A DNA stretch of 64,000 bases from Burkholderiales bacterium (GTDB taxonomy: Bacteria > Pseudomonadota > Gammaproteobacteria > Burkholderiales > WYBJ01), in the NCBI GenBank assembly GCA_022841915.1, contig JALHQN010000017.1:32377-96376 (forward strand), written 5' to 3'. Below the pieces are notes generated by a model. It was not told the origin of the DNA. It worked only from the letters and a program-made list of their open reading frames with translations, and did not search any database. Each line of letters starts with the position of its first letter. The stretch's first letter is position 1. This document shows positions 1 through 64,000 of this stretch, in pieces. Made by a program: the position numbers and the translations under genes.

Positions 1-2446
1 CATGGACACGGTGTTCAACGCGGGAACCCTCGTGGGCATGACTCAGGCGCCCCTGCGCGACATCCTCGCGATGCTGCGCGAAACGTACTGCGGCACCATC
101 GGCGTCGAGTACATGTACATGAGCGACATTCCCCAGAAGCGCTGGATTCAGCAGCGCGTGGAAAGCGTCCGGTCGCGCCCGAGCTACAGCGCCGAGCAAA
201 AGCGTCGCATCCTGGAACGCCTGACGGCCGCCGAAACCCTCGAGCGCTACCTGCATGCCCGCTATGTCGGGCAAACCCGCTTTTCGCTCGAAGGCGGAGA
301 CACACTGATTCCCCAGCTCGACTATCTGCTGCAACGCTCTGGTGCTGCGGGCGTGCAGGAAGTCGTCATTGCCATGGCCCACCGTGGGCGCATCAACGTG
401 CTGGTCAACACGCTCGGCAAAATGCCGAAAGACCTGTTTGCCGAGTTCGAAGGCAAGCAGAGCGTCAAGGTGCTTGCCGGTGACGTGAAGTATCACGACG
501 GCTTCTCCTCGAACATCATGACCGGGAGCGGGCCGGTTCACGTCTCGCTCGCTTTCAATCCGTCCCACCTGGAGATCGTGAATCCGGTCGTTGCCGGCTC
601 CGTGCGCGCAAGACAGCATCGCCGCAAGGATCGCGAGGGCAAGGAAGTGATGGCCGTGACGATACACGGCGATGCCGCCTACGCGGGTCAGGGCGTCGTG
701 ATGGAAACACTGAACCTCGCACGCACGCGTGGTTTCGGCACGGGCGGCACTTTCCACCTCGTGATCAATAATCAGATCGGCTTCACGACCTCGGACGTGC
801 GCGACGCCCGTTCCACGCTGTACTGTACCGACGTATCGAAGATGATCGAGGCGCCGATCTTCCACGTGAACGCGGACGATCCGGAAGCTGTGTTGTTCGT
901 GACTGAACTCGCGCTGGATTTCCGCACCGAGTTCAAGAGCGACGTCGTGGTCGATCTGGTGTGCTATCGCCGCCTGGGCCACAACGAGCAGGATGAGCCG
1001 ATGGTCACTCAGCCGCTCATGTACAAGGCGGTTCAGAAGCATCCGACGACGCGCAAGATCTACGCCGACAAGCTTGCCGCCGAGGGCGTCATCGGTGAGG
1101 GCGAGGCCGACGAGATGGTGAAGACCTATCGCGATGCGATGGATAGCGGTCATCACACCAATCAGACCGTGCTCTCCAATTACCTCCCGCCGCACCAGAC
1201 CAACTGGCAGAAGTACACCGGCACGAAATGGAACGAAAGCGACGACACCTACGTTTCCCTAGAGACTTTGCGGATGCTGGGCGACAAGCTCACGCAGGTG
1301 CCGGTCAACATGAAGCTTCACCCGCGGGTAGAGCGCATCATCGCAGACCGCAAGTTGATGATGCAGGGCAAGCTGCCGCTCGATTGGGGGATGGCCGAGA
1401 ATCTCGCCTATGCCACCTTGCTGCACGAAGGGTATTCGGTGCGTCTGTCGGGGCAGGATGCGGGGCGGGGCACGTTCTTCCATCGTCATGCCGTACTGCA
1501 CGACCAGAATCGCGAGCGCTGGGACTCGGGCACCTACATCCCGCTGCAGCAGGTCAATCCCGGCAAGGCCGATTTCACGGTGATCGACTCCGTGCTCTCG
1601 GAAGAAGCCGTCATGGCATTCGAATACGGCTACGCCACGTCCAGCCCTGAAGAGCTGGTGATCTGGGAGGCGCAGTACGGAGATTTCGCCAACGGGGCAC
1701 AAGTGGTCATCGATCAGTTCATCGCATCGGGCGAAGTGAAATGGGGCCGCCTGTGCGGTCTCACGCTGATGCTGCCGCATGGCTACGAGGGCGCCGGTCC
1801 CGAACATTCTTCCGCGCGTCTGGAGCGGTTTCTGCAGCTTTGCGCCGACTACAACATCCAGGTGTGCGTACCCGCCACACCCGTGCAGATGTTCTTCCTG
1901 TTGCGCAGGCAAGTCATCCGCCCGTATCGCCGCCCGCTCGTGCTGTTCACTCCCAAGAGCTTGCTGCGCCACAAGGAGTCCGTGTCGCCGCTCGAGGAGT
2001 TCGAGCACAGCAAGTTCAACCCGGTCAACGACGAGTGGGACGAGGACATCGATGCGGCCAAGGTCAAGCGGGTCGTGTTCTGCAGCGGGAAGGTTTTCTT
2101 CGATCTGCGCGCCGCTCGCCGCGAGCGCGGGATCAAGGATATCGCGCTGGTGCGCATCGCCCAGCTCTATCCTTTCCCGCACGATCATGTGAAGGCGATG
2201 ATCGACAAGTACGCCAAGGCCACCGAGATCATCTGGTGCCAGGAAGAGCCCCGCAATCAAGGCGCCTGGCGCTGGGTGCAGCACTACTTGCTGCGCCACA
2301 TGCAGGGCAGCCAGAAGTTGGGGTATGCCGGACGTGCCTCGTCCGCCTCCCCGGCGGCGGGCTACAAGGCATTGCACGAGAAGCAGCTGAAAGAGTTCAT
2401 CAATGCGGCCTTGTCGGATGGCGACCTGGCCGACGTAGTCGATTAG
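1..2446 (+). CDS. sucA: 2-oxoglutarate dehydrogenase E1 (5' end lies outside the window)
   Basis: RFSLEGGD, MAHRGR, FNPSHLE, ThDP-binding HGDAA...NNQIGFTT and LPHGYEGAGPEHSSAR motifs. Confidence 0.98.
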   Translation, partial: MDTVFNAGTLVGMTQAPLRDILAMLRETYCGTIGVEYMYMSDIPQKRWIQQRVESVRSRPSYSAEQKRRILERLTAAETLERYLHARYVGQTRFSLEGGDTLIPQLDYLLQRSGAAGVQEVVIAMAHRGRINVLVNTLGKMPKDLFAEFEGKQSVKVLAGDVKYHDGFSSNIMTGSGPVHVSLAFNPSHLEIVNPVVAGSVRARQHRRKDREGKEVMAVTIHGDAAYAGQGVVMETLNLARTRGFGTGGTFHLVINNQIGFTTSDVRDARSTLYCTDVSKMIEAPIFHVNADDPEAVLFVTELALDFRTEFKSDVVVDLVCYRRLGHNEQDEPMVTQPLMYKAVQKHPTTRKIYADKLAAEGVIGEGEADEMVKTYRDAMDSGHHTNQTVLSNYLPPHQTNWQKYTGTKWNESDDTYVSLETLRMLGDKLTQVPVNMKLHPRVERIIADRKLMMQGKLPLDWGMAENLAYATLLHEGYSVRLSGQDAGRGTFFHRHAVLHDQNRERWDSGTYIPLQQVNPGKADFTVIDSVLSEEAVMAFEYGYATSSPEELVIWEAQYGDFANGAQVVIDQFIASGEVKWGRLCGLTLMLPHGYEGAGPEHSSARLERFLQLCADYNIQVCVPATPVQMFFLLRRQVIRPYRRPLVLFTPKSLLRHKESVSPLEEFEHSKFNPVNDEWDEDIDAAKVKRVVFCSGKVFFDLRAARRERGIKDIALVRIAQLYPFPHDHVKAMIDKYAKATEIIWCQEEPRNQGAWRWVQHYLLRHMQGSQKLGYAGRASSASPAAGYKALHEKQLKEFINAALSDGDLADVVD

Positions 2447-2488
2447 AGCAGCACCCGCAACGTACAAAGATAATCAGACGGAGTTGCC

Positions 2489-3721
2489 ATGCTGGTTGAA
2501 GTAAAAGTACCGCAGCTTTCTGAATCCGTGCCCGAAGCGACTCTCGTCAGCTGGCACAAGAAGGCCGGCGAGTATGTGGAACGCGATCAAAACCTGATCG
2601 ATGTCGAAACGGACAAAGTGGTTCTCGAACTGGCGGCTCCGGCCTCCGGAGTGCTGGTGAAGATCATCAAGGGCGATGGCGGTACCGTCGTCAGCAACGA
2701 AGTCATCGCCCAGATCGATACCGAAGGCAAGCGCGAATCCGCCGGACCGATTCCCGCCGAATCGAAATCGTCGATGGTGGCCGAAGCTGCACCCGAAGCG
2801 AAGGCCGCCGCAGTCATGCCGGCGGCCCGGAAACTCGCGCAGGAGAAGGGCATCGATCCGGCGCAGATCGCAGGCAGCGGGCGCGGTGGACGAGTGACCA
2901 AGGCGGATGTCATCGCCAGCGCACAGTCCGCGACGCAGGTTGCACCCGCGAGCGCCGCTGCTCCGGCGAGTGCACCCAAGGCCCAGCCCGCGGCTGTCGA
3001 CACCAGTGCCATACTCGGCGATCGGCCTCAGCAGCGTGTGCCGATGTCGCGGCTGCGCGCTCGGGTGGCTGAGCGCCTGGTGCAATCCCAGTCGACCGCG
3101 GCCATCCTCACCACGTTCAATGAAGTCAACATGCAGCCCGTGATCGACTTGCGCAATCGGTATCGCGACAAGTTCGAGAAAGAGCACGGCGTGCGGCTCG
3201 GCTTCATGTCGTTCTTCGTCAAGGCCGCGGTGGCGGCGCTGAAACGCTATCCGATCGTGAACGCCTCGATCGACGGCAACGACATCGTCTATCACGGCTT
3301 TTTCGACATCGGCATGGCGGTCTCCAGCCCGCGGGGCTTGGTGGTTCCCATCGTGCGCAATGCCGATCAGCTGTCGATTGCCGACATCGAGAAGACAATT
3401 GCCGATTTCGGTGCTCGCGCGCAGCAGGGCAAGCTGGGCATCGAGGAACTCACCGGCGGCACCTTTTCGATCTCCAACGGCGGCGTGTTCGGCTCCATGC
3501 TCTCCACGCCGATCATCAATCCGCCGCAAAGCGCGATCCTCGGCGTCCATGCGACGAAGGATCGCCCCGTGGTCGAGAATGGGCAGGTCGTGGTGCGGCC
3601 GATGAATTATCTGGCGCTGTCCTACGATCACCGCATCATCGACGGCCGCGAGGCCGTGCTGACTCTCGTTGCCATCAAGGAAGCGTTGGAAGATCCGGCG
3701 CGCATGTTGCTGGATCTGTAA
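2489..3721 (+). CDS. sucB: dihydrolipoamide succinyltransferase E2
   Basis: Lipoyl ETDKV, E3-binding [10 protein letters not shown], catalytic SYDHRIIDG. Confidence 0.98.
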
Positions 3722-3835
3722 GCCAGGACGCGAAAAGGATAGGGGCGGCGGGCAGATCCTCTGCGATCTGACGCCCCCCCGGCTCCTCTTCCCGTCGCGA
3801 TCGATCGACCCGACGTCAAACCACACGGAATACCC

Positions 3836-5266
3836 ATGCCACAAGCCTTCGACCTCGTTGTCATCGGCGCCGGCCCCGGAGGCTATGTCGCCGCCATCCG
3901 GGCCGCGCAGCTCGGATTCAAGACTGCGTGCATCGACAACTTCAAGAACGCGGCGGGCAAGCCTTCGTTGGGCGGCACGTGCCTGAACGTCGGTTGCATT
4001 CCCTCCAAGGCCTTGCTCGAATCTTCCGAGAATTACGAGCGCGTCCAGCACAAGTTCGCTGCCCATGGCATCACCGTCAAGGATGCCAGCATCGATGTGC
4101 CCACGATGATCGCCCGCAAGCAGAAGATCGTCGATCAGTTCACCGGCGGTATTGCTGGCTTGTTCCGCAAGAACAAGGTCACGAGCCTGCACGGAACCGG
4201 CGCGTTCAAGGCGGCCGCGGCCGAGGGCTATACCATCGAAGTGACGACGGACGGCAAAGCCGAGGAGATCCAGGCCAAGCACGTGATCGTGGCGACGGGC
4301 TCGGTACCGCGGGCGCTGCCGATGGCGCCGTTCGACAATGAACTGATCCTGGACAACGCCGGAGCGCTCTCGCTCAAGCAGACGCCGAAGCGTCTGGGCG
4401 TGATCGGCGCCGGTGTGATCGGGCTCGAAATGGGCAGTGTCTGGCGCAGGCTCGGGGCCGAAGTCACGGTGCTCGAGGCGCTGCCGGGCTTTTTGCAGGC
4501 AGCCGATGAGGCTGTGGCCAAGGAAGCGCTCAAGATCTTCACCAAGGAGTTGGGCCTCGCCATTCGCACGGGCGTGACGGTGCAGTCGATCGAGAAGGGC
4601 AAGAAGAGCGTCACCGTGGCCTATGCCGTCGATGGCAAGGACGAGCGCGCGGAGTTCGACCGGCTGATCGTCGCGGTGGGGCGCGTGCCGAATACCCAAG
4701 GTCTCAATGCCGACGCGGTCGGCCTCAAGCTCGATGCGAGAGGCTTCATCGAGGTCGATGGCGACTGCCGCACGAGCCTCGCGAACGTTTATGCCATTGG
4801 CGACGTGGTGCGCGGACCGATGCTGGCCCACAAGGCGATGGAAGAGGCCGTGGCCGTGGCGGAGCGGCTGGCAGGGCAGGCGCCTCACGTCAATCTGGAC
4901 AACGTGCCGTGGGTGATCTACACCTCCCCGGAGATCGCATGGGTGGGCCGCACGGAGCAAAGCCTGCGTGATGCGGGTGTGAAGTATCGGGCCGGGCAGT
5001 TCCCTTTCCTTGCGAACGGCCGCGCGCGCGCCCTCGGCGAGCCCGCCGGTTTCGTCAAGATGCTTGCGGATGCCGATACCGACCGGATTCTGGGGGTGCA
5101 CATCATCGGCCCCTTCGCCTCGGAGTTGATTTCCGAGGCGGTCGTGGCGATGGAGTTCGGCGCCTCGTCCGAGGACATCGCGCGCATCGTGCATGCCCAT
5201 CCCTCCTTGTCGGAAGCGATGCACGAAGCTGCGCTGGCAGTCGACAAGCGCACACTGCATATCTGA
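3836..5266 (+). CDS. lpdA: dihydrolipoamide dehydrogenase E3
   Basis: [20 protein letters not shown] redox disulfide, HAHPSLSE. Confidence 0.98.
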
Positions 5267-5299
5267 TCGATCGTCGGTCAGCGCAAGAATGCCCCTGCC

Positions 5300-6475
5300 A
5301 TGAACGAACGGACCGCGCAGCAGGCTGAGCCGGCATCCGTCCCGGGGGCATTGCTGAGGCCGGGCGGCGTGGCCGCCCACATGCGCGAGCATGCCCGCGG
5401 TCACGGGATCGTCCTGGATGCCGCGCAAGAATCCGCGCTGGCGCATTTTCAACGTCTGTACGACGACCTTGCGGATGCCGGGCGTCCAGAGTCCTGGTTT
5501 TCTCGTTTGCTCGGCAAGCGTCGGACGGCCGAATCTCCGCAGGGGCTTTATCTGTGGGGCGGGGTGGGACGCGGCAAGAGCTTCCTCATGGACGGATTCT
5601 TCGAGTGCGCGCCGACCACCAAGCGGCGCCAGCACTTCCATCGCTTCATGCAGGACATCCACCACCGCATGCGCGAATTGCAGGGGCAGGAGGATCCGCT
5701 GATTCTCATTGCCCGCGACATCGCCGAGCACGTGAAGCTGATCTGCCTGGACGAATTCCAGGTCACCGATATCACCGACGCCATGCTCATGCGTCGTCTG
5801 CTGGAGGGCTTGTTCGACCAGGGCGTGGTCATGATCACGACGTCGAATCTGCCCCCCGACGATCTCTACAAGCATGGTTTGCAGCGCGAGCAGTTCGTTC
5901 CAGCAATCGAATTGATCAAGCAGAAGCTCGATGTGGTGAATGTCGATTCCGGGATCGACTACCGGTTGCGCGTTCTGGAGCAGGCGGGCGTGTACCACCA
6001 CCCGCTTTCCCCGGAAATCGATGCCAGGATGGCGCGAGAGTTCGAGTCGATCGCCTCGGATCGAGGCGAGGCCGATGTCTCGCTCGACATCGAGGAGCGC
6101 GTCATTCGAGCGCGTCGCATCTGCAACGGGGTGGCGTGGTTCGAATTCGACGAATTGTGCGATGGTCCGCGCGGGCAGGCCGACTACATCGAGCTCGCAC
6201 GGCGCTATCACACCGTGCTGCTGTCGAACGTCCCCAGGCTGCGTCCCTCCAAGCTGGATGTGGCGCGCCGCTTCACTTGGCTGGTCGATGAGTTCTATGA
6301 TCGCAGGGTGAAGCTGGTGATCGCCGCGGAGGCGGCTGCGCACGAACTGTTCGAAGTCGCCGAGTCGGGGGACGCGTTCATGCGCAATCTCAATTCGTCG
6401 TTCGTCGATCGTACGGTGAGCCGGCTGATCGAGATGCAGACACACGATTACCTCGCATTGCCGCATCTGCCGTAA
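5300..6475 (+). CDS. zapE: AFG1/ZapE family ATPase
   Basis: GLYLWGGVGRGKS Walker A, HFHRFM, CLDEFQV, TTSNLPPDDLY, final RTVSRLIEMQ. Confidence 0.93.
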   Translation: MNERTAQQAEPASVPGALLRPGGVAAHMREHARGHGIVLDAAQESALAHFQRLYDDLADAGRPESWFSRLLGKRRTAESPQGLYLWGGVGRGKSFLMDGFFECAPTTKRRQHFHRFMQDIHHRMRELQGQEDPLILIARDIAEHVKLICLDEFQVTDITDAMLMRRLLEGLFDQGVVMITTSNLPPDDLYKHGLQREQFVPAIELIKQKLDVVNVDSGIDYRLRVLEQAGVYHHPLSPEIDARMAREFESIASDRGEADVSLDIEERVIRARRICNGVAWFEFDELCDGPRGQADYIELARRYHTVLLSNVPRLRPSKLDVARRFTWLVDEFYDRRVKLVIAAEAAAHELFEVAESGDAFMRNLNSSFVDRTVSRLIEMQTHDYLALPHLP

Positions 6476-6502
6476 CCGCCGCAATCCATGGAGGAGAGAC
6501 AA

Positions 6503-7495
6503 ATGAGCGAACGATTCCAGGCGCTGAGAGTGTTCGAGGAGAACGGCAAGTCCGTCGCGCGCGTCACCGAGGCGAGCCTCGATGAGCTGGATGCCGGCGA
6601 AGTCGTCATCCGGACCGCCTATTCGAGCGTGAACTACAAGGACGCGCTCGCCGTCACGGGCGCCGGCAAGGTGATACGGCGCTTTCCGTGCGTTGCCGGC
6701 ATCGATGCCGCCGGCACGGTGGTGAGCTCCTCCGATGCCCGCTTCAAGGCGGGCGATGCCGTGATCGCAACCAGCTACGACCTGAGCGTGGCTCATGACG
6801 GCGGCTTGGCGGGCTATGTGCGCGCGAAGGCCGACTGGGTCGTACCGCTGCCTGCCGGACTGACGCTGTTCGAATCGATGGCGCTGGGCACTGCGGGGTT
6901 TACCGCGGGCCTGGCCATCGAACTGGCGGAGAAGAACGACCTGGTGCCGAAGTCGGGAAAGGTGCTGGTCAATGGAGCGACCGGCGGTGTCGCGAGTCTT
7001 TGCATCGACATGCTCGGCGGGTTGGGCTACAGCGTCACTGCGTTGACCGGCAAAGGTAGCGAGACCGATTACCTCAAGGGGCTGGGAGCGAGCGAAGTCA
7101 TCGACCGGACGACCTACGAGATGGGCGGGCGTCCTCTGGAGAAGACGCTGTGGGCCGGCGCGTTCGATTCCGTCGGCGGCGAACAACTCGGGTGGCTCAC
7201 GCGCACCATGCAGCAGAGCGGGGTGATCGCGAGCTTCGGCAACGCGGGGGGGATCGAGCTCAAGACCAACGTGCTGCCGTTCATACTGCGTGGCGTGCGC
7301 CTGATCGGTGTCGATACCGGCTACACGCCGATGCCGTTGCGCCGCAAGGTCTGGGAGCGGCTGGCCACCGATCTGAAGCCGCGTCATCTGGATACGATCG
7401 CGCATACGCTCAAGCTGGCTGACGTGCCCGAGTACTGCGCACGCATGCTGAAGGGGCAAATCCGCGGCCGCGCGATCGTCGCGTTGTCCGCCTGA
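6503..7495 (+). CDS. acuI: YhdH/AcuI family acryloyl-CoA reductase (MDR superfamily)
   Basis: YSSVNYKDALA, GTAGFTAGL, GATGGV, PFILRGVRLIGVD; GGAGGAG RBS before ATG 6503. Confidence 0.85.
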   Translation: MSERFQALRVFEENGKSVARVTEASLDELDAGEVVIRTAYSSVNYKDALAVTGAGKVIRRFPCVAGIDAAGTVVSSSDARFKAGDAVIATSYDLSVAHDGGLAGYVRAKADWVVPLPAGLTLFESMALGTAGFTAGLAIELAEKNDLVPKSGKVLVNGATGGVASLCIDMLGGLGYSVTALTGKGSETDYLKGLGASEVIDRTTYEMGGRPLEKTLWAGAFDSVGGEQLGWLTRTMQQSGVIASFGNAGGIELKTNVLPFILRGVRLIGVDTGYTPMPLRRKVWERLATDLKPRHLDTIAHTLKLADVPEYCARMLKGQIRGRAIVALSA

Positions 7496-7640
7496 TCGAG
7501 CGGTTCGAACGTAGCAGTACGATCGGCTGCTGGTGTTGACGCGATCAGGACCATGAAAGAGGCAGCCCTTCGAGCCGCCTAGATCCTGTGCAGAGGGCGC
7601 CCGTCCGCTCGATTCGGGCACGAAACCCGGGAGGAGACCC

Positions 7641-9554
7641 ATGGCTGAGACCTACAACAGCTTTCATCGTCGCTCGCTGCAGGATCGCGAAGGATTCTGG
7701 CGCGAGCAGGCTGCGCTGATCGACTGGGAGCGGCCGTTCGAGCGGGTGCTCGATTACGACCGACCGCCCTTTGCCCGCTGGTTCGTCGGCGGGCGCACGA
7801 ATCTTTGCCATAACGCGGTCGATCGGCATTTGCAGGCTCGAGCCGCGCAGGCGGCGCTGATCTACATCTCGACCGAAACCGGCGTCGAGCATACGTATAC
7901 CTACGCCGAGTTGCACCGCGAAGTGAACCGGTGTGCGGCCATGCTGCAAGCTCTGGGCGTGGGCAAGGGCGATCGCGTCCTCATCTACATGCCCATGGTG
8001 CCCGAGGCGATCTTCGCCATGCTGGCGACGGTCAGGCTGGGCGCGATTCACTCGGTGGTTTTCGGAGGATTCGCCGCGCAGAGTCTGGCCGCGCGCATCG
8101 ACGATGCGCAACCGCAAGTGATCGTGACGGCGGACGCCGGCATGCGGATGGGCAAAGTCATCCCTTACAGGCCGTTGCTCGAGGAGGCGTTGCGCGCAGC
8201 CACGCATCCGCCCCGGCACATGCTGATTCTCGATCGCGGTCTCGACAAGTCGTCGGCTCGGGTTGCCGGTCGCGATATCGACTATGCCGAGTTGCGCGCC
8301 GCGCACATGAATGCGCAAGTGCCCGTGGTCTGGCTGGAATCGAACGAACCGTCCTACATCCTCTACACCTCGGGCACGACCGGCAAGCCCAAGGGCGTGC
8401 AGCGCGACACCGGCGGGCATGCGGTCTCGATGGTTGCCTCGATGAAGCATATCTACTGCGGCGAACCGGGAGAGACCTACTTCGCGACCTCGGACATCGG
8501 CTGGGTGGTCGGGCATTCGTATATCGTTTATGCCCCATTGCTGCGAGGCATGGCGAGCGTCGTTTATGAAGGGGTGCCGATCCGGCCCGATCCGGGTGTG
8601 TGGTGGAAGATCGTCCAGGATCACAAGGTGTCGGTGATGTTCTCCGCGCCGACCGCGATCCGGGTGCTGAAGAAGCACGATCAGTCCTATCTTAGAAGAT
8701 ACGACCTCGGGTCGCTGAAACACCTATTCCTTGCTGGCGAGCCCTTGGACGAGCCGACAGCGCGCTGGATCGCCGACGCCCTGCAGCGACCCGTGATCGA
8801 CCACTACTGGCAGACCGAGACCGGATGGTCGATCCTGGCCGCCTATCCCGGCGTCGAAAAGACGCCCATCAAGTTCGGCAGTCCGAGCTTTCCGGCCTAT
8901 GGATACGATGTCCGTCTGTTGCACGAGGGGACCGGGGAGGAGGTGGCGGACAACGAGAAGGGTGTCGTGGCGATCGTGCCGCCGTTGCCGCCAGGGTGTC
9001 TGACGACCGTTTGGGGTCAGGACGATCGTTTCGTCCAGACCTACTTCACCAGCTTTCCGGGCAAGCAGGTGTACTCGACGTTTGACTGGGGCATCCGCGA
9101 CGCGGAAGGCTATTACTACATCCTTGGACGGACCGACGACGTCATCAACGTCGCCGGCCATCGCCTGGGCACACGCGAGATCGAAGAGGCCGTGTGCTCG
9201 CATCCCAATATCGCGGAAGTGGCCGTGGTCGGCGTCGCGGACAAGCTCAAGGGTCAGGTTCCGTTCGCATTCGCCGTCGTGAAGGATGCTTCGCACTTGA
9301 ATTCCGACGCCGCGCACGCGGTGCTCGAACGCGAAGTCCTGGACGTCGTCGACAAGCACTTGGGCGCCATCGGTCGTCCGGCGCATGTCTTCTTCGTCAA
9401 CATGCTGCCCAAGACGCGCTCGGGCAAGGTCTTGCGGCGCAGTATCCAGGCGCTTGCCGAGGGCAGAGATCCCGGAGACATGACGACGCTCGACGATCCG
9501 GCGGGCATCGAACAGATCCGCGCTGCCATCGATGCGCTGAACGCTCCGCGATAG
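7641..9554 (+). CDS. prpE: propionate--CoA ligase
   Basis: [47 protein letters not shown]; GGAGG RBS. Confidence 0.9.
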   Translation: MAETYNSFHRRSLQDREGFWREQAALIDWERPFERVLDYDRPPFARWFVGGRTNLCHNAVDRHLQARAAQAALIYISTETGVEHTYTYAELHREVNRCAAMLQALGVGKGDRVLIYMPMVPEAIFAMLATVRLGAIHSVVFGGFAAQSLAARIDDAQPQVIVTADAGMRMGKVIPYRPLLEEALRAATHPPRHMLILDRGLDKSSARVAGRDIDYAELRAAHMNAQVPVVWLESNEPSYILYTSGTTGKPKGVQRDTGGHAVSMVASMKHIYCGEPGETYFATSDIGWVVGHSYIVYAPLLRGMASVVYEGVPIRPDPGVWWKIVQDHKVSVMFSAPTAIRVLKKHDQSYLRRYDLGSLKHLFLAGEPLDEPTARWIADALQRPVIDHYWQTETGWSILAAYPGVEKTPIKFGSPSFPAYGYDVRLLHEGTGEEVADNEKGVVAIVPPLPPGCLTTVWGQDDRFVQTYFTSFPGKQVYSTFDWGIRDAEGYYYILGRTDDVINVAGHRLGTREIEEAVCSHPNIAEVAVVGVADKLKGQVPFAFAVVKDASHLNSDAAHAVLEREVLDVVDKHLGAIGRPAHVFFVNMLPKTRSGKVLRRSIQALAEGRDPGDMTTLDDPAGIEQIRAAIDALNAPR

Positions 9555-9641
9555 AAGCTTCATGCCGAGAGGCCCAGGTGCGTTGCAAGTCGCGCCGCAA
9601 GTCTCGGCGTGCCGCCGGGCAACGGCGCTGCGCCAGCTTGC

Positions 9642-9989
9642 TCAGCGGGCGGAGCGGGCATGCCAGGGCCAGCGTCCCTCCAGTTCGACCTCGAGCGCGA
9701 TGCTGAGGAAAGTCCGTATCAGCACGATGATCCCCAGCGTGACGGCGTTCTCCAACGTCGGCGCGATGGCGACGGTGCGGATGATGTCGGCGGCAACGAG
9801 GAATTCCAGGCCGAGCAGGATGCCTTTACCCAGATCCTGCCGGAAGTTGCGATAGGCATCGCCGGGCGCGATCGCAAAGGCCCGTGCATACCGAAAGAGT
9901 GCCACCAACATGCCGATCCCGATGACCGCGACTCCCGCCGCATCGATGGCCAGTGCTACCAGTTCGATCGCCTCGTTGAAGGATTCCAT
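9642..9989 (-). CDS. DUF1622 family membrane protein
   Basis: LGKGILLGLEFLVAADIIRTV, IVLIRTFLS and EGRWPW signature. Confidence 0.85.
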   Translation of the reverse strand: MESFNEAIELVALAIDAAGVAVIGIGMLVALFRYARAFAIAPGDAYRNFRQDLGKGILLGLEFLVAADIIRTVAIAPTLENAVTLGIIVLIRTFLSIALEVELEGRWPWHARSAR

Positions 9990-10065
9990 GATCGCTTTCC
10001 CGGATTGGGTGCTGGATGCTCGCCTCGCATGCTCGTGGACGACATGACGTGGTTCGGCCGTGCGT

Positions 10066-10374
10066 CTACAACGTCTCGATGAGGGTCGCTCGCACGAGGA
10101 TTTCCTTTTGGCGAAAACGCTCGCGCAGACCCATGCGGTAGTTCGCCCATCAGTCCCGTTCGAGGCTGTCTGTCATGACCTCGACGACCACCATGGCGTC
10201 ATGCCAAACGCGGCCATCGCCGCCCCGCCATGTTCCGTCGGCCGGCGCGTGCGCATACAAAGTGGCCCCGCCGAATCGATCCGTCAGTTCGCTGCGGACC
10301 CGTTGAAACTGGGCCTGCGCGATGGCCTGGTTTGCGTTGTCGTAGAGCGGCAGCAGTAGCTGGACGAGATGCAT
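10066..10374 (-). pseudogene. small conserved hypothetical protein (MHLVQLLLPLYDN... family) with an in-frame TGA at 10150-10152
   Basis: The frame continues past TGA: ...SLERD*WANYRMGLRERFRQKEILVRATLIETL-TAG (10066-10068), which resembles the C-terminus I recall for this family (..WW..YR..L..RFRQ.E..VRA). Confidence 0.65.
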
Positions 10375-10676
10375 GCTGCGGCTCCATCACGAATCATGCC
10401 TGAGGGACGCCTGCGCCGTACGCGTCACGTAGGAAGCTTCGTTTCACTGGCTGGCCTTCGCGCGCGCCGCAGGCCCATTCTAGGGCGAAGCCGTGTACGA
10501 AGGGATGGATGAACGCGGCAGGCGTCGGGGATCACTGCTGTCTTTAAGGCATGGATGGCAGACGTTGCGGCTTTCGTATAACCGCGTCGGGCTGCGCTAC
10601 GACTGTCGAATCATGCCGGGCCTCGGTGCCAGTCGGCTTGCCAAACACGAACGCCCCAGGGCGGGACGTCGGTCTG

Positions 10677-10766
10677 TGGCGGAGAGAGTGGGATTCGAAC
10701 CCACGATACGTTTACACGTATACACACTTTCCAGGCGTGCGCCTTCGACCGCTCGGCCATCTCTCC
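10677..10766 (-). tRNA. tRNA-Ser(GGA)
   Basis: GGAGAGATGGCCGAGCGG...CTGGAAA anticodon loop, long variable arm, GGTTCGAATCC, CCA end; TAGAAT -10 and GC-rich discriminator upstream. Confidence 0.97.
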
Positions 10767-10878
10767 GTGGGGCGCATTCTAGCAGAAGCCAGGCTATTCA
10801 TTGCCAGGTCCGAATACCTGCAATACGTGCTTCGGGTGGGCTCGACAGTCTTGCGCCCACCTGCTGAGGCTCCGCCGA

Positions 10879-12843
10879 TCAGCTGACTTCCTTGAGTTGA
10901 TCGAGAATCGCCGGGTTCTCCAGGGTCGAGACGTCCTGATTGATCTCCTCGCCCTTGGCGATCGAGCGCAGCAGGCGGCGCATGATCTTGCCCGAGCGGG
11001 TTTTGGGCAGGTTGTCACCGAAACGGATGTCCTTCGGCTTCGCGATCGGGCCGATCTCCTTGGCGACCCAGTCGCGCAGTTCGGCAGCGATCTTGTGCGC
11101 TTCGCTGCCGTGCGGGCGCGCTTGCTTCAAGACGACGAATGCCGCCACGGCTTCACCGGTGACTTCATCTGGACGTCCCACGACCGCCGCTTCGGCGACC
11201 TTCGGATTCGATACCAGGGCCGATTCGATTTCCATGGTGCCCAAGCGATGACCCGAGACGTTCAGCACATCGTCGATCCGACCCATGATGGTGAAATAAC
11301 CGTTGGCATCGCGACTCGCCCCATCGCCGGCGAGGTAGAGTTTGCCCTGGAAATCGTCGGGAAAATAGGTGCGCAGGAAACGCTCCGGATCGCCCCAGAT
11401 GGTGCGCAGCATGGAAGGCCAGGGCTTGCGGATCACCAGGATGCCACCCTTGCCGCGCTCGACCGACGTGCCCGTCTCGTCGACCACGTCAGCCATGATG
11501 CCGGGCAAGGGCAGGGTGCATGAGCCCGGCTTGAGGGGTGTCGCACCGGGCAGCGGCGTGATCAGATGGCCACCGGTTTCGGTTTGCCACCAGGTGTCGA
11601 CGACCGGACAGCGGCTGTTGCCGACGGTCTGGTAGTACCACATCCAGGCCTCGGGATTGATCGGCTCGCCCACCGTGCCGAGGATGCGCAACGACGACAA
11701 GTCGTACTGCTTCGGAAGATCCGCGCCAAGTTTGATCAGCGAACGAATGGCGGTAGGTGCCGTGTAGAACACCGTGCACTTGTGATCCTGGATCATGCGC
11801 CAGAAGCGTCCGCTATCGGGGTAAGTCGGCACGCCCTCGAACATGATCTCGGTGGCGCCTACCGCCAGCGGCCCATAGCAGACATAGGTGTGCCCGGTGA
11901 CCCATCCCACATCGGCCGTGCACCAGAACACATCCTGCGGCTTGTAATCGAAGGTCCACTTCATCGTCAGCACGGCCTGCAGCAGATAGCCGCCGGTCGA
12001 GTGCTGGACGCCCTTGGGTTTACCCGTGGAGCCGGAGGTATAGAGAATGAACAGAGGATGCTCGGCGTCCACCCACTCCGGCTCGCATGTGGTGGCTTGT
12101 CCCTGCACCATATCGTGCAACCAGATGTCCCGACCCTTCGTCCACCGTACCTGGGCGCCGGTGCGCTGGTAGACCACGACGTGCTTGAGGGTGTCGCAAT
12201 TCCCCAGTGCGATGGCGTCGTCGACCGCGACCTTGAGCGCAATCGCGCGCCCCCCGCGCATTTGTTCGTCGGCGGTCAGCACGGCGACCGCGCCTGCATC
12301 GATGATGCGCTCCTGCAGCGCCTTGGCCGAAAAACCGCCGAAGACGACGGAGTGAATTGCGCCGATGCGGGCGCAGGCTTGCATCGCCACGACTGCCTCG
12401 ACACTCATCGGCATGTAGACGATGACCCGGTCGCCTTTCTTGATTCCCAGGCTCTTGAGGCCGTTGGCCATCGCACACACTTGTTCGTAGAGTTGGCGAT
12501 AGCTGGTGCGCGTCACCGCGCCATCATCGGCCTCGAAGACGATCGCCGTCTTGTCGGGCTGAGTGCTCAGGTGACGATCCAGGCAGTTGTACGAAGCGTT
12601 GAGCTTGCCGTCGGCGAACCACTTGAAGAAGGGCGCCTGGCTGTCGTCGAGGATTTTCGTGAAGGGCTGTCGCCAGTCCAGATGCTCGCGCGCGAGCCGT
12701 GCCCAGAATCCGGTGAAATCCCCTTCCGCCTCGGTACACAGCGCTTCGTACGCCGCCATGCCGGAGATGTTTGCTTGCGCCTCGAACGCCGCGCTCGGGG
12801 GAAAAATCCGGTGTTCCTGCAGCACGGATTCGATCATGGACAT
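10879..12843 (-). CDS. acs: acetyl-CoA synthetase
   Basis: [35 protein letters not shown]; GAGGAG RBS before ATG 12843. Confidence 0.96.
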
Positions 12844-13122
12844 GACATATCTCCTCTCGACAATGTGGCCGGCGATTGCACGTGGCACGGCAAAACGGGA
12901 TCGGCGGTAATGGAAGCACTAATAGCGAGTGCTGTAAAGTTTCGGCGATGGATGCAGCTTCGTGACCGCGCGATTGGATGGCACGTTCACGCTGCGAAAG
13001 TGCGACTGTCGAAGGGACGCTGATTGGTTTCGCTGCGGGATCGCCAGTGGACGAGCGGGCATCGCGGGCGGCAGATCAGGCAGTTCTGGATCGCAGGCTC
13101 GATTCCGGGCATACTCCACAGC

Positions 13123-13221
13123 GGCGGGCCTCCCCGCATTGCATGGTAGTGAACCTGGTCAGGTCCGGAAGGAAGCAGCCACAGCTATTCTCTGCAAGTG
13201 CCGGGGGTTAGGCTCGCCACC
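13123..13221 (+). ncRNA. ffs: SRP 4.5S RNA
   Basis: Conserved GGTCAGGTCCGGAAGGAAGCAGCC core; terminal pairing GGCGGGCC/GGCTCGCC; lies upstream of dnaX. Confidence 0.95.
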
Positions 13222-13260
13222 TCCACTTTTGATGGTAGCGAGACCCGACTGACGAGATCG

Positions 13261-13815
13261 ATGATGAGACGGACACGTGCGCTCGGTGTGTTCATCGCGT
13301 TGGTCATGATTGCGCCTGCGGCGCGCGCCGTGGACGGCATCTCGCTGGAAATCGGCACGTCCAATTCGGCAAGTGCGTCGGTAGACATCACCCGCATCGG
13401 TTTGCAGTGGAATTGGGCCAAACGCTGGGCTCTGGGCGCCAACTGGAACATAGGCGGCTACTGGGAAGTCGATTTCGGCCATTGGTCGAACGACAGCGCG
13501 CAGCGAACGAACAGCAGTATCGCCGAAATCGGCTTGACACCGGTTTTTCGACTGCAGCAGACCCATCCGGGTGCGATCGCGCCTTATGCCGAAGCCGCCA
13601 TCGGTCTGCACCTGTTGTCGGAGACATCCGTGAGCCAGCATCGCCGGTTCAGCACGATGTTTCAGTTCGGAGATCACCTCGGTCTGGGCATACGCTTCGG
13701 CCACAGACACGCGTTCGACCTGGGCTACCGATATCAGCATCTTTCGAACGGCGGCATCAAGAAGCCGAACCACGGCATCAACTTTCATCAAATCCGCCTG
13801 CAATACAGCTTCTAG
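13261..13815 (+). CDS. pagL: lipid A 3-O-deacylase PagL family outer-membrane beta-barrel
   Basis: Signal peptide, FSTMFQFGDHLGLG, catalytic HLSNGGIKKPNHG, C-terminal Y-x-F. Confidence 0.85.
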   Translation: MMRRTRALGVFIALVMIAPAARAVDGISLEIGTSNSASASVDITRIGLQWNWAKRWALGANWNIGGYWEVDFGHWSNDSAQRTNSSIAEIGLTPVFRLQQTHPGAIAPYAEAAIGLHLLSETSVSQHRRFSTMFQFGDHLGLGIRFGHRHAFDLGYRYQHLSNGGIKKPNHGINFHQIRLQYSF

Positions 13816-13874
13816 CCCAACCTCGGTTGGGCGCAGCGAGAACGCAGGCTGATTAAGCACAAGCAAAAGAGACC

Positions 13875-15500
13875 ATGACTCAGGCGCTGGCGCGCAAATG
13901 GCGACCGAAGACCTTTGCTGAACTGGTGGGCCAGGAGCACGTGGTTCAGGCACTCACCAATGCGCTCGGCGCGCAGCGTCTGCACCATGCGTACCTGTTC
14001 ACCGGAACGCGCGGCGTGGGCAAGACTACGCTCGCCAGAATTCTGGCCAAGGCGTTCAATTGCGAGCAAGGCGTGAGTGCGACGCCTTGCGGTCAATGCA
14101 GTGCGTGCCTCGGAATCGATGCGGGGCGCTTCGTCGATCTGCTGGAGGTCGATGCGGCATCGAATACCCAGGTCGACAAGATGCGCGATCTGCTCGAGAA
14201 CGCGCTGTATGCGCCGACCGCGGGCCGCTACAAGATCTACGTGATCGACGAAGTGCATCAACTCTCCGGGCACTCCTTCAATGCGATGCTCAAGACGCTC
14301 GAGGAGCCTCCCGAGCATGTCAAGTTCGTGCTGGCGACCACCGATCCACAGAAGGTTCCGGTAACGGTCTTGTCCCGGTGTCTGCAGTTCAGCCTGCGGC
14401 AGATTCCCGCCGACCAGATTCGAGCCCGTCTGGCCGAGATCCTGGAGCGCGAAGGCATCGCGTTCGAGGTCGCCGGCGTCGCAGCGATCGCGCGTGCCGC
14501 ACGCGGGAGCCTGCGCGATGCTCTGTCGCTGCTCGATCAGGCCATCGCTCACGGCGGCGGCAAGGTCGATGAGCACGCAGTCACGGCGATGCTGGGCTTG
14601 GTCGGCCGGGAGCATCTGGTCAAGCTCATCGAGTACTTGGCCGCGCACGACGGCGCTGCGATGATCGCTCAGGCCGACGAGATGGCCTCGCACGGGATCG
14701 CATTCGAACAGGCCTTGCAGCAGCTCGGCGCATTGTGGCATCGAATTGCGCTGGCCCAGATCGTTCCTTCGGCCGTGGCTGCCGAAGAGGGCGACCCTGG
14801 CGTCGTACGCGCGCTGGCCGATCGGTTCAGTGCCGAGGAGGTCCAGCTCTACTATCAGATCACCCAGCAAGGGCGGGGCGACATCGTGCTCGCGCCCGAC
14901 GAGTACGCCGGCTTCACCATGACTTTGATGCGCATGCTCGCCTTCGCGCCGCACTCGAGCGCCGCACCGGCTGCAAACGTTCGCGCATCGCAGCCCGCGC
15001 TTGCCGTCGCGCAGCGGCCGGCTCAACCGGCGAGCGAGCCGCCCGCGGCATTAGGGGCGACCCTTGCGGTCCCGGCTGCCGCTGTCGCGCCCACGGTAGA
15101 GCGTAAGGTGGCGGCGGGGCCGATCGGCGACTGGTCGCGACTGCTGGCGGCGCTCAAACTTACCGGGATGACTCGTCAACTGGCGCACCATTGCGAGTTG
15201 ACGGGAGAGGAGGGCGAAGTCGTCGCTCTGCGCCTGGCTCCCGCCCACAAGCATCTGGCCGACAAAGGCCCGCAGGAGCGATTGCGTGCAGCGGTCGAGG
15301 AACACCTGGGCCGCAGTGTGCGTCTGAGGATCGATATCGCGGAGCCGCAGGGGCAGACGCCTGCTCAGATGGACGACCAGGAGCGACGCAACAAACTGGC
15401 GAACGCTGCGCAGTCGCTCGACGCCGATCCGTTCGTTCGTGAGTTGGTCGACGATTTCGGTGCCCGCGTAGTCCCTGATTCCATCAAACCAAAGCGCTGA
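13875..15500 (+). CDS. dnaX: DNA polymerase III gamma/tau
   Basis: LARKWRP, GTRGVGKTT, zinc CxxCxxC, IDEVH, SRC. Confidence 0.97.
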   Translation: MTQALARKWRPKTFAELVGQEHVVQALTNALGAQRLHHAYLFTGTRGVGKTTLARILAKAFNCEQGVSATPCGQCSACLGIDAGRFVDLLEVDAASNTQVDKMRDLLENALYAPTAGRYKIYVIDEVHQLSGHSFNAMLKTLEEPPEHVKFVLATTDPQKVPVTVLSRCLQFSLRQIPADQIRARLAEILEREGIAFEVAGVAAIARAARGSLRDALSLLDQAIAHGGGKVDEHAVTAMLGLVGREHLVKLIEYLAAHDGAAMIAQADEMASHGIAFEQALQQLGALWHRIALAQIVPSAVAAEEGDPGVVRALADRFSAEEVQLYYQITQQGRGDIVLAPDEYAGFTMTLMRMLAFAPHSSAAPAANVRASQPALAVAQRPAQPASEPPAALGATLAVPAAAVAPTVERKVAAGPIGDWSRLLAALKLTGMTRQLAHHCELTGEEGEVVALRLAPAHKHLADKGPQERLRAAVEEHLGRSVRLRIDIAEPQGQTPAQMDDQERRNKLANAAQSLDADPFVRELVDDFGARVVPDSIKPKR

Positions 15501-15527
15501 GTTCGAGCGCGAAAGCAGAGGGTCATC

Positions 15528-15854
15528 ATGATGAAAGGCGGTTTGGGGCAGCTCATGAAGCAGGCGCAGCAGATGCAGGAGAACATGCGCAAAGTACAGG
15601 AAAGCCTCGCGTCCATCGAAGTGGAGGGACAGTCCGGCGCCGGACTCGTCAAGATCGTCATGACGTGCCGCAACGATGTGAAGCGCGTCACCATCGATCC
15701 TAGCCTGCTGGCCGACGACAAGGATATGCTCGAAGATCTGGTTGCTGCGGCCTTCAACGATGCCGTCCGCAAGGCCGAAGCCACTTCGCAGGAGAAGATG
15801 GCAGGCTTCACGAGCGGCTTGAACCTGCCGCCGGGCATGAAGATGCCGTTCTAG
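15528..15854 (+). CDS. ybaB: YbaB/EbfC nucleoid-associated protein
   Basis: [15 protein letters not shown]-type motif (DMLEDLV); dnaX-ybaB-recR synteny. Confidence 0.95.
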
Positions 15855-15891
15855 GCATGTTGGCACGAACGAGTTTGCCAGCGGTGGCGGC

Positions 15892-16488
15892 ATGAAGAAT
15901 CCGCCCAGCCTGGAGGAGCTGATCGCCGCGTTTCGCTGTCTCCCCGGTGTGGGTGCGAAGTCGGCGCAGCGCATGGCGTTCCACTTGCTGCAGCGGGATC
16001 GCGCCGGCGCCGCACGATTGGGCGCTGCGCTCGGCCGGGTTCTCGACGCGGTTCGCCATTGCGAGCGCTGCAACAGCTTCAGCGAAACCGACGTGTGCGG
16101 TTTGTGCAGTTCGTCCCAGCGCGACGCGAGTCTGCTATGCGTGGTCGAGACGCCAGCCGATCTGCTCATGCTCGAGCAGGCCCAGTGCTACGGCGGCCTC
16201 TATTTCGTGTTGATGGGGCGACTGTCTCCGCTGGATGGCATCGGCCCCAAGGACATTCACCTCGATCGCATGCTGCAGCGGGCTGCCGACGGTCTGGTGA
16301 AAGAAGTCGTGCTCGCGACCAATTTCACTAATGAAGGCGAAGCGACGGCTCATTTCATCAGCGAGATGCTCGCGAGCCGAGGCATCAAGGTCACGCGCAT
16401 CGCGCGCGGCTTGCCCGTGGGTGGAGAGATCGAGCACGTCGACAGTGGCACGCTCGCCCGTGCCGTGATCGAGCGCCGGTCGGTGTAA
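15892..16488 (+). CDS. recR: recombination mediator RecR
   Basis: Hh[13 protein letters not shown]4 zinc finger, Toprim, [11 protein letters not shown]. Confidence 0.96.
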
Positions 16489-16494
16489 TCCGCA

Positions 16495-16514
16495 CAGCCG
16501 CTCTGGAGCGGCTG
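16495..16514. terminator. hairpin between convergent recR and reductase genes
   Basis: CAGCCGCTC-TG-GAGCGGCTG inverted repeat; no U-tract. Confidence 0.45.
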
Positions 16515-16516
16515 CA

Positions 16517-17716
16517 TCATCCCAAAGGCACGCTCGGATCGGCGAGCTTCGCCGCGTCCACGTCGCCGCCGGCCGCGATCAACTTGCGAAAGGCCAGATG
16601 TTCGCGAGGCGCGCTTACCGTGTCGGCTGCGATAAGTTTGCCGCCGCGCAGATACATCACGCTGAAGGTGCGCGTCGAGGGATCACCTCTCAGTACCGCA
16701 TCATCGTAGCCTTGCGACAAGCCCGCGATCTGTAGTCGCAGGTCGTACTGGTTCGACCAGAACCAAGGCAGTTCGGCATAGGCCAGCGGCTTTCCGCATA
16801 GATTGGAGGCCGCGGCGCGCGCCTGATCGACGGCGTTCTGCACCGACTCCAGGCGCAGTCTACGGTCGAGCAGTTTGTTCGGATGATTCGTGCAGTCGCC
16901 TGCCGCATGGATGTGCTCATCGGCAGTGCGAGTGAACTCGTCGACGATGATCCCGTTGTCGCAGGCAAGACCCGCGGCGGCAGCCAGTTCGACGTTCGGT
17001 ACGATGCCTACGCCGACGATGACCAAGTCGGCCTCGATGCGGCCTCCCGTGCTCACCACTGCGCTCACGCGCTCCTTGCCCTCCATCGCCACTACACCGG
17101 CGTCGCACCGGATGTCGACGCCTTGTCTGGCGTGCTCTTCGGCGAAGAACTGAGCGGTCGGCGGGCCGCTCACGCGGCTGAGGATCCGACTCGCGGCCTC
17201 CAGGACGGTGACCTTCAATCCGGCTTTGACGGCAATCGCTGCCGCCTCGAGCCCGATGTAGCCGCCACCCACGACCACCAGTCGCTGGTCCGGGGACATC
17301 TGTGCGCGTATGCCCTCCACGTCGGCGATCGTGCGCAGATAATGGACGCCAGGGAGCGTTGCTCCCAGCACATCGAGCCGTCGTACTCGGCTGCCTGTCG
17401 TCAGCAGGAGCTTGGAATAGGGCAGGGTTTCGTCGCCGAGGGCCACTTCGCGGCGCCCGCGATCGATGCCTTCCACACGAGTGTTCAGTCGAAACTGGAC
17501 CGTCCGCTCCTGATAGAACTTGGCAGGCTTGAGCTGCAGTTGCTCGACGCTCATCTGACCGGCGAGAAAATTCTTCGATAGCGGCGGGCGCTGATAGGGC
17601 CCGTGGGCTTCATCGCCGACAACGAGGATCTCCCCGGTGTAGCCATGCTCGCGCAAGCTCGCCACAGCCACTCCCGCGCTATGGCCGGCGCCGACGATTA
17701 CGATTCGTTCGCTCAT
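16517..17716 (-). CDS. oxygenase-coupled NADH-ferredoxin reductase (putidaredoxin reductase-like)
   Basis: IVGAGHSA, PYQRPPLSK, GGGYIGLE, RLESVQNA, PWFWSNQY. Confidence 0.88.
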   Translation of the reverse strand: MSERIVIVGAGHSAGVAVASLREHGYTGEILVVGDEAHGPYQRPPLSKNFLAGQMSVEQLQLKPAKFYQERTVQFRLNTRVEGIDRGRREVALGDETLPYSKLLLTTGSRVRRLDVLGATLPGVHYLRTIADVEGIRAQMSPDQRLVVVGGGYIGLEAAAIAVKAGLKVTVLEAASRILSRVSGPPTAQFFAEEHARQGVDIRCDAGVVAMEGKERVSAVVSTGGRIEADLVIVGVGIVPNVELAAAAGLACDNGIIVDEFTRTADEHIHAAGDCTNHPNKLLDRRLRLESVQNAVDQARAAASNLCGKPLAYAELPWFWSNQYDLRLQIAGLSQGYDDAVLRGDPSTRTFSVMYLRGGKLIAADTVSAPREHLAFRKLIAAGGDVDAAKLADPSVPLG

Positions 17717-17807
17717 GTGATTTCCGTTTCGGTGGACGAAGCGGCGGCTGGTCACCGCACTTCCGAGGATAGGGATTGTAGTCGCTGCCTCGCGTTTCGC
17801 GAACCCG

Positions 17808-17837
17808 TTGCATGTCGACATGGGCGAGCGCTATAAT
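17808..17837 (+). promoter_or_regulatory. sigma70 promoter of the riboswitch/btu operon
   Basis: TTGCAT-18 nt-TATAAT immediately upstream of the riboswitch. Confidence 0.6.
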
Positions 17838-17843
17838 CAGTCG

Positions 17844-18040
17844 TCCTAGGTGCGTTCGTTATAGCGACGAGCGTTAAACGGGAAACAGGGACCGGCCAAC
17901 GCCGGCAACCTGTGCTGCCCCCGCAACGGTAAGCAAGTGCGGGTGCGACACGACGAGCCCTTCGAGGCTCGCAGCCACTGCGGCAGCTGCCGTGGGAAGG
18001 CGTCGCACCAAGACTTGTCAGCCCGGATACCGGCCCAGGA
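17844..18040 (+). promoter_or_regulatory. cobalamin (AdoCbl) riboswitch
   Basis: AAACGGGAA, CTGCCCCCGCAACGGT, AGCCACTG...GGGAAGG and AGCCCGGATACCGGCC (B12 box) motifs in the correct order, upstream of a TonB receptor. Confidence 0.92.
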
Positions 18041-18165
18041 TCGCAGTGAAGCTGGCGCGGGTGGTCGCCGCATGCTTGCTCGTCTGGACGGCGTGGCGCG
18101 CATCCTCTCCTCTTCACTTCTATTCCATGTGATGTCCGCGGGGCGGCGGACGAGGGAGTGTTGAA

Positions 18166-20238
18166 TTGACTTCAGCTAAGCGATGGCGGCTCGCCCTATG
18201 GGCGCCTGCCATGATCGGTTTTTCCTTCAGTACGAGCACCCCAGCGCAGCTCGCCTACACGCCGGAGATCATCGTCTCCGCGACCCGGTTCACGGATTCC
18301 GTCGACCGGCTCCCGGTGAACGCGAGCGTCATACAGGCGGACGAGATCGCTCGCAGCACCGCACGCACGCTGCCCGAATTGCTCGGCTCGCGCGCCGGTA
18401 TCGCGATGCGCGATCTCTACGGCAACGACGGTGCCCTCAGCACGATCGACATGCGAGGGTTCGGTGCCGCTGCGGGGCAGAATACGCTGGTGTTGGTCGA
18501 CGGTCGCGTGCTGAACGACATCGACATGTCGGGCGTGCAGTGGTCTTCGATTCCGCTGGGAACGATCGAGCGCATCGAAGTGCTGAGGGGCAGCGGGGCG
18601 GTTCAATACGGCGATGGCGCGAGCGCCGGTGTCATCAACATCGTCACGCGGCATCCGGCGCGTGACGGCAATCGTGTCACCGCGGGCGCCCGATTCGGCA
18701 GCTGGGATACCCGCGATTTGAGCGCGGGACTGAACCTCTTCGCCAACAACGTCGGGCTCTACGCTCATGCGCGCAACTACGAGTCCGGCGGCTATCGAGA
18801 CAACAATCGCTCGCGCCAGTCCAATGTCGCGCTTAGCGGCAGCTGGACCGGCGCCGCCGCCGAGGCGAATCTGCGTCTGGGCATCGACAGACAGGGCATA
18901 CGCCTGCCTGGTGCGAGACTCGTCCAGCCCAGCGCAGGCATCGATCTGTTATCGACCGATCGTCGGGGCGCAGCAACACCCCTCGACTACGCTCAGCGTG
19001 ACGGCAATCATCTCGCGCTTGACCTGCGCTGGCAGCTGGGGGCCGGCGAATTGGCGCTTGGCATGGGTTACCGGGACAAGTCGCAGCACTCGTATTTCGA
19101 CTTCGGCGGCTTTCCCGACTACCGTAGCATCGATCTGGACGTCCTCAGCATGCAGCCGCGGTTTCGCTGGCAGGGCGATATACGTGGTCTTCGGCATTCC
19201 ATCGTGGCGGGGATGGATCTGGCGCAGTGGGATTACGCGTTGCGCCGCTCGAATCAGCCGTCCAATATCGGGCAGCCGATCAACAGCGTCGGCGCCAGCC
19301 AGGACACCCGCGCGTTCTATCTGCTCGATACGGTGCAACTCTCGGAGCGAGTCGTCGTCAACGTGGGACTGCGTCGCGAGCGTCGTCGATTGAGCGCGAG
19401 TGACGTCTACGATCCGGGCGCGCCAGGCGCGTTCTTCGGCTCGGCTGCTATTGCGGGGCAGGAAGACGCCCGTGCAAGCGCCTACGAAGCCGGTCTTCGG
19501 ATCGGTATCTCGGATCAGGCGGACGCGGTCCTGCGCACCGGAAAAAGCTTCCGCTTCGCCAACGTGGACGAGATCTACGAGACTTCCCCCACCTTCGCTC
19601 CTCAGTTCCAGTTCCTGCGGCCACAGAGCGCGCGCACCTACGAAGCGGGCGTGGTCTTGGGACGCAAGGCGCCCTGGCTGCGCGCGTCCTTGTATCGGAT
19701 GGACGTGGACGACGAGATTCATCTCGATCCGTTCTCGACCGGCGTGGGCAATCGCAATCTGCCGCCGCTGCGGCGCGATGGCCTCGAGGTCGAGACCCGC
19801 CATTCGGTTACTCGGGACATCGAGTTGAGCAGCGCCTACGCGTTCACGCGCGCTCGCTTCACCGAGGGGACGTTGAACACCGTAGTGATCGCCGGGCGCA
19901 CCGTGCCCCTCGTGCCGCGCCACAAACTGAACCTGGCCGCGAGCTGGCGTATGACTACCGATACTCGCGTTCGGGCTGAGATGCATGCCGTCGCAGAGCA
20001 GTACATGGATAACGACGAAGGCAACACCTTCCAGCGGCGCATTCCTGCCTACACCACCGCGGACCTGAAGATCCAGCATCGAGTCGGTGCTTTCACGGCC
20101 ACCTTGGGCGTAAGTAATCTGTTCGATCGCAAGTACTTCGCCTATGCCGTGCGCAGCCAATTCGTGGCTGACCGGTTCAATGCGTATCCGCTGCCTGAAC
20201 GCTCGTTCTGGATCGGGCTGGAGTACAAGGGGCTTTGA
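18166..20238 (+). CDS. btuB: TonB-dependent cobalamin receptor (BtuB-like)
   Basis: TonB box EIIVSATR, plug IERIEVLRGSGAVQYG..GVINI, NLFDRKY; riboswitch upstream; TTG start with GAGGGAG RBS. Confidence 0.8.
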   Translation: MTSAKRWRLALWAPAMIGFSFSTSTPAQLAYTPEIIVSATRFTDSVDRLPVNASVIQADEIARSTARTLPELLGSRAGIAMRDLYGNDGALSTIDMRGFGAAAGQNTLVLVDGRVLNDIDMSGVQWSSIPLGTIERIEVLRGSGAVQYGDGASAGVINIVTRHPARDGNRVTAGARFGSWDTRDLSAGLNLFANNVGLYAHARNYESGGYRDNNRSRQSNVALSGSWTGAAAEANLRLGIDRQGIRLPGARLVQPSAGIDLLSTDRRGAATPLDYAQRDGNHLALDLRWQLGAGELALGMGYRDKSQHSYFDFGGFPDYRSIDLDVLSMQPRFRWQGDIRGLRHSIVAGMDLAQWDYALRRSNQPSNIGQPINSVGASQDTRAFYLLDTVQLSERVVVNVGLRRERRRLSASDVYDPGAPGAFFGSAAIAGQEDARASAYEAGLRIGISDQADAVLRTGKSFRFANVDEIYETSPTFAPQFQFLRPQSARTYEAGVVLGRKAPWLRASLYRMDVDDEIHLDPFSTGVGNRNLPPLRRDGLEVETRHSVTRDIELSSAYAFTRARFTEGTLNTVVIAGRTVPLVPRHKLNLAASWRMTTDTRVRAEMHAVAEQYMDNDEGNTFQRRIPAYTTADLKIQHRVGAFTATLGVSNLFDRKYFAYAVRSQFVADRFNAYPLPERSFWIGLEYKGL

Positions 20239-20251
20239 TCATGGACGTACG

Positions 20252-21259
20252 ATGAATCGGGCGCGCGTGCGGGTCTCCCTCGGGGCCATGCTCGTGCTCG
20301 CCTGCGCTTCAGTGCTGCTGGCCTTGAGCAGCGGCACCGACGGTTGGTCGCCACAGCGAACCTGGCAGGCACTGACGGAGGGTCGATCCTCGCTGTATGC
20401 CGAGGTCGTGCTTGGGTTGCGATTGCCCAGAGCGTGGACAGCCTTTGCGTGCGGAGGCCTTCTCGCGGTCGCCGGGGCGTTGATGCAGGTGCTGCTGCGC
20501 AATCCGTTGGCCGATCCCTATGTGCTAGGGCTCGCAGGTGGGGCCGGCGTGGGCGCGTTGGGTGCAATGTTGTTGGGGATAGGCAGTGTGGGCGTGATGG
20601 GGGCCGCCTGGGTGGGGGCCTTGATGTCCGTCGCGATGGTGCTATGGTTCGGCCGAGACACCTTCGTCGGTCGAAGCTCGGGCGCTGCAGCGGACGATCC
20701 GTTGCGCCTGTTGCTGATCGGGGTCGCTTTGGCAACGGGGTGGGCGGCGCTGATCACGCTCATTCTTGCGCTCGCTCCGGATGCGAGCCTGCGCGGCCTG
20801 TTGTTCTGGCTCATGGGCGATCTGGACGGAGCGGTCGACTTCATGGTGCCGCTGGCGGGTTTGATCGTCGTCCTGATCTTCACCATGTTTTGGGCACGGG
20901 ATCTCAACGTGCTGACCCACGGCGCCCAGACCGCGCACGCACTGGGGGTGTCAGTGAAGCGAGTTCGTTTTCTCGCCATGCTGCTTGCATCGTGCGCGAC
21001 GGCGCTCGCAGTCACCACGATTGGGACCGTCGGCTTCGTCGGCCTGATCGTCCCCAATGCATTGCGACTCGTGTTCGGCAACGATCAGCGGTTTCTTCTG
21101 CCTGCCAGTGCCTTGGCGGGCGGTGCGTTGCTCACGCTCGCTGACACGCTCGGACGGACGGTCGTCGCGCCGATGCAACTGCCCGTGGGTGGCGTCATGG
21201 CCGTGTTGGGTGCGCCCGTGTTCATGTGGATACTAAGCCGAGGATACTCCGGGCGATGA
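20252..21259 (+). CDS. btuC: FecCD/BtuC ABC permease
   Basis: LRLPRA, LLRNPLADPYVLG, FVGLIVP, LPVG. Confidence 0.8.
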   Translation: MNRARVRVSLGAMLVLACASVLLALSSGTDGWSPQRTWQALTEGRSSLYAEVVLGLRLPRAWTAFACGGLLAVAGALMQVLLRNPLADPYVLGLAGGAGVGALGAMLLGIGSVGVMGAAWVGALMSVAMVLWFGRDTFVGRSSGAAADDPLRLLLIGVALATGWAALITLILALAPDASLRGLLFWLMGDLDGAVDFMVPLAGLIVVLIFTMFWARDLNVLTHGAQTAHALGVSVKRVRFLAMLLASCATALAVTTIGTVGFVGLIVPNALRLVFGNDQRFLLPASALAGGALLTLADTLGRTVVAPMQLPVGGVMAVLGAPVFMWILSRGYSGR

Positions 21260-22035
21260 GCAAAGCGACGATACTGGATGCGCGAACGCTGGTACTGCGT
21301 GCCGGCGCGCGTACGCTGATCTGCGACTTGCAGCTAGACGTGCGCGAAGGAGAGTTTTGGTGCGTGCTCGGGCCCAATGGCAGCGGCAAGTCGACCCTTC
21401 TGCACACGCTCGCGGGACTGCGGCTCGCCGATGAAGGCGAGGTCTGGCTCGATGATCGTCCCCTTCGGCACTGGACTGCGCGCTCGGCCGCCCGCCGCCG
21501 CGCGATTTTGCTGCAGGGACACAGCTACGCGTTCAGCGCCAGTGTGGTCGATAGCGTGATGGTGGGGCGCCACCCGCACTTGGGGCGTTTCGGCTGGCCG
21601 GGAGAAGAGGACAGCGCGTGCGTCGACGCCGCCCTGCAGTGCATGGACATCGCCCACTTGGCAGCACGCGACGTAACTGGTTTATCGGGCGGAGAACGAC
21701 AACGGGTCGCCGTAGCGGCCGTGTTGGCGCAGGATCCCAAGCTCTTCTTGCTAGACGAGCCCACCACGCATCTGGATCTCGTGCATCAGGTCGCGCTGTT
21801 TCGGCACTTGTCCGCGGCGGCGAAGGGCGAAGGACGCGCTGTGGTGATCGCAACGCACGAGTACAACCTGGCGGCACGATTCGCGACGCACGCCTTGCTC
21901 TTGTACGGCGATGGCCGCACCTATGCAGGAACGGCCAGTGAAGTGCTGCGGGCGCAGCGCTTGTCCGATGTGTTCGGGTTCGCGCTCGAAGAATGCTCCG
22001 ACGCGAGCCGAAGAGCGTTCCTGCCCCAGTGGTAG
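21256..22035 (+). CDS. btuD: ABC ATPase (BtuD/FecE-like)
   Basis: GPNGSGKST, LSGGERQR, LLDEPT; ATGA overlap with the permease. Confidence 0.8.
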   Translation: MSKATILDARTLVLRAGARTLICDLQLDVREGEFWCVLGPNGSGKSTLLHTLAGLRLADEGEVWLDDRPLRHWTARSAARRRAILLQGHSYAFSASVVDSVMVGRHPHLGRFGWPGEEDSACVDAALQCMDIAHLAARDVTGLSGGERQRVAVAAVLAQDPKLFLLDEPTTHLDLVHQVALFRHLSAAAKGEGRAVVIATHEYNLAARFATHALLLYGDGRTYAGTASEVLRAQRLSDVFGFALEECSDASRRAFLPQW

Positions 22036-22916
22036 CGCGCGCGATTCGGTTGCTGCGCGGCCTGTTCCTGGGCGTGACCGCGGTGCTTGTTTGCGCGATG
22101 GCGCAGGCCGAGGTCAGCGTCGTCGATGATTCCGGCAAAGCGGTTCGATTGCGTGAGCCGGCACGGCGCATCGTCTCGCTCGCGCCGCATCTGACCGAGC
22201 TGCTGTTCGAAGCCGGGGCGGGCGAGCGGGTGGTCGGTGTCGTGGCATACAGCGATTATCCCGCGCAAGCGCGCACGCTTCCTCGCATCGGAGATGCGCG
22301 AGCACTCGATCTGGAAGCGATCGCGATGCTGCAGCCTGACCTGGTGGTGGCTTGGGGCAGCGGCAGTCCCAAGGCGCAGGTCGAGCGTCTCGTACGCATG
22401 GGTTTCCCGGTGTTCTTGAGCGAACCCGACCTGCTTGAATCGATCGCACTCACGATCGAGCGTCTGGGCACGCTCGCCGGTAGCGAACGCTCCTCGCGCT
22501 TGCGAGCCGAGAGCTTTCGCCAGCGTCTAGCGGCGCTACGCAGCAGCACACGAGGCGTGAGGCGGGTGCGTGTGTTCTACCAGGTGTGGGGGCAGCCTCT
22601 GCTGACTGTGAATGCGCGCCATGTCATCGACGACGCCTTGGGTGTCTGCGGTGCCGACAACGTGTTCGCCCGTTTGAAGGTCGGCACTCCGCGGGTGGAT
22701 CGGGAGGCCGTATTGCTCGCCGATCCGGACGCGATCGTGATTGCCACCTCGGGCGACGACGGACAGACGCATGAAGCGTGGAGTCAATGGCGCAGTCTGC
22801 GTGCCGTGCGTAATGGGCATCTGTTGACCGTCGACGCTAGCCTGCTTCATCGGCATACTGCGCGCATTCTCGATGGCGTCGCAGCCCTTTGTCGGGACAT
22901 GGCGTGGGTGCGCTGA
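22029..22916 (+). CDS. btuF: periplasmic cobalamin-binding protein (start uncertain)
   Basis: RIVSLAPHLTELLF, YSDYP, signal peptide. Confidence 0.8.
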   Translation: MVARAIRLLRGLFLGVTAVLVCAMAQAEVSVVDDSGKAVRLREPARRIVSLAPHLTELLFEAGAGERVVGVVAYSDYPAQARTLPRIGDARALDLEAIAMLQPDLVVAWGSGSPKAQVERLVRMGFPVFLSEPDLLESIALTIERLGTLAGSERSSRLRAESFRQRLAALRSSTRGVRRVRVFYQVWGQPLLTVNARHVIDDALGVCGADNVFARLKVGTPRVDREAVLLADPDAIVIATSGDDGQTHEAWSQWRSLRAVRNGHLLTVDASLLHRHTARILDGVAALCRDMAWVR

Positions 22917-23034
22917 GGCGAGAGGGTCAAGGTCGCCGACGCATATCTGCTATGCTCGCGCCCGGGAGAGTTGCGTGCCACGCTGACCCGCGTACCGTGA
23001 CTTCCCTCTACTCAGTGGACCGTAAAGCAATCCG

Positions 23035-24306
23035 ATGAACTCGCCGCTACGCAAACCGAAAAACCGACCCACCGCTCGCCGCGATCCCCGACCTCAACGC
23101 GACAGTGGCTCTACGGCGCCCGCGCCGGGTAGTCGCAGGCGCAATGTGAGCGGGCCGCGTCCATCGAGGCCTCCAGGAGCTGCGGAGAAGTTCGAATCGG
23201 CGCGCGACGAGTTCGAGGACGGCAATCTGACGCAATCGCCGCGGCGCAACGAGTCGGATGCAGTTACGGTCAAGCTGCAGAAACGGTTGGCCGAGACCGG
23301 GTTGGGATCGCGTCGAGCGATGGAAGAACTCATCGAGTCGGGCCAGGTCTCCGTCAACGGTCGAGTCGCGAAGCTGGGCGCACGCGTCGCGGACACCGAC
23401 TGGATCATGGTGGGCGGCAAGCTCATCGGTCGGGTGCGAGCGAGCAAGGAGGGCGAACCCCAGATCCTGCTCTATCACAAGCCCGAGGGCGAGATCGTAT
23501 CTCGGGACGACCCCGAAGGCCGGCCCAGCGTATTCGATCGGGTGCCTATAGTGAAGCGAGGGCGCTGGTTGGCGGTCGGTCGGCTCGACTTCAACACCTG
23601 TGGCCTGCTGATCTTCACCGACTCGGGTGAACTCGCCAACCGACTGACTCACCCGCGATACAACGCACGACGCGATTATGCCGTGCGTATAGTCGGTGAG
23701 CTCGGTGTCGATCACATCCGCAGTCTCAAGAGCGGCATCAATCTCGAGGACGGACCCGCCCGCTTCGAAGTCGTCGAAGCGCAAGGTGGCGAGGGCACCA
23801 ATCGCTGGTATCGGGTACGCGTTCGCGAAGGTCGCAATCGCCTGGTGCGCCGATTGTTCGCCGCCATCGGTTTCACCGTGAGCCGGCTGATGCGCACGGC
23901 ATTCGGGCCGTTCGAGCTGCCCGCGCGGGTCAAGCGCGGTCAGTGGCTGCGCCTGGATCCGAGCGAAGTCAAGCAGGCGCTCCTTCGTCTTGAGCGCGAA
24001 GAAAAGGGCGAAGCCAGACCGGTGGTGGATAGACCGCTGCGCCGCCTCGCCGAGGCTGGCAAGGGCGGTGCTCGTCAGGCGGCCGCTCGACCGACTGCGC
24101 AGAGAGAACGCGAGCCGAGATCCGGTGAGGCCCGGATACACGAAACGCGCTCGAAAGCGCCTCGGTCCGGGACGGTGCCGGGTGCCAATCCGAATCGCCG
24201 AGCGGCGGCAGCGCCGGGCGCTAGGCCGAATCGCCGATCTGCTGCAACTCCTCTCGACGCAACACGAAAACCGCGTCGTCCGCCCCGTCGATCTCCAGCC
24301 AGGTGA
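23035..24306 (+). CDS. rluB: 23S rRNA pseudouridine synthase (RluB) with basic low-complexity tails
   Basis: S4 domain KLQKRLA..SRR, catalytic GRLDFNT, EGRNR. Confidence 0.88.
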   Translation: MNSPLRKPKNRPTARRDPRPQRDSGSTAPAPGSRRRNVSGPRPSRPPGAAEKFESARDEFEDGNLTQSPRRNESDAVTVKLQKRLAETGLGSRRAMEELIESGQVSVNGRVAKLGARVADTDWIMVGGKLIGRVRASKEGEPQILLYHKPEGEIVSRDDPEGRPSVFDRVPIVKRGRWLAVGRLDFNTCGLLIFTDSGELANRLTHPRYNARRDYAVRIVGELGVDHIRSLKSGINLEDGPARFEVVEAQGGEGTNRWYRVRVREGRNRLVRRLFAAIGFTVSRLMRTAFGPFELPARVKRGQWLRLDPSEVKQALLRLEREEKGEARPVVDRPLRRLAEAGKGGARQAAARPTAQREREPRSGEARIHETRSKAPRSGTVPGANPNRRAAAAPGARPNRRSAATPLDATRKPRRPPRRSPAR

Positions 24307-25183
24307 ACGGCGTCATGGGGAAGGCGGCCTCCACGCTCTCGCGTGCGTGGCCCACTTCCATGACGAGCAGACCCTGGGGCGCTAGAAAATGCGCTGCCCT
24401 TGCCAGAATACGACGCACCAGGTCGAGCCCGTCTTCTCCGCCGGCGAGTGCGAGACGCGGCTCATGGCGATATTCTTCGGGCAGAGCGGCCATCGCTCGC
24501 TCGGTCACGTAAGGCGGGTTGGAAACGATCAGATCGTACCGTGCGTCGTCGGTCAAGGGTGCGAACAGGTCGCCCTCGAGCAGGCGAATACGCGCCGCCA
24601 TGTCATAGTCGGCCACGTTTCGCCGGGCCACTGCCAGCGCCGCCGGTGAGAGGTCGACGGCGTCGATGCAAGCCTCGGGCAGCACATGAGCGAGGATGAT
24701 GGCCAGGCAGCCCGAGCCGGTGCACAACTCCAGCGCGGCGTCGATGCGATCCGGCTCGGGGATCCAGGGCGAGAGGTCACTGGGCAGCCAGTGTCCGATA
24801 TAGGATCTGGGTACGATCGCCCGTTCATCGATGTAGAAGCGGTACGCGCCGATCCAGGCTTCATGGGTCAGGTAAGCCGCGGGGCGGCGCTCGAGGACGC
24901 GTCGCTGCAGCAGTGGCAGCACCTGGTCGATCTCGGCCGGCAGGAGGCGCGCGTCGAGAAAGGTGCCCGCCTGATCGAGCGGTAGCGCCAGCCTGTGGCA
25001 GACGAGATAAACCGCTTCGTCGAGCGCGGTTTCGCAGCCATGTCCGTAGGTCAAGTTCGCCTCGGTGAAGCGCGAGACGGCGAAGCGCACCAGATCGCGC
25101 ACGGTGCGCAGATGCTGCGAGGCGGCATGAAACGTGGCGCCGTGATTGAGCGAGCCTAGGTGCGTGGACGAATCATTAGTCAT
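24221..25183 (-). CDS. prmB: ribosomal protein L3 N5-glutamine methyltransferase
   Basis: YGHG..ALDEA, DERAIVPRS, LCTGSGCLA, SNPPY, HEPRLALAGGEDG. Confidence 0.93.
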   Translation of the reverse strand: MTNDSSTHLGSLNHGATFHAASQHLRTVRDLVRFAVSRFTEANLTYGHGCETALDEAVYLVCHRLALPLDQAGTFLDARLLPAEIDQVLPLLQRRVLERRPAAYLTHEAWIGAYRFYIDERAIVPRSYIGHWLPSDLSPWIPEPDRIDAALELCTGSGCLAIILAHVLPEACIDAVDLSPAALAVARRNVADYDMAARIRLLEGDLFAPLTDDARYDLIVSNPPYVTERAMAALPEEYRHEPRLALAGGEDGLDLVRRILARAAHFLAPQGLLVMEVGHARESVEAAFPMTPFTWLEIDGADDAVFVLRREELQQIGDSA

Positions 25184-25408
25184 GCGTGCTCGTGCTGCAG
25201 CGAATCGAACCGCTGCACTGGTTTTTCGAGACCCGAGGTCGTTGCCTGCGGGGCAGCGGGAGTCGCTCCCGCGTCACGCCGGCGAGCGCTATCGGGCGCA
25301 TCGGCTCGGCTGCTGGCAGTCGTGCCTTGGGCAAATAGTCGTGAGCATGCCCTGCAACCGTGACCGGAAAGCGATTCGATACAGCAACGATTGTCGGGCT
25401 AGGCATGC

Positions 25409-26536
25409 CTAGAGGTTTAGACGAATGCTCGACAGATCGTCGCTGGTTCTCGATTGCGTCGCTGACGATGCGTCCGGGACCTTGGAATTGTTGATTAACC
25501 AAGCGAGATTCGTGGCCGAATCGGCATTCGCCAGCGCTTCTTCATGCGAGATGACACCTTGGGTGTACAACTTGTGGAGCGCCTGCTCGAACGTCTGACA
25601 GCCCGGTGCGAGGCTTTGCTCCATGGCATCCTTGATCTGATTGATCTCGCCGTTCTTGATCAACTCCTGGATATGCTTGGTGTTCAGAAGAATCTCGGAG
25701 GCCGGACACAGCTTGCCGTGGACGTCGCGCACGAGTCTTTGCGAAATGATCGCGCGCAGACTGACCGACAGATCCATGAGCAGGCTGCCGCGTGCGTCGT
25801 GCGGGAAGAAGTTGATGACTCGATTCAGGGCGTAGTAGCTGTTGTTCGCGTGCACCGTGGTGAGGCAAAGATGGCCCGTCTGGGCATAGGCGAGGGCAGC
25901 CTGGAACGTCTCGCGGTCGCGGCACTCGCCGATCAGAATGACATCGGGTGCTTCGCGCATGGCGTTGACCAATGCGTTCTCGTAGGAGCGCGTGTCGATC
26001 CCGATCTCGCGCTGATTGACGATGCTCTTCGCGTGCCGATACATGAACTCGATCGGGTCCTCGATGGTGAGGATGTGGCCCGATTTGGTCTGATTGCGGT
26101 GATTGATCATCGAGGCGAGCGTGCTCGACTTGCCCGATCCGGTGGAGCCCACCACCATGATGAGCCCGCGCTTCTCCATGACCACCTCTTTCAGGATCGG
26201 CGGCAGGCGCAGTTCTTCGACGGAGGGGATGTTGACCTTGATGTGCCGTATGACCATGGCCACGGCGCCGCGCTGCTTGAACACGTTGACCCGAAAGCTG
26301 CCAACGCCCGACTCGACGAGGGAGAAGTTGATCTCCAGATCCCTTTCGAAGGCTTCGATCTGCTCGGGCGTCATGCAGTCGTACGCCATCTTGCGAACGG
26401 AGCTTGCGTCCAGTACCTGGGTGTTGATCGGCATGACCTCGCCCTGGATCTTGATCTGGATCGGGCAGCCGGCTGTAAAGAACATGTCGGAGGCCTGCTT
26501 GTCCGCCATGAGTTTGAACAGGGGGGTGAGTACCAT
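25409..26536 (-). CDS. pilU: PilT/PilU family type IV pilus retraction ATPase
   Basis: GSTGSGKSSTLA, TIEDPIE, QREIGIDT, PDVILIGE, TGHLCLTTVHANN. Confidence 0.82.
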   Translation of the reverse strand: MVLTPLFKLMADKQASDMFFTAGCPIQIKIQGEVMPINTQVLDASSVRKMAYDCMTPEQIEAFERDLEINFSLVESGVGSFRVNVFKQRGAVAMVIRHIKVNIPSVEELRLPPILKEVVMEKRGLIMVVGSTGSGKSSTLASMINHRNQTKSGHILTIEDPIEFMYRHAKSIVNQREIGIDTRSYENALVNAMREAPDVILIGECRDRETFQAALAYAQTGHLCLTTVHANNSYYALNRVINFFPHDARGSLLMDLSVSLRAIISQRLVRDVHGKLCPASEILLNTKHIQELIKNGEINQIKDAMEQSLAPGCQTFEQALHKLYTQGVISHEEALANADSATNLAWLINNSKVPDASSATQSRTSDDLSSIRLNL

Positions 26537-26654
26537 AACTTGTTCCCGAAAGCGCTACGGTTCGAATACGCGCGATCAAACGCTATGTTGTTACGGCGCC
26601 CTGTGGCCGAGCCTGAAGGCCGACGCTGGGGCGGGCGCCCCCCTTCGATGCCCC

Positions 26655-27476
26655 TCAGACCCCGCGCAAGAGTTCGTTGATACTCGTTTTGGCGCGCGTC
26701 TTGGCGTCCACCTGCTTGACGATCACCGCACAGGACAAAGCGTACTTGCCGTCTGCGGAGGGCAGGGAGCCGGCGACGACCACCGATCCGGGCGGAACGC
26801 GGCCAAAGCTCGTTTCACCCGTTTCGCGGTTGTAGATTCGTGTGCTCTGACTGATGAACACGCCCATCGAGATGACGCTGCCAGCGCCGATCACCACGCC
26901 TTCGACGATCTCTGAACGGGCGCCGATGAAGCAGTCGTCCTCGATGATGGTCGGATTTGCCTGCAGCGGCTCGAGCACGCCGCCGATCCCCACGCCGCCC
27001 GACAGATGCACGTTGCGGCCGATCTGGGCGCAGGAGCCCACGGTGGCCCAGGTATCCACCATCGTGCCCTCGTCGACATAGGCGCCGATGTTGACGTAGG
27101 ACGGCATGAGCACGACATTACGGGCGACATACGCGCCGCGCCGGGCCATCGCAGGCGGAACGACGCGAAAGCCTTCCCGCGCGAATCGCTCGTGATCGTA
27201 GGTCGCGAACTTCGAGGCGACCTTGTCGAAGTAGCGCGTTCCGCCGCCTTCGACCACCGCGTTGTCCTCGAGTCGGAACGACAGTAGCACGGCTTTCTTG
27301 ATCCACTGATGGGTGATCCAGTCCGCGCCGGATTTCTCGGCCACGCGCAGTTCGCCGCGATCGAGTTGGTCGACGACCGTATCGACGGCCTTGCGCACGG
27401 ATACCGTGGCGCTCGCGGGCGTAATGCTGGCGCGCTGCTCGAATGCTTCTTCGATGATCGATTGGAGCGGGTTCAT
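26655..27476 (-). CDS. dapD: tetrahydrodipicolinate N-succinyltransferase
   Basis: [43 protein letters not shown]. Confidence 0.97.
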
Positions 27477-27481
27477 GAGTT

Positions 27482-28675
27482 CTACAGACCTTTCCAGAAT
27501 TCGCGGATTCGGGTTGCCGCATCGACACATTCTGCGGTGGATGCCACCAGCGCGATGCGGACGAAATTCTCGCCCGGGTTGGTCCCCCGCGCGGTTCTAG
27601 CCATGAAGCTTCCCGGTAGCACGCTGACATTGTATTCCGCATACAACCGTCGGGCGAAGTCGGTATCCGGGATAGGCGTGCGGATCCAGAGGTAGAAGGC
27701 AGCCTCGGGACGCTCCGCAGGCACGTCGGACCCGAACACATCCAGCACCGCATCGAACTTCTCGCGGTAGAGGCGGCGGTTCTCGATGACGTGCTTCTCG
27801 TCCTCCCAGGCGACCACGCTGGCAGCGAAATTCGCCGGCGGCATCGCCCCGCCCTGATAGGTGCGATACAAATGGTAGGGCTTGAGGATCGCCGCATCGC
27901 CAGCGACGAAGCCCGAGCGCAAGCCCGGTGAGTTGGAGCGCTTCGAGAGGCTCGAGAACATGATCAGCCGCGGATAGCCTTGGCGCCCGAGTTGGTGGGC
28001 CGCCTGCATGCCCCCCAGCGGCGCGGCGCCTTCCTCGAAGTAGATCTCCGAGTAGCACTCGTCGGAGGCGATCACGAAGCCGTAGCGGTCGGAGAGTTCG
28101 AACAGCCTGCGCCAGTCTGCCAGGGTCATGACCGTGCCGGTGGGGTTGCCCGGCGAGCATACATAGACAAGCTGCGTTTTCGCCCAGACGGCGTCCGGCA
28201 ACTGTTCGATGTCGAGTGCGTAGTTCTTCTCGGGCAGCGAATGCAGGAATTCAGGGCGCGCACCCGCGAGCAAGGCCGCGCCTTCGTAGATCTGATAGAA
28301 GGGGTTGGGCATCACGACCACCGGGTCGGGACGGCTGCGATCGATGACTGCCTGCGCGATGCCGAACAAAGCCTCGCGGCTGCCGTTGACCGGAATCACC
28401 TGAGTCGTCGCATCGACATCGCAGATGCCGTAACGGCCGCGGATCCAGCCGACGATGGCATTGCGCAGCGACGGCAAGCCCAGCGTCGTCGGGTAAATCG
28501 CGAGGCCGTCCAGCGAAGAGGTCAGCGCCTCGCGGATGAAGGGCGGCGTCGGGTGCTTCGGTTCGCCGATATAGAGTTTGATCGGGCTGTAAGCAGGGTT
28601 GGGCTCGACGCCATGCAGCAGTTCTGTCAGGCGTTCGAAAGCATACGGTTGCAGCAGGTTCAGGCTGGGATTCAC
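27482..28675 (-). CDS. dapC: succinyldiaminopimelate transaminase
   Basis: [36 protein letters not shown]; upstream of dapD. Confidence 0.92.
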
Positions 28676-28780
28676 TACAGGCTCGCCCGGGATCGGAAAG
28701 ATCCGATTATATGGGCGCGTATGCGGGCCATGCACTGGATTTCACCAGCCGCGGCGCGCCGGCGCTGCTCGAAAGGGGCG

Positions 28781-29518
28781 TCAATCCCGCATGTACGAGG
28801 GTTCGATCGCACGCTTCCAGAACGGTGTGAAATCCGGCATCGCGCCCCTGAAGACCATGCGAGGCGAATCCGCGAGCGCGGCTCGCACACGCGGCTCCAA
28901 CCGGTGGTCGATGAAATCGCAATCGCAGTCGGCGAGATAGTCGATGACCAATGCGGCTCGTGCGCCGTGCGGGTAGAGGCCGCTCGCAGCGACACCGACG
29001 ATCCCGCCGTACTGGCGGTACAGCGCCTGATCGAGTTTCGAGCGCTCGACCCAGTGCTTGAGCGCTTCCTCCGGGACCGGCTCGATCTGTTCGAGGCCCG
29101 CGTCCACATCGGCCTCGTAGCGCGCCAGGCGAACCAGGATGGCGCGAAAATTCTGCAGGCGCGTCCGGTCCTCGGCCGACAGCGCGACATCGCTCAGGCG
29201 AGCTTCGAGTTCCCTCAGTTTGCGCGCCCTTTGGTTTCGATCGTGTGCTTCGAAGGCACGGTTGTACGAGCGCAGCGCCTGGATTTCGGCGTCGGTCGCC
29301 TGTAGCCCGTGACGGACAATATAGGCTCGTTGTGCGCGGCCCTGAAGCGACTGCAGCACCGTGCGAGCGCAGTCGTGTTCCGAAACGGGGGCGAGGCAGC
29401 GAACCGCTTCTCCATCAATGCGCGCTACGAGCGCAGTGGGCGCTTCGGTCGCGCCTCGCACAGGCAGGAGGATGCCTAGGGCAAAGGACAGCGTCGCGAA
29501 GAAGCGCCTGGCTCGCAC
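28781..29518 (-). CDS. exported hypothetical protein (start uncertain)
   Basis: Signal-like N-terminus, VARIDGEAV, helical core; fills the gap between queF and dapC on the same strand. Confidence 0.6.
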   Translation of the reverse strand: MRARRFFATLSFALGILLPVRGATEAPTALVARIDGEAVRCLAPVSEHDCARTVLQSLQGRAQRAYIVRHGLQATDAEIQALRSYNRAFEAHDRNQRARKLRELEARLSDVALSAEDRTRLQNFRAILVRLARYEADVDAGLEQIEPVPEEALKHWVERSKLDQALYRQYGGIVGVAASGLYPHGARAALVIDYLADCDCDFIDHRLEPRVRAALADSPRMVFRGAMPDFTPFWKRAIEPSYMRD

Positions 29519-29522
29519 GCCC

Positions 29523-29942
29523 CTATCCGCGCGTGCTGGCTTCCGCCGCGATGGGCGCGAGCACGATCGGTTCGGCCGGGGCCCATCCATTCTTGCGCTG
29601 CTCTACGGTCACGGTGGTAAAGATGCCGCCTCGTACGAAGAAGCGTGCGGTCAGTCGCATGAAGCGTGGGGCCACTGCCTTGACAAGGTCGTCCAGAATT
29701 CGGTTGGTGACCGCCTCGTGAAAGGCGCCCTGATTGCGATACGACCAGACGTACAGCTTGAGGCTCTTCAGTTCGACGCAGGTGCGGTCGGGAATGTAAT
29801 CGAGTTCGAGGGTAGCGAAATCCGGTTGCCCGGTCTTCGGGCAAAGGCACGTAAACTCCGGAATCTGCATATGGATGCGGTAATCGCGTCCGGGCTGCGG
29901 GTTGGGGAAGGTTTCCAGGCGTCGGTTTGATCGTGTTGCCAT
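29523..29942 (-). CDS. queF: preQ0 nitrile reductase
   Basis: [30 protein letters not shown]. Confidence 0.95.
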
Positions 29943-30124
29943 CTTTGAGTTCTAGGTTAACAGCCAGATTAAATCGGTTAAAATCCCGCCTGCTCGACGA
30001 CCCGCACATGCAGTCAGAGGAGCGCGATTCACGAATGCGGGACTTCCGTCGCTCGTTCGACACGCGTAGCCAGGCAAGCATTACAGCGGCCTCATTATAA
30101 TTCCAGAACTCCAGAAGCACTCTC

Positions 30125-33100
30125 TTGCGCCTCAAGGAAATCAAGCTCGCCGGGTTCAAGTCGTTCGTCGACCCGACACACATCCCCATCCCCGGACAGA
30201 TCGTCGGCGTGGTCGGTCCGAACGGATGCGGCAAGTCCAACGTGATCGATGCGGTTCGCTGGGTACTCGGCGAGAGTTCGGCGCGCCATCTGCGCGGCGA
30301 AACGATGCAGGACGTGATCTTCAACGGCGCCGGCGATCGCAAGCAAGGCAATCGTGCCGCGGTCGAACTGATTTTCGACAACCATCTGGGCAAAGTGTCC
30401 GGCGAGTGGTCGAAGTACGGCGAGATCGCGATCAAGCGGGTACTCGAACGAGAAGGTGCCTCCGAGTACTACATCAACGGTATTCATGTGCGCCGCCGCG
30501 ACGTTTCCGATCTCTTCCTCGGTACCGGGGTCGGGGCGCGCGCTTACGGGATCATCGAGCAAGGCATGATCTCCAAGATCATCGAGGCCAAGCCTGAAGA
30601 GCTGCGCGTGTTTCTCGAAGAAGCCGCCGGCGTATCGAAGTATCGTGAACGCCGCCGCGAAACCGAGCTCAGGATCGGCGACACGCGCGACAACCTGCAG
30701 CGCGTCACCGACATCCGCGAGGAGCTCGAAAAGCAGCTGGAGCACTTGCAGGCGCAGGCCGAGGTGGCGGCGAAGTACCGCGAGCTACAAGATGCCCTCA
30801 ATAACGCGCACCAGTTGTTGTGGCTGGTTCGCAAGCAGGAGGCCGGCTCCCAGCGCAACCGGGTGAGTCGGGACCTGGAGCGTGCGACGCTCGATCTCGA
30901 AGCCGAGATTGCCAAACTGCGAGAGGCCGAGAAGCGTGCCGAAGATCTGCGCGTGCGCTTCTATGCGGCGAGCGACGTGGTATCGGCCGCGCAAGGGGAG
31001 TTCTTTCAGGCCGGATCCGAGGTGGCGCGGCTCGAGCAGCAGCTGCAGTTTCTGCGTACGAGTCGCACGCGGGTCGAGAACCAGTCCTCCCAGGTCAAGA
31101 CCGATCTGGAGCAATGCAATACTCAGCTCGAATTGTCCCGCACCAGTGCCGAGGAGTGGCGTGCGAAGCTCGAAGAAGCCGCGATTCAGGTCGAGGAGCT
31201 GATGGGCAGAGTTGGGGCCGACTCGGAGCGCCTCCCGCTGACCGAAGAGGCTTTCCGCGACGCGCAAGAGACATTGCGCGAACTGCGTGACCAGCGCGCG
31301 CGCATCGATCAGCAGCTGCACGTCCAGGATGCCCGCCGCGAGCACGCCGAGAAGCTGCTGCTGCAGCTCGATGGCCGCACCCGCCGCCTCGAACAGGAAC
31401 GCGATGCGCTCGTCGTGCCCGACGACGGCGCGCTTGTCGAGCTGCGCTCGCGATTCCAGTCGCATGAAGATGAGCTGCAGGAGCTGCGTGCCCGGCTGGA
31501 CGCTCATCGCTACGATCTTCCCCAGTTCGAACAATTCGCCAGGGAAGCGCAGCAATCGGTCGAGGCGACGGCCTCCCGGATAACGGCTCTGGATGCCCGC
31601 CGCTCGGCGCTCGAGGCCTTGCAGGCGCGACTTGCCCGTGGCGAGAACATCAAGTCGTGGCTGGAAACGCACGGCCTCGATGGACGCCGTCGTGCATGGC
31701 AGGGGATGCGCATCGAGCAGGGCTGGGAGGATGCTCTCGAGGCCGTACTCGACGAGCGTCTGAATGCCGTATCGGTCGAGCGCATGGAGCTCGACCAATC
31801 CTGGTGGCGCGAGAGCCCGCCGGCCAAGCTCGCCATTTACAGCGAGGGTGTCCAAGGCGGCTTGCAACCGGGGCCGGCGGAGAGCTGGTGCGGTCTGCGG
31901 CCGCTGTCCGGCTTCGTCACTTGTCTGGATGCTGGCGTCGCGAAGGTGATGGCGGAATGGCTCGACGGCGTGTACGTGGCCGACAGCGCGGCCGCCGCCC
32001 TCGAGATGCGCCATGATGCGCCTGCGAACGTCGCGCTGGTGACGCGCGAGGGCCATCTCTTCACGCGCCACAGCGTGAGCTTCCATGCGCCCGATAGCGA
32101 ACTGCACGGGGTGCTGTCGCGCCAACGCGAAATCGACGACATCGGTGAGCTGATCGCCGCCGAGCAAGCCGTTCTCGACGACCGCCGTGGCGCCACCGAG
32201 GAGCGGGAGAACGCGCTGACGCAACTGCGCAACCGCATCGCCTCCCTGCGCTCCGAGATCGAAGCCACGCAGGAGCAGACGCATACGCTCGAACTCGAGA
32301 TCCTGCGGCTCTCCGAGCAGCTCGATCGGACGTCCCAGCGTGGCATGCAGATCGCAGCCGAGCTGAAGGAAATCGCCGGGCAAGTCGAACACGAGACCGA
32401 GCAGCGCGAAGTCGCGACTGCCGAAGTCGAGAGGCTGCGCGAGGAGCATCAGGATATCGATATGCGCCTGCGCGACGCCGATTCGGCGTTTCGACGCTCC
32501 GAGCACGATCTGGCCGTGCAGCGTCGCACCTTGCAGGACGGCGAACGGGAATTGCAATCGGCCTCGTTCAATCAGCGTACGTGCGCCCAGCGCATCGACG
32601 ATCTCGATTCGGCACTGAGGGTGCTCGAAGAGCAGCGCGTCAGGTTGCTGCAGTCACAGTCGGAGCTCGATACCGATCTGTCGAGATTCGACGAAACAGC
32701 GCTGGCTGCGGAATTGCAGACGGCACTCGCGCTGCGCGGCGAGCGTGAACAGGCGCTGGCGAAGGTGCGTGACGATCAACAAGGGCTGGAAGCCGAGCTG
32801 CGTGCGGTGGAACAGGAGCGTCTGGGTGCCGAGCAGCGCATCGAACCGTTGCGCAGCCGAATCGGCGACCTGCAGTTGAAGGAGCAGGAGGCGCGGCTCA
32901 CCGAGGAGCAGTTCTCGCGCCAGCTCGCCGAGGCGAGTGCGGACGAAGAGGCTTTGCGCGGACAACTCGAGCGCGGCGTTCGCTCCAGCCACCTCAATAC
33001 CGAGATCAATCGACTGACCGAAGAAATCACCGCACTCGGGGCCGTCAACCTTGCGGCGCTCGAGGAACTCACGGCCGCCAGTGAGCGCAAGGCGTATCTC

Positions 33101-33658
33101 GACGCGCAATCCGCCGATCTGGAGGAAGCGCTCGAAACGCTGGAGAGCGCGATTCGCCGCATCGATCGCGAGACGCGCGAATTGCTCACCAACACATTCG
33201 AAGTCGTCAACGGACATTTCGGCGAGATGTTCCCCTCGTTGTTCGGCGGCGGCAATGCGAAGCTGGTCCTGACCGGGGAAGAGATTCTCGACGCGGGCAT
33301 ACAGGTGATCGCGCAGCCGCCCGGCAAGCGCAACAGCTCGATCCACCTGCTGTCCGGGGGCGAGAAGGCCCTGACCGCACTTTCGCTGATCTTCTCCATG
33401 TTCAAGCTCAATCCGGCGCCTTTCTGCCTGCTCGACGAGGTCGATGCGCCGCTGGACGATTCGAACACCGTGCGGTTCTGCAACCTGGTCAAGAAGATGG
33501 CGACGGAGACCCAGTTCATGTTCATCAGCCACAACAAGCTCACGATGGAGATTGCCGAGCAACTCGTCGGCGTCACCATGCAGGAGCAGGGCGTTTCTCG
33601 CGTGGTCTCGGTGGACATCGACGAGGCGATGAAGCTCACCGAACAACAAGCAGCCTGA
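30125..33658 (+). CDS. smc: chromosome segregation protein SMC
   Basis: GFKSF, GPNGCGKSN, long coiled coils, LSGGEK, LDEVDAPLD. Confidence 0.97.
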   Translation: MRLKEIKLAGFKSFVDPTHIPIPGQIVGVVGPNGCGKSNVIDAVRWVLGESSARHLRGETMQDVIFNGAGDRKQGNRAAVELIFDNHLGKVSGEWSKYGEIAIKRVLEREGASEYYINGIHVRRRDVSDLFLGTGVGARAYGIIEQGMISKIIEAKPEELRVFLEEAAGVSKYRERRRETELRIGDTRDNLQRVTDIREELEKQLEHLQAQAEVAAKYRELQDALNNAHQLLWLVRKQEAGSQRNRVSRDLERATLDLEAEIAKLREAEKRAEDLRVRFYAASDVVSAAQGEFFQAGSEVARLEQQLQFLRTSRTRVENQSSQVKTDLEQCNTQLELSRTSAEEWRAKLEEAAIQVEELMGRVGADSERLPLTEEAFRDAQETLRELRDQRARIDQQLHVQDARREHAEKLLLQLDGRTRRLEQERDALVVPDDGALVELRSRFQSHEDELQELRARLDAHRYDLPQFEQFAREAQQSVEATASRITALDARRSALEALQARLARGENIKSWLETHGLDGRRRAWQGMRIEQGWEDALEAVLDERLNAVSVERMELDQSWWRESPPAKLAIYSEGVQGGLQPGPAESWCGLRPLSGFVTCLDAGVAKVMAEWLDGVYVADSAAAALEMRHDAPANVALVTREGHLFTRHSVSFHAPDSELHGVLSRQREIDDIGELIAAEQAVLDDRRGATEERENALTQLRNRIASLRSEIEATQEQTHTLELEILRLSEQLDRTSQRGMQIAAELKEIAGQVEHETEQREVATAEVERLREEHQDIDMRLRDADSAFRRSEHDLAVQRRTLQDGERELQSASFNQRTCAQRIDDLDSALRVLEEQRVRLLQSQSELDTDLSRFDETALAAELQTALALRGEREQALAKVRDDQQGLEAELRAVEQERLGAEQRIEPLRSRIGDLQLKEQEARLTEEQFSRQLAEASADEEALRGQLERGVRSSHLNTEINRLTEEITALGAVNLAALEELTAASERKAYLDAQSADLEEALETLESAIRRIDRETRELLTNTFEVVNGHFGEMFPSLFGGGNAKLVLTGEEILDAGIQVIAQPPGKRNSSIHLLSGGEKALTALSLIFSMFKLNPAPFCLLDEVDAPLDDSNTVRFCNLVKKMATETQFMFISHNKLTMEIAEQLVGVTMQEQGVSRVVSVDIDEAMKLTEQQAA

Positions 33659-33675
33659 CGCAGGACATATCTGCC

Positions 33676-36848
<3,173 letters not shown>

Positions 36849-36909
36849 TGCGCAGGCGCATGTTCGCCACTGTGCCGCTCGGTGCGGCTGCTACCGGATC
36901 CTGGGACCT

Positions 36910-37461
36910 ATGCGCATGATGACTTCGAACGAGAGCTGGGCCATCCTGAACGGCGCGGAATGCATCGTGCCGGCCCAGGTGATCGATGCCGAGCTCGCGC
37001 GCTTGGCCACGGAGATCAGCGATCGCCTGGGCGCTGCGTCCCCGCTGGTGCTCAGCGTCATGGGAGGTGCTGTCGTGTTCAGCGGGCGTCTTCTCCCGAT
37101 GCTGCGCTTTCCGCTCGAGTTCGACTTCCTGCATGTCACCCGCTATGGTGATTCGACGCGAGGCGGCGAGATCGAGTGGAAGGTCAAGCCGCGCGTTCCG
37201 GTGGCCGGGCGCACCGTCCTCGTACTCGACGACATTCTGGACGAAGGCATCACGCTCGCTGCGATCCGTGACGGGTTGATGGCCGATGGGGCGGCACATG
37301 TGATGTGTGCCGTCTTCGCCGACAAGAACATCGGTCGTTCCAAGCCCGTGACGGCCGATTTCATCGGCGTGCGTCTGCCGAATCGTTATGTGTTCGGCTT
37401 CGGCATGGACGTACGCGGCGCGTGGCGCAACCTTCCGGAAATCTACGCACTCGCGCAGTGA
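36910..37461 (+). CDS. hpt: hypoxanthine-guanine phosphoribosyltransferase
   Basis: VLVLDDILDEGITL PRPP motif, YVFGFGMD, RNLP. Confidence 0.9.
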   Translation: MRMMTSNESWAILNGAECIVPAQVIDAELARLATEISDRLGAASPLVLSVMGGAVVFSGRLLPMLRFPLEFDFLHVTRYGDSTRGGEIEWKVKPRVPVAGRTVLVLDDILDEGITLAAIRDGLMADGAAHVMCAVFADKNIGRSKPVTADFIGVRLPNRYVFGFGMDVRGAWRNLPEIYALAQ

Positions 37462-37471
37462 TCGCCCGTCG

Positions 37472-38872
37472 CTACAAGTTCTCGACTTCGACCGGAAAAA
37501 GCGGTTCCAGCGCATCGACTTCCATCACGTGGTAGGCATTGAATCGATACGCCGTTCCTGCGGATAGTTCGGGAGGCGTAAACGGAAAGGCGAGATTGCC
37601 GCCGGTGGACAGTCGGCCGGGGAATCCGTGGTGCAGCATGTACTGCTTGAAGATGGTCGTCACGGCCTTGGCTTCGTCGGCAGTGGCGGCGATACATTCG
37701 ACCAGGATGAACACCTCGCGCGGCATTTGCGCGGGCAGGGCGCCCCAGTCGAAGACACCGTCCAGCCCGTAGATCCGGTACAAGAGCCGATAGGGCTCGG
37801 CCGACGTCCCCGGCGCAAGCTCGCGCACGGTTTTTTCGACCCCGACAAGAATCTCTCGAATGTTCTCGATCACGCGAGGATCGGCGCTTCCGGCGAGCAA
37901 GACGGCGCGTTCGCCCACGCGTACGGCGCCCTCGATCTTCACGGTGAAACGCTGCGCGGGCTCCCAGCGAGCACCCGACACACGGGTTCGATGTTCGTCG
38001 ATCGCCTCGTAACGCGCCTGATCGACGTACAGGGAGCCCTCGGGTTCGTGAACGACGAACGGATCGGATTGCTCGTACAGGCTGTGCGCAGCCACCGACA
38101 TCGGCGTCGCGTTTCGGATCGGGTTCATGCTGTCGAGCGTGAAGCTGTCGCCCTCGAGCGTGCCGAGCAGCGCATCGCGCCCGCCTGGGTTGCAGCAAAG
38201 CGAACAACACTCGATGATCTTGGACATATGCATCGTCGGGCCCATCGGATAGCCCAGCGCGGCGGGGACGCATGCGAACACCGCGGTATCGCAAGCGCGA
38301 CCGGCGATGATCACCTCGGCACCTTGGGCGAGCGCTCGCTGAAAGGCCTCGACGCCCATCTGACCGACGATGTGGGCTGCCTGATCGACGTCCGACGCCG
38401 TTAGATCGCCAACGGCGCCCAACGGACTCACCTTGCGTTGGCGTATGGCCGCCTTCACGACCTCGCGCGGCATGTCGGCGCCGATCCAGCCGAGCCGAAA
38501 GCGCAGCCCTTGTTCGCGTGCGACCTCCCGCACCAAGCGCAGAGTCGCTTCGAGATGCGGACGAGCGCCCGCGGTGCCGGCACTGCCGATGATCAGCGGA
38601 GCATCGAGGCTGCGCGCGCCTCGCAGCACCTTGGCGAGATCGGCTCGCGTCATGGCGATCGAGGTGCCCATTTCGCCGCTTCCCAGGTACGCCGGGCCCG
38701 GGTCGATTGATCCCATGTCGGCGCCGATGACATGCGGTTTGCGCCCGAGCCCGGCGGTGAAGGCTGCATCGGGGATGCCGTAGCCCAGTTGTCCGGACGC
38801 CGCCAGGACGCGCAGCGGAGCGCGCTGGGTGCTCTGGATCAGTTCCCGCCTGAGACGTTCGAGGACGCTCAT
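37472..38872 (-). CDS. AtuA-like (DUF1446) protein
   Basis: GQLGYG, ADMGSIDPGPAYLG, GSAGTAG, GQMG, IAGRACD, KIIEC, AHSLYEQSDP. Confidence 0.8.
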   Translation of the reverse strand: MSVLERLRRELIQSTQRAPLRVLAASGQLGYGIPDAAFTAGLGRKPHVIGADMGSIDPGPAYLGSGEMGTSIAMTRADLAKVLRGARSLDAPLIIGSAGTAGARPHLEATLRLVREVAREQGLRFRLGWIGADMPREVVKAAIRQRKVSPLGAVGDLTASDVDQAAHIVGQMGVEAFQRALAQGAEVIIAGRACDTAVFACVPAALGYPMGPTMHMSKIIECCSLCCNPGGRDALLGTLEGDSFTLDSMNPIRNATPMSVAAHSLYEQSDPFVVHEPEGSLYVDQARYEAIDEHRTRVSGARWEPAQRFTVKIEGAVRVGERAVLLAGSADPRVIENIREILVGVEKTVRELAPGTSAEPYRLLYRIYGLDGVFDWGALPAQMPREVFILVECIAATADEAKAVTTIFKQYMLHHGFPGRLSTGGNLAFPFTPPELSAGTAYRFNAYHVMEVDALEPLFPVEVENL

Positions 38873-39171
38873 AGCTCGACCTCCAGCAGCGGCCCGTGCT
38901 GCTGGGCGCCATAGATGTCCCGGTCGCCGGGATCGCCAGCAATGACTTTGCGGTCGAATGAGATCTTGATGGCAAGCGCAGCCGGGTAGGGCATGACCTG
39001 AACCCGCTCAGTCGGGACTCGATAAAGCCGGCCGATGGCGCTCGCGCTCAAGGACTGCGACGCGCACGCACGCTCGTAGCCGTCGAGATCATGAAACAAC
39101 AAGTCGAGCGTCAATGTGGTGGGGCCGGCGTTCTTGCTCCTGATTATTCGGGCCGCATCGGTAAGCTTCAT
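38869..39171 (-). CDS. DUF4387 family protein
   Basis: IIRSKNAGP, GDRDIYGAQQHGPL; 4-nt overlaps with both neighbours. Confidence 0.85.
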   Translation of the reverse strand: MKLTDAARIIRSKNAGPTTLTLDLLFHDLDGYERACASQSLSASAIGRLYRVPTERVQVMPYPAALAIKISFDRKVIAGDPGDRDIYGAQQHGPLLEVEL

Positions 39172-40217
39172 TGCGGGTAATCCTCCCAATCCGGTTTGAC
39201 GTTGGCGTTGCGTATCACGCGCTCCCATCGGGCCGTATCGCGCCGGATGAGCTCGTAGACTTGAGCCGATGTGCTGGTGACAGGTTCCGCGCCGATCGAC
39301 CGAAGCCGAGCGCGAATATCATTCGATCCCAGTGCGGCAGTCAACTCGTGACTCAGCCATGGCGCGATTCGCGCCGGCGTTTGAATGGATACGAACAGAC
39401 CGAACCATCCGGTGAAATCGAAGCCCGGGACGCCGGCTTCACCCATCGTGGGGACGGAGGGCAGATGCGACGAACGCGCCGTGCCGGTCACCCCCAGGGC
39501 ATGCAATCGGCCCGACTCTACGTAGGGCAGGGCGAGCGGCACGCTGCTGAACATCATGTGGATATGGCCGCCGATCAATTCGCCGATCGCCGGCAGTCCG
39601 CCGCGATAGGCGACGTGCACGATCTTCGTATCGGTCAAGGACTTGAACAGTTCGGTCGCTAAGTGAAGAACGCTGCCGCTGCCCGCGGAGCCGTAGTTCA
39701 GTATCCAGGGTCTTCGCGCCGTGAATTCGATCAGCGCAGGCAAGGTCCTCGGCGGCAGATTGGGATTGATGACTAAAGCATACGGCACGCGTGCCACCAG
39801 AGTCAGCGGCGCGAATGCCAGCGCAGGATCGAATTTCAAGGTGGTGTACAGCAGCGCGTTGATCGACATCAGGCCGGCTGTCCCCAGCAGCCAGGTATGG
39901 CCGTCGGGAGGCGTACGCAGCACCGATTCGGCGCCAATGTTCCCACCGGCACCGCTGCGGTTCTCCGTGTTCACTCGTACGCCGAGCCGGTTGCCGATCG
40001 GGTCGGCGACGATCCGTGCGATCGTGTCGGTGCTCGCACCCGGAGGGAATGGGACGACCAATTTGATCGGTCGCGAAGGGAAAGCCATGGCGTGCCCGTG
40101 GGATGGAGCCGGCGGCGAAGCGGCCCAAACGGCGCACGGGAGCAAACCTGCGCAAAGAGCGATGGATGCCGCCAGCACAAATGCGTGAAGGTATCGTGTC
40201 CCTCCCGATCGCTTCAC
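39168..40217 (-). CDS. tripartite tricarboxylate transporter (Bug/TctC) substrate-binding protein (start uncertain)
   Basis: FPSRPIKLVVPFPPGASTD, ENRSGAGG, YGSAGSGS, HVAYRGG, PTMGEAG. Confidence 0.88.
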   Translation of the reverse strand: MKRSGGTRYLHAFVLAASIALCAGLLPCAVWAASPPAPSHGHAMAFPSRPIKLVVPFPPGASTDTIARIVADPIGNRLGVRVNTENRSGAGGNIGAESVLRTPPDGHTWLLGTAGLMSINALLYTTLKFDPALAFAPLTLVARVPYALVINPNLPPRTLPALIEFTARRPWILNYGSAGSGSVLHLATELFKSLTDTKIVHVAYRGGLPAIGELIGGHIHMMFSSVPLALPYVESGRLHALGVTGTARSSHLPSVPTMGEAGVPGFDFTGWFGLFVSIQTPARIAPWLSHELTAALGSNDIRARLRSIGAEPVTSTSAQVYELIRRDTARWERVIRNANVKPDWEDYPQ

Positions 40218-40701
40218 TCCCAAGATTGTCCTCGGCAGGCAGGAAACGATGCCCGGACCTCGCATCTCGACGAATCTGTCCGGGGTGCCATGGGCGGTTC
40301 GGCGAGTAGCGAAGCTGCGATCCACGAGGCGGCGTCACATTACGAAAGGCGCACGAGGTGCAGTATGCAGGACACGAAAGCGGGCAGCAACGCGAAACGA
40401 TCGTCGCGGCACGGCGCGGGCATTCGAGACAGAATCATGACGCTCATGACTGGCGGTGTCGATCTTCGAAGAGGACTCGTCGAGCAGGGGACATACGCAT
40501 GAAAGCGCACGGCGCGATGGTATATTGGCGGCCCGCAGCATCCCTTCCGAGAAACAGCCGAATGTTTCAGTACGCTCATTTGTTTTCACCCGGGAACGGT
40601 TTCGGGCACTGTTTCGGCGCCGTGACTTTCGTTGCCTTTCGCATGAACAGCAGTGCACTTCGTCGATCTGCGGGATTCGCCAACGTTCCACAGAGTCAAC
40701 C

Positions 40702-41571
40702 ATGACCTTCTCCAGCATCGGCATCCTGAGCCCGGGCGAAATGGGCGCTGCGATCGGACGCAGCCTGATAGGACGCGGCCATACCGTGCTGGCTGCGCTC
40801 AATGGGCGCAGCGAAAGAACCCGCGCGCTGGCCGCGACGTCGAATATCGTCAATGTCGGCTCGATCGATCAACTGGTGCGCCAGTGCGACTTGATTCTGT
40901 CGATTCTCCCGCCGGCGGCGGCGACCGTGGCTGCCCAGCAGGTCAGCGCAGCAATGCAAGCGACGGCTGCTCGCCCCCTGTTCGTCGACTGCAATTCGAT
41001 CGCGCCGCAGACCGCGCGCAAAGTCGGGGATTTCATCGCCGCGGCCGGCGGACGATTCATGGATGCGGCATTGATCGGCGCGCCTCCCGGGGGTGCGATC
41101 GTTGCTCGCCTTTATGTCAGCGGGCCGAACGCTCGCGAACTGTGCGCGCTCGAGACAGATCACCTTCAGATCCGGGTGCTCGGAGAGGAGCTCGGCGCTG
41201 CCTCTGCGCTGCGCGTCTGCTACAGCGCGTTCGGGGAGGGGCTGACGGCAATCGCCACGCAATCGCTGGTGGCAGCGGAACGATTCGGCGTCGAAGAGTC
41301 CTTGCGCTCGGAATTGCTCGAAACGCGCGGTACGGCCTACGAGTGGATCATGCGCGCGCTTCCTGCGCTGTCACCTCGCGTGCAACGCTCGGTGAGGGAA
41401 ATGGAGGAGGCCGCGCTGGCCTTCGAAGCGGTGGGCCTCACGCCGAAACCCTTGCTCGGAATCGCCGACGTGCTGCGCTGGGTCGCCGACAGCACCAATG
41501 GCAAAGTTGCGGGGACGGGCATGCACGTCGGGTCTGGGCGAGCGTTGATTCGAAGACTCAGCGAAGGCTGA
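40702..41571 (+). CDS. NAD(P)-dependent beta-hydroxyacid dehydrogenase-like protein with DUF1932-type C-terminus
   Basis: IGILSPGEMG, RSERT, DCNSIAPQT, IIG.PP-type motif, ASALRVCY, REMEE. Confidence 0.75.
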   Translation: MTFSSIGILSPGEMGAAIGRSLIGRGHTVLAALNGRSERTRALAATSNIVNVGSIDQLVRQCDLILSILPPAAATVAAQQVSAAMQATAARPLFVDCNSIAPQTARKVGDFIAAAGGRFMDAALIGAPPGGAIVARLYVSGPNARELCALETDHLQIRVLGEELGAASALRVCYSAFGEGLTAIATQSLVAAERFGVEESLRSELLETRGTAYEWIMRALPALSPRVQRSVREMEEAALAFEAVGLTPKPLLGIADVLRWVADSTNGKVAGTGMHVGSGRALIRRLSEG

Positions 41572-41851
41572 GTTCGTCGATCGTGACGCAATCGGCGATC
41601 GGATGCCCTGTGACTGCCGAATCTGCGGACTGGGTGTCGATTGCGCGGCGTTCTCGCGGTAGTCGCGCGCTGCGCGAAGCCTTGTTGCACTGCGCGTGTC
41701 GACGCGCTTTCGCATAGGTCGGATGCGACGGAGAAGCACCTAGCCAAGGCCGGCGGTGTGTTTTTTGCCCGAGAAGGCTCGACATTCGTTGCGAATGCAT
41801 TTTGCACACTTGGGTCATGACACTTAACGCTCTGAAAGTACGTACTAATCC

Positions 41852-41867
41852 TGGCACTCATTTTGCG
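41852..41867 (+). promoter_or_regulatory. sigma54 -24/-12 promoter upstream of pckG
   Basis: TGGCAC-TCATT-TTGC, an exact consensus spacing, in an AT-rich intergenic region. Confidence 0.6.
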
Positions 41868-41930
41868 GGGTGTTCGGTGTAAAATTGCCGATTCTTATCT
41901 GGCACCTTCCTGCAATCCGGAGAACGTTTC

Positions 41931-43778
41931 ATGATACAGAGCAACGCGGCAGTGCTTGCCGCAAGAGAACCGATCAGCTTCCCGGAGTACATCGCGAATA
42001 CCAAAGCGCGACAGTGGATCAGCGATATGGTCGCTCTCTGCAAACCGAAGGACGTTCACTTCGTGGACGGCAGTGAAGAAGAGAATACGCGGCTGTGCGA
42101 GCAGATGGTCACCGCGGGAATCTTCCAAAAGCTCAACCCCGAACTTCGCCCCAACAGCTACCTCGCTCGTTCTCACCCCTCCGACGTCGCGCGGATGGAA
42201 GATCGCACTTTCGTTTGCAGCCGCAATCGCGAAGATGCTGGCCCGAACAACAATTGGGTCGAGCCTGAGCAGATGAAGGGTACGCTGACCAAGCTCTTCG
42301 ATGGCTGCATGCAAGGCCGCACGATGTACGTCATTCCCTTCTCCATGGGGCCGCTGGGCTCGCACATCGCTCACATCGGCATCGAGTTGAGCGATTCGCC
42401 GTATGTCGTCGTCAACATGCGCATCATGACGCGCATGGGGCGCGCAGTGTGGGACGTCCTCGGGGCCGACGGCGACTACGTGCCGGCGCTGCATTCCGTC
42501 GGCAAGCCGTTGATGCCCGGCGAGCAGGACGAGGTCTGGCCGAACAATCCTGAAAAGTACATCGTCCAGTTCCCGGAAGAGAAGTCGATCTGGTCCTACG
42601 GCTCGGGTTACGGGGGCAACGCCTTGCTGGGCAAGAAGTGCTTCGCTCTGCGTATCGCCTCGGTCCTGGCCAAAGAGCAGGGCTGGCTCGCTGAGCACAT
42701 GTTGATTCTCGGTCTGGAGTCGCCGAAGGGCGAGAAGACGTATGTCGCAGCCGCTTTCCCGAGTGCGTGCGGCAAGACCAACCTCGCCATGTTGATCCCG
42801 CCCAAGGCGTTCAAGGGCTGGAAGGCCACGACGGTGGGTGAGGACATCGCGTGGATCAAGCCGGGCAAGGACGGTCGCTTCTATGCGATCAATCCTGAGG
42901 CAGGCTACTTCGGGGTTGCCCCGGGGACATCCTACAGCACCAACGCGAACGCAATGGATACCCTCAAGGCCAACGTCATCTTCACCAACGTTGCGTTGAC
43001 CCCAGAGGGTGATGTCTGGTGGGAAGGCATGACCAAGACTCCACCTCCCAGGTTGATCGACTGGCAAGGCAACGAGTGGACACCTGGCTGCGGCCGACCG
43101 GCAGCGCATCCGAACGCGCGTTTCACGGTACCGGCATCACAGTGTCCGTCGATCGATCCTGACTGGGAAAATCCGAATGGCGTGCCCATCAGCGCGTTCA
43201 TTTTCGGGGGGCGGCGAAGCACGGGCGTTCCTCTCGTCGTGGAAGCGTTCAATTGGAACTACGGCGTTTATATGGCCGCCACGATGGGCTCGGAAACCAC
43301 CGCGGCCACGACCGGCAAAGTGGGCATCGTGCGGCGAGATCCGTTCGCCATGCTGCCGTTCTGCGGCTACCACATGGGCGATTATTTCAACCACTGGTTG
43401 CAGATCGGACACGTGGTGGACACTCCGCCCAAGGTCTTTTGCGTGAACTGGTTTCGCCTGGACAAGGACGGCAATTTCCTCTGGCCGGGATTCAGCGAGA
43501 ACATGCGCGTTCTCAAGTGGGTCGTCGAGCGAGTCAACGGTCGGGTCGGAGCCAAGGAAAGCCCGCTCGGGTGGATGCCGCGCTACGAGGATATCGAGTG
43601 GAAGGGCCTCAAGGGCGCGGTGACGCCCGAGCAGTTCGACGAGCTCATGAGCGTAGACGCCAAAGTCTGGGAAGACGAGCTCGAGGCGCATGGGGAGTTG
43701 TTCGAGAAGCTGAAGTCCCGGTTGCCCCGTCAGTTGGTTCTCAAACGAGAGCTCTTCGGGATGAACTTGTGGCACTGA
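41931..43778 (+). CDS. pckG: GTP-dependent PEP carboxykinase
   Basis: [44 protein letters not shown]. Confidence 0.97.
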
Positions 43779-43804
43779 TGCCGACGAGGTGGGTCAGGTA
43801 GGAC

Positions 43805-43829
43805 AGCGCCCCGCGATGCGGGGCGTTTT
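43805..43829 (+). terminator. intrinsic terminator after pckG
   Basis: GCGCCCCGC-GAT-GCGGGGCGT followed by TTT. Confidence 0.75.
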
Positions 43830-43900
43830 GCTTCGTCCTTCACCCGCATCGATCGCTATGGCGCGAGGCGTGCTGCGTCTCGCCTCTTGCTGCGGGCGGG

Positions 43901-44431
43901 CTAGGACTGCCGGCCCGGCGGCAGACATTCCCCGAGGGAGCGATACAGCCCGCGAGCGAACACGAGGGGCTCGACGTTCCGATAGGTGTACTTCATCACC
44001 TGACCGATCAGAATGACGTGATCACCGCTGTAGTGCCGCGTTTCGTTGCGGCATTCGATCTGCGCGGCAACGCCGGAGATCAGCGGCACCCCGAGCTCGC
44101 CATCGGCCCAGTCGACGCCTTCGAACCGGTCGATCGACCGGGCGGCGAAGCGGCGGGACAATGCGGTCTGATCGCAGGCGAGGATGTTTACCGCGAAATG
44201 GGGCGCCTGCAGGAACGCCTGCAAGTTCGGCGAATAGAGCGACAGGCTCCACAAGACCAGTGGCGGCGTGAGCGAAACCGAACTGAAGGAATTGCACGTG
44301 AGCCCGATGGGGCGCCCCTCGGGGGTGCGCGTGGTGACGATCGTCACGCCGGTCGGAAACATGCCGAAAGCATGGCGAAGGTCGCGCTGATCGAACGCGG
44401 CAGCGGGGGCGGGTTCGGTAGAGTCGTTCAT
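43901..44431 (-). CDS. flavin reductase (HpaC/HsaB-like)
   Basis: FPTGVTIVT, TCNSFSSVSLTPPLVL, GDH. Confidence 0.9.
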   Translation of the reverse strand: MNDSTEPAPAAAFDQRDLRHAFGMFPTGVTIVTTRTPEGRPIGLTCNSFSSVSLTPPLVLWSLSLYSPNLQAFLQAPHFAVNILACDQTALSRRFAARSIDRFEGVDWADGELGVPLISGVAAQIECRNETRHYSGDHVILIGQVMKYTYRNVEPLVFARGLYRSLGECLPPGRQS

Positions 44432-44436
44432 CCCGG

Positions 44437-45636
44437 TCAGATGGTCGGATTGTCGATGCGGATGCCCAGCGCCACCTTGCCATAGAGCGACGCAGCAACA
44501 TCCCAGGTGAGTGCATTGTGACTGTTGGCCGCGTGCACATCGCGGAAAGCGCGCTGAATATCCCGTTGATCGTACAAGGCGTCGCCGCCGGACGCTTCGA
44601 ACAGCACATCCACCGCACGGGTGCACAGCCTGGCCGCATAAGCGCCGTCGCGTCGGAACGCGACCTTTTCGTCGAGGGACGGTATTTCTCCGCGCTGCGC
44701 GATCGCCATCGCCTGCTCGCAGCGCGAGGTCATCATGAGCCGGGCGGCACGGGTCGCGGCCGAAGCTTCTGCGAGCCTGATCTGCACGGAAGAGAAGTCG
44801 GACATGCGAGCCGAGGAATAGGCGGCCACGCGCGTCACGGTCTCCCGGGTGAAACTGGCGACCGCCGCCTCGGCGATGCCGAGCGCGACGCCGCCGACGA
44901 CATAAGGAAACATGTCGAAGGGCGGGATCCTGTAGAGCGCGCCGGGATTGACGGACGAGCCGGGACTCGCGCCGCCGCGCACGTCGCAGACGGCGAGGGT
45001 GCGGTATTCCGGCACGAACGCGTCCGTGATCTCGATGTCTTTGCTGCCCGTGCCCTTGAGGCCGGCGACGAACCAGGTATCGATCTGCCGGTAGTCGGAC
45101 TGCGGGACCAGGAACATGCGGTATTCGCCTTCGCCGGTGGCCTCATCATGCACGATGGCACCCACCATGGACCAAAGACAGGTATCGATGCCGCTCGAGA
45201 ACTTCCAGTGGCCGGACAGACGGTATCCGCCGTCGGTGCGATAGGCGTGACCTGCCGGAAAGACGAAGGCCGACGCGATCAGCGTGTCGGGCGCATCACT
45301 CCAGATCTCGATCTGGGCCCGCTCCCCCCACATGGCCAACATCCAATGGTGGCTCGCCAGGTTCGCGTAGACCCACGCGGTCGAACCGCATCCGTGACCG
45401 ATGACGGCCCCCACGTCCACGAGTGCTTGAAAAGGCAGCTCGGCGCCACCGAAGCGGCGTGGCTGCAAAATCCGGAACAGGCCGGCCGCATGGAGATCCT
45501 GCAGGGTTTCATCGGGTATGCGCCGCAGCGCTTCGGCATGGGCGCTTCGTGCCTTCAGCGTCGGCACCAGCGCATGTGCCTGATCCAACTCGTGGGCGTA
45601 GGAAGGGGTCGAGCTAGCCTGCATCCCATGCATCAT
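44437..45636 (-). CDS. acyl-CoA dehydrogenase-fold flavin-dependent monooxygenase (HsaA/C2/IacA-like)
   Basis: LQPRRFGG, STAWV, LSGHWKFSSG, DTWFVAGLKGTGS, QRAFRDVHA. Confidence 0.85.
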   Translation of the reverse strand: MMHGMQASSTPSYAHELDQAHALVPTLKARSAHAEALRRIPDETLQDLHAAGLFRILQPRRFGGAELPFQALVDVGAVIGHGCGSTAWVYANLASHHWMLAMWGERAQIEIWSDAPDTLIASAFVFPAGHAYRTDGGYRLSGHWKFSSGIDTCLWSMVGAIVHDEATGEGEYRMFLVPQSDYRQIDTWFVAGLKGTGSKDIEITDAFVPEYRTLAVCDVRGGASPGSSVNPGALYRIPPFDMFPYVVGGVALGIAEAAVASFTRETVTRVAAYSSARMSDFSSVQIRLAEASAATRAARLMMTSRCEQAMAIAQRGEIPSLDEKVAFRRDGAYAARLCTRAVDVLFEASGGDALYDQRDIQRAFRDVHAANSHNALTWDVAASLYGKVALGIRIDNPTI

Positions 45637-46200
45637 GGCGCTACCCCCTGTTTCAGTGGACCCCATTTCGGGCGTCCAAGCTCAGCAGCCGAGGGCCCTG
45701 TCCAGCATGGACCGACCGATTTTTTGAGGGCGCAGAGGCGTCGCCAGCCGCCCTGCAACTCCCTCGCTCAAGCGCCGCTGCCGCCGCTTCCGCGTGAATG
45801 CTCGGGCGTGAGTGCGCTCGGACATGAACACGGGCAGAGAGCGTCTGCGGGGCCGACCGAAGTTACCGATTTTCGATGCGGATCTGGCCGATTCTAGCGC
45901 CAATTGCCCGGCGGCACATCACGGTCGGGGCCGTCGGTCGTCGCCTCCAAAGCCTGTATGCTCGAATACGCGCGCTCGCTTGGAACGAAGCGCGTCCTTG
46001 GCGCGGGCACGCCGGGGGCGCTGAATGGACTGCAGGCAAACGGGCAGGATTTCGGCGCTACAATGGGACGCTGATTCCGATCGAACTGATCGGGCTGGCG
46101 GGCCGGATCAGCCGGCTCGTCCCCGGATGCCGAGGGACAACACGTCTTCCAGCGGCAAGATGCCGGTCGAGCAGATGAACGTGGATTCAGGGGGCGGGCG

Positions 46201-47445
46201 ATGAATTCGAGCATGATTGCAGGCAGTCGACCCGACCGCACCTTGTCATTGAACATGACACTGCTTTCGCACCACGAACTCGATGGGTTCGGGGGTGTGG
46301 GCGAGGGGGTTGCGATGCAGATCGCGCCCGACGGTCGGCGCATCATGTGGCTCGCGCACGAATCGGCGCCGAAGAACTTCAGTGCCGTCGATGTTTCCGA
46401 TCCCCGCAAGCCACGAATGATCGTGCAAACCGATTTGCCTCATGCGCAGATGCGCTCGAATTCGCTTGAGGTCGTCGGCAATATTCTCGCCGTTGCCTAC
46501 CAGACCACCAAGGTCGGACTGAAGCCCGCGGGCTTCGAACTGTTCGACATCAGCATCCCGGAGCAGCCCCGGTCCATCGTCCATTTCGATGCTTCGGGTC
46601 CGTACTCACGCGGGGCACACTGCCTGTGGTTCGTCGACGGCGAAACGATCCATATGGCCTGCGGTGCGGCGGACTTCCAGCCGCGCAATCCCAAGGACGA
46701 TCAGATCTACCGCATCGTCGATGTGCGAAACCTGTCCCGCCCCAGAGAGATCGGTCGTTGGTGGTATCCGGGCACGCGCGAAGGAGACGAGGTCGAGCCG
46801 CCGAAACGCATGCCGCAGTTCGATTCGGGCTACCGCATGCACAATGCCAACGTGTACCCCGAGCGGCCCGATCGTGCATACATCGGATACATCGACGGCG
46901 GAGCGATCATCCTGGACATCTCGGATAAATCGCAACCCAAGCTCGTGTCGAACTGGCGTTACGCACCGCCGTTCACGGGCTTCACGCACACGGTGATGCC
47001 GCTATTCGGCCCGGAGTTGCTGATCGTCAGCGACGAATGCACCAAGGACGACGGCGCTGACTGGCCGAAGCTGACCTGGGTCGTCGATAATCGCGACGAG
47101 ACCAACCCGGTGCCGATCTCCACTCTCCCGTTGCCGCCCGTAGAAGTCTTCGGCAAGCGAGGCGGCCGTTATGGATCGCACAATCTTCACGAGAATCCAC
47201 CGGTGGAAGCGGCTCAACGCTCCGATCACATCGTGTTGGCGACCTTCTTCAACGGCGGGGTGCGCGCCTATGATGTCTCCAATCCTTACCAGCCATCCGA
47301 AGTGGCGTATTTCGTGCCCGGAGCGCCCAGGATGTCTCCCAAGGGATCGATCCAAATCAACGATGTCTATTGGGACGACCGCGGCATCGTGTACTGCGTC
47401 GATCGCTTCTCCGGCGGGCTCTATACGTTGGAGATGAACCTCTGA
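46201..47445 (+). CDS. LVIVD-repeat beta-propeller protein
   Basis: Repeats VDVSDPRKP, FDISIPEQP, VDVRNLSRP, LDISDKSQP, YDVSNPYQP. Confidence 0.8.
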   Translation: MNSSMIAGSRPDRTLSLNMTLLSHHELDGFGGVGEGVAMQIAPDGRRIMWLAHESAPKNFSAVDVSDPRKPRMIVQTDLPHAQMRSNSLEVVGNILAVAYQTTKVGLKPAGFELFDISIPEQPRSIVHFDASGPYSRGAHCLWFVDGETIHMACGAADFQPRNPKDDQIYRIVDVRNLSRPREIGRWWYPGTREGDEVEPPKRMPQFDSGYRMHNANVYPERPDRAYIGYIDGGAIILDISDKSQPKLVSNWRYAPPFTGFTHTVMPLFGPELLIVSDECTKDDGADWPKLTWVVDNRDETNPVPISTLPLPPVEVFGKRGGRYGSHNLHENPPVEAAQRSDHIVLATFFNGGVRAYDVSNPYQPSEVAYFVPGAPRMSPKGSIQINDVYWDDRGIVYCVDRFSGGLYTLEMNL

Positions 47446-47449
47446 GGCG

Positions 47450-48535
47450 GTGATGAGTTCGGACCACTCGCAGCCGATACGGCCGACCGGTCGCGATCCG
47501 TTCGCGGGCCGCATTCCGATCAGCGTGATCACCGGGTTCCTGGGTAGCGGCAAGACGACGCTGTTGAAGAGGCTGCTGCGCCACCCGGGCATGGCGAACG
47601 CCGCGGTAATCGTCAACGAGTTCGGCGAAGAGGCGATCGACCACGAATTGTTGGAGACGTCTTCCGAGCGCATGGCCTTGCTGGACAACGGTTGTCTGTG
47701 CTGCACCGTTCGCTCCGATTTGCAGGAGTCCTTGCGCGATCTGTTGACCAAGCGTCTGCACGGGGAGGTGATACAGTTCGATCGCGTGTTCGTCGAGACC
47801 ACCGGGCTTGCCGATCCGGCGCCTGTCGTGCAAACCCTGGCAAGCGACGCACTGCTGGCCGACAAGTTCCGGCTCGATTGTGTCGTCACCCTCGTCGATG
47901 CGGTCAATGGGCTCGGGCAGCTGGATACCTTGAACGAGCCGATCAAGCAGGTGGCCATCGCGGACCGTTTGCTGATCAGCAAGACCGACCTCGCTAGTTC
48001 AGCGGCGTTGCTCGAACTGCGCGCGCAATTGACGGGCATCAATCCGCAGGCTCGGATCCTCGAAGTCGTCCACGGCGAGCTCGATCCTGCAGACTTGATC
48101 GACATCGGGCTCAACAGTCGACTAGCGACCGCCGAGAGCATCGCCCGATGGATCGGGCCGCTTGCGGCCGATGCGCCTGCGACCGGATCGTCGATCGGAT
48201 CCCAGACCACCCATACGAGAGACATCGTTTCGTTCTGCATCGGATTCGATCGGCCGTTGACGTGGGCGGCGTTCGAGACCTGCATGAGTGTTCTCACCTC
48301 GTTGCGCGGCGCCGATCTGCTGCGAGTCAAGGGGTTGCTCGAGGTGGAAGGCGAACCCGGCCCGGTCGTGGTGCAAGGCGTGCAGCACATCTTTCATCCG
48401 CCGGCGCGCCTGCCGGCCTGGAGCGGCACCGAACGGCGCTCGAGGCTGGTGTTCATCACACGAGGCGTGCAGCGTGAAGTGGTCGAGGATCTCTTTCGTG
48501 CGGTCGGGGCGCTGGGGGTCCCACATTCGCGCTAA
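47450..48535 (+). CDS. COG0523/CobW family metallochaperone GTPase
   Basis: GFLGSGKTT, NEFGE, GCLCC, ETTGLADP, SKTD, LRVKG. Confidence 0.92.
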   Translation: MMSSDHSQPIRPTGRDPFAGRIPISVITGFLGSGKTTLLKRLLRHPGMANAAVIVNEFGEEAIDHELLETSSERMALLDNGCLCCTVRSDLQESLRDLLTKRLHGEVIQFDRVFVETTGLADPAPVVQTLASDALLADKFRLDCVVTLVDAVNGLGQLDTLNEPIKQVAIADRLLISKTDLASSAALLELRAQLTGINPQARILEVVHGELDPADLIDIGLNSRLATAESIARWIGPLAADAPATGSSIGSQTTHTRDIVSFCIGFDRPLTWAAFETCMSVLTSLRGADLLRVKGLLEVEGEPGPVVVQGVQHIFHPPARLPAWSGTERRSRLVFITRGVQREVVEDLFRAVGALGVPHSR

Positions 48536-48664
48536 CCTGGCAGCATGTCCCGTGGAGTCGTCTGCTGGCCGCCCGGTCGGTCTTACGGCGGGCGGTCATC
48601 CCGGGCTACAATGACCGCTTGGCTCCGCGGCATCGACATCTGGTGATCAGGCAAGGACTAAGGC

Positions 48665-49855
48665 GTGACGAGCGAGTGGCAAAAACCCCGATCCGATATG
48701 CGTCCGGATACTCTCCTCGGCCATGCCGGGCGTTCTCCCGAGCGCTTCGACGGTGCCGTCAACGTGCCCGTCATTCGCGCTTCGACCGTATTGTTCCCCG
48801 ATGTGGACGCCCACGAGAATGGCGACAAATTCGACGGCGTGCGCTACGGGCGGCACGGGACGACCACGCGTTTCGCTCTGGAGGAAGCGCTGGCCCAAGT
48901 CGAAGGTGCCGCTCGCGTCAGCGCAGTCTCCTCCGGACTGGCGGCGATCGCCGTCTCTCTGCTCGCCTTCACTCGTACGAGTGACCATATACTGGTCGCA
49001 GACAACGTCTATGGCCCCACGCGCAGCTTTTGCATGTCGCGATTGCAGCGAAACGGGGTCGAGGTCGAGTACTATGATCCGGGCATGGGCGCCGAGATCG
49101 CGCGGCTCATACGCGCCAACACACGCCTGGTCTTCTGTGAATCGCCCGGTTCGCTGACTTTCGAGATGCAGGATATCCCCGCCATTTCGGCGGCCGCGCA
49201 CGCACGGGGCGTCCCGGTTCTCGCCGACAACACTTGGGCCACCCCCTATTTTTTTCGCCCCTTCGAGAAGGGCATTGACGTATCCATCCATTCGGCCACC
49301 AAGTACATCGTCGGCCACGCGGACGTGATCATGGGCACGATAGGCGCGACCGAGGAGCATTGGCGCACGATCCGTCAAACGGCGGCCGACTACGGCTATA
49401 CCGCGAGTCCGGACGATTGCTACCTTGCCTTGCGTGGCCTGCGAACCCTTGCACCGCGCTTGCGCCAGCAAATGCAAAACGCACTTCAGGTAGCACGCTG
49501 GCTGCAGCAGCGTCCCGAAGTGGCACGTGTGCTGTATCCGGCACTCGAGAGCGATCCCGGCTACGCGTTGTGGAAGCGCGACATGTCCGGTGCAGCCTCC
49601 TTGTTCGGAGTCGAGCTTCGACCGGCGTCGGTGACGGCCGTGAAGGCCGCGCTGAACTCCCTGCGATACTTCGGTCACGGCGCGAGTTGGGGCGGTTTCG
49701 AGAGCCTGGTCACGTTTCCGAAACCCGAACGCGTGCGCACGGCGACCGAGTGGCGCAGCGGACCGTTGCTTCGCCTGCATGTCGGGCTGGAAGATCCCGC
49801 CGATCTGATCTCCGATCTGGCGTCGGCGTTCGAAGTCTTGAAGGCGTCGCCCTGA
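48665..49855 (+). CDS. metC: cystathionine beta-lyase
   Basis: RASTVLF, YGRHGT, ESPGSLTFE, DNTWATP, SATKYIVGH, SWGGFESL. Confidence 0.88.
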   Translation: MTSEWQKPRSDMRPDTLLGHAGRSPERFDGAVNVPVIRASTVLFPDVDAHENGDKFDGVRYGRHGTTTRFALEEALAQVEGAARVSAVSSGLAAIAVSLLAFTRTSDHILVADNVYGPTRSFCMSRLQRNGVEVEYYDPGMGAEIARLIRANTRLVFCESPGSLTFEMQDIPAISAAAHARGVPVLADNTWATPYFFRPFEKGIDVSIHSATKYIVGHADVIMGTIGATEEHWRTIRQTAADYGYTASPDDCYLALRGLRTLAPRLRQQMQNALQVARWLQQRPEVARVLYPALESDPGYALWKRDMSGAASLFGVELRPASVTAVKAALNSLRYFGHGASWGGFESLVTFPKPERVRTATEWRSGPLLRLHVGLEDPADLISDLASAFEVLKASP

Positions 49856-50100
49856 CGGAGTGTCGATGGGGTCTCAGTGCCGCCGAAGCGTGCGCCGGCG
49901 CTAGATGCAGCAGAGGCATCCGCGCCGCATGGGATCGCGGTTCGGTGCAGGTATTCGGAGATCATGGCGTGTATGATCGAGGGTGTGTACGAGTGCTCGA
50001 TGGCGGACGATTTCTGTCCCGGGGATACCTTTCGAACGGGGCAGGGCAGTCGCTCAGAAGCCGCAAAGAACATCAATAGTCAGCCAATCAAGGAGGACAC

Positions 50101-50904
50101 GTGTATTCAGTCAATTATGTGCGGGCGAAGTCGCTCAAGCATGCCGCCGAGGTGCTGGCACAGAATCCGGAAGCCAAGTTGCTCGCTGGCGGCATGACGT
50201 TGATCGCCACGCTCAAACAGCGCCTTGCCCAGCCCTCGCACTTGGTCGATATCGCTGGCATCGGGGCATTGCGCACCATTCGACTCAGCAAAGACAAATT
50301 GTCAATCGGGGCCGGCGCGCGGCATTACGAGGTCGCTACTTCACAAGTCGTACGTGACGCGATCCCGGCGCTGGCCTACCTCGCAAGCCAGATCGGCGAT
50401 CCTCAAGTGCGGAACATGGGCACGATCGGAGGTTCACTCGCGAACAACGATCCCAACGCCGACTACCCGGCGGCGGCACTCGGGCTCAACGCAACCATCG
50501 TCACGAATCGGCGGCGCATCAAGGCGAGCGACTACTTTCAGGGCATGTTCGCTACGGCCCTCGAAGAGGGTGAGATCATTACTCGCATTTCCTTTCCGTT
50601 GCCCAAGAAAGCCGCCTACGAGAAGTTTCCGCACCCCGCTTCAGGCTACGCCATGACAGGCGTGTTCGTGGCCGTGACCGGTCGCGGCGTACGGGTCGCT
50701 GTGACGGGGGCAGGGCAAGGCGTGTTCCGTTGGACGCAAGCGGAGCGCGCACTCGGCAAGAATCTGACGCCCGAGGCCATCGCCAAGCTGAAGGTCGATG
50801 CCGAGGAGATGAACGAAGACATGCATGCATCACGCGAGTACCGCGCCAATCTGGTGAACGTCATCACGCGACGCGCAGTCGCGAAGCTCGCCTCGGCCGG
50901 CTAG
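50101..50904 (+). CDS. coxM: CoxM/xanthine dehydrogenase family FAD subunit
   Basis: [29 protein letters not shown]; AAGGAGG RBS with GTG start. Confidence 0.85.
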
Positions 50905-50930
50905 GGCACACATTTAAACGGGATCCACTC

Positions 50931-51404
50931 ATGGCAAAAATCAAACTGACCGTCAACGGCGTCAAGCACACCCGCGAAGTCGAAGACCGGACGTTGCTGG
51001 CGAATCTGCTCAGGGACGAATTGAAGCTCACAGGCACGCATATCGGCTGCGATACGACGCAGTGCGGATGCTGCACCGTTCACATGAACGGACGCGCCGT
51101 CAAATCCTGCACCATTCTGGCGGCACAGGCCGATGGTGCGGATATCGTCACCATCGAAGGACTGGCTAAGGATGGCGTGCTGCACCCGGTGCAGCAGGCG
51201 TTCACCGATTGCCATGCGCTGCAATGCGGCTTCTGCACGCCGGGCATGATCATGGCCGTCGCCGGGCTGCTCAAGGACAATCCCAATCCCAGCGAAGAGG
51301 AGATCTACCACGGGCTCGAAGGCAATTTGTGCCGATGCACCGGGTACATCAATATCGTCAAGGCCGTAAAGCAGGCCGCCGGGCAAACCGAAGAGGCTCA
51401 TTGA
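50931..51404 (+). CDS. coxS: CoxS family 2x[2Fe-2S] subunit
   Basis: [29 protein letters not shown]. Confidence 0.88.
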
Positions 51405-51439
51405 GCCGTTCGCTTGCCGGGACGCGCCTCGCTGCAACC

Positions 51440-51469
51440 AACGCCGACTTTCCGAGGTCGGCGTTTTTT
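51440..51469 (+). terminator. intrinsic terminator after coxS
   Basis: AACGCCGACTT-TCCG-AGGTCGGCGTT followed by TTTT. Confidence 0.8.
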
Positions 51470-51614
51470 GCGTCTGGGCTAACTGGGATTGCGGGCAGCT
51501 TGTGGCGTGCCGAGGCCGTTGGCATTCCTCTTTTCGTCGACGCGAACTGAAGAGCGTGATGGCCTCGAGCACTCACTGGCTGCTCGTGTCGAGCGCCGAC
51601 CTCATGTGCCCGAC

Positions 51615-53273
51615 TCAACGCATGCGGTTACCGCGGGCGAGGGTGCTGAAACCGATCTCCCCACCCTCTAGGTGAAATACCCCACGGCCGCTGTCTTCGT
51701 TCACGAAGACGGACCGGCGCCCCATGACGATCGTGACCCCGGCGGCGACAGCCTCTCCGACCACCACCTTCGCGTGTTCGGCGAGTTTTCCTTCCGCCTC
51801 GATGACACGTTCGTCTTCCAATTCCTCGGCGATATCTTCTGAGAGCTTCTTCAGCGTCAGGCGAGCCTTATCGTAGAGGTCCCGCTTTTCGGGATGGCCT
51901 TGGAGGAGTCTGACGATCTTGGTGACATCGTCATGCTGTTTGAGCAGGTGTTCCCGACGCTTGCGGTGCTCTTCCATCGCTCGCAGCAGCAAGGGATTGA
52001 TGCCGGCCATTACCCTTGTGGCGCCGGCGCCATCGCCTCCCAGGTAGTCTGCCGTTACCAATCCTGTCGCGCGCACCAGGCCTCCGAGAATTCGGCCTTT
52101 GTGTCCCTGCCCGCCGACGACCACCTGATCGAGCGCGGTCACCTCCGACTGCACGATGGATTCGGTCACGTGCACGGTCTGCTGAGCTTCGACGACGGCG
52201 TTCTCGATGTACCGTGCATAGACGCTTCCGTGCGCACTCACCCGAGCGGTGTTGCATTGACCGATCGGCTGCTGCGCCGAGTGTTGGGGGCAGGCGTGAC
52301 CGATGATGCCCCCTTGAACTCGAATGTCTCCCCCCGCACATACCTCGGCGGATTCGATCACGCCTTGCACGGTGATGTCGCCGCCGGCATTGACCTTCAT
52401 GCCGGTGCGTATGTCGCCTCTGACCACCAGGCTACCCGGAAAGTCGACGTTGCCTGCGGCGATATCGATCGCGTCGTAGTGCAAAATCGGCTCGACCGTG
52501 ATCCCATCTTGGTGCAGCAGCGGTTGGCCGGCGATCTCCGCCACGAGCAGATCCGGGTCGTCCGGACTGCTCACGACGCCTTGCAAGCGCACTGCGAACT
52601 GAGCATCCCGGCCGACTGACGCCGGAATGCTCCCGCCCAGCACGTTGCGTCCCGGTGTGCCCGGTTCAGGAGGGTGACGTCGCATGACAGGGTCTCCGGC
52701 TTGCACGGCGGGGATCGCGCCCAGATCGTGCAGATCGACGTGCCCTGTTGCATCGATATGCGGATGCCGCTGGCGGTTCACTTCCACCAGCGGCTGCAAA
52801 ACAGCATCTGTGCCGTGGATAGGCGCGATTCCACGTGCCACTTCCTTGCGTTGTCCACATTCGGCTAGCGCTGCTTCTACGGCCCCTGCGTCCACGCCTT
52901 CACGCACTTCGCAGTTCGCCAGCGCCGCAACGGCATCATGTGCGTTCTGGCGCTTTCCGCCGTGAGCGCCCGTGACCGTGAGCCAAGCGGTCATTTTGTC
53001 TGCGCTGATCTCGACCTTGTACTGGGCGTCGATGCGTGCAGCCACCGCTGTGTCGGGGTCCAATCCTGCGTTCATCGCACGCGCGACGCTTTCCAGTGCA
53101 TCGGGATCGAACAGCCAATCGCCGTATCCCTGGGCTGCGGCCGAGCGGCGGATGTCGGCGGCATCGAGAGCGATCGGACGGTGCGTCGTCGTCTCATGCC
53201 GAACCGACAAACGATTGCCTTCTGCAACGAAACCGATGTCTCGGGCCTGCATGTCTGCTCCACTGCTCGACAT
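51615..53273 (-). CDS. FapA/DUF342 family protein
   Basis: ISADKMTAWL, VARG..P..G.D, GNVDFPGSLVVRGDI, beta-helix repeats, coiled coil. Confidence 0.8.
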   Translation of the reverse strand: MSSSGADMQARDIGFVAEGNRLSVRHETTTHRPIALDAADIRRSAAAQGYGDWLFDPDALESVARAMNAGLDPDTAVAARIDAQYKVEISADKMTAWLTVTGAHGGKRQNAHDAVAALANCEVREGVDAGAVEAALAECGQRKEVARGIAPIHGTDAVLQPLVEVNRQRHPHIDATGHVDLHDLGAIPAVQAGDPVMRRHPPEPGTPGRNVLGGSIPASVGRDAQFAVRLQGVVSSPDDPDLLVAEIAGQPLLHQDGITVEPILHYDAIDIAAGNVDFPGSLVVRGDIRTGMKVNAGGDITVQGVIESAEVCAGGDIRVQGGIIGHACPQHSAQQPIGQCNTARVSAHGSVYARYIENAVVEAQQTVHVTESIVQSEVTALDQVVVGGQGHKGRILGGLVRATGLVTADYLGGDGAGATRVMAGINPLLLRAMEEHRKRREHLLKQHDDVTKIVRLLQGHPEKRDLYDKARLTLKKLSEDIAEELEDERVIEAEGKLAEHAKVVVGEAVAAGVTIVMGRRSVFVNEDSGRGVFHLEGGEIGFSTLARGNRMR

Positions 53274-53390
53274 CGTCTCCGACGCCTGTGAGGCAGCAAT
53301 GCTCGCATGCTTCGAGGCTCGTGCAAGCAGGGTATAGGGATGCGAATGCCCGGCAATTCTCGATACCGGCGTAACGCCGAGCGCGCCTGA

Positions 53391-54395
53391 TCAGGCGTCG
53401 ATGGCCTCGAGTACCGCCGCGACACGTACCGCTGCTTGTTCGTTTCCTTGACGTGGCAAGGCATCGAAATCGCCTCGCAGCGCCTTGACTGCATACCGCT
53501 CGCGGGCAATCTCATGTGCAGTCCGCACGCCCAGGCGGCGGAAGACAGGGATGGGTGGGCACCAGCCCTGAACAGCATGCTGCCCGAGGAAAGCGAAGAC
53601 CGCGGCTGGCAACAGCAGGAATCTGCGGGACACCGAGATCCCAAGGAAGAGCCCAGTCCCGGCGATGATCGAGGCGTTCAGCTGCAGCACACGCTCGATA
53701 TCCCATTCGCGATCCAGTTCGTCGATGCGTCGAGCCGCTCGAGCGCTCTCGGCGTGGGCGAATTCGGCGAGCCGTGCATCCGTCTTTGCGCGAATCGCGG
53801 CATTGACGGCCGGGCCGGTATGCTCTTCGACGCGCGTCGTGGTCGGGGGAATGTGCAGCATCGAGGCAACCTGTCGCCAGCTCGGGACCGCTTGCGATCG
53901 CTCATCGAGATCTTCCTGATCCTCTTGGACGAGGCCCCTCCGAGCAGACGAGGTGCCGGTGGCCGTGCTGTATTCCACGGCGCTCTGCGATCCAGCGTTG
54001 ACCACGCCGAAGTCGCCTCGCAGCGCCTTGACCGCATAGCGCTCCCGCGCGATTTCGCGTGCGCTGCGAACTCCCAGTCGCCGGAACAAGCCCAGTAACG
54101 GGTACCAGCCGGTCAGAGCGTGCGTCAACAAGGAGCCGGCGACCATTGCGGGCAGGGCGAGGAATCCTCGGTGTACGAACACTCCCAATGCCAGTCCTAA
54201 GAGCCCGGTTGCAGAGGCTTCTGTTTCGATTGTGCGATCAGTGTCCCATTCATAAGCGAGGTTTCGCAGCTTGTTTTCTGAGTAGGCCGGATTGTTCGAC
54301 GCACATGCGTACAGGTTCGTACGCGTGTCGTCATCGATCCGCTGCCGCACCGAGGCGGCGGTATGGCGCTGCACACGATCGAGCTGCTGTTTCAT
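53391..54395 (-). CDS. membrane protein with two tandem DUF2892-like (YgaP-type) domains
   Basis: Two copies of EWD.(D/E)R...H A..GW.P...FRRLGVR(S/T)A.EIARERYAVKALRGDF. Confidence 0.75.
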   Translation of the reverse strand: MKQQLDRVQRHTAASVRQRIDDDTRTNLYACASNNPAYSENKLRNLAYEWDTDRTIETEASATGLLGLALGVFVHRGFLALPAMVAGSLLTHALTGWYPLLGLFRRLGVRSAREIARERYAVKALRGDFGVVNAGSQSAVEYSTATGTSSARRGLVQEDQEDLDERSQAVPSWRQVASMLHIPPTTTRVEEHTGPAVNAAIRAKTDARLAEFAHAESARAARRIDELDREWDIERVLQLNASIIAGTGLFLGISVSRRFLLLPAAVFAFLGQHAVQGWCPPIPVFRRLGVRTAHEIARERYAVKALRGDFDALPRQGNEQAAVRVAAVLEAIDA

Positions 54396-54663
54396 GGGAA
54401 CCTCTGCGTTGCGGGTGGGCGCGATGGGACGTGCAAACCGCGCGCCCGCTGCGACATGCGGGATCCCCGCTGATCCATCGCCAAGCGCCACCGGGTCGGC
54501 ATCCGGACGGCGATTCAGATCATGCTGCACCGCGGGACATGCGCCTCCGGGGCGGTCCAATCCGTGGGACGTTCCCTCTTGTCAGTCCGCGAGGCGCCGA
54601 ATCGAGCGTTGCCTCCTGCAAGCAGGAATTGACGTTCGCGCGTCGAGCGCCTAGGCTTCGCGC

Positions 54664-55542
54664 ATGGACATACGATTTCGTGGACTACATCCCTTGTTCG
54701 CCGCCGAAGTAGAGGGCGTCGATCTCAGGGCAGCCGAGTCGTGCGATATCCTCGAGCGGGTACGCGCCGGCATGGACCAATATGCGGTCCTCGTGTTTCG
54801 GGGGCAGCCACTGACCGATGCCGATCAGCTCGCTTTTGCGCAGCGCCTCGACGGTACGCTCCATAGCAAGACAGGCATCAGCGCGTTGCAGAAGAGTCGC
54901 TTGGGTAACGAGGCGCTCACGGACATCTCGAACGTCACGGACACCGGCGATATCATGGCGCGGGAAGACAGGCGGCGGGCCTACAGCTTGGCCAACCGCT
55001 TGTGGCATGCCGATGCGACTTTTCAGGATCCGCCAGGGCGTTACTCGATGCTGCACGCGCGAGTCGTGCCTCCAGCCGGCGCCGATACGGAATTCGCCGA
55101 TGAGCGAGCGGCCTACGATGAGCTTCCCGAAGTCGTCAAGACGCAGATCGACGGCCTGCAGGCGCATCATTCGATTGCTTACTCACGCCAAACGCTCGGT
55201 TTCGAGTTCTCGGAGGACGAGAAAGAGCAGCTCAAGGGAGCGATACATCCCCTCGTACGCACCATGCCTCGGACCGGCCGAAAGACGCTTTACCTCGCTT
55301 CGCATGCTTTTCGCATCATCGGTTGGCCGGTGCCGGATGCACGTCTGCTGCTGCGAGATCTCATGGAGCACGCAACCCAGCGCAAGTTCGTGTATCGGCA
55401 TGCCTGGCAAGTCGGGGATCTCGTCATATGGGACAACCGCTGCACCATGCATCGTGCCACTCCGTTCGAGGATGCTCGCTTCAAGCGCGAACTGCGTCGA
55501 GTGACGACGCTGGATATCGATCGGGTAGCGGTCGCTGGCTGA
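54664..55542 (+). CDS. TauD/TfdA family Fe(II)/2-oxoglutarate dioxygenase (TfdA-like)
   Basis: DISN, WHADATF (HxD), TEFAD, HSIAYSR, WDNRCTMHR. Confidence 0.88.
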   Translation: MDIRFRGLHPLFAAEVEGVDLRAAESCDILERVRAGMDQYAVLVFRGQPLTDADQLAFAQRLDGTLHSKTGISALQKSRLGNEALTDISNVTDTGDIMAREDRRRAYSLANRLWHADATFQDPPGRYSMLHARVVPPAGADTEFADERAAYDELPEVVKTQIDGLQAHHSIAYSRQTLGFEFSEDEKEQLKGAIHPLVRTMPRTGRKTLYLASHAFRIIGWPVPDARLLLRDLMEHATQRKFVYRHAWQVGDLVIWDNRCTMHRATPFEDARFKRELRRVTTLDIDRVAVAG

Positions 55543-55627
55543 TCTTCGAAAAGAGGTCAGCCTGCAGCCCTTGGCGGGGAAGACGGCAGGCCATGCCGGC
55601 TGATGCAGGACAGCCGGCATTTCGAGC

Positions 55628-55978
55628 CTACCGGCTCAACACCTGCTCGTAGCGAGCTGGATCGAAGCCCACCAAGAGTTTCTTCTTGCCCGCCTCGATC
55701 ACGGGGCGCTTGATGACACTGGGGAACTCGGCCATGAGCACCGCAGCCTTGGCGGCGTCCAAGTTTTGCTGGCGCTGCGGGGGCAGCTGGCGAAACGTGG
55801 TGCCTTTGGCGTTGACCAAGGTCTCCCAGCCCACTTCCTCGATCCAAGCGTGGATGCGCTCTGCCGGAGCGCCGAGTTTCTTGTAGTCGTGCAACTGGTA
55901 CTCGATGCCTTTGCCTTCGAGCCACGCGAAGGCCTTTTTCATGCTTGTTCAGTTGCGGATGCCGTAGACGGTGATCAT
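55628..55978 (-). CDS. YffB/ArsC(Spx)-family thioredoxin-fold protein, probably containing selenocysteine (UGA at codon 10)
   Basis: ATG 55978 with AGAGG RBS reads MITVYGIRN-TGA-TSMKKAFAWL...HDYKK..N.KGTTFR..PSVIKRPV; downstream hairpin 55913-55933. Confidence 0.8.
55913..55933 (-). promoter_or_regulatory. candidate bacterial SECIS element
   Basis: GCCUUCG-CGUGGCU-CGAAGGC stem-loop starting 15 nt after the UGA, with G-U at loop positions 2-3. Confidence 0.6.
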
Positions 55979-56359
55979 CTTCTTCCTCTCTTCGGTGGTG
56001 GAACGATTTGTCAGTTGCCGGATGTCACGCCCGCTGCCTTGCGATCTTGGCTCATTTGGCGATTTCGGATCTGACATAGGCCTGGAAGTCGGTCGGCGGC
56101 ATCGAGCGCTCCTCCAGACCGAACGCGAACGCAGCCACCGCGACAGCTCGCGAACAGGCTGGATGTCATCGGTGCTTTTCACGAAAGTGCTGGGTCGGTA
56201 GCCCTCGCTGGCGGACGACTGCCACGACTGTACCGCAAGCAGTCAGCATCGAGCCAGCTTCGTGTAAGTCATGGAGGGCGGTGATCGGGGGTGGATTAAC
56301 ATTCGTACTGCCGCGCTTGCTCAGACTGGCGTCTCTTCTTGAAGGGGTCGTTGCGCTCG

Positions 56360-57019
56360 ATGAACACAAGATTCGCCTGGGGAATCGTTTGCACCATCGT
56401 GGTCGGGCTGGCTATCGACGCCCATGGGGCAGCTTGGAGTCAGCCGAGCGTGAACGTCCTTGCGGCCGTCATGTTCGGCGCGCTACTTCGGGCGAGTTCC
56501 TCCGCGGATCGAATTTCGTACCTCGTCTGCTTGGTGCTTGCAACCGTGGGTGAGGTGTTCTTGGCATTGATCTGGGGCCTCTATGATTACCGGCTCGGGA
56601 ATCTGCCGCTGTTCGTGCCGCCCGGCCATGTGCTGTTGTACGCGCTCGGCCGTTGGCTGGCTGATCGTGTCCCCATGCGTGCGTGCATCGTGGTGTGCGC
56701 GTTGGTGGTGCTCGCGGGTGGCATTCTTGCTTTCGAGGGAAGCGACGAGTTGAGCGCCCCCCTGGCGCTGCTGTTTCTCCTGTGCATGCGCTATGGGCCG
56801 GCGCCCCGGCTCTATGCCGTCATGTTCGTGCTGGCATTGGCGATGGAGCTGCTCGGCACAGGCCTGGGGAATTGGACTTGGCGACCCGAGACGCCCTGGT
56901 TCCATTGGAGCACACTCAATCCGCCGTTCGCGGCCGGTGCGTTTTACTGCGTGCTCGATCTGCTGGTCGGTAAGTGGGGAAGGGCGAATGGCGCATCGCT
57001 CGCTCGCGCGAAAATTTAG
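56360..57019 (+). CDS. hypothetical multi-pass membrane protein
   Basis: Hydrophobic helices, YRLGNLPLFVPPGH and MELLGTGLGNWTW segments. Confidence 0.7.
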   Translation: MNTRFAWGIVCTIVVGLAIDAHGAAWSQPSVNVLAAVMFGALLRASSSADRISYLVCLVLATVGEVFLALIWGLYDYRLGNLPLFVPPGHVLLYALGRWLADRVPMRACIVVCALVVLAGGILAFEGSDELSAPLALLFLLCMRYGPAPRLYAVMFVLALAMELLGTGLGNWTWRPETPWFHWSTLNPPFAAGAFYCVLDLLVGKWGRANGASLARAKI

Positions 57020-57105
57020 TCGCATGCAGGGCTGACCCTTTGAGCTGCATGACATCCTCTTAGCGTAGAATCCTGCCCTCGTTTTCTCAGAGGAGTCGAT
57101 TCAAT

Positions 57106-58107
57106 ATGGCAATATCGAACATGCGAGGGGCTGTGCTGGGGGTGGTTTGTTCGCTTCCGCTCGTGTTGGCTGCCTCTCCCGTGCTGGCTGCGCAAGCAGA
57201 TCCCGCCGCGAATTACCCTAGCAGGCCGGTGCGCTTCATTGGTCCCTTCGTCCCCGGCGCCGGTACCGACACCACGGCACGGACGATCGCTCATAAACTG
57301 GGCGAGCTTTGGGGGCAGCAATTCATCGTGGACAACCGCACCGGTGCGGCGGGAGCCATCGGCGTGGACCTGACGGCCAAGGCCATTCCCGACGGGTACA
57401 CCATCTGCCTGATCTCTGCTTCGCACTCGGTCAACTCCGCTACCAATACCAAGTTACCTTATGATCTCTCGGTCGATCTGCAAGGGATCACCCAGGCGAC
57501 CTCGCTGTTCTATGCCCTCTATCACCATCCGTCGGTGCCGGTGAAGACGGTCAAGGAACTGATCGCTTTCTCCAAGGCCCATCCCGGCAAGCTGATGTTC
57601 GGTTCCTCCGGCACGGGAGGACTTCAGCACTTCGCAGGCGAAATGTTCAACTACATGGGGGGTGCAAGTCTGACGCACGTGCCGTACAAGGGGACGAGCG
57701 CGGTCATTACGGCCATGCTCGCCAGTGAGGTGCAGGTCGGGTTCGGCACCTTTTTCGGCGTTCGGCCGCACATGGAGGCCGGACGCCTGAAGGTATTGGC
57801 GATCACTGCGTCTAAGCGCTCGCCTGCCGTGCCCGATGTGCCCACGATCGCCGAGTCGGGTATTCCCGGATACGAGGTCGATCAATGGTACGGGGTCATC
57901 ACTTCTGCGAAGGTACCCAAGTCGATCGTCCACAAGCTGCAGCGAGGAATCGCTGAAGTGCTCAGGCAGCCCGATGTCGTTAAACGTCTTGCAGGCGACG
58001 GATCGACGCCGGTCGGCTCATCGCCGGAGCAGTTCAACGCTCACATCAAGTCGGAGATCGCGAAGTGGCGCAAGCTCGCCAAGGAAGCGAATCTCAAGCT
58101 GCACTGA
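57106..58107 (+). CDS. TTT (Bug/TctC) substrate-binding protein
   Basis: YPSRPVRF..PFVPGAGTD, DNRTGAAG, GSSGTGG, HVPYKG, PTIAESG. Confidence 0.9.
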   Translation: MAISNMRGAVLGVVCSLPLVLAASPVLAAQADPAANYPSRPVRFIGPFVPGAGTDTTARTIAHKLGELWGQQFIVDNRTGAAGAIGVDLTAKAIPDGYTICLISASHSVNSATNTKLPYDLSVDLQGITQATSLFYALYHHPSVPVKTVKELIAFSKAHPGKLMFGSSGTGGLQHFAGEMFNYMGGASLTHVPYKGTSAVITAMLASEVQVGFGTFFGVRPHMEAGRLKVLAITASKRSPAVPDVPTIAESGIPGYEVDQWYGVITSAKVPKSIVHKLQRGIAEVLRQPDVVKRLAGDGSTPVGSSPEQFNAHIKSEIAKWRKLAKEANLKLH

Positions 58108-58537
58108 CCGGCTGAACGCAAGCTCGAATGCAGGATGGCGTGGCCACGCCGAGCCATCGGTTCGGCGCAAGGCGCCCTCCCGGGGCTCGGTCACTTCGCC
58201 CCGTCGAGGCGAACGGCAGGTACTCGCGACAGGGGTCCCACTGACCGCGATCACGTTGCTCGGTGCGCCTAGGACGTGTCCGGGAGAAAGGTGCGCCGTT
58301 TGGCGCCCCTTGACGACTTCGCATCGCGAAGGTTGCGCTAGTCCGGGCTCAGTGCCGGCGCATATGTCCGGTACACGCGTGGTCGTCGAGCCTCGATGCA
58401 GGTCGCTCGACGGGCGTGGTCACGGACTTGCGTGATACGCTCGTGATTCGTTCCGCTGCCGCAGCTGTTGCCAGTTGCGACGCGGCGGTTCGGAATTCGG
58501 TTCGAGTGCAGTCCGTCTGCTGGAGGAGTTACCGTCG

Positions 58538-59758
58538 ATGCCCGCCTATCCAGTCGAAGCCCATGGCAATGTGCGCGCTATCGCGTCGTCGCTGATTCGC
58601 GAAGTAGCCAATGCCGGCCTCGGCAAGCGCGATGTTCTGCCATTCTGGTTCGGTGAGCCGGACGAAGTCACGCCGACCTTCATCCGGGCCGCAGCGCAAG
58701 CCGCGCTAGATGCCGGGGACACCTTCTACACGCATAACTACGGGATGCCCGCGCTACGCGAGGCGCTCGCGACCTACGTCACATCGCTGCATCGGCCGGT
58801 GCCTGCGGACGAAATCGTCGTCACCAACTCCGGCATGTCGGCCCTCATGCTGATATCGCAAGCCCTGGTGGGGGCTGGCGATCGTGTGGTCGCGGTGACG
58901 CCGCTATGGCCCAACATCACCTCGGCGCCGAAACTGTTGGGTGCTCAGATCGTTCGCGTTGCCCTAAGGTTCGATCGATCGGGCAGCGGCCAATGGGCCT
59001 GGCGCCTCGATCTGGACGAACTGCTATCCGCTCTGACGCCGCAAACTCGTGCCCTTTATCTCAACTCGCCCAACAATCCCACCGGTTGGACCATCGATGC
59101 CGATACGCAACGCGCGGTGCTGGAACATTGTCGCCGGCTCGGCATCTGGGTGCTCGCCGACGATGCCTACGAACGTCTGCACTACGAGACCGAGGCCCTC
59201 GAGCAGCGTCGGGGTGCGCGGCCCCGTCCGTGCGCGCCTTCGTTCTTGGACTTGGCGGAGCGAGACGAACGCGTCGTGGCTGCGAACACGTTCTCCAAAT
59301 CGTGGCTCATGACGGGGTGGCGTTTGGGATGGCTCGTCGCGCCCCAGGCGCTGGTGCCGGAAATCGCCAAGCTCATCGAGTTCAACACCTCGTGCGCGCC
59401 CGGATTCGTTCAGCGGGCAGGTCTTGCCGCGGTGACCCAAGGCGAACCCATCATCAAGCGCACCGTGGAAAGATTCCGGCGGGCGAGGGATTATCTGGTG
59501 CAGGAGTTGTGTTCGATCGACGGCATCGAGGCCGCGTTACCGCCGGGGGCCATGTATGCGTTCTTCCGAGTGAAAGGGATGAACGATAGTCTCGCCTTCT
59601 GCAAACGCATGGTGACCGACGCAGGCTTGGGTCTCGCTCCAGGCGCGGCGTTCGGTGACGAAGGCGAAGGCTTCATCCGCTGGTGTTTCGCGTCGGATGA
59701 GACTCGCCTCGCCGATGGTGTGGCCCGGCTGCGCCAGGGCCTTGCAAGCATGCGCTGA
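58538..59758 (+). CDS. PLP-dependent class I/II aminotransferase
   Basis: FWFGEPD, NSPNNPTG, DDAY, NTFSKSWLMTGWRLG; GGAGG RBS. Confidence 0.9.
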   Translation: MPAYPVEAHGNVRAIASSLIREVANAGLGKRDVLPFWFGEPDEVTPTFIRAAAQAALDAGDTFYTHNYGMPALREALATYVTSLHRPVPADEIVVTNSGMSALMLISQALVGAGDRVVAVTPLWPNITSAPKLLGAQIVRVALRFDRSGSGQWAWRLDLDELLSALTPQTRALYLNSPNNPTGWTIDADTQRAVLEHCRRLGIWVLADDAYERLHYETEALEQRRGARPRPCAPSFLDLAERDERVVAANTFSKSWLMTGWRLGWLVAPQALVPEIAKLIEFNTSCAPGFVQRAGLAAVTQGEPIIKRTVERFRRARDYLVQELCSIDGIEAALPPGAMYAFFRVKGMNDSLAFCKRMVTDAGLGLAPGAAFGDEGEGFIRWCFASDETRLADGVARLRQGLASMR

Positions 59759-60943
59759 TCATTTGGTCATCGGCGCGGGGAGGCGCTTGCGGGTGCTCGC
59801 CAGCAGGCCGATGCCAAGTGCGGTGATGACCAAGGATCCGACATACATGCCACGCAATCCGACGAGATCGGCCAGAGCGCCGGAAACGATGGCGCCCACG
59901 CCTGCGCCGATCTGGAAAGATATGCTGAAGGTCGCCATCGCATGCCCGCGTGATTGCGGGTTGGCCAGATCCATGGCGAGCGCCGTCGTCGCGGCGCCTG
60001 TCATGGCGGAACCGAGCGCCACGAACACGCCTCCGGCCAGTATGACTCCGATACCTTCGGCAAGGACGATCAACGAGATGCCGACGAACTGGGCGGCCAA
60101 GCCCATTGCTATCGCGGGTGCCCGACCCATTCCGTCGGACCAGGTCCCCAGCAGAGGCCGCACGACGATGCTGGTCGCGCCGGCGATCACATAGAACAGG
60201 CCGATGTGGTCGATGCCGAGCGAGCGTGCGTAGAGGGGCAAGAACGCCATCACGGAAGGCATGGCCAGTGTCGAGCAAAGGTTGAGTCCGGTAGCAATGA
60301 GCACACCTCGATCCAGCAGGGATGTCGACTCTTTGGATCGGGCGGCCTGATCGCGCGGCTTGTCGTTCTGACGGGCACCGCGCGCCAGCGCAAAGGCGAA
60401 GGGCAATCCGAGCAGCGAGATGAGGATGGAGAGCAGGAATACGCCGTCATAGCTGGCCGGACCCTGTAGCAGCCAGAGCGCAACGGCGGGAAAGATCATG
60501 GAAGCAGCAGCGGTGGCGCTCGTGTAGTACCCCGCGGCTTCGCCCCGACGATCGGGCGGGGCGGCGCTCGCCAGGCGGGTATAGCCGCCTGTGTTCAGGC
60601 CAGCCCATCCCAAACCGCGCACCACGTTGCCCACGAACACCATCCAGAGCAGCGGGAAGAGGAGCAGGGCGCTGCCCAATGCCATCAGCACGAGGCCTAG
60701 AGCGAGGACGCCGGCCGCGTTCCAGCGGTCGGAAAGTCTACCGGCGTAAGGCCTGACGACGACACTGGGAACGGCGAAGGCAAGCAGGGCGAGCCCTGCT
60801 ACGAAACCCGATCCGCCATGTGCATCGACGTACAAGGGGATGATCGGTGTCACTACCCATTGGTTCGCGTACCCGAGGAACATAGCTACGCACAGCAGTA
60901 CGAAGGGCCGCGAGAACAGCGACGGTGTTGCTTTTGTCGGCAA
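59759..60943 (-). CDS. MFS transporter
   Basis: About 12 TM helices, motif A GRLSDRW and GTWSDGMGR, RRGEA. Confidence 0.88.
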   Translation of the reverse strand: MPTKATPSLFSRPFVLLCVAMFLGYANQWVVTPIIPLYVDAHGGSGFVAGLALLAFAVPSVVVRPYAGRLSDRWNAAGVLALGLVLMALGSALLLFPLLWMVFVGNVVRGLGWAGLNTGGYTRLASAAPPDRRGEAAGYYTSATAAASMIFPAVALWLLQGPASYDGVFLLSILISLLGLPFAFALARGARQNDKPRDQAARSKESTSLLDRGVLIATGLNLCSTLAMPSVMAFLPLYARSLGIDHIGLFYVIAGATSIVVRPLLGTWSDGMGRAPAIAMGLAAQFVGISLIVLAEGIGVILAGGVFVALGSAMTGAATTALAMDLANPQSRGHAMATFSISFQIGAGVGAIVSGALADLVGLRGMYVGSLVITALGIGLLASTRKRLPAPMTK

Positions 60944-61576
60944 TGGCGCTCCTCGATCGCCTTTGGCGAACCGTGCTGGCAGGAAGTCGCTGCGCTAGCG
61001 CAGCGATCCGAAACGGCATCGATCATCAGCTATTGGCGCGCAGCCAGCGCTGAGTCAGCCCAGTAGCATAGCGCACCGTGCACCCGTCATGGCGTATGAA
61101 TGCGCCCTCGGGATCCCTATCTGGGTCGAATCCGCCCGACGTCGGTTGCGCGATGGATGCCTCGAGCGCTGCTAGCAGAGTACACAACCGAAGCGGGTGC
61201 ACCGAAACGATCGTGGTCAGGGCCAGAGTCGACGCGCGAGAAAGGGGCTGAGTCGCCGCTTCGGCGTCCGGTCGTCGCGAGCATGGCTGAATTCGAGCTC
61301 ATTACGCGATTAGTTTGTACTCCAGCGAGCAAGGCTGGAGTCTGCCGGATCACGCAAGGAAGCGGTAGAAACATCGAAGAGGTGGGCGGAACGCACTAGA
61401 CCGGGAAACACGCCAGCTTCGGCGGCTTTCCGCACGCTAACGGGCGAGGGCGGATGTTCTCAAGGCGGGTGCGCTGGACGTAGCGGCAAGGTGATCCTCG
61501 CCCTTGAAAGACGTAAGCCGGCGGGACGATGTCCCGCGTCGTGCCCGCTGTGCGCACCTTGACGCGGGATCCGAGC

Positions 61577-61801
61577 CTAGAAATCGGAGAGTGCTTGTTG
61601 CTCGCGCAGTTCTTCCAGCTTGCGACGGGCGATCGCGTTACGCTGGTCTCTCTTGCCGCTTATCGGAGCGGTGGGAGTACGCTCGCGCGTACGCACGAAA
61701 CATGCGGGGCACGCAATCTTGTCAGGACATCCTTGCGACCATTGGCGTCGTCCAGGAAGTCCGGAACCGCAGGGGCACAACCGACCGGTCTTGGCGCTCA
61801 T
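61577..61801 (-). CDS. small Cys-rich protein (SEC-C-like CPCGSG, CxxC, C-terminal charged helix)
   Basis: 74 aa; host-like codons in RKLEELREQ; GAAGGA upstream; same strand as and 57 nt behind tRNA-Asn. Confidence 0.55.
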   Translation of the reverse strand: MSAKTGRLCPCGSGLPGRRQWSQGCPDKIACPACFVRTRERTPTAPISGKRDQRNAIARRKLEELREQQALSDF

Positions 61802-61858
61802 CTCGTAGAGGCTTCCTTCAAAAACGTTCGGCCCGACGGCCAGTACATCGTTACGACT

Positions 61859-61934
61859 TGGCTCCCCGACCTGGGCTCGAACCAGGGACCTGCGGATTAA
61901 CAGTCCGTCGCTCTACCGACTGAGCTATCGGGGA
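61859..61934 (-). tRNA. tRNA-Asn(GTT)
   Basis: TCCCCGATAGCTCAGTCGGTAGAGC...CTGTTAA...GGTTCGAGCC...GGGGAGCCA. Confidence 0.98.
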
Positions 61935-61974
61935 ATGCAGCCGATCCGATTTAGGATGGCGTCAGGAGGCGCGT

Positions 61975-62003
61975 ATTCTAAAGTCAGCACCGATTCGGGT
62001 CAA
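61975..62003 (-). promoter_or_regulatory. sigma70 promoter of tRNA-Asn
   Basis: TTGACC-17 nt-TAGAAT followed by a GC-rich discriminator. Confidence 0.75.
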
Positions 62004-62040
62004 CGCACACGGCACATACAAATGCCGTTATGACGCCACA

Positions 62041-63354
62041 TCATGAAATTTCTTTGATGACCTTTGCGATGGTGCCGAAGATCTCGTCGATCTGGGCCTT
62101 GTTCACCATGAGCGGCGGCGAGCAAGCAAGCGTATCACCCGTCGTACGCGTAAGAAGCCCGGCCTCGAAGCAGCGTAGGAGGGCTTCATATCCTCGCGCT
62201 CCGGGCTTGCCGCCTCGCGGCGCGAGTTCAATGCCGGCCATGAGTCCGATGTTTCGGACATCGACGACATTGGGCAGGCCGACCAGCGAGTGGGCCGCAT
62301 CCTCGAAGTAGCTCGCGAGCGAGGCTGCATTGGCGAACAATTGTTCCTCGTGATAGAGCGCGAGCGTCGCTTCGCCGGCCGCCGTCGCCAAGGGATGTCC
62401 CGAATACGTGTACCCGTGGAACAGTTCGATGCCTTCTGGGCCGGCCATGAATGCGTCGTATACGTGCTTGCGGGCAATCACGCCCCCCATGGGTACCGTG
62501 GCGCTCGTCACGCCTTTGGCAAACGTGATCATGTCGGGAACGACCCCGAAGTAGTCCGCAGCGAAAGCTCTCCCCAAACGGCCGAATCCGGTGATGACCT
62601 CGTCGAAGATCAGCAGGATGCCATGCTTGTCGCAAATCGCGCGCAGCTTCTCTAGATAGCCCTTGGGCGGAACGACCACGCCGGTCGATCCTTGAACGGG
62701 CTCGACGATCACGGCTGCGATATTCGACGCATCGTGCAAGGCCACGATGCGCTCCAAATCGTCTGCGAGATGCGCTCCCCATTCGGGTTGGCCGCGAGAA
62801 TTGGCCATTTTTTCCAGGTTATGGGTGTGCGGCAGATGATCCACGCCGGGCAACATCGCGCCGAAAGTCTTCCGATTCGGCGTCATGCCGCCGACCGAGA
62901 TGCCGCCGAACCCTACACCGTGATAAGCGCGCTCGCGGCCGATCAGACGGGTGCGCTGGCCTTCGCCGCGGATCCGGTGATAGGCGAGGGCGATCTTGAG
63001 TGCGGTATCGACGGCCTCGGACCCGGAGTTGGCGAAGAAGACGTGGTCCAGATCGGCCGGTGCAAGTTGAGCGATGCTCTGTGCGAGCCTGAATGGGCCC
63101 GGATGTCCCATCTGGAAGGTCGGCGCGAAATCGAGTGTTCCAGCCTGCTGCTTGATGGCTCGCACGATCGAATCGCGACAGTGCCCAGCGTTGACGCACC
63201 AGAGCCCGGCGGTCGAATCGAGAATCTTGCGACCGTCCTCGGAGGTGTAGTGCATGTCCTTCGCCGATACCAGGATTCGCGGTGCGGCCTTGAATTGTCG
63301 GTTGGCCGTGAAGGGCATCCAGAAAGGTTCCAGGTCGTAGTCGCGCGGGCTCAT
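62041..63354 (-). CDS. omega-amino acid:pyruvate aminotransferase (class III, BauA/AptA-like)
   Basis: FWMPFTANRQFK, NSGSEAVD, YHG, FDEVITGFGR, TFAKG, HGYTYSGHP. Confidence 0.9.
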   Translation of the reverse strand: MSPRDYDLEPFWMPFTANRQFKAAPRILVSAKDMHYTSEDGRKILDSTAGLWCVNAGHCRDSIVRAIKQQAGTLDFAPTFQMGHPGPFRLAQSIAQLAPADLDHVFFANSGSEAVDTALKIALAYHRIRGEGQRTRLIGRERAYHGVGFGGISVGGMTPNRKTFGAMLPGVDHLPHTHNLEKMANSRGQPEWGAHLADDLERIVALHDASNIAAVIVEPVQGSTGVVVPPKGYLEKLRAICDKHGILLIFDEVITGFGRLGRAFAADYFGVVPDMITFAKGVTSATVPMGGVIARKHVYDAFMAGPEGIELFHGYTYSGHPLATAAGEATLALYHEEQLFANAASLASYFEDAAHSLVGLPNVVDVRNIGLMAGIELAPRGGKPGARGYEALLRCFEAGLLTRTTGDTLACSPPLMVNKAQIDEIFGTIAKVIKEIS

Positions 63355-63489
63355 CAGGATCTCCGGGGAGGGGGAGCGGCGATTATACGCGTGCAGGATC
63401 TTCCGTCAGGGGCGCTTGCGGCGCGGGCAGCGTTGCCGCATCCATCCTTGAGGCAATCGGGAGGCGGCACGCGTCCGCTTGCAATCGGT

Positions 63490-63517
63490 GAACTAATCCC
63501 CAGCAAGGACTGTCAGT
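63490..63517 (+). promoter_or_regulatory. possible sigmaE autoregulatory promoter
   Basis: GAACTA-17 nt-TCAGT upstream of rpoE; imperfect match. Confidence 0.35.
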
Positions 63518-63692
63518 GCGATATCGGTTAGGCATCCGTTTTCTGACTACATTTCGAACGGTATACTTGCCGGGCCGCGCTGAACGCAGTTGGTGATGTT
63601 CGTGCGTTGGTGCGTACTGGCTCGCCGTCCTCGGGGAGGAGGGAGGCGCGGTCACCGCTCGCCGATTACAGAACAATCAGGAAACGGAAACC

Positions 63693-64000
63693 ATGGGGGA
63701 TCGTGAAGTCGACCAGCAGTTGGTCGAGCGTGCGCAACGCGGCGAGAAGGCAGCTTTCGAGTTGCTCGTCGCGAAGTATCAGCGCAAGCTGGTCCGGTTG
63801 CTGTCCCGGTTCATTCGTGACCCAACCGAAGTTGAGGACGTGGCGCAAGAGGCGTTTATCAAGGCGTATCGGGCCTTGCCGTCGTTTCGTGGTGATAGTG
63901 CGTTTTACACATGGCTGTATCGAATAGGCATCAACACCGCAAAGAACTATCTGGTGGCGATGGGGCGTCGCGCGCCGACCGTCAGCGAGACGGAAGGCCC
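63693..64000 (+). CDS. rpoE: ECF sigma factor RpoE (3' end lies outside the window; absent from the ORF track)
   Basis: MGDREVDQQLVERAQRGEKAAFELLVAKYQRK...EDVAQEAFIKAYRALPSFRGDSAFYTWLYRIGINTAKNYL. Confidence 0.95.
   Translation, partial: MGDREVDQQLVERAQRGEKAAFELLVAKYQRKLVRLLSRFIRDPTEVEDVAQEAFIKAYRALPSFRGDSAFYTWLYRIGINTAKNYLVAMGRRAPTVSETEG

What the first reader, a model, noticed from the sequence alone, without database searches (positions are those of the whole stretch)
55628..55978. Hidden selenoprotein: YffB/ArsC-Spx family gene with UGA at the active-site Cys and a SECIS-like hairpin
Seen: the ORF track splits this into 55949..56182 and 55628..55942, but the two are in the same frame. 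ATG 55978 (RBS AGAGG) reads ATG ATC ACC GTC TAC GGC ATC CGC AAC TGA ACA AGC ATG AAA AAG = MITVYGIRN-U-TSMKK. A perfect 7-bp stem GCCUUCG/CGAAGGC starts 15 nt after the UGA, with loop CGUGGCU. Established: YffB proteins read YGIKNCDTxKKA, so the UGA sits exactly on the redox Cys. Bacterial SECIS elements lie just 3' of the UGA with a G (often GU) early in the apical loop. The U-T-S context resembles the Spx C-T-S-C motif rather than YffB C-D-T, and there is no resolving Cys. Inference: a Sec-dependent thiol/arsenate-type oxidoreductase. ArsC-like selenoproteins have been described in general, but standard annotation would miss this one, and it implies Sec use in this lineage.
Basis: partly seen in the sequence, partly recalled or inferred. 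Interest (0 to 1): 0.85.

Follow-up and report, generated by a model that had tools for sequence, protein, structure and literature searches.

The report
Unannotated selenocysteine form of YffB reductase
A small redox-protein gene that looks broken by a stop codon most likely reads that stop as the rare amino acid selenocysteine, in a whole clade of environmental Burkholderiales, and gene callers routinely cut it short.

Summary
Window 55978..55628 (-) is one 116-codon frame, with TGA at codon 10 (55951..55949). A perfect 7-bp hairpin, GCCUUCG/CGUGGCU/CGAAGGC (55933..55913), starts 15 nt after the TGA.

With Cys at the TGA, the protein passes the curated YffB model (NF008107). Its model superposes on YffB PA3664 (TM 0.94). 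The TGA aligns with YffB's single active-site Cys.

The genome has selA, selB, tRNA-Sec and selD. It also has two other TGA-containing genes, fdhA and selD itself.

I found 43 distinct relatives, in at least 19 species-level genomes plus metagenome contigs. All keep the TGA.
- All 40 that could be scored keep the hairpin at 7/7 pairs.
- Five of the six degenerate hairpin codons are frozen, against 1 of 84 elsewhere.
- One pair varies as U-A, U-G and C-G.
- None of 42 Cys-form relatives has the hairpin.
- selB is present in 15 of 16 carrier genomes, against 26 of 101 in the order.

The hairpin meets all four published bacterial SECIS criteria.

This is a real selenoprotein gene rather than a pseudogene or an assembly error. 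It is a new subfamily of a known kind. Selenium insertion itself is not shown.

The parts
55628..55978 (-). Full Sec-YffB coding sequence: 116 codons plus TAG stop, with UGA read as selenocysteine at codon 10.
   Evidence: Translation. NF008107 scores 124.5 bits against a cut-off of 121, and Pfam ArsC gives 4.6e-19. The model has pLDDT 93.8 and TM 0.94 to 1RW1.
55949..55951 (-). In-frame UGA (codon 10), the proposed Sec codon. It lies in G6-x3-U10-x3-K14, at the position of YffB's only Cys.
   Evidence: It aligns with Cys in 2KOK and 1RW1. TGA is present in 36 of 36 full-length relatives and in all 43 distinct sequences. Contigs of runs X1 and X3 show no difference here.
55913..55933 (-). SECIS-like hairpin inside codons 16-22 (A F A W L E G). 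The 5' arm is 55933..55927, the loop CGUGGCU is 55926..55920, and the 3' arm is 55919..55913.
   Evidence: MFE is -10.5 kcal/mol. It meets the four bSECIS criteria quoted in PMC13188914. All 266 cells pair, and pair 4 is U-A 34, U-G 3, C-G 1. Synonymous sites are frozen. The hairpin is absent from 42 Cys forms.
55982..55990 (-). Shine-Dalgarno-like GAGAGGAAG ahead of ATG 55978.
   Evidence: Sequence. An SD-like 4-mer precedes codon 1 in 34 of 42 relatives, but precedes codon 13 in only 1 of 42.
55940..55942 (-). Met13 ATG, where gene callers start the truncated 104-aa ORF. I do not take it to be the real start.
   Evidence: ORF list. P0001 is this 104-aa ORF in the protein collection. Codons 1-9 are conserved as protein while varying synonymously.

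Best explanation
The gene encodes a YffB-subfamily protein of the ArsC/Spx/YffB thioredoxin-fold superfamily. Its single active-site cysteine is replaced by selenocysteine.

Proposed mechanism:
- Translation starts at ATG 55978.
- At UGA codon 10, SelB carrying Sec-tRNA(Sec) is recruited by the hairpin 15 nt downstream. That hairpin is built from codons 16-22.
- Sec is inserted and the 116-residue protein is completed.
- The selenolate sits at the N-terminus of helix alpha-1, between strand 2-6 and helix 11-22. It probably acts as the lone nucleophile of a glutathione-dependent reductase.

What is shown here: the frame, the family, the fold, the alignment of UGA with the Cys, the Sec machinery in the genome, and conservation of the UGA and hairpin with frozen synonymous sites.

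What is inferred: actual Sec insertion, SelB binding to this hairpin, and the glutathione-dependent chemistry. The last rests on published work on Cys-type YffB (PMC3169414, passages read).
For: (1) Family and site.
- NF008107 scores over its cut-off.
- phmmer gives 1.4e-34 to 2KOK and 5.2e-29 to 1RW1, with the UGA column on their Cys.
- The AF2 model has pLDDT 93.8, with TM 0.94 and rmsd 1.0 A to 1RW1.

(2) Machinery in the same genome.
- selA, selB, tRNA-Sec (75 bits; ARAGORN anticodon tca) and selD are present.
- fdhA and selD each carry an in-frame TGA followed by a hairpin.

(3) No Cys paralogue. The TGA gene is the only YffB match in the genome.

(4) Conservation.
- TGA at codon 10 occurs in 4 of 5 same-genus genomes at 63-73% identity.
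- It occurs in 17 of 19 pattern hits in species genomes and 27 of 31 in metagenomes.
- That makes 43 distinct sequences.

(5) Hairpin.
- 40 of 40 distinct Sec forms pair 7/7, with median MFE -10.6. Among 42 Cys forms, 0-5 of 7 positions pair, with median MFE -5.2.
- 5 of 6 degenerate hairpin codons use a single codon in 36 sequences. Only 1 of 84 degenerate codons elsewhere does.
- L106 has a compensatory U-A to C-G change.

(6) The real start is codon 1.
- Codons 1-9 are conserved as protein while changing synonymously.
- The SD-like motif lies before codon 1, not before codon 13.

(7) Link to the Sec system. selB is present in 15 of 16 carrier genomes, against 26 of 101 order genomes.

(8) Phylogeny. 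All 35 Sec rows fall in one clade of 40 rows with SH-aLRT 96.

(9) All four bSECIS model criteria are met.
Against: - No direct evidence of selenium insertion or of the protein exists.
- Covariation is thin. Only one of seven pairs varies, and 63 of 500 shuffles reach the observed score. The case therefore rests on conservation, and conservation could in principle reflect another RNA or DNA constraint.
- No Rfam family matched the region.
- The hairpin lacks the bulged U of the E. coli fdhF element. This point is recalled from memory and comes from no call.
- Thermodynamic stability alone is unremarkable.
- One carrier genome, G410, showed no selB at E<=1e-60. It is a MAG of unstated completeness.
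- Some copies look decayed: the G002 remnant, a TAA at codon 27 in L091, and a frameshift in L090.
- Most sequences were found with a pattern that required the TGA. That pattern fixed only 2 of the 21 hairpin bases.
Confidence: 0.9

Rival explanations
1. It is a pseudogene. A nonsense mutation (TGC or TGT to TGA) at the Cys codon killed the gene.
For: A Cys codon is one base change away from TGA. A few relatives do look decayed: the G002 5'-truncated remnant, and L091 and L090.
Against: - The TGA is kept in 43 distinct sequences down to about 59% protein identity. The frame stays open on both sides, and changes are mainly synonymous.
- It is the only YffB copy in the genome.
- The downstream hairpin is specific to the TGA forms.
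Confidence: 0.03
2. The real product is the 104-aa protein from Met13. Codons 1-9 plus the TGA form a short leader peptide or are untranslated.
For: Gene callers choose this ORF: 88 of the 120 best database clusters are such truncated ORFs. Codon 13 is ATG in 41 and GTG in 2 of the 43 distinct sequences.
Against: - Such a product would lack strand beta-1 and the active-site residue.
- Codons 1-9 are conserved as M-x-x-x-Y-G-I-R/K-N, in frame, with synonymous variation.
- An SD-like motif precedes codon 1 in 34 of 42 sequences and codon 13 in 1 of 42.
Confidence: 0.03
3. The UGA is read through without selenium, for example by near-cognate tRNA inserting Trp or Cys. The hairpin only slows termination.
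For: Nothing here shows selenium in the protein. Stop-codon read-through stimulated by downstream structure exists in other systems; this is recalled from memory and comes from no call.
Against: - The UGA sits exactly on the catalytic Cys. The nearest relatives and the five nested forms carry Cys there.
- Carriers almost always have selB.
- The loop fits the G[G|U] SECIS loop pattern.
Confidence: 0.03
4. The TGA is an assembly or sequencing error, and the hairpin serves the opposite strand as an intrinsic terminator.
For: The consensus scan lists the same hairpin on the + strand, 55913..55933, followed by CTTTTT.
Against: - Two runs give identical contigs at the TGA, though they may be the source of this DNA. 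A divergent co-occurring contig with 18 differences in 123 nt also keeps the TGA and the hairpin.
- More than 40 independent assemblies agree.
- The T-run is just the reverse complement of the Lys-Lys codons that all YffB proteins have.
- The hairpin follows the TGA across loci with different neighbours.
Confidence: 0.01

Closest known systems
YffB (PA3664 of Pseudomonas aeruginosa, PDB 1RW1; Bm-YffB of Brucella melitensis, PDB 2KOK); NCBIfam NF008107 'ArsC family reductase'
   Same: Same subfamily model, over its cut-off. Same fold, with TM 0.94 to 1RW1. Same G-x3-[C/U]-x3-K motif with a single nucleophile and no second Cys. Similar length of about 115 aa.
   Different: The nucleophile codon is UGA instead of TGC or TGT. 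Residue 11 is mostly S or T rather than D. Residues 16-22 are fixed as AFAWLEG by the RNA hairpin.
'Arsenate reductase' selenoproteins of marine metagenomes (COG1393/pfam03960, motif UxxS; mapped to TIGR00014 in the 2026 review)
   Same: Same superfamily, with Sec in place of the N-terminal catalytic Cys, found by computation (PMC1088965, PMC2398784 and PMC13188914; passages read).
   Different: The window protein scores only 24.1 bits on TIGR00014 (cut-off 106.05). Its motif is U-x-x-M/V, not UxxS. It comes from freshwater and soil-type Burkholderiales rather than marine samples. I could not see those proteins' sequences.
NF041106 'ArsC family (seleno)protein' / 'arsenate reductase-like protein', motif UxxC
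   Same: An ArsC-superfamily selenoprotein already curated at NCBI and listed in reviews.
   Different: The window protein scores 23.1 bits against a cut-off of 85. It has no Cys at U+3 and no Cys anywhere.
Bacterial SECIS consensus model (bSECISearch model as quoted in PMC13188914)
   Same: Loop of 7 nt (3-9 allowed). Stem of 7 bp (4-16 allowed). G at loop position 2 followed by U, with C1 and G5 able to pair (pattern N1-G-[G|U]-N-N2-N0-2). 22 nt from UGA to loop (16-37 allowed). MFE -10.5 (limit -7.5).
   Different: No match to any Rfam family. Binding by this lineage's SelB is untested.

Membership tests
YffB subfamily (NCBIfam NF008107 / PRK10853, 'ArsC family reductase') | Whole-protein HMM score above the curated cut-off | tested here: met
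   124.5 bits against a cut-off of 121, with Cys substituted at the UGA. This is only just above the cut-off.
YffB subfamily (NCBIfam NF008107 / PRK10853, 'ArsC family reductase') | Thioredoxin-like alpha/beta domain plus helical bundle, as in 1RW1 and 2KOK | tested here: met
   The model has pLDDT 93.8. Foldseek gives 1RW1 E 1.1e-14, TM 0.94, rmsd 1.0 A over 114 columns, and 2KOK TM 0.76.
YffB subfamily (NCBIfam NF008107 / PRK10853, 'ArsC family reductase') | Single nucleophile in the G-x3-C-x3-K motif at the start of helix alpha-1 | tested here: met
   G6-I-R-N-U10-T-S-M-K14. The UGA column aligns with Cys of 2KOK and 1RW1. The motif is named in PMC3169414. The residue here is encoded by UGA, not by a Cys codon.
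YffB subfamily (NCBIfam NF008107 / PRK10853, 'ArsC family reductase') | Binds reduced glutathione next to the motif | not testable with these tools
   Reported for Bm-YffB and Pa-YffB (PMC3169414, passages). Not assessed for this protein.
Bacterial selenoprotein gene (SelB/SECIS-dependent UGA recoding) | In-frame UGA aligned with Cys in homologues | tested here: met
   All 69 Cys rows outside the Sec clade have C in that column.
Bacterial selenoprotein gene (SelB/SECIS-dependent UGA recoding) | Downstream stem-loop meeting the bSECIS model (loop 3-9 nt, stem 4-16 bp, G in first two loop positions, 16-37 nt spacing, MFE <= -7.5) | tested here: met
   Loop 7 nt (CGUGGCU), stem 7 bp, spacing 22 nt, MFE -10.5. 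Criteria are quoted from PMC13188914. I checked them by hand, not with bSECISearch.
Bacterial selenoprotein gene (SelB/SECIS-dependent UGA recoding) | selA, selB, selC and selD in the same genome | tested here: met
   All four score over their curated cut-offs.
Bacterial selenoprotein gene (SelB/SECIS-dependent UGA recoding) | UGA and SECIS conserved among orthologues, with structure-preserving change | tested here: met
   43 distinct sequences. 266 of 266 cells pair, and pair 4 is UA/UG/CG. Synonymous sites are frozen. Covariation alone is weak (63 of 500 shuffles).
Bacterial selenoprotein gene (SelB/SECIS-dependent UGA recoding) | Selenium actually incorporated at the UGA | not testable with these tools
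   Needs 75Se labelling or mass spectrometry.
ArsC, glutaredoxin-dependent arsenate reductase (TIGR00014) | HMM score above the curated cut-off | tested here: not met
   24.1 bits against a cut-off of 106.05.
NF041106 ArsC_rel_Se_1, 'ArsC family (seleno)protein' (UxxC) | HMM score above the cut-off, and a Cys three residues after Sec | tested here: not met
   23.1 bits against a cut-off of 85. There is no Cys in the protein.
Spx transcriptional regulator | Spx model over its cut-off, and a CxxC redox pair | tested here: not met
   NF002459 scores 42.3 against 123, NF009885 scores 33.1 against 152, and NF009210 scores 30 against 159. There is no second Cys. Only the broad subfamily model TIGR01617 passes (102 against 75.05).

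The most novel reading that the evidence does not exclude
Sec-YffB is a selenoprotein subfamily not yet described in print and not covered by NCBI's selenoprotein-aware models.
- It would be the first thiol-oxidoreductase-type selenoprotein seen in Burkholderiales, where early surveys found only FdhA.
- Its SECIS lies inside the coding sequence and has frozen a seven-residue peptide, AFAWLEG, across the whole clade.
- Five Cys forms nested within the clade suggest repeated Sec-to-Cys reversions.
- The natural Sec/Cys pair marks YffB's lone Cys as a catalytic redox nucleophile. That would help with the open question of what YffB does.
Probability: 0.6. Interest if true: 0.55.

Novelty: new member of a known kind. 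Interest (0 to 1): 0.45.

Why it matters
Annotation. The public protein collection holds this gene, and at least 87 related 90%-identity clusters, as N-terminally truncated ORFs. Sources name them 'arsenate reductase' or 'Spx/MgsR family transcriptional regulator', and the ORFs lack the active site. A selenoprotein-aware rule for NF008107 would correct them.

Biology. YffB is widespread: 276 of 401 sampled genomes of this order have a match. According to PMC3169414, its substrate and mechanism are still not worked out. A natural Sec/Cys pair at its lone Cys is an independent sign that this residue does redox catalysis. It also offers a more reactive natural variant for assays.

Evolution.
- The selenoproteome of Betaproteobacteria grows beyond FdhA, which was the only family reported there in 2006 (PMC1794560).
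- The case shows cleanly how a coding-region SECIS constrains protein sequence.
- Sec and Cys forms are interleaved within one clade.

Tried and rejected
- Rfam scan of 55500..56200 at E<=10 gave no SECIS family, only seven weak chance-level hits.
- The longer fold that pairs CAACUG with CAGUUG around the UGA is not conserved in the 41-sequence alignment. I dropped it.
- Covariation statistics cannot carry the case. Only 1 of 7 pairs varies, and 63 of 500 shuffles are as high.
- Synteny gave no link to selenium. The convergent TauD neighbour is kept in 11 of the other loci in the script's database, including four of the five same-genus genome loci (Pfam of neighbours).
- No sigma-70-like promoter was found in 55400..56400.
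- RNA evidence is weak. One 163-nt contig (55800..55962, 1 difference) from a single aquatic metatranscriptome sample, filed as X5 and X6, spans the TGA and the hairpin. It may be carried-over DNA and shows no start, end or expression level. X1 and X3 may be the source of this DNA, so they are not independent support.
Whether their hairpins have decayed is known only at protein level. P0010, P0013 and P0014 have changed the LEG residues; P0003 and P0009 have not.
- I did not scan the genome for further selenoprotein genes.
- bSECISearch itself was not available, so I applied its published criteria by hand.
- Novelty in print rests on four searches and on passages of PMC1794560, PMC2398784, PMC9312934, PMC13188914, PMC13326102, PMC1088965 and PMC2628731. 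The BSepDB website and the supplementary tables of these surveys may already list YffB-type entries.

Unpublished genomes.
- G004 (L024, same sequence as L066) is one of the four same-genus Sec forms. Every claim stands without it (then 3 of 4 same-genus genomes).
- G030 is one of the 26 selB-positive genomes in the baseline.

Full report
THE OBSERVATION

On the minus strand, ATG at 55978 opens a frame that reads MITVYGIRN, then TGA (55951..55949), then TSMKKAFAWLEG and on to a TAG stop at 55630..55628. That is 116 codons. The ORF list splits this frame at the TGA into 55949..56182 and 55628..55942.

Fifteen nucleotides after the TGA lies a perfect 7-bp hairpin, GCCUUCG / CGUGGCU / CGAAGGC (55933..55913). 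A purine-rich GAGAGGAAG precedes the ATG.

Taken alone, the hairpin is not striking in this GC-rich DNA. Its fold energy is -10.5 kcal/mol with z = -2.0, and 9 of 200 shuffles fold as well. The 66-nt fold has z = -1.4.

WHAT THE PROTEIN IS

With Cys placed at the TGA:
- The protein matches Pfam ArsC (4.6e-19).
- It passes the curated NCBIfam equivalog NF008107/PRK10853, 'ArsC family reductase', which is the YffB type. The score is 124.5 bits against a cut-off of 121.
- It fails the true arsenate reductase model TIGR00014 (24.1 against 106.05).
- It fails the Spx models (30-42 bits against 123-159).
- It fails the curated ArsC-like selenoprotein model NF041106 (23.1 against 85).

Against solved structures, the best sequence matches are the two YffB proteins: 2KOK (1.4e-34) and 1RW1 (5.2e-29). 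In both alignments the TGA column falls on their Cys, in Y-G-I-K-N-C-D-T-M-K-K-A.

An AlphaFold2 model built on a 39-sequence alignment has pLDDT 93.8. It superposes on 1RW1 with TM 0.94 and rmsd 1.0 A. Residue 10 lies between strand 2-6 and helix 11-22, the classic position of the thioredoxin-fold nucleophile.

The protein has no Cys at all. According to the Bm-YffB paper (PMC3169414, passages read):
- YffB has a single Cys in a G-x3-C-x3-K motif.
- It binds reduced glutathione beside that motif.
- It lacks the arginine triad of ArsC.
- It is thought to be a glutathione-dependent thiol reductase whose substrate is unknown.

DOES THE ORGANISM USE SELENOCYSTEINE?

The window lies on contig C17 of a 6.2-Mb, 66-contig genome that is 96% complete. 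Its relatives' records are titled Burkholderiales or Betaproteobacteria MAGs.

The genome holds the full Sec system, each part over its curated cut-off:
- selA (C1:633191-634555)
- selB (C1:634630-636525)
- tRNA-Sec just downstream (C1:637593-637683, 75 bits; ARAGORN anticodon tca)
- selD

Two other genes have an in-frame TGA at known Sec positions:
- selD itself reads SHGGG-TGA-GCK, with the TGA at C28:17983.
- A formate dehydrogenase alpha subunit has a TGA at C15:77159, followed after 12 nt by GUCCCC/GGUCU/GGGGAC.

The TGA gene is the only YffB homologue in the genome.

COMPARATIVE EVIDENCE

In five other genomes of the same genus, four (G001, G003, G004, G005) carry TGA at the same codon and an identical 21-nt hairpin. 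They are 63-73% identical by tblastn. The fifth, G002, keeps only a 5'-truncated remnant.

One genome from each of 35 other families of the order was also searched. Seven gave no match. None of the 32 matches listed for the other 28 contains a stop, and the 23 whose N-terminus I read have TGC or TGT at that codon and no hairpin.

A degenerate DNA pattern for Y-G-I-[R/K...]-N-TGA-x3-K-K-A(GC) was searched in two collections.
- Species genomes: 19 hits, of which 17 are full YffB genes and 2 are chance hits.
- Metagenome contigs: 31 hits, of which 27 are YffB genes and 4 are chance hits.

With the genus set this gives 49 loci and 43 distinct sequences. A sample of 401 genomes of the order gave 276 with a match at E<=1e-15. 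Among the roughly 150 listed matches, TGA forms occur only in family f1/genus g1 and in family f55/genus g125 (G237, G351). Another genus of f55 has Cys forms.

THE HAIRPIN

- In 41 aligned sequences (38 distinct rows) all 266 pair cells are standard pairs. Six pairs never vary. Pair 4 is U-A in 34, U-G in 3 and C-G in 1 (L106, a two-sided change that also turns Phe17 into Leu). As a covariation statistic this is weak, since 63 of 500 shuffles do as well.
- The strong signal is at synonymous sites. In 36 full-length sequences, five of the six degenerate hairpin codons use one codon only: GCC, TTC, GCG, CTC and GGC. The sixth is GAA in 32 and GAG in 4. Among 84 degenerate codons elsewhere in codons 1-97, only codon 6 is invariant.
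- The search pattern fixed just the first two bases of the hairpin.
- All 40 distinct Sec forms pair 7/7, with median MFE -10.6. In 42 Cys forms only 0-5 of the 7 equivalent positions pair, with median MFE -5.2.
- Against the consensus bacterial SECIS model quoted in a 2026 review (PMC13188914, passages), all four criteria are met. The loop is 7 nt (3-9 allowed). The stem is 7 bp (4-16 allowed). G is at loop position 2 followed by U, within C-G-U-G-G-C-U, which fits N1-G-[G|U]-N-N2-N0-2 with C1 and G5 able to pair. The spacing is 22 nt (16-37 allowed). MFE is -10.5 (limit -7.5).

WHERE TRANSLATION STARTS

Codon 1 is ATG in all 42 sequences that reach it. Codons 1-9 are conserved as M-[IVT]-x-[VIL]-Y-G-I-[RK]-N while their third positions vary. 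An SD-like 4-mer lies before codon 1 in 34 of 42 sequences, and before codon 13 in 1 of 42. The 104-aa ORF from Met13 is therefore an artefact of gene calling.

That artefact is common. The window's own product is stored as the 104-aa ORF (P0001). Of the 120 best clusters in the protein collection, 88 are such truncated ORFs and 32 are full-length Cys forms. The names that sources give proteins in this list are 'arsenate reductase', 'arsenate reductase (glutaredoxin)', 'ArsC family reductase' and 'Spx/MgsR family transcriptional regulator'.

LINK TO THE SEC SYSTEM, AND PHYLOGENY

selB scores over its cut-off in 15 of the 16 carrier genomes tested. The exception is G410. In an even sample of the order, 26 of 101 genomes at least 90% complete have selB. 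Many selB-positive genomes have the Cys form. Sec-YffB therefore implies Sec decoding, but Sec decoding does not imply Sec-YffB.

In a quick LG+G4 tree of 109 rows, all 35 Sec rows fall in one clade of 40 rows (SH-aLRT 96). The other five rows are Cys forms: P0003, P0009, P0010, P0013 and P0014. At least five changes of state are needed, although the starred branches alone are compatible with a single one. Three of the five nested Cys forms have altered the L-E-G residues that make up the 3' arm. No Sec form has.

The tree rests on 115 columns and many of its forks are open. The direction of the changes is not established.

READS

- Contigs of two DNA runs that may be the source of this assembly are identical to the window over the stretch.
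- A second, divergent contig in run X3 (18 differences in 123 nt) keeps both the TGA and the hairpin.
- One 163-nt contig from an RNA library of another study spans 55800..55962 with one difference. This is only a weak hint of transcription.

RIVAL EXPLANATIONS

A pseudogene, an assembly error, a Met13 start, selenium-free read-through and an antisense terminator are each contradicted by the comparative data, as set out in the rivals section. What remains unproven is the chemistry: that selenium is inserted, that SelB binds this hairpin, and what the enzyme reduces.

COMPARISON WITH THE LITERATURE

- ArsC-superfamily selenoproteins are known. These are 'arsenate reductase' with UxxS from the Sargasso Sea and GOS surveys (PMC1088965; PMC2398784), ArsC-like proteins of Deltaproteobacteria (PMC1794560), and a UxxC 'arsenate reductase-like' family.
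- The 2026 review maps these to TIGR00014 and NF041106. The window protein belongs to neither.
- That review's text contains none of NF008107, TIGR01617, PRK10853, cd03035, COG1393 or PF03960.
- A full-text search for YffB together with selenocysteine found one unrelated paper.
- In 2006 FdhA was the only selenoprotein family reported in Betaproteobacteria.
- Supplementary tables and the BSepDB website could not be checked (one search read passages only).

I therefore class this as a new member, a new subfamily, of a known kind.

VERDICT

This is a genuine, conserved and systematically mis-annotated selenoprotein gene. My confidence in that is about 0.9. It is of moderate interest.

Noticed in passing
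L010:1531-1533 (G000 C28:17983): The genome's own selD has an in-frame TGA, reading SHGGG-TGA-GCK. Selenophosphate synthetase here is apparently itself a selenoprotein. A candidate hairpin follows about 13 nt downstream.
   Followed up: partly
L052:2068-2070 (G000 C15:77159): The formate dehydrogenase alpha subunit has an in-frame TGA. After 12 nt comes GUCCCC/GGUCU/GGGGAC, a classic GGUC-type SECIS loop.
   Followed up: partly
L031:1492-1818 (-), genome G002: The same-genus genome G002 keeps only a remnant of the gene. Codons 1 to about 23 (start, TGA and hairpin) are replaced by unrelated sequence with an in-frame TAG. The invariant H-D-Y reads H-D-D. This looks like a decaying copy, or a misassembly in an 87%-complete MAG.
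   Followed up: partly
L091:72-143, L090:688-759, L102:8-79: Three metagenome copies look damaged. L091 has TAA at codon 27. L090 shifts frame near codon 86. L102 diverges after codon 34. These could be real decay or contig errors; I could not tell which.
   Followed up: no
proteins P0003, P0009, P0010, P0013, P0014: Five full-length Cys forms nest inside the Sec clade. Two still have AFAWLEG. Three have changed the LEG residues that encode the 3' arm of the hairpin. This suggests Sec-to-Cys reversions followed by loss of the SECIS constraint.
   Followed up: partly
window 55595-55618: An 8-bp inverted repeat, GCCGGCTG / CAGCCGGC, with an 8-nt loop lies just after the yffB stop. It sits between yffB and the convergent TauD gene (54664..55542 +). 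It may be a shared terminator hairpin, but it has no T-run.
   Followed up: no
window 55913-55933 (+ strand): The consensus scan calls the SECIS hairpin a terminator-like site on the opposite strand. The following CTTTTT is the reverse complement of the Lys-Lys codons.
   Followed up: yes
codon 11 (window 55946-55948): The residue after the nucleophile is Asp in most Cys-type YffB proteins (C-D-T-M). In Sec forms it is Ser (26 of 36), otherwise Thr or Gly. The base after the UGA is A in 40 of 41 sequences.
   Followed up: no
L060, L069, L071, L073: Four MAG records carrying the Sec form are titled 'Bordetella parapertussis'. Their Sec-YffB proteins sit in the tree among those from contigs titled Burkholderiales or Betaproteobacteria MAGs. 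The species names in the titles may be mislabels.
   Followed up: no
window 56339-57019 (+) and 53391-54560 (-): The 226-aa ORF upstream of yffB is hydrophobic and looks like a membrane protein to the eye. It has no Pfam match. The 389-aa ORF at 53391..54560 also has none. The 226-aa ORF is conserved next to yffB in the closest relatives (L106, L022, L089).
   Followed up: no
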